A stretch of DNA of 14,913 bases. Origin: a virus (taxonomy: Duplodnaviria > Heunggongvirae > Uroviricota > Caudoviricetes). Positions 1-14,913 of this stretch are shown piece after piece. Numbering within the stretch: the stretch's first letter is position 1; every line of letters begins with the position of its first letter. Below the pieces are notes generated by a model. The model saw only the letters and a program-made list of their open reading frames with translations, was not told the origin of the DNA and made no database searches. The stretch is from IMG/VR virus record IMGVR_UViG_3300021467_000082. One strand, 5' to 3'. The position numbers and the translations under genes are program-made.

Positions 1-1
1 G

Positions 2-724
2 CATAAAAAATTAGTAAATGATAACATTGTGTATCAACCATTATTGGATCATTTACTAGGCACAGCCAAAATAGCAGAGGCTTGTTATTATCATATAGCG
101 GGTAATTGGGGGTATGTTGCTGGGCTACTAAAGAAAGCATCACAGGAAGGTCTATCTAAATTACACGAGATACAGAAACATATGTGTAAGGAATACTTTG
201 ACGTGCGCACGTTTGGTGCTGTTATGATTGGTAAAAAAGAAGATTTGGGGCATTTAACAGGCCCATGCCAATTAAGTTTTGCTGAATCAATAGACCCTGT
301 TATTGCAGAAGAGGTTACGATTACTCGTAAGGCAGCAACTAATGAAAAAGAAGAAGTAGATAAACGTAATCAAACGATGGGAGCTAAATATATAATACCA
401 TATGCTCTGTATAAAGGATACGGACATATATCAGCTCATTTAGCTAATCAAACTGGTTTTGATGAGAAGGATTTAGACGTGCTGTTTGAAGCTATAATTA
501 ATATGTTTGATTTTGATAAAGCCGCTAGTCGTGGCGAAATGGCGTTAAGACAATTAATAATTTTTAAACATCAATCACCATTAAGAAATGCACCATCACA
601 TAAGTTATTTGACTTGGTCAGGATTAATAAAGTAGTAGACACATTACCAAGATCGATTTATGATTATAAGATTGAGTTGTTAGATAATCCATACGAAAAT
701 GTAGAAATTATGACTATTTATTAA
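2..724 (+). CDS. cas7: Chimeric Cas3 HD N-terminal fragment fused to type I-C Cas7 (Csd2) C-terminal two-thirds; 5' end runs off the window
   Basis: The frame is open from base 2 (HKKLVNDNIVYQPLL...). Residues from MCKEYFDVRTFGAVM through GPCQLSFAESIDPV, ITRKAAT, TMGAKYIIPYALY, TGFDEKDL, NMFDFDKAASRGEM and FKHQSPLRNAPSHKLFDLV match type I-C Cas7 motifs throughout. Bases 2-130 encode QPLLDHL..TAKIA..GNWGYVAGLL, the Cas3 HD N-terminal pattern. The Cas7 N-terminal NPNGDP and KRKIRN motifs are absent. Confidence 0.9.
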   Translation, partial: HKKLVNDNIVYQPLLDHLLGTAKIAEACYYHIAGNWGYVAGLLKKASQEGLSKLHEIQKHMCKEYFDVRTFGAVMIGKKEDLGHLTGPCQLSFAESIDPVIAEEVTITRKAATNEKEEVDKRNQTMGAKYIIPYALYKGYGHISAHLANQTGFDEKDLDVLFEAIINMFDFDKAASRGEMALRQLIIFKHQSPLRNAPSHKLFDLVRINKVVDTLPRSIYDYKIELLDNPYENVEIMTIY

Positions 725-784
725 TAAACGAATTCCATTATGATAATACATGAATTAAAATAAAAAATAAAAAATAATGGTTTT

Positions 785-936
785 TTCAAAGATTGAATTT
801 TTCGAGCCTGAAAAATTTTTGATAAATAAAATGATATAAAAAAATAAAATATAAATCGAGTTCAAAGACCGAATTTGCCGAGCCTGAAAAATTTTTTAAA
901 ATAAAATGTAATAAAAAATAATAAAATAGTAATATC
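785..936. repeat. Imperfect two-unit tandem repeat, 76 bp period, 36 bp conserved core plus A-rich tail
   Basis: 785-820 ttcaaagattgaatttttcgagcctgaaaaattttt vs 861-896 ttcaaagaccgaatttgccgagcctgaaaaattttt (32/36 identical); both are followed by similar A-rich tails. Confidence 0.8.
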
Positions 937-1039
937 AAAAAGAAGGACGAAAAACCAAAATTATAACTAAACTATAACTATTAAGAATGAAGAATGTTGG
1001 ACGTGAAGAATGGAAATTAAGAAAGGAAATATGATAGGA

Positions 1040-1067
1040 GAGGCCCTACCTATATAGGAAGGGCCTC
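1040..1067. terminator. GC-rich hairpin between convergent genes, probable terminator
   Basis: gaggccct-a-cctatatagg-a-agggcctc: an 8 bp inverted repeat enclosing a 10 bp palindrome, 11 nt past the stop of ORF 1079-1450. The U-tract is weak. Confidence 0.55.
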
Positions 1068-1078
1068 AAATAGGGAAG

Positions 1079-1450
1079 TTAGGTAGATTGAGCAGGAGGT
1101 CCCAAAAGGGCAGAAGCTTTGTCCCAGTAGTCATCAATTGACATATTTAATATTTTAGTTATAAATGTTTCAAAGCCTTTTTTCATAAGCTCGGTCGGTT
1201 TTGAATATTTCAATAAATTAATTGAGTCCTTAAAATTCAATTTCCATTTATTACATAATTCTTTAATTCTCTTTATATCAGCGCCTAGTGCTAATGCTTC
1301 CAATACAACTGTCCATGCTGTTTCTCGATTTGATGTGTCTATCAGCCATACCTTCTTAACAAATGGACTATCAAAATAATCGTCAGTAGCCACTACAGGG
1401 TTTTTGCCTATTAAATCACCATTTGTATGTAAATAATAATACCATTGCAT
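1079..1450 (-). CDS. Hypothetical protein, 123 aa
   Basis: ORF track; GGGGA SD-like sequence upstream; collinear with the operon; no family recognised. Confidence 0.75.
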   Translation of the reverse strand: MQWYYYLHTNGDLIGKNPVVATDDYFDSPFVKKVWLIDTSNRETAWTVVLEALALGADIKRIKELCNKWKLNFKDSINLLKYSKPTELMKKGFETFITKILNMSIDDYWDKASALLGPPAQST

Positions 1451-1464
1451 AATAATTCCCCCTA

Positions 1465-2226
1465 TTATAAATTATATAAATGTCCTTCATACGCTTCAAT
1501 TATTTGTGACGCTCCTATATATCCATCTCTATTCTCTCTCTGTGGACATGGTGAAATAGTGCCGTCAGGAAATACCCACAGCGCTTTTGCCGTTATACAT
1601 TTTTTAGTACATCCATTACATAATTTTCCCTTATTTTCTTGGATGCCTGTGTATCGACTTTTAATTACATAACTAGGATATTTCTGCGAAATTTCTTCAA
1701 TATGTTTCCGTAAAACTTCTGTTTTATTTGAAAAGAAATCGGTAAATAGTTTAATAGGTATTCTATATTCTCCGTAATAAGAAACAATTTTATCCAACAT
1801 TTCCAGATTTTTCTCAGTAACAACTATTTGAATTTGTCCGTTAATTGCTTTTAGAGTATCACGATCTGGATATAACGCACCAACATGCCAACAATCGACT
1901 AAACTATCAATTCCTAAATCCAATGCTGTTCCATTAGTATTTATTTTTATAAAAGGCTTGAATTTTTTAGTAAAAGAGACCAGTTCAGTTAAATGAGGGT
2001 ATATACCTGGTTCGCCCCCACTAAATTCAACTTGTGCTTTTTCCTTCATTATGCTACAATAGTCTTTTATTATATGTTTGGCTATATTTAGATTTAAAAA
2101 TATTGGCTTACTGATAGGTTTTTTTTGAAAATCATTTAAACAGTGATAGCAGTTTTTATTACACCCGTTTGTTACCAATATCCTGAGTCTAAAATCATTC
2201 TTATGAATTTGTTTATCGAATATCAT
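1465..2226 (-). CDS. Radical SAM protein (MoaA-like, with C-terminal twitch/SPASM-like cysteines)
   Basis: RILVTNGCNKNCYHC (CxxxCxxC), FSGGEP and INTNG motifs, plus C-terminal CNGCTKKC...PDGTISPC; GGAG SD. Confidence 0.88.
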   Translation of the reverse strand: MIFDKQIHKNDFRLRILVTNGCNKNCYHCLNDFQKKPISKPIFLNLNIAKHIIKDYCSIMKEKAQVEFSGGEPGIYPHLTELVSFTKKFKPFIKINTNGTALDLGIDSLVDCWHVGALYPDRDTLKAINGQIQIVVTEKNLEMLDKIVSYYGEYRIPIKLFTDFFSNKTEVLRKHIEEISQKYPSYVIKSRYTGIQENKGKLCNGCTKKCITAKALWVFPDGTISPCPQRENRDGYIGASQIIEAYEGHLYNL

Positions 2227-2339
2227 AATTTAACTCCGTTTGTTCGTTATTTTCAATCAGGTGTCCGCACGAAGCACGACAGTCTATTTTTAGCTGTTTG
2301 GTTTAATTACTCTTATTTATCGCGAATTCTGTAACATTT

Positions 2340-2900
2340 TTATGTAAGTTTTAGCTTCGCGCGTTCAAAATCTTTAACTACCCTTTCAAAGTGTATATGT
2401 TTTACACCACCTCCCCGCGCTAAATAACTAGGATGGTAAGTACAAACAACTGGTATTTTCATATAAAATAAATTATCCATAGTCCGCAATTGCCCAATTC
2501 TTGCATCAGTGCCTAATAAATATTGAGATACATCGCCACCTAATAATATAATGACTTTAGGCTGTATAAGATGCAGCTGCACCAACAAATAAGGTAAGCA
2601 AGCAGACATCCATTCCTTTCTTAAAGGTAGTCCTGGTTGTACAAAACATTTTACCAAATTAGTAATATAAAAATCGGAACTGCTAAATACTCGATCTAAT
2701 ATGACATCAAGTATTTTACCAGCAGTTCCGACAAATGGTTTTCCTATTTGATTTTCTTCGGGTCCAGGGCACATTCCACAGATAAATACATCTCTTCCAT
2801 TCCCCCGTGCAAATACGGGTTTATTTCGTCCTGCATATAATTCGCAAAATGTGCATTGTGCGGCTTGTTCCTGTACCTTTTCCATCATAATATCTGCCAT
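2340..2900 (-). CDS. Uracil-DNA glycosylase family 4 ([4Fe-4S]) with variant motif A
   Basis: CxxC at the N-terminus, GMCPGPEENQIGKPFVGTAG, ITNLVKC, ACLPYL..Q..LIQPKVIILLG and TYHPSY. Confidence 0.9.
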   Translation of the reverse strand: MADIMMEKVQEQAAQCTFCELYAGRNKPVFARGNGRDVFICGMCPGPEENQIGKPFVGTAGKILDVILDRVFSSSDFYITNLVKCFVQPGLPLRKEWMSACLPYLLVQLHLIQPKVIILLGGDVSQYLLGTDARIGQLRTMDNLFYMKIPVVCTYHPSYLARGGGVKHIHFERVVKDFERAKLKLT

Positions 2901-2920
2901 ACTTTTCCTCGTATCATATT

Positions 2921-3061
2921 CTATTTCCTACGACAAGGTCCTCGTCTACCCCCTCTACCTCTACCTATTCCTTTACCTGGGCCTCTACCACGGCCTCTGC
3001 CACGGCCATCTCTCGGCCCTCTACTACCACGTCTTGGTCCGGTTCCATCTCTATTTGGCAT
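2921..3061 (-). CDS. Arg/Gly-rich microprotein, 46 aa, DUF5320-like N-terminus (missed by ORF track)
   Basis: Hand translation MPNRDGTGPRRGSRGPRDGRGRGRGRGPGKGIGRGRGGRRGPCRRK*; AGGAGGT SD 7 nt upstream; overlaps the end of the upstream gene by 11 nt. Confidence 0.8.
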   Translation of the reverse strand: MPNRDGTGPRRGSRGPRDGRGRGRGRGPGKGIGRGRGGRRGPCRRK

Positions 3062-3992
3062 CTTTAACACCTCCTTTAACATGTGATAAATGTACATCTA
3101 TAACAAACTGCTCAACTATTGTATAATTAGGTCGGTTGGGCAGTTCGCTACTATTGTACAGTTCTTCAATATCTTTCTCCAGTTCTTCTGATAATTCCAA
3201 CAACTTATTCAAATCATATTTTCCATATCGTATATCTTTAATTAAATCAGCATATTGCAATGGTAATATTAAATTGCCAGTAGATAGTAATTCTTTACCT
3301 TCTAGTAATAGTCTTATTAAATGACTTGCAAATTTTGTATCAAATCCATATTTACTGACCAATTCTTTTCTGCTACCGAATTTTGCTAATCTTTGTCCAA
3401 TAATCTTCCTCGCCCTTTTAACCGTAGCTGTTGCTGGTACATTAATATCAGCAATTCTAATAACATCTCTTCGCTTTGCAAATAATGGATTAGGCAACAG
3501 CTCTAACAAAAATTTCTCGTCTTGGCAGTTACTTAATATTCTGTCTGCTTCTAATAATTTTTCATAGTTATCCAATTTAATAACCATCTTATGTTTTTGG
3601 CTAATAGCATAGCCTAAGAATCTATGTTTAATTTTTTTGGATAAAAAAGCGTGTCTTAAATCTAATAGTTGTCTGCCTACTGGATGTATATATTCAATAC
3701 CTTCGTTCACGAATAACATTTCTAATATGTTTGGATTATTATCCAATGCTAATTTAGCAAATTTTTGTAAACTGTATACTTTAAAATCTATTGCATTAGG
3801 GCTATTTTTACCATTTGGTAATTTGTCTTTCATGCTTAAATCAATTTCTTCAACTCTCTTCAACCCTAATAAATAATCTGGCGGTGGCAAAAAAATGCCG
3901 GCGTAGTCTTCATCTGAATCTTCGGTATTAGTACCATAAAGATGACTGCCGGTTCGTATTTTTAATATAATTTTAATATTTTCCAACTCCAT
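3051..3992 (-). CDS. Pol-beta superfamily nucleotidyltransferase, PF10127 (RlaP / T4 NrdC.11-like)
   Basis: GSHLYGTNTEDSDEDYAGIF (GS plus DxD), YSLQKF..LAL.NNPNILEMLF, and YDTK-like FDTKFASHLIRLLLEGKELL. Confidence 0.85.
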   Translation of the reverse strand: MELENIKIILKIRTGSHLYGTNTEDSDEDYAGIFLPPPDYLLGLKRVEEIDLSMKDKLPNGKNSPNAIDFKVYSLQKFAKLALDNNPNILEMLFVNEGIEYIHPVGRQLLDLRHAFLSKKIKHRFLGYAISQKHKMVIKLDNYEKLLEADRILSNCQDEKFLLELLPNPLFAKRRDVIRIADINVPATATVKRARKIIGQRLAKFGSRKELVSKYGFDTKFASHLIRLLLEGKELLSTGNLILPLQYADLIKDIRYGKYDLNKLLELSEELEKDIEELYNSSELPNRPNYTIVEQFVIDVHLSHVKGGVKDAK

Positions 3993-4236
3993 TTTGAGTA
4001 CCTACAAACTTTTTATTATCACAATGCTCATCATACTCCAAATTTGTTAAATCTTTATTCAATTTTTCAATAAATTCATCTTCTGAAATAAACTTATCAC
4101 AATTGACATCATTCGGATTTCCACCAAGAAAACATCTACCTGTTCCAGCTAATCCAGTGCCAGCTAAACATTCCATGAAATTACATTTTGGTCTTTTTAA
4201 TTTGCTAAATATTTGTTCTAACTTTTCTTTAGACAT
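3973..4236 (-). CDS. Hypothetical Cys-containing protein, 87 aa
   Basis: ORF track; GAGGA SD; four Cys in the N-terminal half; overlaps the next gene by 20 nt. Confidence 0.65.
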   Translation of the reverse strand: MSKEKLEQIFSKLKRPKCNFMECLAGTGLAGTGRCFLGGNPNDVNCDKFISEDEFIEKLNKDLTNLEYDEHCDNKKFVGTQNGVGKY

Positions 4237-4269
4237 TTCTATCCTCGCCTAGGATTTACAATTTGTACC

Positions 4270-4473
4270 TCATGTACCTTGTGTTGTTTTAGGTTCATTT
4301 TTGTAATCTGTTACGTACCAGCCTTTACCCTTCAAAATAAAAGACGAATTAGACATTAATTTAATTAATTCGCCCCCACACTTTGGACATGTTTTAATTG
4401 GCTCATCATTAATACTTTGTATAAATTCTAATTTGGCTTTACATTTTTTACATTCATATTCATAGATTGGCAT
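4270..4473 (-). CDS. FmdB family zinc-ribbon protein
   Basis: [11 protein letters not shown]...CPKCGG...[14 protein letters not shown] matches the family signature. Confidence 0.92.
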
Positions 4474-4496
4474 TTTCTATTCCACTCCATATGTAT

Positions 4497-4573
4497 TGGG
4501 GCGACTGGCAGGATTCGAACCTGCATATACAAGGGCCACAACCTTGCGCCTAAACCATTCGGCCACAGCCGCC
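4497..4573 (-). tRNA. tRNA-His(GUG), with G-1:C73 and encoded CCA
   Basis: G-GCGGCTG/CAGTCGC-C-CCA acceptor; CAAGG-TTGTGGC-CCTTG anticodon arm; GCAGG-TTCGAAT-CCTGC T arm. Confidence 0.96.
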
Positions 4574-4642
4574 ATTACGAATTTAACAGATTGCCTGATC
4601 GCAAATCTGTTTTTTAATCTCACCATCTTTGTTCACAATGGT

Positions 4643-4840
4643 TTAGCCTCCATAGTAGTCATCTATTTCATACTTTAATTCGTCTAATACAAAATCTCTG
4701 TATTTAAATTCGCCATTTATAACGGCCCAATATTCTCCATTACGCATATCTTGTACTATATCAAAGCCTCTATAAGCAGCGATAAATTCATATACATTTT
4801 CCGTTGCACTTTTCGCCACACTTTCCATTAATGTCATCAA
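4643..4840 (-). CDS. Hypothetical protein, ~60-65 aa (start uncertain)
   Basis: ORF track; GGAG SD upstream; protein-like composition. Confidence 0.65.
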   Translation of the reverse strand: MMTLMESVAKSATENVYEFIAAYRGFDIVQDMRNGEYWAVINGEFKYRDFVLDELKYEIDDYYGG

Positions 4841-4973
4841 TAGTCTCCTTGAGATATTTTTTTATTAATTGTTGAATGGCATATTCAACTAACAATTTAA
4901 TTTCTTCTTCGGTCAGCTCTAATTCCAGCGTAGCTGACCCGTCTTTATGTTCTGTTAGGTTCAATACTTTCAT
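4788..4973 (-). CDS. Hypothetical small phage protein, 61 aa
   Basis: ORF track; AGGA SD; EHKDGSAT..ELTEEE pattern; overlaps the next ORF by 53 nt. Confidence 0.65.
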   Translation of the reverse strand: MKVLNLTEHKDGSATLELELTEEEIKLLVEYAIQQLIKKYLKETIDDINGKCGEKCNGKCI

Positions 4974-4977
4974 AATA

Positions 4978-5244
4978 CTATCCTTTCAATATATTAATTA
5001 GAGTTAATGCCGATATTACCAGACCAACAATAATGTTGATAATGGTCAACACTTTCCATGCTATAGCAACCGTGCCTTTACATTTTTCGGCCACTTTCTC
5101 CGCTGTTAGATCAATATAATGCTTTAACTGAGCATCATCAATGGCTGGTTCTTTTTCACGTTTTTCTTGAGGTGGCCTTGGAACTATCGGTATTCGATAG
5201 TTATATGTAAGTTTTTCAAATATACTAAATGGGTTATGTTTCAT
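4978..5244 (-). CDS. Hypothetical membrane protein with one C-terminal TM helix, 88 aa
   Basis: Hydrophobic C-terminus VLTIINIIVGLVISALTLINIL; GGAG SD. Confidence 0.7.
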   Translation of the reverse strand: MKHNPFSIFEKLTYNYRIPIVPRPPQEKREKEPAIDDAQLKHYIDLTAEKVAEKCKGTVAIAWKVLTIINIIVGLVISALTLINILKG

Positions 5245-5274
5245 GACTCTGCTCCATTATGTATAATCATTATA

Positions 5275-5350
5275 TGGCTGGCGTGGCAGGACTCGAACCT
5301 GCGACCCGGTGATTAACAGTCACCTGCTCTGCCAGCTGAGCTACACGCCA
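5275..5350 (-). tRNA. tRNA-Asn(GUU), CCA encoded
   Basis: TGGCGTG/CACGCCA-G-CCA; GGTGA-CTGTTAA-TCACC; GCAGG-TTCGAGT-CCTGC. Confidence 0.96.
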
Positions 5351-5353
5351 TCT

Positions 5354-5500
5354 TTACCTGCCCTGTCCTCTATAAGGCTTGAAACTACGTTTTGCATGTT
5401 TATTTTTTGGCCTACTATTTCTTGATAGCCCAATAGATGTTCTAATATGTCGTTTGGTAATTCTCGGTATTTTAGATTTTTGTTCTTTTGCTCTAGCCAT
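5354..5500 (-). CDS. Highly basic microprotein, 48 aa, ending YRGQGR (missed by ORF track)
   Basis: Hand translation MARAKEQKSKIPRITKRHIRTSIGLSRNSRPKNKHAKRSFKPYRGQGR*; GGAG SD; overlaps the upstream stop by 8 nt; fills the gap up to tRNA-Asn. Confidence 0.8.
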   Translation of the reverse strand: MARAKEQKSKIPRITKRHIRTSIGLSRNSRPKNKHAKRSFKPYRGQGR

Positions 5501-5750
5501 TATCCACTCCCATTTCTAATTCTTTTTGTTTTTGTAGTTCCAATCTTTTTAATTGAGATGCTCTTTTTAATGATCGTTTAACAGCATAATCCAACAATTT
5601 TTCGCCGTGATTTACTACTTCGCTGCTTATTTCTTCAATAATTTCAGGCCATGTTTCAAACATGTATTCGGCAAAATTTAAAGAAGTTTTTTCTGTTAAT
5701 TTGTCGAATATCAATTCTTCTACATCACATTGATCAAATAAAGCATTCAT
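5493..5750 (-). CDS. Hypothetical protein, 85 aa
   Basis: ORF track; AGGAGGT SD directly after the tRNA-Tyr 3' end. Confidence 0.75.
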   Translation of the reverse strand: MNALFDQCDVEELIFDKLTEKTSLNFAEYMFETWPEIIEEISSEVVNHGEKLLDYAVKRSLKRASQLKRLELQKQKELEMGVDNG

Positions 5751-5765
5751 AATAATACCTCCTTT

Positions 5766-5848
5766 TGGAGAGGGGAGGATTCGAACCCCCGAAGACTGAC
5801 GCCAGCAGGTTTACAGCCTGCCCCCTTTGACCGCTTGGGTACCTCTCC
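5766..5848 (-). tRNA. tRNA-Tyr(GUA), long variable arm, CCA not encoded
   Basis: GGAGAGG/CCTCTCC-A; GCAGG-CTGTAAA-CCTGC; GGGGG-TTCGAAT-CCTCC; followed by AAA. Confidence 0.95.
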
Positions 5849-6079
5849 TTATACATCATAGACAGAAATGAAAGTTTTATCAAACCCTAAATAATTACCT
5901 ATTCTATAGTCCAATTTATAATCATCTAGTACTCCAACGACTAGCTTTTGCATAACTGGACTATGTCCGATAATTATTTTTAACTCATTACCTGTGTTCC
6001 AATTGGCTTCAATGAATCTAATGACTTCCCTTTCGACTTCAGCGTGTCTGATACCGTGTAAATCTAATGTTTTAACCAC
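5849..6079 (-). CDS. Stand-alone Smr-domain-like protein, 76 aa (GTG start)
   Basis: KTLDLHG motif at the N-terminus with helix-strand spacing to IIIGHS. A GGAGG SD precedes the GTG at 6079, so the ORF-track start at 6121 is probably too long. Confidence 0.6.
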   Translation of the reverse strand: MVKTLDLHGIRHAEVEREVIRFIEANWNTGNELKIIIGHSPVMQKLVVGVLDDYKLDYRIGNYLGFDKTFISVYDV

Positions 6080-6248
6080 ATCTAGTCCTCCATACATCAG
6101 ATGGCATCCACTGCTCATCATAAGTTAATTTGTTATAACTATTTTTCAATCGTTTAAATCTTGCCCGATATAGATAATTATTTAATGTTAATTTATCGTC
6201 CAACATTTCTTCTATTAATTCCAAGGCTTCTTTTAATAGTTGCTGCAT
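6072..6248 (-). CDS. Hypothetical protein, 58 aa (missed by ORF track)
   Basis: MQQLLKEALELIEEMLDDKLTLNNYLYRARFKRLKNSYNKLTYDEQWMPSDVWRTRCG*; AGGAGGT SD; overlaps the next start. Confidence 0.7.
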   Translation of the reverse strand: MQQLLKEALELIEEMLDDKLTLNNYLYRARFKRLKNSYNKLTYDEQWMPSDVWRTRCG

Positions 6249-6251
6249 CGC

Positions 6252-6803
6252 CTACCTCCTATACACACCTTGACTAAATATCCATTGTTCCTTCTCATAT
6301 ACTAATTGCTTTAATTCGACCGTATAATATTGTTCCGGTGGTTCATGATCCGTTTTATATATATGTGGGTAACTATCCGTATTTACAATTTCTTCTAAAT
6401 CCTCTAGCAAATTTTCTAACCGTATAAATTTTATATTGCTTGGCAATTTTCCATCTATCAGTAACCAGTTATCATAGCTCAACATATGCTCGCAATAATA
6501 TTGGACGAAGTCTCCAAATGGCAGTTTTGCTAATTTTCTCAAATACTTGTACCGCTTGTCCGGATTAACTTTTGACCAATGCCATAAAGATACAATTCTT
6601 GCTAACGGATGTCTAATTGGCGTCAATATTGTGTAGTCTTGTACATTGGTCAATTGCATTTTTACATTCAATGGTTCATGTAGTTTCTCTTTTTTTATAA
6701 TTTTATACTTATTGTTCATATTTTTGAGATGTTCGCTTAAACTGGTACCACCAGTACGTGGAATGTGGAATACTGCTAATTTGTTGTCAGGCCATGTTAT
6801 CAT
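6252..6803 (-). CDS. Sulfotransferase family 2 (PAPS-dependent) protein
   Basis: 5'-PSB-like FHIPRTGGTSL and 3'-PB-like IRHPLARIVSLW motifs; IKFIRLENLLEDL. Confidence 0.82.
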   Translation of the reverse strand: MITWPDNKLAVFHIPRTGGTSLSEHLKNMNNKYKIIKKEKLHEPLNVKMQLTNVQDYTILTPIRHPLARIVSLWHWSKVNPDKRYKYLRKLAKLPFGDFVQYYCEHMLSYDNWLLIDGKLPSNIKFIRLENLLEDLEEIVNTDSYPHIYKTDHEPPEQYYTVELKQLVYEKEQWIFSQGVYRR

Positions 6804-6900
6804 TTATCTTCCTCCAGCGCTGATTTAACTTTAATGCGCTGATTCCATGATTCTGCAAAGTTTACAAGCTACGCAATTCATAGTTCAGATGACTAATTAA

Positions 6901-7395
6901 TTATTTTCTAGTTTTAGGGTCTATGTATTTCTCCATTCCTATTTTTCTCAATATTTCTTTCTCTGTATGTGCCACACGATTTCCGTCTTTGTCCCATAAG
7001 CCGTATTCGTTTAATCTGTACCCCAATTTTTTAGCATTTGATCTGCACCTAATATTAAACCATTTAGAGCCCGTAAAATACAGTTTACCACTTTCAAATG
7101 TGTCATCATCAAATACGGCGATATCAATTTGTAAATCATTATTTAATACAAATCTTATATTCCTTTGGCCATATACTAAGCTTTTTCCATGTTCTTCATT
7201 TAGTATATTTTCTATACTACTACAAAACTCACCAAATTTATGCGGTACAACTACGATATCAATATCTCCTACTTCTGATTTTCCTCTTCGTATAGATCCG
7301 CATACTTCTATTTTTTTAGCTAATATTCTTTTGGTTATACTATCAGCTATAGCTTTTGCTTTTTCTAACTCGAATTTTTTTCCAAATCCGCCCAT
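6901..7395 (-). CDS. Minimal X-family DNA polymerase (palm plus thumb only), 164 aa
   Basis: CGSIRRGKSEVGDIDIVV (DxD), QIDI (third Asp), LYFTGS, AKKLGYRLNEYGL and TEKEIL..IGM..IDP. Confidence 0.9.
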   Translation of the reverse strand: MGGFGKKFELEKAKAIADSITKRILAKKIEVCGSIRRGKSEVGDIDIVVVPHKFGEFCSSIENILNEEHGKSLVYGQRNIRFVLNNDLQIDIAVFDDDTFESGKLYFTGSKWFNIRCRSNAKKLGYRLNEYGLWDKDGNRVAHTEKEILRKIGMEKYIDPKTRK

Positions 7396-7413
7396 AAAAA
7401 CGCCCCTTTTGAA

Positions 7414-7487
7414 TGCGCCTGGCAGGATTCGAACCTGCGGCCTGCGGATTAGAAGTCCGCTGCTCTATCCAGCTGAGCTACAGGCGC
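7414..7487 (-). tRNA. tRNA-Arg(UCU), CCA not encoded
   Basis: GCGCCTG/CAGGCGC-A; GCGGA-CTTCTAA-TCCGC; GCAGG-TTCGAAT-CCTGC; followed by TTC. Confidence 0.95.
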
Positions 7488-8102
7488 CTAGTCCCACCAA
7501 CCTTCGATATTATCTGCCATAATATTAAATAATCTTTTGCGTAATCTGTTTTTTTCTTCTTCTTCTTTCGTGATTAATCTTTTGAACTCTTTTTCTGCTT
7601 CTCTATATTCATTCTCTGTTTGTACTTTTTCATATCCTCCTTCTGCTATGGATAATCCGTTTTCCATTTTTCTGAATGTTAATTTAATATGTCCATATTT
7701 TTTATAGAATTCACCAAACTCTTCTTCTAATACATTATCTTCAATTAATACGTCCAATATCCTAATGCATTCATCAATTTCTTTTATTTCCTTGTCTACA
7801 ACAGTAACAGAATGTAACTGCATGAATCGTTTCACTTTGGCTAATTTAGCTTTTAGAATGACGTAAATAAAGAAATAATCCCAATCTCTATCATACCATA
7901 TATATGGTAACCAATAAATTAGATTTCTACACGGAGTTTTAAGTCTATTAAATCTTACTTTAGGAATTTCTATCAAAGGATGAAGTTGGATATTTTTGAA
8001 TTCTTTATAATTAATCTTGCAGCTTAAATAATCATATTTTAATTCCTTTAACCAGCCTTTGAAATTATTATAGATTTCTTTACACCATTTATAAAAGTAC
8101 AT
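7488..8102 (-). CDS. Hypothetical phage protein, 204 aa
   Basis: ORF track; GGAGG SD; the stop codon abuts the tRNA-Arg +1 base. Confidence 0.8.
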   Translation of the reverse strand: MYFYKWCKEIYNNFKGWLKELKYDYLSCKINYKEFKNIQLHPLIEIPKVRFNRLKTPCRNLIYWLPYIWYDRDWDYFFIYVILKAKLAKVKRFMQLHSVTVVDKEIKEIDECIRILDVLIEDNVLEEEFGEFYKKYGHIKLTFRKMENGLSIAEGGYEKVQTENEYREAEKEFKRLITKEEEEKNRLRKRLFNIMADNIEGWWD

Positions 8103-8118
8103 TTAAGCCTCCACTGTG

Positions 8119-8192
8119 CGGAGCCTATGGGATTTGAACCCATGTTACCGACGTGACAGGCCGGCGTTCTGGCCAGACTGAACTAAGGCTCC
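8119..8192 (-). tRNA. tRNA-Asp(GUC), CCA not encoded
   Basis: GGAGCCT/AGGCTCC-G; CCGGC-CTGTCAC-GTCGG; ATGGG-TTCAAAT-CCCAT; followed by CAC. Confidence 0.94.
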
Positions 8193-8208
8193 AAATTTTG
8201 TTGTGATT

Positions 8209-8874
8209 CTACCTTAAGTGATTAATTTTATCTGGTGTCCAATGTTTAAGCCAATTTTCATCAGTTTGTATATGATTCTCTCTTACGTATTTCACTAGCT
8301 CCATAAAAAAATTAGAGGGATATAATATTTCGTCATCTATTCTAATTACATAACCCTCAGACTCTCTATCTAGACTTTTACAATAATTTAGCCAAATTTC
8401 ATGGATTTTATCTTCATCATATACTCCACGATATAAGACTGGTACTACAGATAATTCAATTTGTGTAATTTGTGCTATCCTATTTATTTCTTCTATCATA
8501 TCATCCCAACGTAACATATACTTATCTAGCCATATTGAAAAGACATAGAAATAAGATTCTAAATCATTATATTTTATACTATGTGTAGCATACATATTTT
8601 CGCCACATATCCTCATTCCTGGTTTAATAGCGTATTTTATACTATTCCATATAGCTTTAATCATATCTCTAGACCTATGATGCGAGTTTTGACTATTTAA
8701 TGCTCTAGCATGGATTGCGTTCCTATACATTGTAGTGTTTTCACCATCCAATTTTTCTGTTACTACCACTATTTTATTGTTAAATATTTCCATTTGTGGA
8801 TGGATTTTATCATCGTTAAAACATTTGCTCCAAGGTAAATGATAAGTCCGTGGGTATTTATATAAAACTTCCAT
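8209..8874 (-). CDS. ATP-dependent RNA ligase family protein (adenylyltransferase domain only), 221 aa
   Basis: KYPRTYHLPWS N-terminus, motif I TEKLDGEN, ICGEN (III), FYVF (IIIa), EGYVIR (IV) and KYVR (V). Confidence 0.88.
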   Translation of the reverse strand: MEVLYKYPRTYHLPWSKCFNDDKIHPQMEIFNNKIVVVTEKLDGENTTMYRNAIHARALNSQNSHHRSRDMIKAIWNSIKYAIKPGMRICGENMYATHSIKYNDLESYFYVFSIWLDKYMLRWDDMIEEINRIAQITQIELSVVPVLYRGVYDEDKIHEIWLNYCKSLDRESEGYVIRIDDEILYPSNFFMELVKYVRENHIQTDENWLKHWTPDKINHLR

Positions 8875-8909
8875 AATATATCCCCTAATATTTAAAATTA
8901 GCGTTTGTT

Positions 8910-8998
8910 CAGGCTGACATGTTATCGACTACTGGATTTACATCCAGCCGCATGGAATATAGTTTCCACTTTCCTTATTTATTGCTGAAGTCAGCCTT
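8910..8998 (-). ncRNA. Putative structured RNA, UUCAGCAA element copy A
   Basis: Minus strand A-AGGCTGAC-TTCAGCAA...CAT-GTCAGCCT-G: 8 bp terminal stem and two internal hairpins (TGGAA/TTCCA, CTGGA/TCCAG); no ORF; 26 nt downstream of tRNA-Ser(GCU). Confidence 0.7.
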
Positions 8999-9020
8999 AT
9001 TTCTATGTTTTATGTCTCAT

Positions 9021-9116
<96 letters not shown>

Positions 9117-9228
9117 ATACCAATAATTACCAAGAATAAGCAGCCAAAAATTCATCAAGCGGTTTAGTTCGTTTGAGAAATTCTTGGTAATGTTTTTCAC
9201 AAACATACAAGGCTGCACCCATTTATGC

Positions 9229-9798
9229 TTATAGTTTAATATTTTTCTCGTTAGCCACTATTTTCCATGTATTCATAAAATCAGCATCAAATTCTTGGAC
9301 AACACCTTTATCTAAAAATTTTCTAAACTCTCTGTTTACAAACTCTTCCAGCGATTTGTCAGAGAATTCTCCTAAATTAGTTGCCAATAACTGTAGTGGT
9401 GAATAAGTAGCATCTTTGAAGACTGCTCCTTGTATATAAGCCGCGAATAAATCGGCGCCTTCTAAGTTAGCAGCAGTCAAATCTGCTCTATTCAAATAGG
9501 TAAATCGTAAATTTGCATTGGTCAATATGCTATTTCTCAATATACTTCTTATTAAATAAGCCTTTTGTATGATAGCATTAGACATATTAGCATAGCTAAA
9601 ATCTGCTTCCATTAGATTAGTATGGCTCAGATTTGTGCCTCGTAAATCACATCCCCTAAAATTCGCTCGGCTCAAATTTGCTTCTCTGAAATCAACGTTT
9701 CGTAAATCTGCATTTTCAAAATTGGCGCGATACAAATTGACTCCTTGAAAAGATCTTTCACCTTGTCCGTACTTAACTATAACATCTTCGGCTTTCAT
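9229..9798 (-). CDS. Pentapeptide repeat protein, 189 aa
   Basis: Many A(N/D)(L/F)xx repeats (ANFEN ADLRN VDFRE ANLSR ANFRG...). True start is MKAEDV at 9798 with a GGAGG SD; the ORF-track extension runs into tRNA-Ser. Confidence 0.92.
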   Translation of the reverse strand: MKAEDVIVKYGQGERSFQGVNLYRANFENADLRNVDFREANLSRANFRGCDLRGTNLSHTNLMEADFSYANMSNAIIQKAYLIRSILRNSILTNANLRFTYLNRADLTAANLEGADLFAAYIQGAVFKDATYSPLQLLATNLGEFSDKSLEEFVNREFRKFLDKGVVQEFDADFMNTWKIVANEKNIKL

Positions 9799-9837
9799 TC
9801 CATCCTCCCAATTAATAAAATATGTTATCATATAAGA

Positions 9838-9927
9838 TGGAGGAGGGAGAGGGATTCGAACCCCCGGTTCCCGAAGGAACATGTGATTTCAAGTCACACG
9901 CCTTAAACCAGACTCGGCCACCCCTCC
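9838..9927 (-). tRNA. tRNA-Ser(UGA), CCA encoded, U73 discriminator
   Basis: GGAGGGG/TCCCTCC-T-CCA; TGTGA-CTTGAAA-TCACA; variable arm GTTCC-TTCG-GGAAC. Confidence 0.95.
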
Positions 9928-9947
9928 CATTTATTCATTTCAATTAT

Positions 9948-9976
9948 ATTATAACATATAATTATAAAAATGTAAA
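9948..9976 (-). promoter_or_regulatory. Sigma70-type promoter upstream of tRNA-Ser(UGA)
   Basis: TTTACA, 17 nt spacer, TATAAT, with an extended -10 TG, in the AT-rich gap between tRNA-Ile and tRNA-Ser. Confidence 0.75.
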
Positions 9977-9981
9977 CCATT

Positions 9982-10052
9982 TGGCGAGAGCTGGAATCGA
10001 ACCAGCATCGAGCGATTATCGGTCGCTTATTCTACCGTTGAACTATCCCGCC
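9982..10052 (-). tRNA. tRNA-Ile(GAU), C33 instead of U33, CCA not encoded
   Basis: GGCGGGA/TCTCGCC-A; AGCGA-CCGATAA-TCGCT; GCTGG-TTCGATT-CCAGC. Confidence 0.92.
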
Positions 10053-10059
10053 TATTAAT

Positions 10060-10461
10060 TTAATCATCTTTAATCCATTCTTCATAACAATTATCACATA
10101 AAACTTTACTCCATTTAATCTTGTTCAATTTTAATCCGCCAGGTTTGCCGCATGTTTCACATGTAGTTAATGATCTATATTCTGCCTCTGTTACTAGATG
10201 TCTTACAGCATCGGCTATTTGTTGAGAAGTTCCATTGGGAAATGAATAATAAAACCTTAACGAACCAAATTTTTCTTTTACTTGATCTGCAACTACTCCA
10301 CCTATTGCTTCTAATACATTTGATAACCAATCTATTAAATCATACCACCCGTCGCCACAAGTAAATCCCCAACCCATAGCCGATTCATAGATTGAAGCGT
10401 TGTAATTTTTATATAGATTGGGATATTTCTTAACTAATTTTTGCTCTAATTCTTTTCGCAT
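10060..10461 (-). CDS. Hypothetical phage protein with C-terminal CxxC zinc ribbon, 133 aa
   Basis: CGDGW...QVKEKFGSLRFY...CETCGKPG...CDNC, a pattern I recognise from phage hypothetical proteins; AGGAG SD. Confidence 0.82.
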   Translation of the reverse strand: MRKELEQKLVKKYPNLYKNYNASIYESAMGWGFTCGDGWYDLIDWLSNVLEAIGGVVADQVKEKFGSLRFYYSFPNGTSQQIADAVRHLVTEAEYRSLTTCETCGKPGGLKLNKIKWSKVLCDNCYEEWIKDD

Positions 10462-10465
10462 ATTA

Positions 10466-10669
10466 TTACTCCTTTAAGATAATATCTAAAGCTTTCTTTA
10501 GTAGTTTTAACGCACCGTCATCATACTGATGTTCGATTAGAGTGTTTTCGAATCCTTCCGGTTTAACTATTTTATAGACATTATCTCCATTTTCACCCGT
10601 TTTTATGCGTTGGATAAATATTGTATCTATATATTCTACTCTATTAACTGATAAATCCACAACTAACAT
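10466..10669 (-). CDS. Hypothetical protein, 67 aa
   Basis: ORF track; AGGAG SD; overlaps the upstream stop. Confidence 0.7.
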   Translation of the reverse strand: MLVVDLSVNRVEYIDTIFIQRIKTGENGDNVYKIVKPEGFENTLIEHQYDDGALKLLKKALDIILKE

Positions 10670-11099
10670 CTTGCAACTCCTTTGATAAATACTCGCTCAA
10701 TTCTTCATCTATTTCAAACGAATCTTCTATATATTCTCCTGGGTATGGTAGTGAATCTTCATTTCTAACTTTTTCAATAGCTTCTTCTAATGATTTAGCT
10801 TTTACTAATACAGTTGCACTTTCTTCCCATCTACAAGCTATTTTATAATATTTTTCCTTGGCTGGCGGGGCAGGATTCGAACCTGCGTTCCGAGATCCAA
10901 AGTCTCGTGTCCTACCTGTTGAACGACCCGCCATTAAGTGATGTGTTGTTCTAAAAACTCGTAGAGCGTTACGTATAAATTTCAAGGTTCCATGTGTTGA
11001 TATATTTCCAACACCTTCTATCCAATCATTCATTTCTAGTGCTTCTATATCTTCATCTGTCAAATTAGGTATATCTTTTAAGTAAATTTTTTTACCCAT
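10644..11099 (-). CDS. Hypothetical protein, 151 aa, reading in frame through tRNA-Gln
   Basis: GGAG SD at the start and no stop through the tRNA. The acidic C-terminal part (KYYKIACRWEESATVLVKAKSLEEAIEKV...) has no ATG/GTG/TTG of its own after the tRNA. Confidence 0.6.
   Translation of the reverse strand: MGKKIYLKDIPNLTDEDIEALEMNDWIEGVGNISTHGTLKFIRNALRVFRTTHHLMAGRSTGRTRDFGSRNAGSNPAPPAKEKYYKIACRWEESATVLVKAKSLEEAIEKVRNEDSLPYPGEYIEDSFEIDEELSEYLSKELQDVSCGFIS
10859..10933 (-). tRNA. tRNA-Gln(UUG), CCA encoded
   Basis: TGGCGGG/CCCGCCA-G-CCA; CGAGA-CTTTGGA-TCTCG; GCAGG-TTCGAAT-CCTGC. Confidence 0.95.
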
Positions 11100-11496
11100 T
11101 TTTAATCTCCTTCAATTTTAAATAGTTAGCTAATGTAGGTTCCCAATCGCTGTCTGTTGACCATACAGCTTTTTTAATTAATTCTTCTACTGGTTTGTTT
11201 TCATTGCCGAATCGTGCGTGCATTTCATATAAAACGTATAATGTTTCGCCTAACTCGTCAGCAATTTGTTTTAATATTGGTGCGTCGAAAGTTAAATCTA
11301 AGTCTCCATGCCAAATTTTACCTACGGACTTGATTATTACGTTTGCATTAAATATCACTAAGTTGTCCGGATATCTATTAGTATAGCCAGTTTTAGATCC
11401 ACTTACCATTCTACTGATAATTAATCCATGCTTTTCGAATATTTTGACATATTCCTTTACTTTACTATGATCAAAATCTGATGGATATTGAAACAT
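11092..11496 (-). CDS. Hypothetical phage protein, 134 aa
   Basis: ORF track; GAGGAG SD; 8 nt overlap with the next gene. Confidence 0.8.
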   Translation of the reverse strand: MFQYPSDFDHSKVKEYVKIFEKHGLIISRMVSGSKTGYTNRYPDNLVIFNANVIIKSVGKIWHGDLDLTFDAPILKQIADELGETLYVLYEMHARFGNENKPVEELIKKAVWSTDSDWEPTLANYLKLKEIKNG

Positions 11497-11498
11497 AA

Positions 11499-11762
11499 TT
11501 AAATCTCCTCTATATCAAATATTTCTATTTTGTTACCACTTAAAATTTCTATTTTTTTTCCACAGTATGGACATTTCTGTTCAGTTATATAAATAAATTT
11601 ATGTTCATACATATATGGCCCATTAGGATCATCATACCAAGTTGATAAGACTTTACACGGATAGGACATTGGCTCTCCAATATGTCTATGCTGATACCCA
11701 CTATTTTCATCTAAAAATTTTTTATAACTTTCAAAATCCTTTTCGTTATATAATGTAATCAT
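11499..11762 (-). CDS. Hypothetical protein with C-terminal CPYC, 87 aa
   Basis: ORF track; ATGA-coupled to the upstream gene. Confidence 0.75.
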   Translation of the reverse strand: MITLYNEKDFESYKKFLDENSGYQHRHIGEPMSYPCKVLSTWYDDPNGPYMYEHKFIYITEQKCPYCGKKIEILSGNKIEIFDIEEI

Positions 11763-12109
11763 ACAATCTTCTCCTTTAATTTGTCTCTGCCATACTCCAA
11801 TGCTTCTATAAAAGCTTCTATATGTTCTTTTTCTTCAATAACGATGTCATCTTCATATTCAAAATAACCATGAATTAAAATGTTATATGCTTTTTTAATT
11901 CGTAGTTTTAATCGCTGAAACCAATTCAAATCTTCCCATGTATCAACTACGTCTATTTTTCTATAAAAATGTAGATAGATATCATTCAGTTCTTTATCAT
12001 ATTCCAATTCAATAGTAGTATCATGAAAATCAGCATCACATCCGCACGCCAATCTAAAATAAACAGCGTCATCAAATTCTGATAACTTCATTACTCTATT
12101 GGATATCAT
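11759..12109 (-). CDS. Hypothetical protein (gene B of duplicated block, intact), 116 aa
   Basis: ORF track; ATGA coupling at both ends; paralogous to the C-terminal half of ORF 12662-13180. Confidence 0.8.
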   Translation of the reverse strand: MISNRVMKLSEFDDAVYFRLACGCDADFHDTTIELEYDKELNDIYLHFYRKIDVVDTWEDLNWFQRLKLRIKKAYNILIHGYFEYEDDIVIEEKEHIEAFIEALEYGRDKLKEKIV

Positions 12110-12348
12110 TCTACCCTCTTTTTTACATAGTTTATAATCTTTGTCAATTCTTTTACAAAATTTTCCATCTCTTTTAACGCTTTTTTACCACTGAAAACAA
12201 AAACCCGTTGTGATGGAGAAGTTCTACACGCTTTAGAATACATATAGCACTCAGATAATTTATTATCTTTTAGTATAATTGTTAACTCAAATCTATTATT
12301 TTGAATAGAGAAAGCATGTTCATAATATTCTTTCTTTGTATATTCCAT
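12106..12348 (-). CDS. Hypothetical protein (gene A of duplicated block, intact), 80 aa
   Basis: Start MEYTKKEY at 12348 with a GGAG SD, shorter than the ORF-track call. Confidence 0.75.
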   Translation of the reverse strand: MEYTKKEYYEHAFSIQNNRFELTIILKDNKLSECYMYSKACRTSPSQRVFVFSGKKALKEMENFVKELTKIINYVKKRVE

Positions 12349-12352
12349 AATT

Positions 12353-12439
12353 TCACTCCAACAATTCATTAAAATCGTCAATTAATACTTGTTTAAATTC
12401 AGGGTCTAACTCTACTAAATTATATTTATTTAAATAGAA
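12353..12439 (-). pseudogene. C-terminal remnant of gene Z (paralog of 13476-13766)
   Basis: LNKYNLVELDPEFKQVLIDDFNELLE vs LNKHNLVELEPEFEEILVKRFNELLE (18/26 identical); preceded by an in-frame TAA, no in-frame start. Confidence 0.8.
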
Positions 12440-12503
12440 TTACACAAATTATTAAAATCATAACTCCCATTATAATCCTCTTTCCATGTTTTAGTTTATA
12501 ATT

Positions 12504-12576
12504 TGCTCCGAGGGGGATTCGAACCCGCCGTCACAGGATTGAAAGTCCTGTATCCTAACCATTGAACGACCGGAGC
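12504..12576 (-). tRNA. tRNA-Glu(UUC), CCA not encoded, C:C mismatch in T stem
   Basis: GCTCCGG/TCGGAGC-A; CAGGA-CTTTCAA-TCCTG; GCGGG-TTCGAAT-CCCCC. Confidence 0.92.
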
Positions 12577-12661
12577 ATTTATCTATCACCCTTAAGCGTT
12601 TTAAGTATTGTTTTAACATTTCTTGGTCGCTCTAATTTTGATAGTTCATATTCTAAGGTTC

Positions 12662-13180
12662 CTATAAAAGCATATATAAACTATCACTTCCATTAATAAC
12701 AATGGCATCTTCGTATTCAATAAAACCATGTACCAAAAGGTTATATGCTTTTTTAATACGTAGTATAAGCCTTTTAAACCAACTTACGTCTTTCCGAGTA
12801 TCTACTATATTAACTGTTCCATAGAAACTTAGAATATTATTAAATTCCTTATTATATTCTAATTCATCAGCATCACGAGCGCGCGCCAATCTATGAAATA
12901 CGACATCATCAAATTTTGATAATTTCATAACGCGATTTGCCGGTATAGGTCTGTGTCGCCCACTTTTATTCCTGTTGTTAACTCTTTCTGTAAGATAAGA
13001 CTTCTCTTCATAGGAGAAATAGCCTATCAAATCCTCCGGTCTAGCCGTAACCCCTCTTAATTTCATGTTCCTTACATCAGCTGGTTTCCATGGAATATAA
13101 ACCCATTCGCCTTGTTTTAATTTATGCTCGCCGGCAATTCGTTCTGCGTCTTTAAACCGTTTAGCACTGATAAGTTTCAT
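12662..13180 (-). CDS. Fusion ORF: unrelated ~81 aa N-terminus plus degenerate copy of gene B, with C-terminal frameshift
   Basis: Residues 82-162 align to ORF 11759-12109 with a 7-aa deletion and CGC->RAR. Removing 2 nt from the AT run at 12672-12678 restores AFIGTLEYELSKL (cf. AFIEALEYGRDKL) up to a stop at 12579-12581. Confidence 0.7.
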   Translation of the reverse strand: MKLISAKRFKDAERIAGEHKLKQGEWVYIPWKPADVRNMKLRGVTARPEDLIGYFSYEEKSYLTERVNNRNKSGRHRPIPANRVMKLSKFDDVVFHRLARARDADELEYNKEFNNILSFYGTVNIVDTRKDVSWFKRLILRIKKAYNLLVHGFIEYEDAIVINGSDSLYMLL

Positions 13181-13189
13181 TTCTTACCT

Positions 13190-13479
13190 CTATTTTGATT
13201 TATTATTTAATGTAACTGCATATGATTCGTTTTTAACTTCATCACAGAATCGTAATAGATTTGTAGCAAAAACCTCTAAGGAAGTAAAACATCTTTTACC
13301 TTTAAATCTAACAACATCTTTACATATACTATAGTCATAATTACTTATTTAGCAATAGTCTAATGCACCATTATAAAAAGAATGATACATTAGACTATCT
13401 TTTTATGTAGACGTACTTCAAATTTTATATGATCTATATGAAATGTCTCTTCTATAAATTCTTCTTTGGTGTAATTCAT
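13190..13479 (-). pseudogene. Decayed paralog of gene A (frameshift plus premature stop)
   Basis: MNYTKEEFIEETFHIDHIKFEV vs MEYTKKEYYEHAFSIQNNRFEL; after a frameshift at the A-run 13400-13404 and a TAA at 13349-13351, VVRFKGKR..LEVF..L...VK vs VFVFSGKK..MENF..L...VK. Confidence 0.72.
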
Positions 13480-13766
13480 TTATCTTCCTCCAATAATTCA
13501 TTAAACCTTTTTACTAATATCTCCTCAAACTCTGGTTCTAACTCCACTAAATTATGTTTGTTTAATTTATTTTCTAGGTTTGATAATGAAGCATAAAATG
13601 CTTTTGTAGTTGTTATTTCAGTTTCAAATATGTCAGATGGATTTACACTTGTTAATCCAATTTCTATCATAATCGAGCCTAAATGATCTGCGTCATAATT
13701 CTCAGACAGTCTATTGATTAATTCTTGAACTTTTTCTAATTTTTTTAGTTCAACCTCAATTCTCAT
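13476..13766 (-). CDS. Hypothetical protein (gene Z of duplicated block, intact), 96 aa
   Basis: ORF track; GAGGT SD; ATGA-coupled to the A paralog. Confidence 0.8.
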   Translation of the reverse strand: MRIEVELKKLEKVQELINRLSENYDADHLGSIMIEIGLTSVNPSDIFETEITTTKAFYASLSNLENKLNKHNLVELEPEFEEILVKRFNELLEEDK

Positions 13767-13799
13767 TATAACCTCACTTATATCCCATTATTGTTATAT

Positions 13800-13872
13800 T
13801 GGAGCGGAAGGAAGGAATCGAACCTTCATCTGTAGATTGGGGATCTACCGCTCTACCATGAGCTACTTCCGC
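13800..13872 (-). tRNA. tRNA-Gly(CCC), C33 instead of U33, U73, CCA encoded
   Basis: GCGGAAG/CTTCCGC-T-CCA; GTAGA-TCCCCAA-TCTAC; GAAGG-TTCGATT-CCTTC. Confidence 0.92.
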
Positions 13873-13876
13873 TCAT

Positions 13877-13939
13877 CAGAGTGGCGCTTTGGCGTTTGGA
13901 TTAGCCGTCCAGACCAATATGTTTGCTGAAGCCACTCTT
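13877..13939 (-). ncRNA. Putative structured RNA, UUCAGCAA element copy B
   Basis: Minus strand A-AGAGTGGC-TTCAGCAA...GCCACTCT-G; internal TGGA-CGGCTAA-TCCA hairpin; 4 nt upstream of tRNA-Gly. Confidence 0.7.
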
Positions 13940-13960
13940 ATTAATTATTTTTTTACTAAG

Positions 13961-14044
13961 CAGGATGACATGCCAAGGCTAATCGGATCTTATTCCGACT
14001 AGTAAAGGATTTGAACCTTTTGTATTTTTGCTGAAGTCATCCTT
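13961..14044 (-). ncRNA. Putative structured RNA, UUCAGCAA element copy C
   Basis: Minus strand A-AGGATGAC-TTCAGCAA...CAT-GTCATCCT-G; contains the T-arm-like AAAGG-TTCAAAT-CCTTT and a 9 bp hairpin CTAGTCGGA-ATAAGA-TCCGATTAG; 6 nt downstream of tRNA-Leu. Confidence 0.72.
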
Positions 14045-14050
14045 ATGTGT

Positions 14051-14138
14051 TGGCCCAGGTGGGATTCGAACCCACACGGGTGACTAGCACCAAGGGATTT
14101 TAAGTCCCTTCCCTGCTACCTTGTTCGGGTACTGGGCC
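14051..14138 (-). tRNA. tRNA-Leu(UAA), long variable arm, CCA not encoded
   Basis: GGCCCAG/CTGGGCC-A; AGGGA-CTTAAAA-TCCCT; GTGGG-TTCGAAT-CCCAC. Confidence 0.94.
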
Positions 14139-14269
14139 TTATTTTTTCATTTAAATATTTAAGATATGACACAGTTTTTTCCACCATCTGGATAGACAAC
14201 CACTACTGTTAATCTATTGTCTTGGTTTCTATCATACGGACCATATATTCTACAATTTTCATACACCAT
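14139..14269 (-). pseudogene. Probable relic N-terminus of a phage HNH homing endonuclease
   Basis: MVYENCRIYGPYDRNQDNRLTVVVVYPDGG. Removing one A from the 6-A run (14175-14180) gives KTVSYLKYLNEKI, resembling the YGPY...DG..TxSYPKYL leader of phage HNH proteins; the frame then enters tRNA-Leu with no HNH core. Confidence 0.55.
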
Positions 14270-14270
14270 A

Positions 14271-14462
14271 TTAATATTTTCCAGTTAATACTGCTTTTTC
14301 TAGTTGGTTTAGTGCGTAATCCAATTCTGCCAATACTCTCATTATATGTGAACAATTCGTAAAAGTAGTTACTTCTAATGCATATTTAGCGCAGTCATCA
14401 ATATTATTTTTGATAGTTTTAATTTTCTTTAGGAAAGTGTTCTGGATAGAAATATCATTCAT
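14271..14462 (-). CDS. Hypothetical protein, 63 aa
   Basis: ORF track; GAGGAG SD. Confidence 0.72.
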   Translation of the reverse strand: MNDISIQNTFLKKIKTIKNNIDDCAKYALEVTTFTNCSHIMRVLAELDYALNQLEKAVLTGKY

Positions 14463-14507
14463 ATTTATCTCCTCTTTTTGGTTAAATTAGAATTAATTAC
14501 TTATGTT

Positions 14508-14578
14508 TAGGGCCACCGAGAATCGAACTCGGATCAACGGATTAAAAGTCCGCTGCTCTACCACTGAGCTATGGCCCT
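14508..14578 (-). tRNA. tRNA-Lys(UUU), A1:U72, CCA not encoded
   Basis: AGGGCCA/TGGCCCT-A; GCGGA-CTTTTAA-TCCGT; CCGAG-TTCGATT-CTCGG. Confidence 0.93.
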
Positions 14579-14911
14579 TTACTTTGCATATTTTCTGCTC
14601 CTAATATTGTACAAATGCAACATGCGTTTTTCACAGCAATATGTCTCAACTGCTTTTACGATGATACCTTCTATCTCTGTTATATTATAACCTCTACCAG
14701 CCCATTTATCAACAAGATCCTTGGCCATACTATGCGCTTCATTATCTAAATCGCCAGCTTCCTTTGTGTAAAGACCAATAGGCAACAGTAATTTTTTATC
14801 ACACAGTAATTTGTCTATTTCTTCTTTAACAGTCTTTATATCATTCGCAGTAGTTGTGAACACGTCGGTATCACATTTGAATGATCCATTAATGTATTTA
14901 TAAATTGGAAA
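14579..14911 (-). CDS. Hypothetical protein, 5' end beyond the window
   Basis: The frame of ORF 14579-14863 stays open to the window edge; the stop abuts tRNA-Lys +1. Confidence 0.7.
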   Translation of the reverse strand, partial: FPIYKYINGSFKCDTDVFTTTANDIKTVKEEIDKLLCDKKLLLPIGLYTKEAGDLDNEAHSMAKDLVDKWAGRGYNITEIEGIIVKAVETYCCEKRMLHLYNIRSRKYAK

Positions 14912-14913
14912 CT

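Follow-up and report, generated by a model that had tools for sequence, protein, structure and literature searches.

An in-frame fusion of cas3 and cas7c fragments in a giant-phage-like genome, a probable scar of a single deletion in a type I-C CRISPR-Cas module

Organization of the fusion locus

The window analysed here, the 14,913 nucleotides of IMG/VR record IMGVR_UViG_3300021467_000082, begins inside a reading frame that is open in frame 2 from base 2 to a stop codon at 722–724 and whose 5' end runs off the window. The upstream sequence is available in contig L008, in whose coordinates window base 1 is position 726 and thyX ends at 418, and the ATG of the frame lies 24 nt 5' of the window start. 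The complete product (P0002) is 248 amino acids long and joins the first 50 codons of a cas3 gene in frame with the last 198 codons of a cas7 gene. An in-frame chimera of a Cas3 leader and an N-terminally truncated Cas7c had been proposed in a preliminary description of the window, and this is borne out by profile matches for the Cas7 part and by alignments with Cas3 proteins for the leader. The ORF of ~240 codons given there is indeed uninterrupted, although its full length is 248 amino acids with the ATG outside the window, and the frame switch placed at 130/131 does not exist: a single frame is used throughout and only the homology changes, within positions 117–130. Judged by its sequence, the product is a Cas7c fragment plus a Cas3 fragment and an intact member of neither family. 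The features within the window are:

2–724, plus strand: fusion ORF P0002, last 240 codons and stop (full ORF 248 codons)
2–127, plus strand: cas3-derived segment, Cas3 residues 9–50 (BLASTP, phmmer, nucleotide alignment)
117–130, plus strand: deletion junction (three-way alignments with cas3 and cas7 of L023 and L012)
128–721, plus strand: cas7c-derived segment, residues 89–287 of intact relatives and fusion residues 51–248 (profiles, alignments)
725–1078, no strand: AT-rich spacer from the fusion ORF to the minus-strand gene at 1079–1450
1079–1450, minus strand: homologue (78% amino-acid identity) of orf118, a 118-aa ORF located after cas7, in the same orientation, in L012

Those upstream of the window are:

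L008:431–446: type I-C repeat remnant of 16 nt, directly after thyX
L008:481–512 and 548–579: full repeats between spacers S1, S2 and S3
L008:616–652: degenerate last repeat
L008:675–685: extended −10 element TGTGTTATAAT, followed by GAAGGA (691–696) and ATG (703)
L008:675–705: the whole start region—extended −10 element, GAAGGA Shine-Dalgarno and ATG—24–51 nt upstream of the window

A CRISPR mini-array thus lies 50 nt upstream of the fusion ORF. The preliminary description had noted no array downstream; the window itself contains no CRISPR repeat, yet one array is present just outside it, on the upstream side. The order of array, degenerate repeat, TGTGTTATAAT and ATG is the same as before the intact cas3 of the related phage L012, and since neither the cas3 promoter nor the ribosome-binding site is damaged, expression of the fusion ORF probably continues. 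The array is eroded: no leader is present, 16 nt are left of the first repeat, and the spacers number two to three, compared with at least five to eight in relatives. S2 and one repeat are absent in some samples (L001, L007), and the fusion is linked to both forms of the array. Scans of IMG/VR with spacers S1 and S3 found no target beyond the arrays themselves. Exact copies of the phage repeat occur in arrays of Kiritimatiellae, Lentisphaeria, Muribaculaceae and Ruminococcus metagenome-assembled genomes (L016–L022), which are weak leads to a host.

The neighbours of the fusion include ThyX, a radical SAM protein, UDG and RlaP; none of them is acr- or aca-like or otherwise related to anti-defence.

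Intact modules in related phages

The related phage-like contigs L010/L023 and L011/L012 carry an intact cas3 (714–716 aa), cas5 (202 aa), cas8c (556–566 aa) and cas7 (281–287 aa) in this order, without cas4, cas1 or cas2. RlaP, UDG, a zinc-ribbon gene, ThyX, a methyltransferase and orf118 are common to these genomes and the window's phage. The array is located upstream of cas3 in L012 and downstream of cas7 in L010 and L023. Both cas5c and cas8c are present in the relatives; in the window, in L006 (another contig of the same phage) and in a 68-kb sister contig neither gene was found, nor was a further Cas3. CheckV estimates 24% completeness for the 68-kb contig, so the genome is not complete and a second cas locus may lie elsewhere in it.

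In the window the orf118 homologue converges on the fusion ORF. From gene order, the cas remnant is inverted and displaced with respect to the L012 arrangement and lies beyond the orf118 homologue; it follows that these phages differ by more than one rearrangement. A simple inversion between array copies was considered and rejected, since it does not give the orientation of the orf118 homologue. The homologue itself is intact and 123 aa long in the window; four other assemblies have a 1-nt indel (L006:8909–9281) and a 104-aa gene is called there, reflecting either a population polymorphism or a homopolymer error.

The L010 and L023 operons are 96.8% identical and none of their five to six spacers is common to both (L010:4800–5250, L023:15490–15854), with no cas1, cas2 or cas4 between cas7 and the array; array turnover thus appears fast, with adaptation proteins presumably supplied in trans. 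The last spacer of L010 (5181–5213) matches thyX of the window's phage (L006:7136–7168; L001:9372 onwards) with two mismatches, at positions 7 and 31, and a 5' TTC PAM stands directly before the match. The same spacer matches the thyX of L011/L012 (L012:10690–10658, minus strand), again with two mismatches, at positions 7 and 19, and has no perfect target in IMG/VR beyond arrays. The match beside the TTC PAM suggests that these sibling giant phages probably aim type I-C systems at each other.

Origin of the two parts

The Cas7 part is recognized directly by profiles, as the preliminary description had anticipated. TIGR02589 (type I-C Cas7/Csd2) aligns residues 47–228 of the window ORF with profile positions 87–272 of 284 (E 2e-59) at 201.3 bits, above the curated cutoff of 182.25, and PF05107 gives 200 bits over positions 79–248 of 249. 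Among 5.8 billion proteins, the closest intact Cas7c relatives (281–287 aa) are P0003 (85% identity) and P0004 (78%), and the next are at 55% or below; at the nucleotide level, identity to L023:14714–15312 is 80.7%. The fusion joins the Cas7c alignment at A-E/D-L-L-K-K-A-S, residues 87–93. What remains comprises some of the helical region, the FDVRTFGAVM strand and the C-terminal part. Residues 1–88 are gone, and with them the N-terminal strand, the loop with NGNPNGDP and the KxKIR helix. Some of the columns lost in this way do not vary among 40 homologues, G-N-P-N-G-D-P and several K/R being among them; Cas3-derived residues stand in place of the missing columns, and the complete Cas7c fold is not preserved.

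The leader is traced by pairwise comparison. Fusion residues 1–50 are 76% and about 50–58% identical to the Cas3 N-termini of related phages. BLASTP aligns the leader with the Cas3 of L012 (P0122, 716 aa; TIGR01596 cas3_HD at 21–179, plus TIGR01587) from residue 2/3 to 50/51 at E 4e-17. A phmmer search of 1.84 billion proteins with fusion residues 1–52 gave four matches, the best being the 714-aa P0123 of L023 (76% identity over residues 2–50, E 1.3e-16), whose gene sits in the cas3-cas5-cas8c-cas7 operon of that genome. The leader is collinear with both Cas3 proteins from residue 2–5, and its DNA is ~80% identical to L023:10034–10155. A Cas3-HD profile match for the leader, expected from the preliminary description, was not obtained: the first ~43 window residues alone matched no Pfam or NCBIfam profile with an E limit of 10, being too short a piece for that, and it is the pairwise and protein-library searches that settle the Cas3 origin. 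A word-index search for longer proteins with the same leader found nothing.

Where the Cas3 proteins of L012 and L023 read G-L-Y-H-D-x-G-K, the fusion reads G-L-L-K-K-A-S. The Cas3 homology stops one residue short of the H-D dyad, exactly the cut just before the catalytic HD that had been described. The start of the HD domain with its first His (LLDHL) is kept; the H-D dyad, the later HD motifs and the DEAD/ResIII helicase core are absent.

An AlphaFold model of the fusion has a mean pLDDT of 79.6; the model was used neither for the leader nor as evidence of stability, since the high confidence and the strand at residues 7–15 are a product of MAFFT placing the Cas3 leader under the Cas7 N-terminus. 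The closest solved structures to the Cas7 part are the type I-C Cas7 chains 7KHA_B, 9JHB_C and 8G9S_B; the model gives a Foldseek E of 4e-22, and the intact relative P0003 matches 7KHA_B at E 5e-74. Residues 51–248 are clearly homologous to Cas7 (Csd2) of the Desulfovibrio vulgaris and Neisseria lactamica Cascades (PDB 7KHA, 8G9S, 9JHB), whereas ~88 N-terminal residues of those proteins are exchanged for 50 unrelated Cas3 residues. Complex prediction of the Cas7 part with the intact Cas7 P0003 scored 0.24, against a mark of 0.32, and carries no weight either way.

The junction in other assemblies

A chimeric contig, or a linear contig joined end to start, could produce such an ORF, and the source sample gave cause to test for this. 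Window positions 1–127 are identical to the final 127 nt of a 68,408-bp contig of the same sample (3300021467 / Ga0190334, IMG/VR and JGI), and the graph branches or breaks at the junction there, the overlap ending at base 127. Neighbouring contigs of a k=127 de Bruijn assembly overlap by 127 nt, so the window probably opens a sister contig. Within four contigs from other samples and assemblers the 248-aa protein recurs unchanged, with 160–7,800 nt upstream of its ORF and 3.4–10 kb downstream:

ENA ERZ27247985 k141_233111 (28.7 kb): spans the junction
Logan SRR7051211: spans the junction
JGI 3300021482: spans the junction
JGI 3300021491: spans the junction

The 68-kb contig contains nothing of window 128–3000. 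Together with the four spanning contigs, this rules out a wrap-around or chimeric contig, and an assembly artefact is extremely improbable.

A probable single deletion between cas3 and cas7

Relative to the L023 operon the two halves of the fusion have diverged to the same extent, at ~80% nucleotide identity (window 2–123 and 131–729), and the stretch missing between them measures 4551 bp on L023, exactly 1517 codons, and 4594 bp on L012. These values and the intact relatives support the single deletion of the Cas3 core, cas5, cas8c and the Cas7 N-terminus that the preliminary description had postulated. Across the junction, TGCTGGGCTACTA is similar to the cas3 parent as well as to the cas7 parent (TGCTG..CTA), where cas3 reads GTTG.TGG.TT. 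and cas7 reads ..TGCTGATCTATTA in L012; because of this dual resemblance the breakpoint is placed at 117–130 and no finer, and the resemblance points to a short imperfect microhomology at the break.

We propose, with a probability of roughly 0.7, that the ORF is the scar of one internal deletion of ~4.55–4.6 kb in an adaptation-less phage type I-C module, and a young scar of decay. Before the event the module would have consisted of a mini-array, a promoter and cas3-cas5-cas8c-cas7. The deletion would have run from a short stretch in cas3 codon ~47–50 to a similar one in cas7 codon ~86–89, with the reading frame kept by chance. Comparison with the relatives shows the losses: Cas3 beyond residue 50, the whole of Cas5c and Cas8c, and Cas7 up to residue 88; from these it follows that the phage can no longer assemble its own Cascade or cut DNA. 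The fusion product would most likely be inert or unstable, and the eroded mini-array an orphan, workable only with Cas proteins supplied in trans. Set against the divergence from the closest intact relatives, the deletion would be recent.

Several observations count against a decay scar: the fusion ORF has no stop or frameshift, the cas3 promoter and ribosome-binding site before it are intact, and, being linked to both array variants, the fusion has outlasted at least one later rearrangement. The few amino-acid changes in the Cas7 part, the L010 spacer match to thyX and the incompleteness of the genome weigh on the same side.

Distribution and age of the fusion

Copies of the fusion locus are 99.95–99.98% identical to the window over 4–10 kb and identical within the ORF, and represent one near-clonal population. 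Among 5.8 billion proteins the fusion forms a single cluster with one member sequence and has no diverged copy. The search for the same junction in related phages, proposed at the outset, therefore succeeded in part: the junction recurs in the four other contigs, all of this population, and in no diverged phage. A megablast search of Phage GenBank with the sequence returned no match.

Twenty-nine of the 32 IMG/VR contigs that bear Cas7c match the full-length query. The three partial ones were rejected as comparable fusions, as their matches lie at contig or provirus ends or at a prophage boundary. One such provirus prediction (L041:4474–6543, IMGVR_UViG_2808606716_000002) closes with a Cas7c ORF whose first residues are the conserved MCKNFFD (residue ~108), and a CI/LexA-like repressor and a Cro-like gene immediately precede it; the probable explanation is a prophage that has entered, or lies beside, a type I-C cas7 of its host.

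Synonymous sites are saturated among the three close cas7 sequences (pS 0.67–0.73), and as dS between lineages is uninformative for this reason only dN branch lengths were used. The branch to the Cas7 part of the fusion is the shortest of the three (0.037, versus 0.056 and 0.095), with six lineage-specific residue changes versus 10 and 22; one of the six, S182A, is at a site invariant in 38 outgroups. Given the short branch and the few changes, the fragment has been neutral for at most a few percent of the branch or else is still constrained. The lack of excess amino-acid change would fit either a young deletion or a constrained fragment, and the two are inseparable because all copies of the fusion are identical.

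The preliminary description had offered two endings, a repurposed Cas7 mimic and a fresh decay product. The latter is favoured by the restriction to one near-clonal population, the eroded array and the lack of anti-defence neighbours; the absence of comparable truncated Cas7c in IMG/VR and the missing core likewise favour a young scar.

A possible inhibitor or a possible advantageous loss

The fusion could instead act as a Cas7-derived inhibitor, a defective backbone subunit that would join or cap a type I-C Cascade or bind crRNA. Its target would be the Cascade of the host or of a co-infecting sibling phage, in a mode like that of AcrIB3 and AcrIB4. The ORF is intact behind a conserved promoter, its Cas7 part carries no excess of amino-acid change, and the sibling phages have Cas7 proteins 78–85% identical to it, as an inhibitor would suggest; the two-mismatch match of the L010 spacer to the phage's thyX, beside a TTC PAM, makes a benefit from disturbing type I-C Cascade conceivable, which is a motive for an inhibitor and not proof of activity. 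Frame preservation is one outcome in three for any deletion, a prior that counts for a scar and against an inhibitor. Also against an inhibitor are the confinement of the fusion to one near-clonal population with no diverged homologue, the loss of the first 88 Cas7 residues with their invariant positions, and a location that adjoins an array and no acr/aca locus. Cas-derived anti-CRISPRs that build a defective Cascade are documented (bioRxiv 10.1101/2023.06.24.545427; PMC13131331). As in these, the fusion is a viral gene homologous to a Cas subunit, in a tRNA-rich, giant-phage-like context; its position is not that of an orphan, with an array 50 nt upstream and neighbours that are not acr/aca, and it occurs as one sequence in one population and is not retained across diverged mobile elements. 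On this balance we regard an inhibitor as unlikely. The more specific proposal that the fusion is a newborn dominant-negative Cascade subunit, made from the old cas3 promoter with leftover repeat RNAs and poisoning the type I-C system of sibling phages or the host, is slightly more doubtful still.

The deletion itself may have been advantageous, by shedding the interference genes and keeping the mini-array for use with type I-C proteins of the host or a co-infecting phage. The array would then serve as guides, or as repeat decoys like RacrIC1, and the fusion ORF would be an irrelevant by-product. Huge phages with arrays and without interference genes have been proposed to use host Cas proteins (PMC7162821), and repeat RNAs such as RacrIC1 inhibit type I-C (PMC10651486; PDB 9JHB). 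The exact repeat matches in arrays of Kiritimatiellae, Lentisphaeria, Muribaculaceae and Ruminococcus genomes, and the 96.8% identical L010 and L023 operons with no common spacer, suggestive of spacer uptake in trans, are in keeping with such a use. The array of the window's phage, however, is leaderless, has lost half of its first repeat and is shrinking, and spacers S1 and S3 have no target in IMG/VR; an advantageous loss is thus a minor possibility beside the young decay scar.

Comparison with known systems

Deletion-scar cas pseudogenes are known from bacteria, for example in the partially deleted type I-E loci of E. coli and Shigella. As in those, an internal deletion has joined the 5' end of cas3, without a change of frame, to the 3' end of a gene further along a type I cas operon; the promoter survives and all effector function is gone. 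The differences are that the carrier is a giant phage, that no adaptation genes were originally present, that the downstream partner is cas7c, and that no recurrent breakpoint is known. The fusion would work most like these bacterial scars, in an unusual carrier.

Huge phages have been described with compact arrays and without cas1, cas2 and cas4, using a Cas5d-type processing enzyme and likely targeting competing phages (Al-Shayeb et al. 2020, PMC7162821). L010/L023 and L011/L012, with their intact operons, are systems of this adaptation-less kind, except that another helicase replaces Cas3 in the type I-C variant of that study whereas the relatives here have a regular HD-helicase Cas3; the window's phage differs in being without the effector genes.

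AcrIB3 (Cas5-like) and AcrIB4 (like the C-terminal domain of Cas8b), described by Katz et al., are likewise viral proteins homologous to part of a Cascade subunit, and AcrIB4, like the fusion, is only a fragment-sized homologue. Those proteins are diverged (~38% identity), lie in anti-defence loci away from arrays, and have been shown to inhibit (bioRxiv 10.1101/2023.06.24.545427). The fusion, in contrast, is 85% identical to a working relative, stands behind an array and occurs in one population.

As a scar the fusion is ordinary, indicating that phage-borne CRISPR-Cas modules erode by the same short-homology deletions as bacterial cas operons. The comparison also describes a giant-phage clade with regular, Cas3-containing, adaptation-less type I-C modules, whose arrays vary in position, turn over quickly and hold at least one spacer directed toward thyX of a sibling phage. 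Should the fragment prove active, no younger step from cas gene to Cas-derived anti-CRISPR would be known; were the dominant-negative proposal true, the birth of such a protein by a single deletion would have been caught.

Other features of the phage genomes

The AT-rich spacer that follows the fusion ORF contains a GC-rich hairpin near 1036–1066 and two copies of a 36-nt motif, TTCAAAGAyyGAATTTnnCGAGCCTGAAAAATTTTT, at 785–820 and 861–896; the motif occurs nowhere else in the window and in none of the shuffled sequences. On the minus strand, window positions 4497–14578 hold thirteen tRNA genes among small ORFs, an RNA ligase, RlaP and a Pol X-like gene, as is typical of a giant phage. The thyX of this phage (L006:5829–7523) encodes 564 aa with a LAGLIDADG region between two Thy1 halves, an intein-like arrangement, and the ThyX of L012 has 200 aa.

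A solitary type I-C repeat lies between two small genes in L023 (2845–2879), and a second, two-repeat mini-array is found on the opposite strand near DUF551/thyX in L012 (~10000–10110, minus strand) and L011 (~6780–6890). The solitary repeat and these second mini-arrays may be Racr-like units or substrates of the rearrangements that distinguish these genomes.
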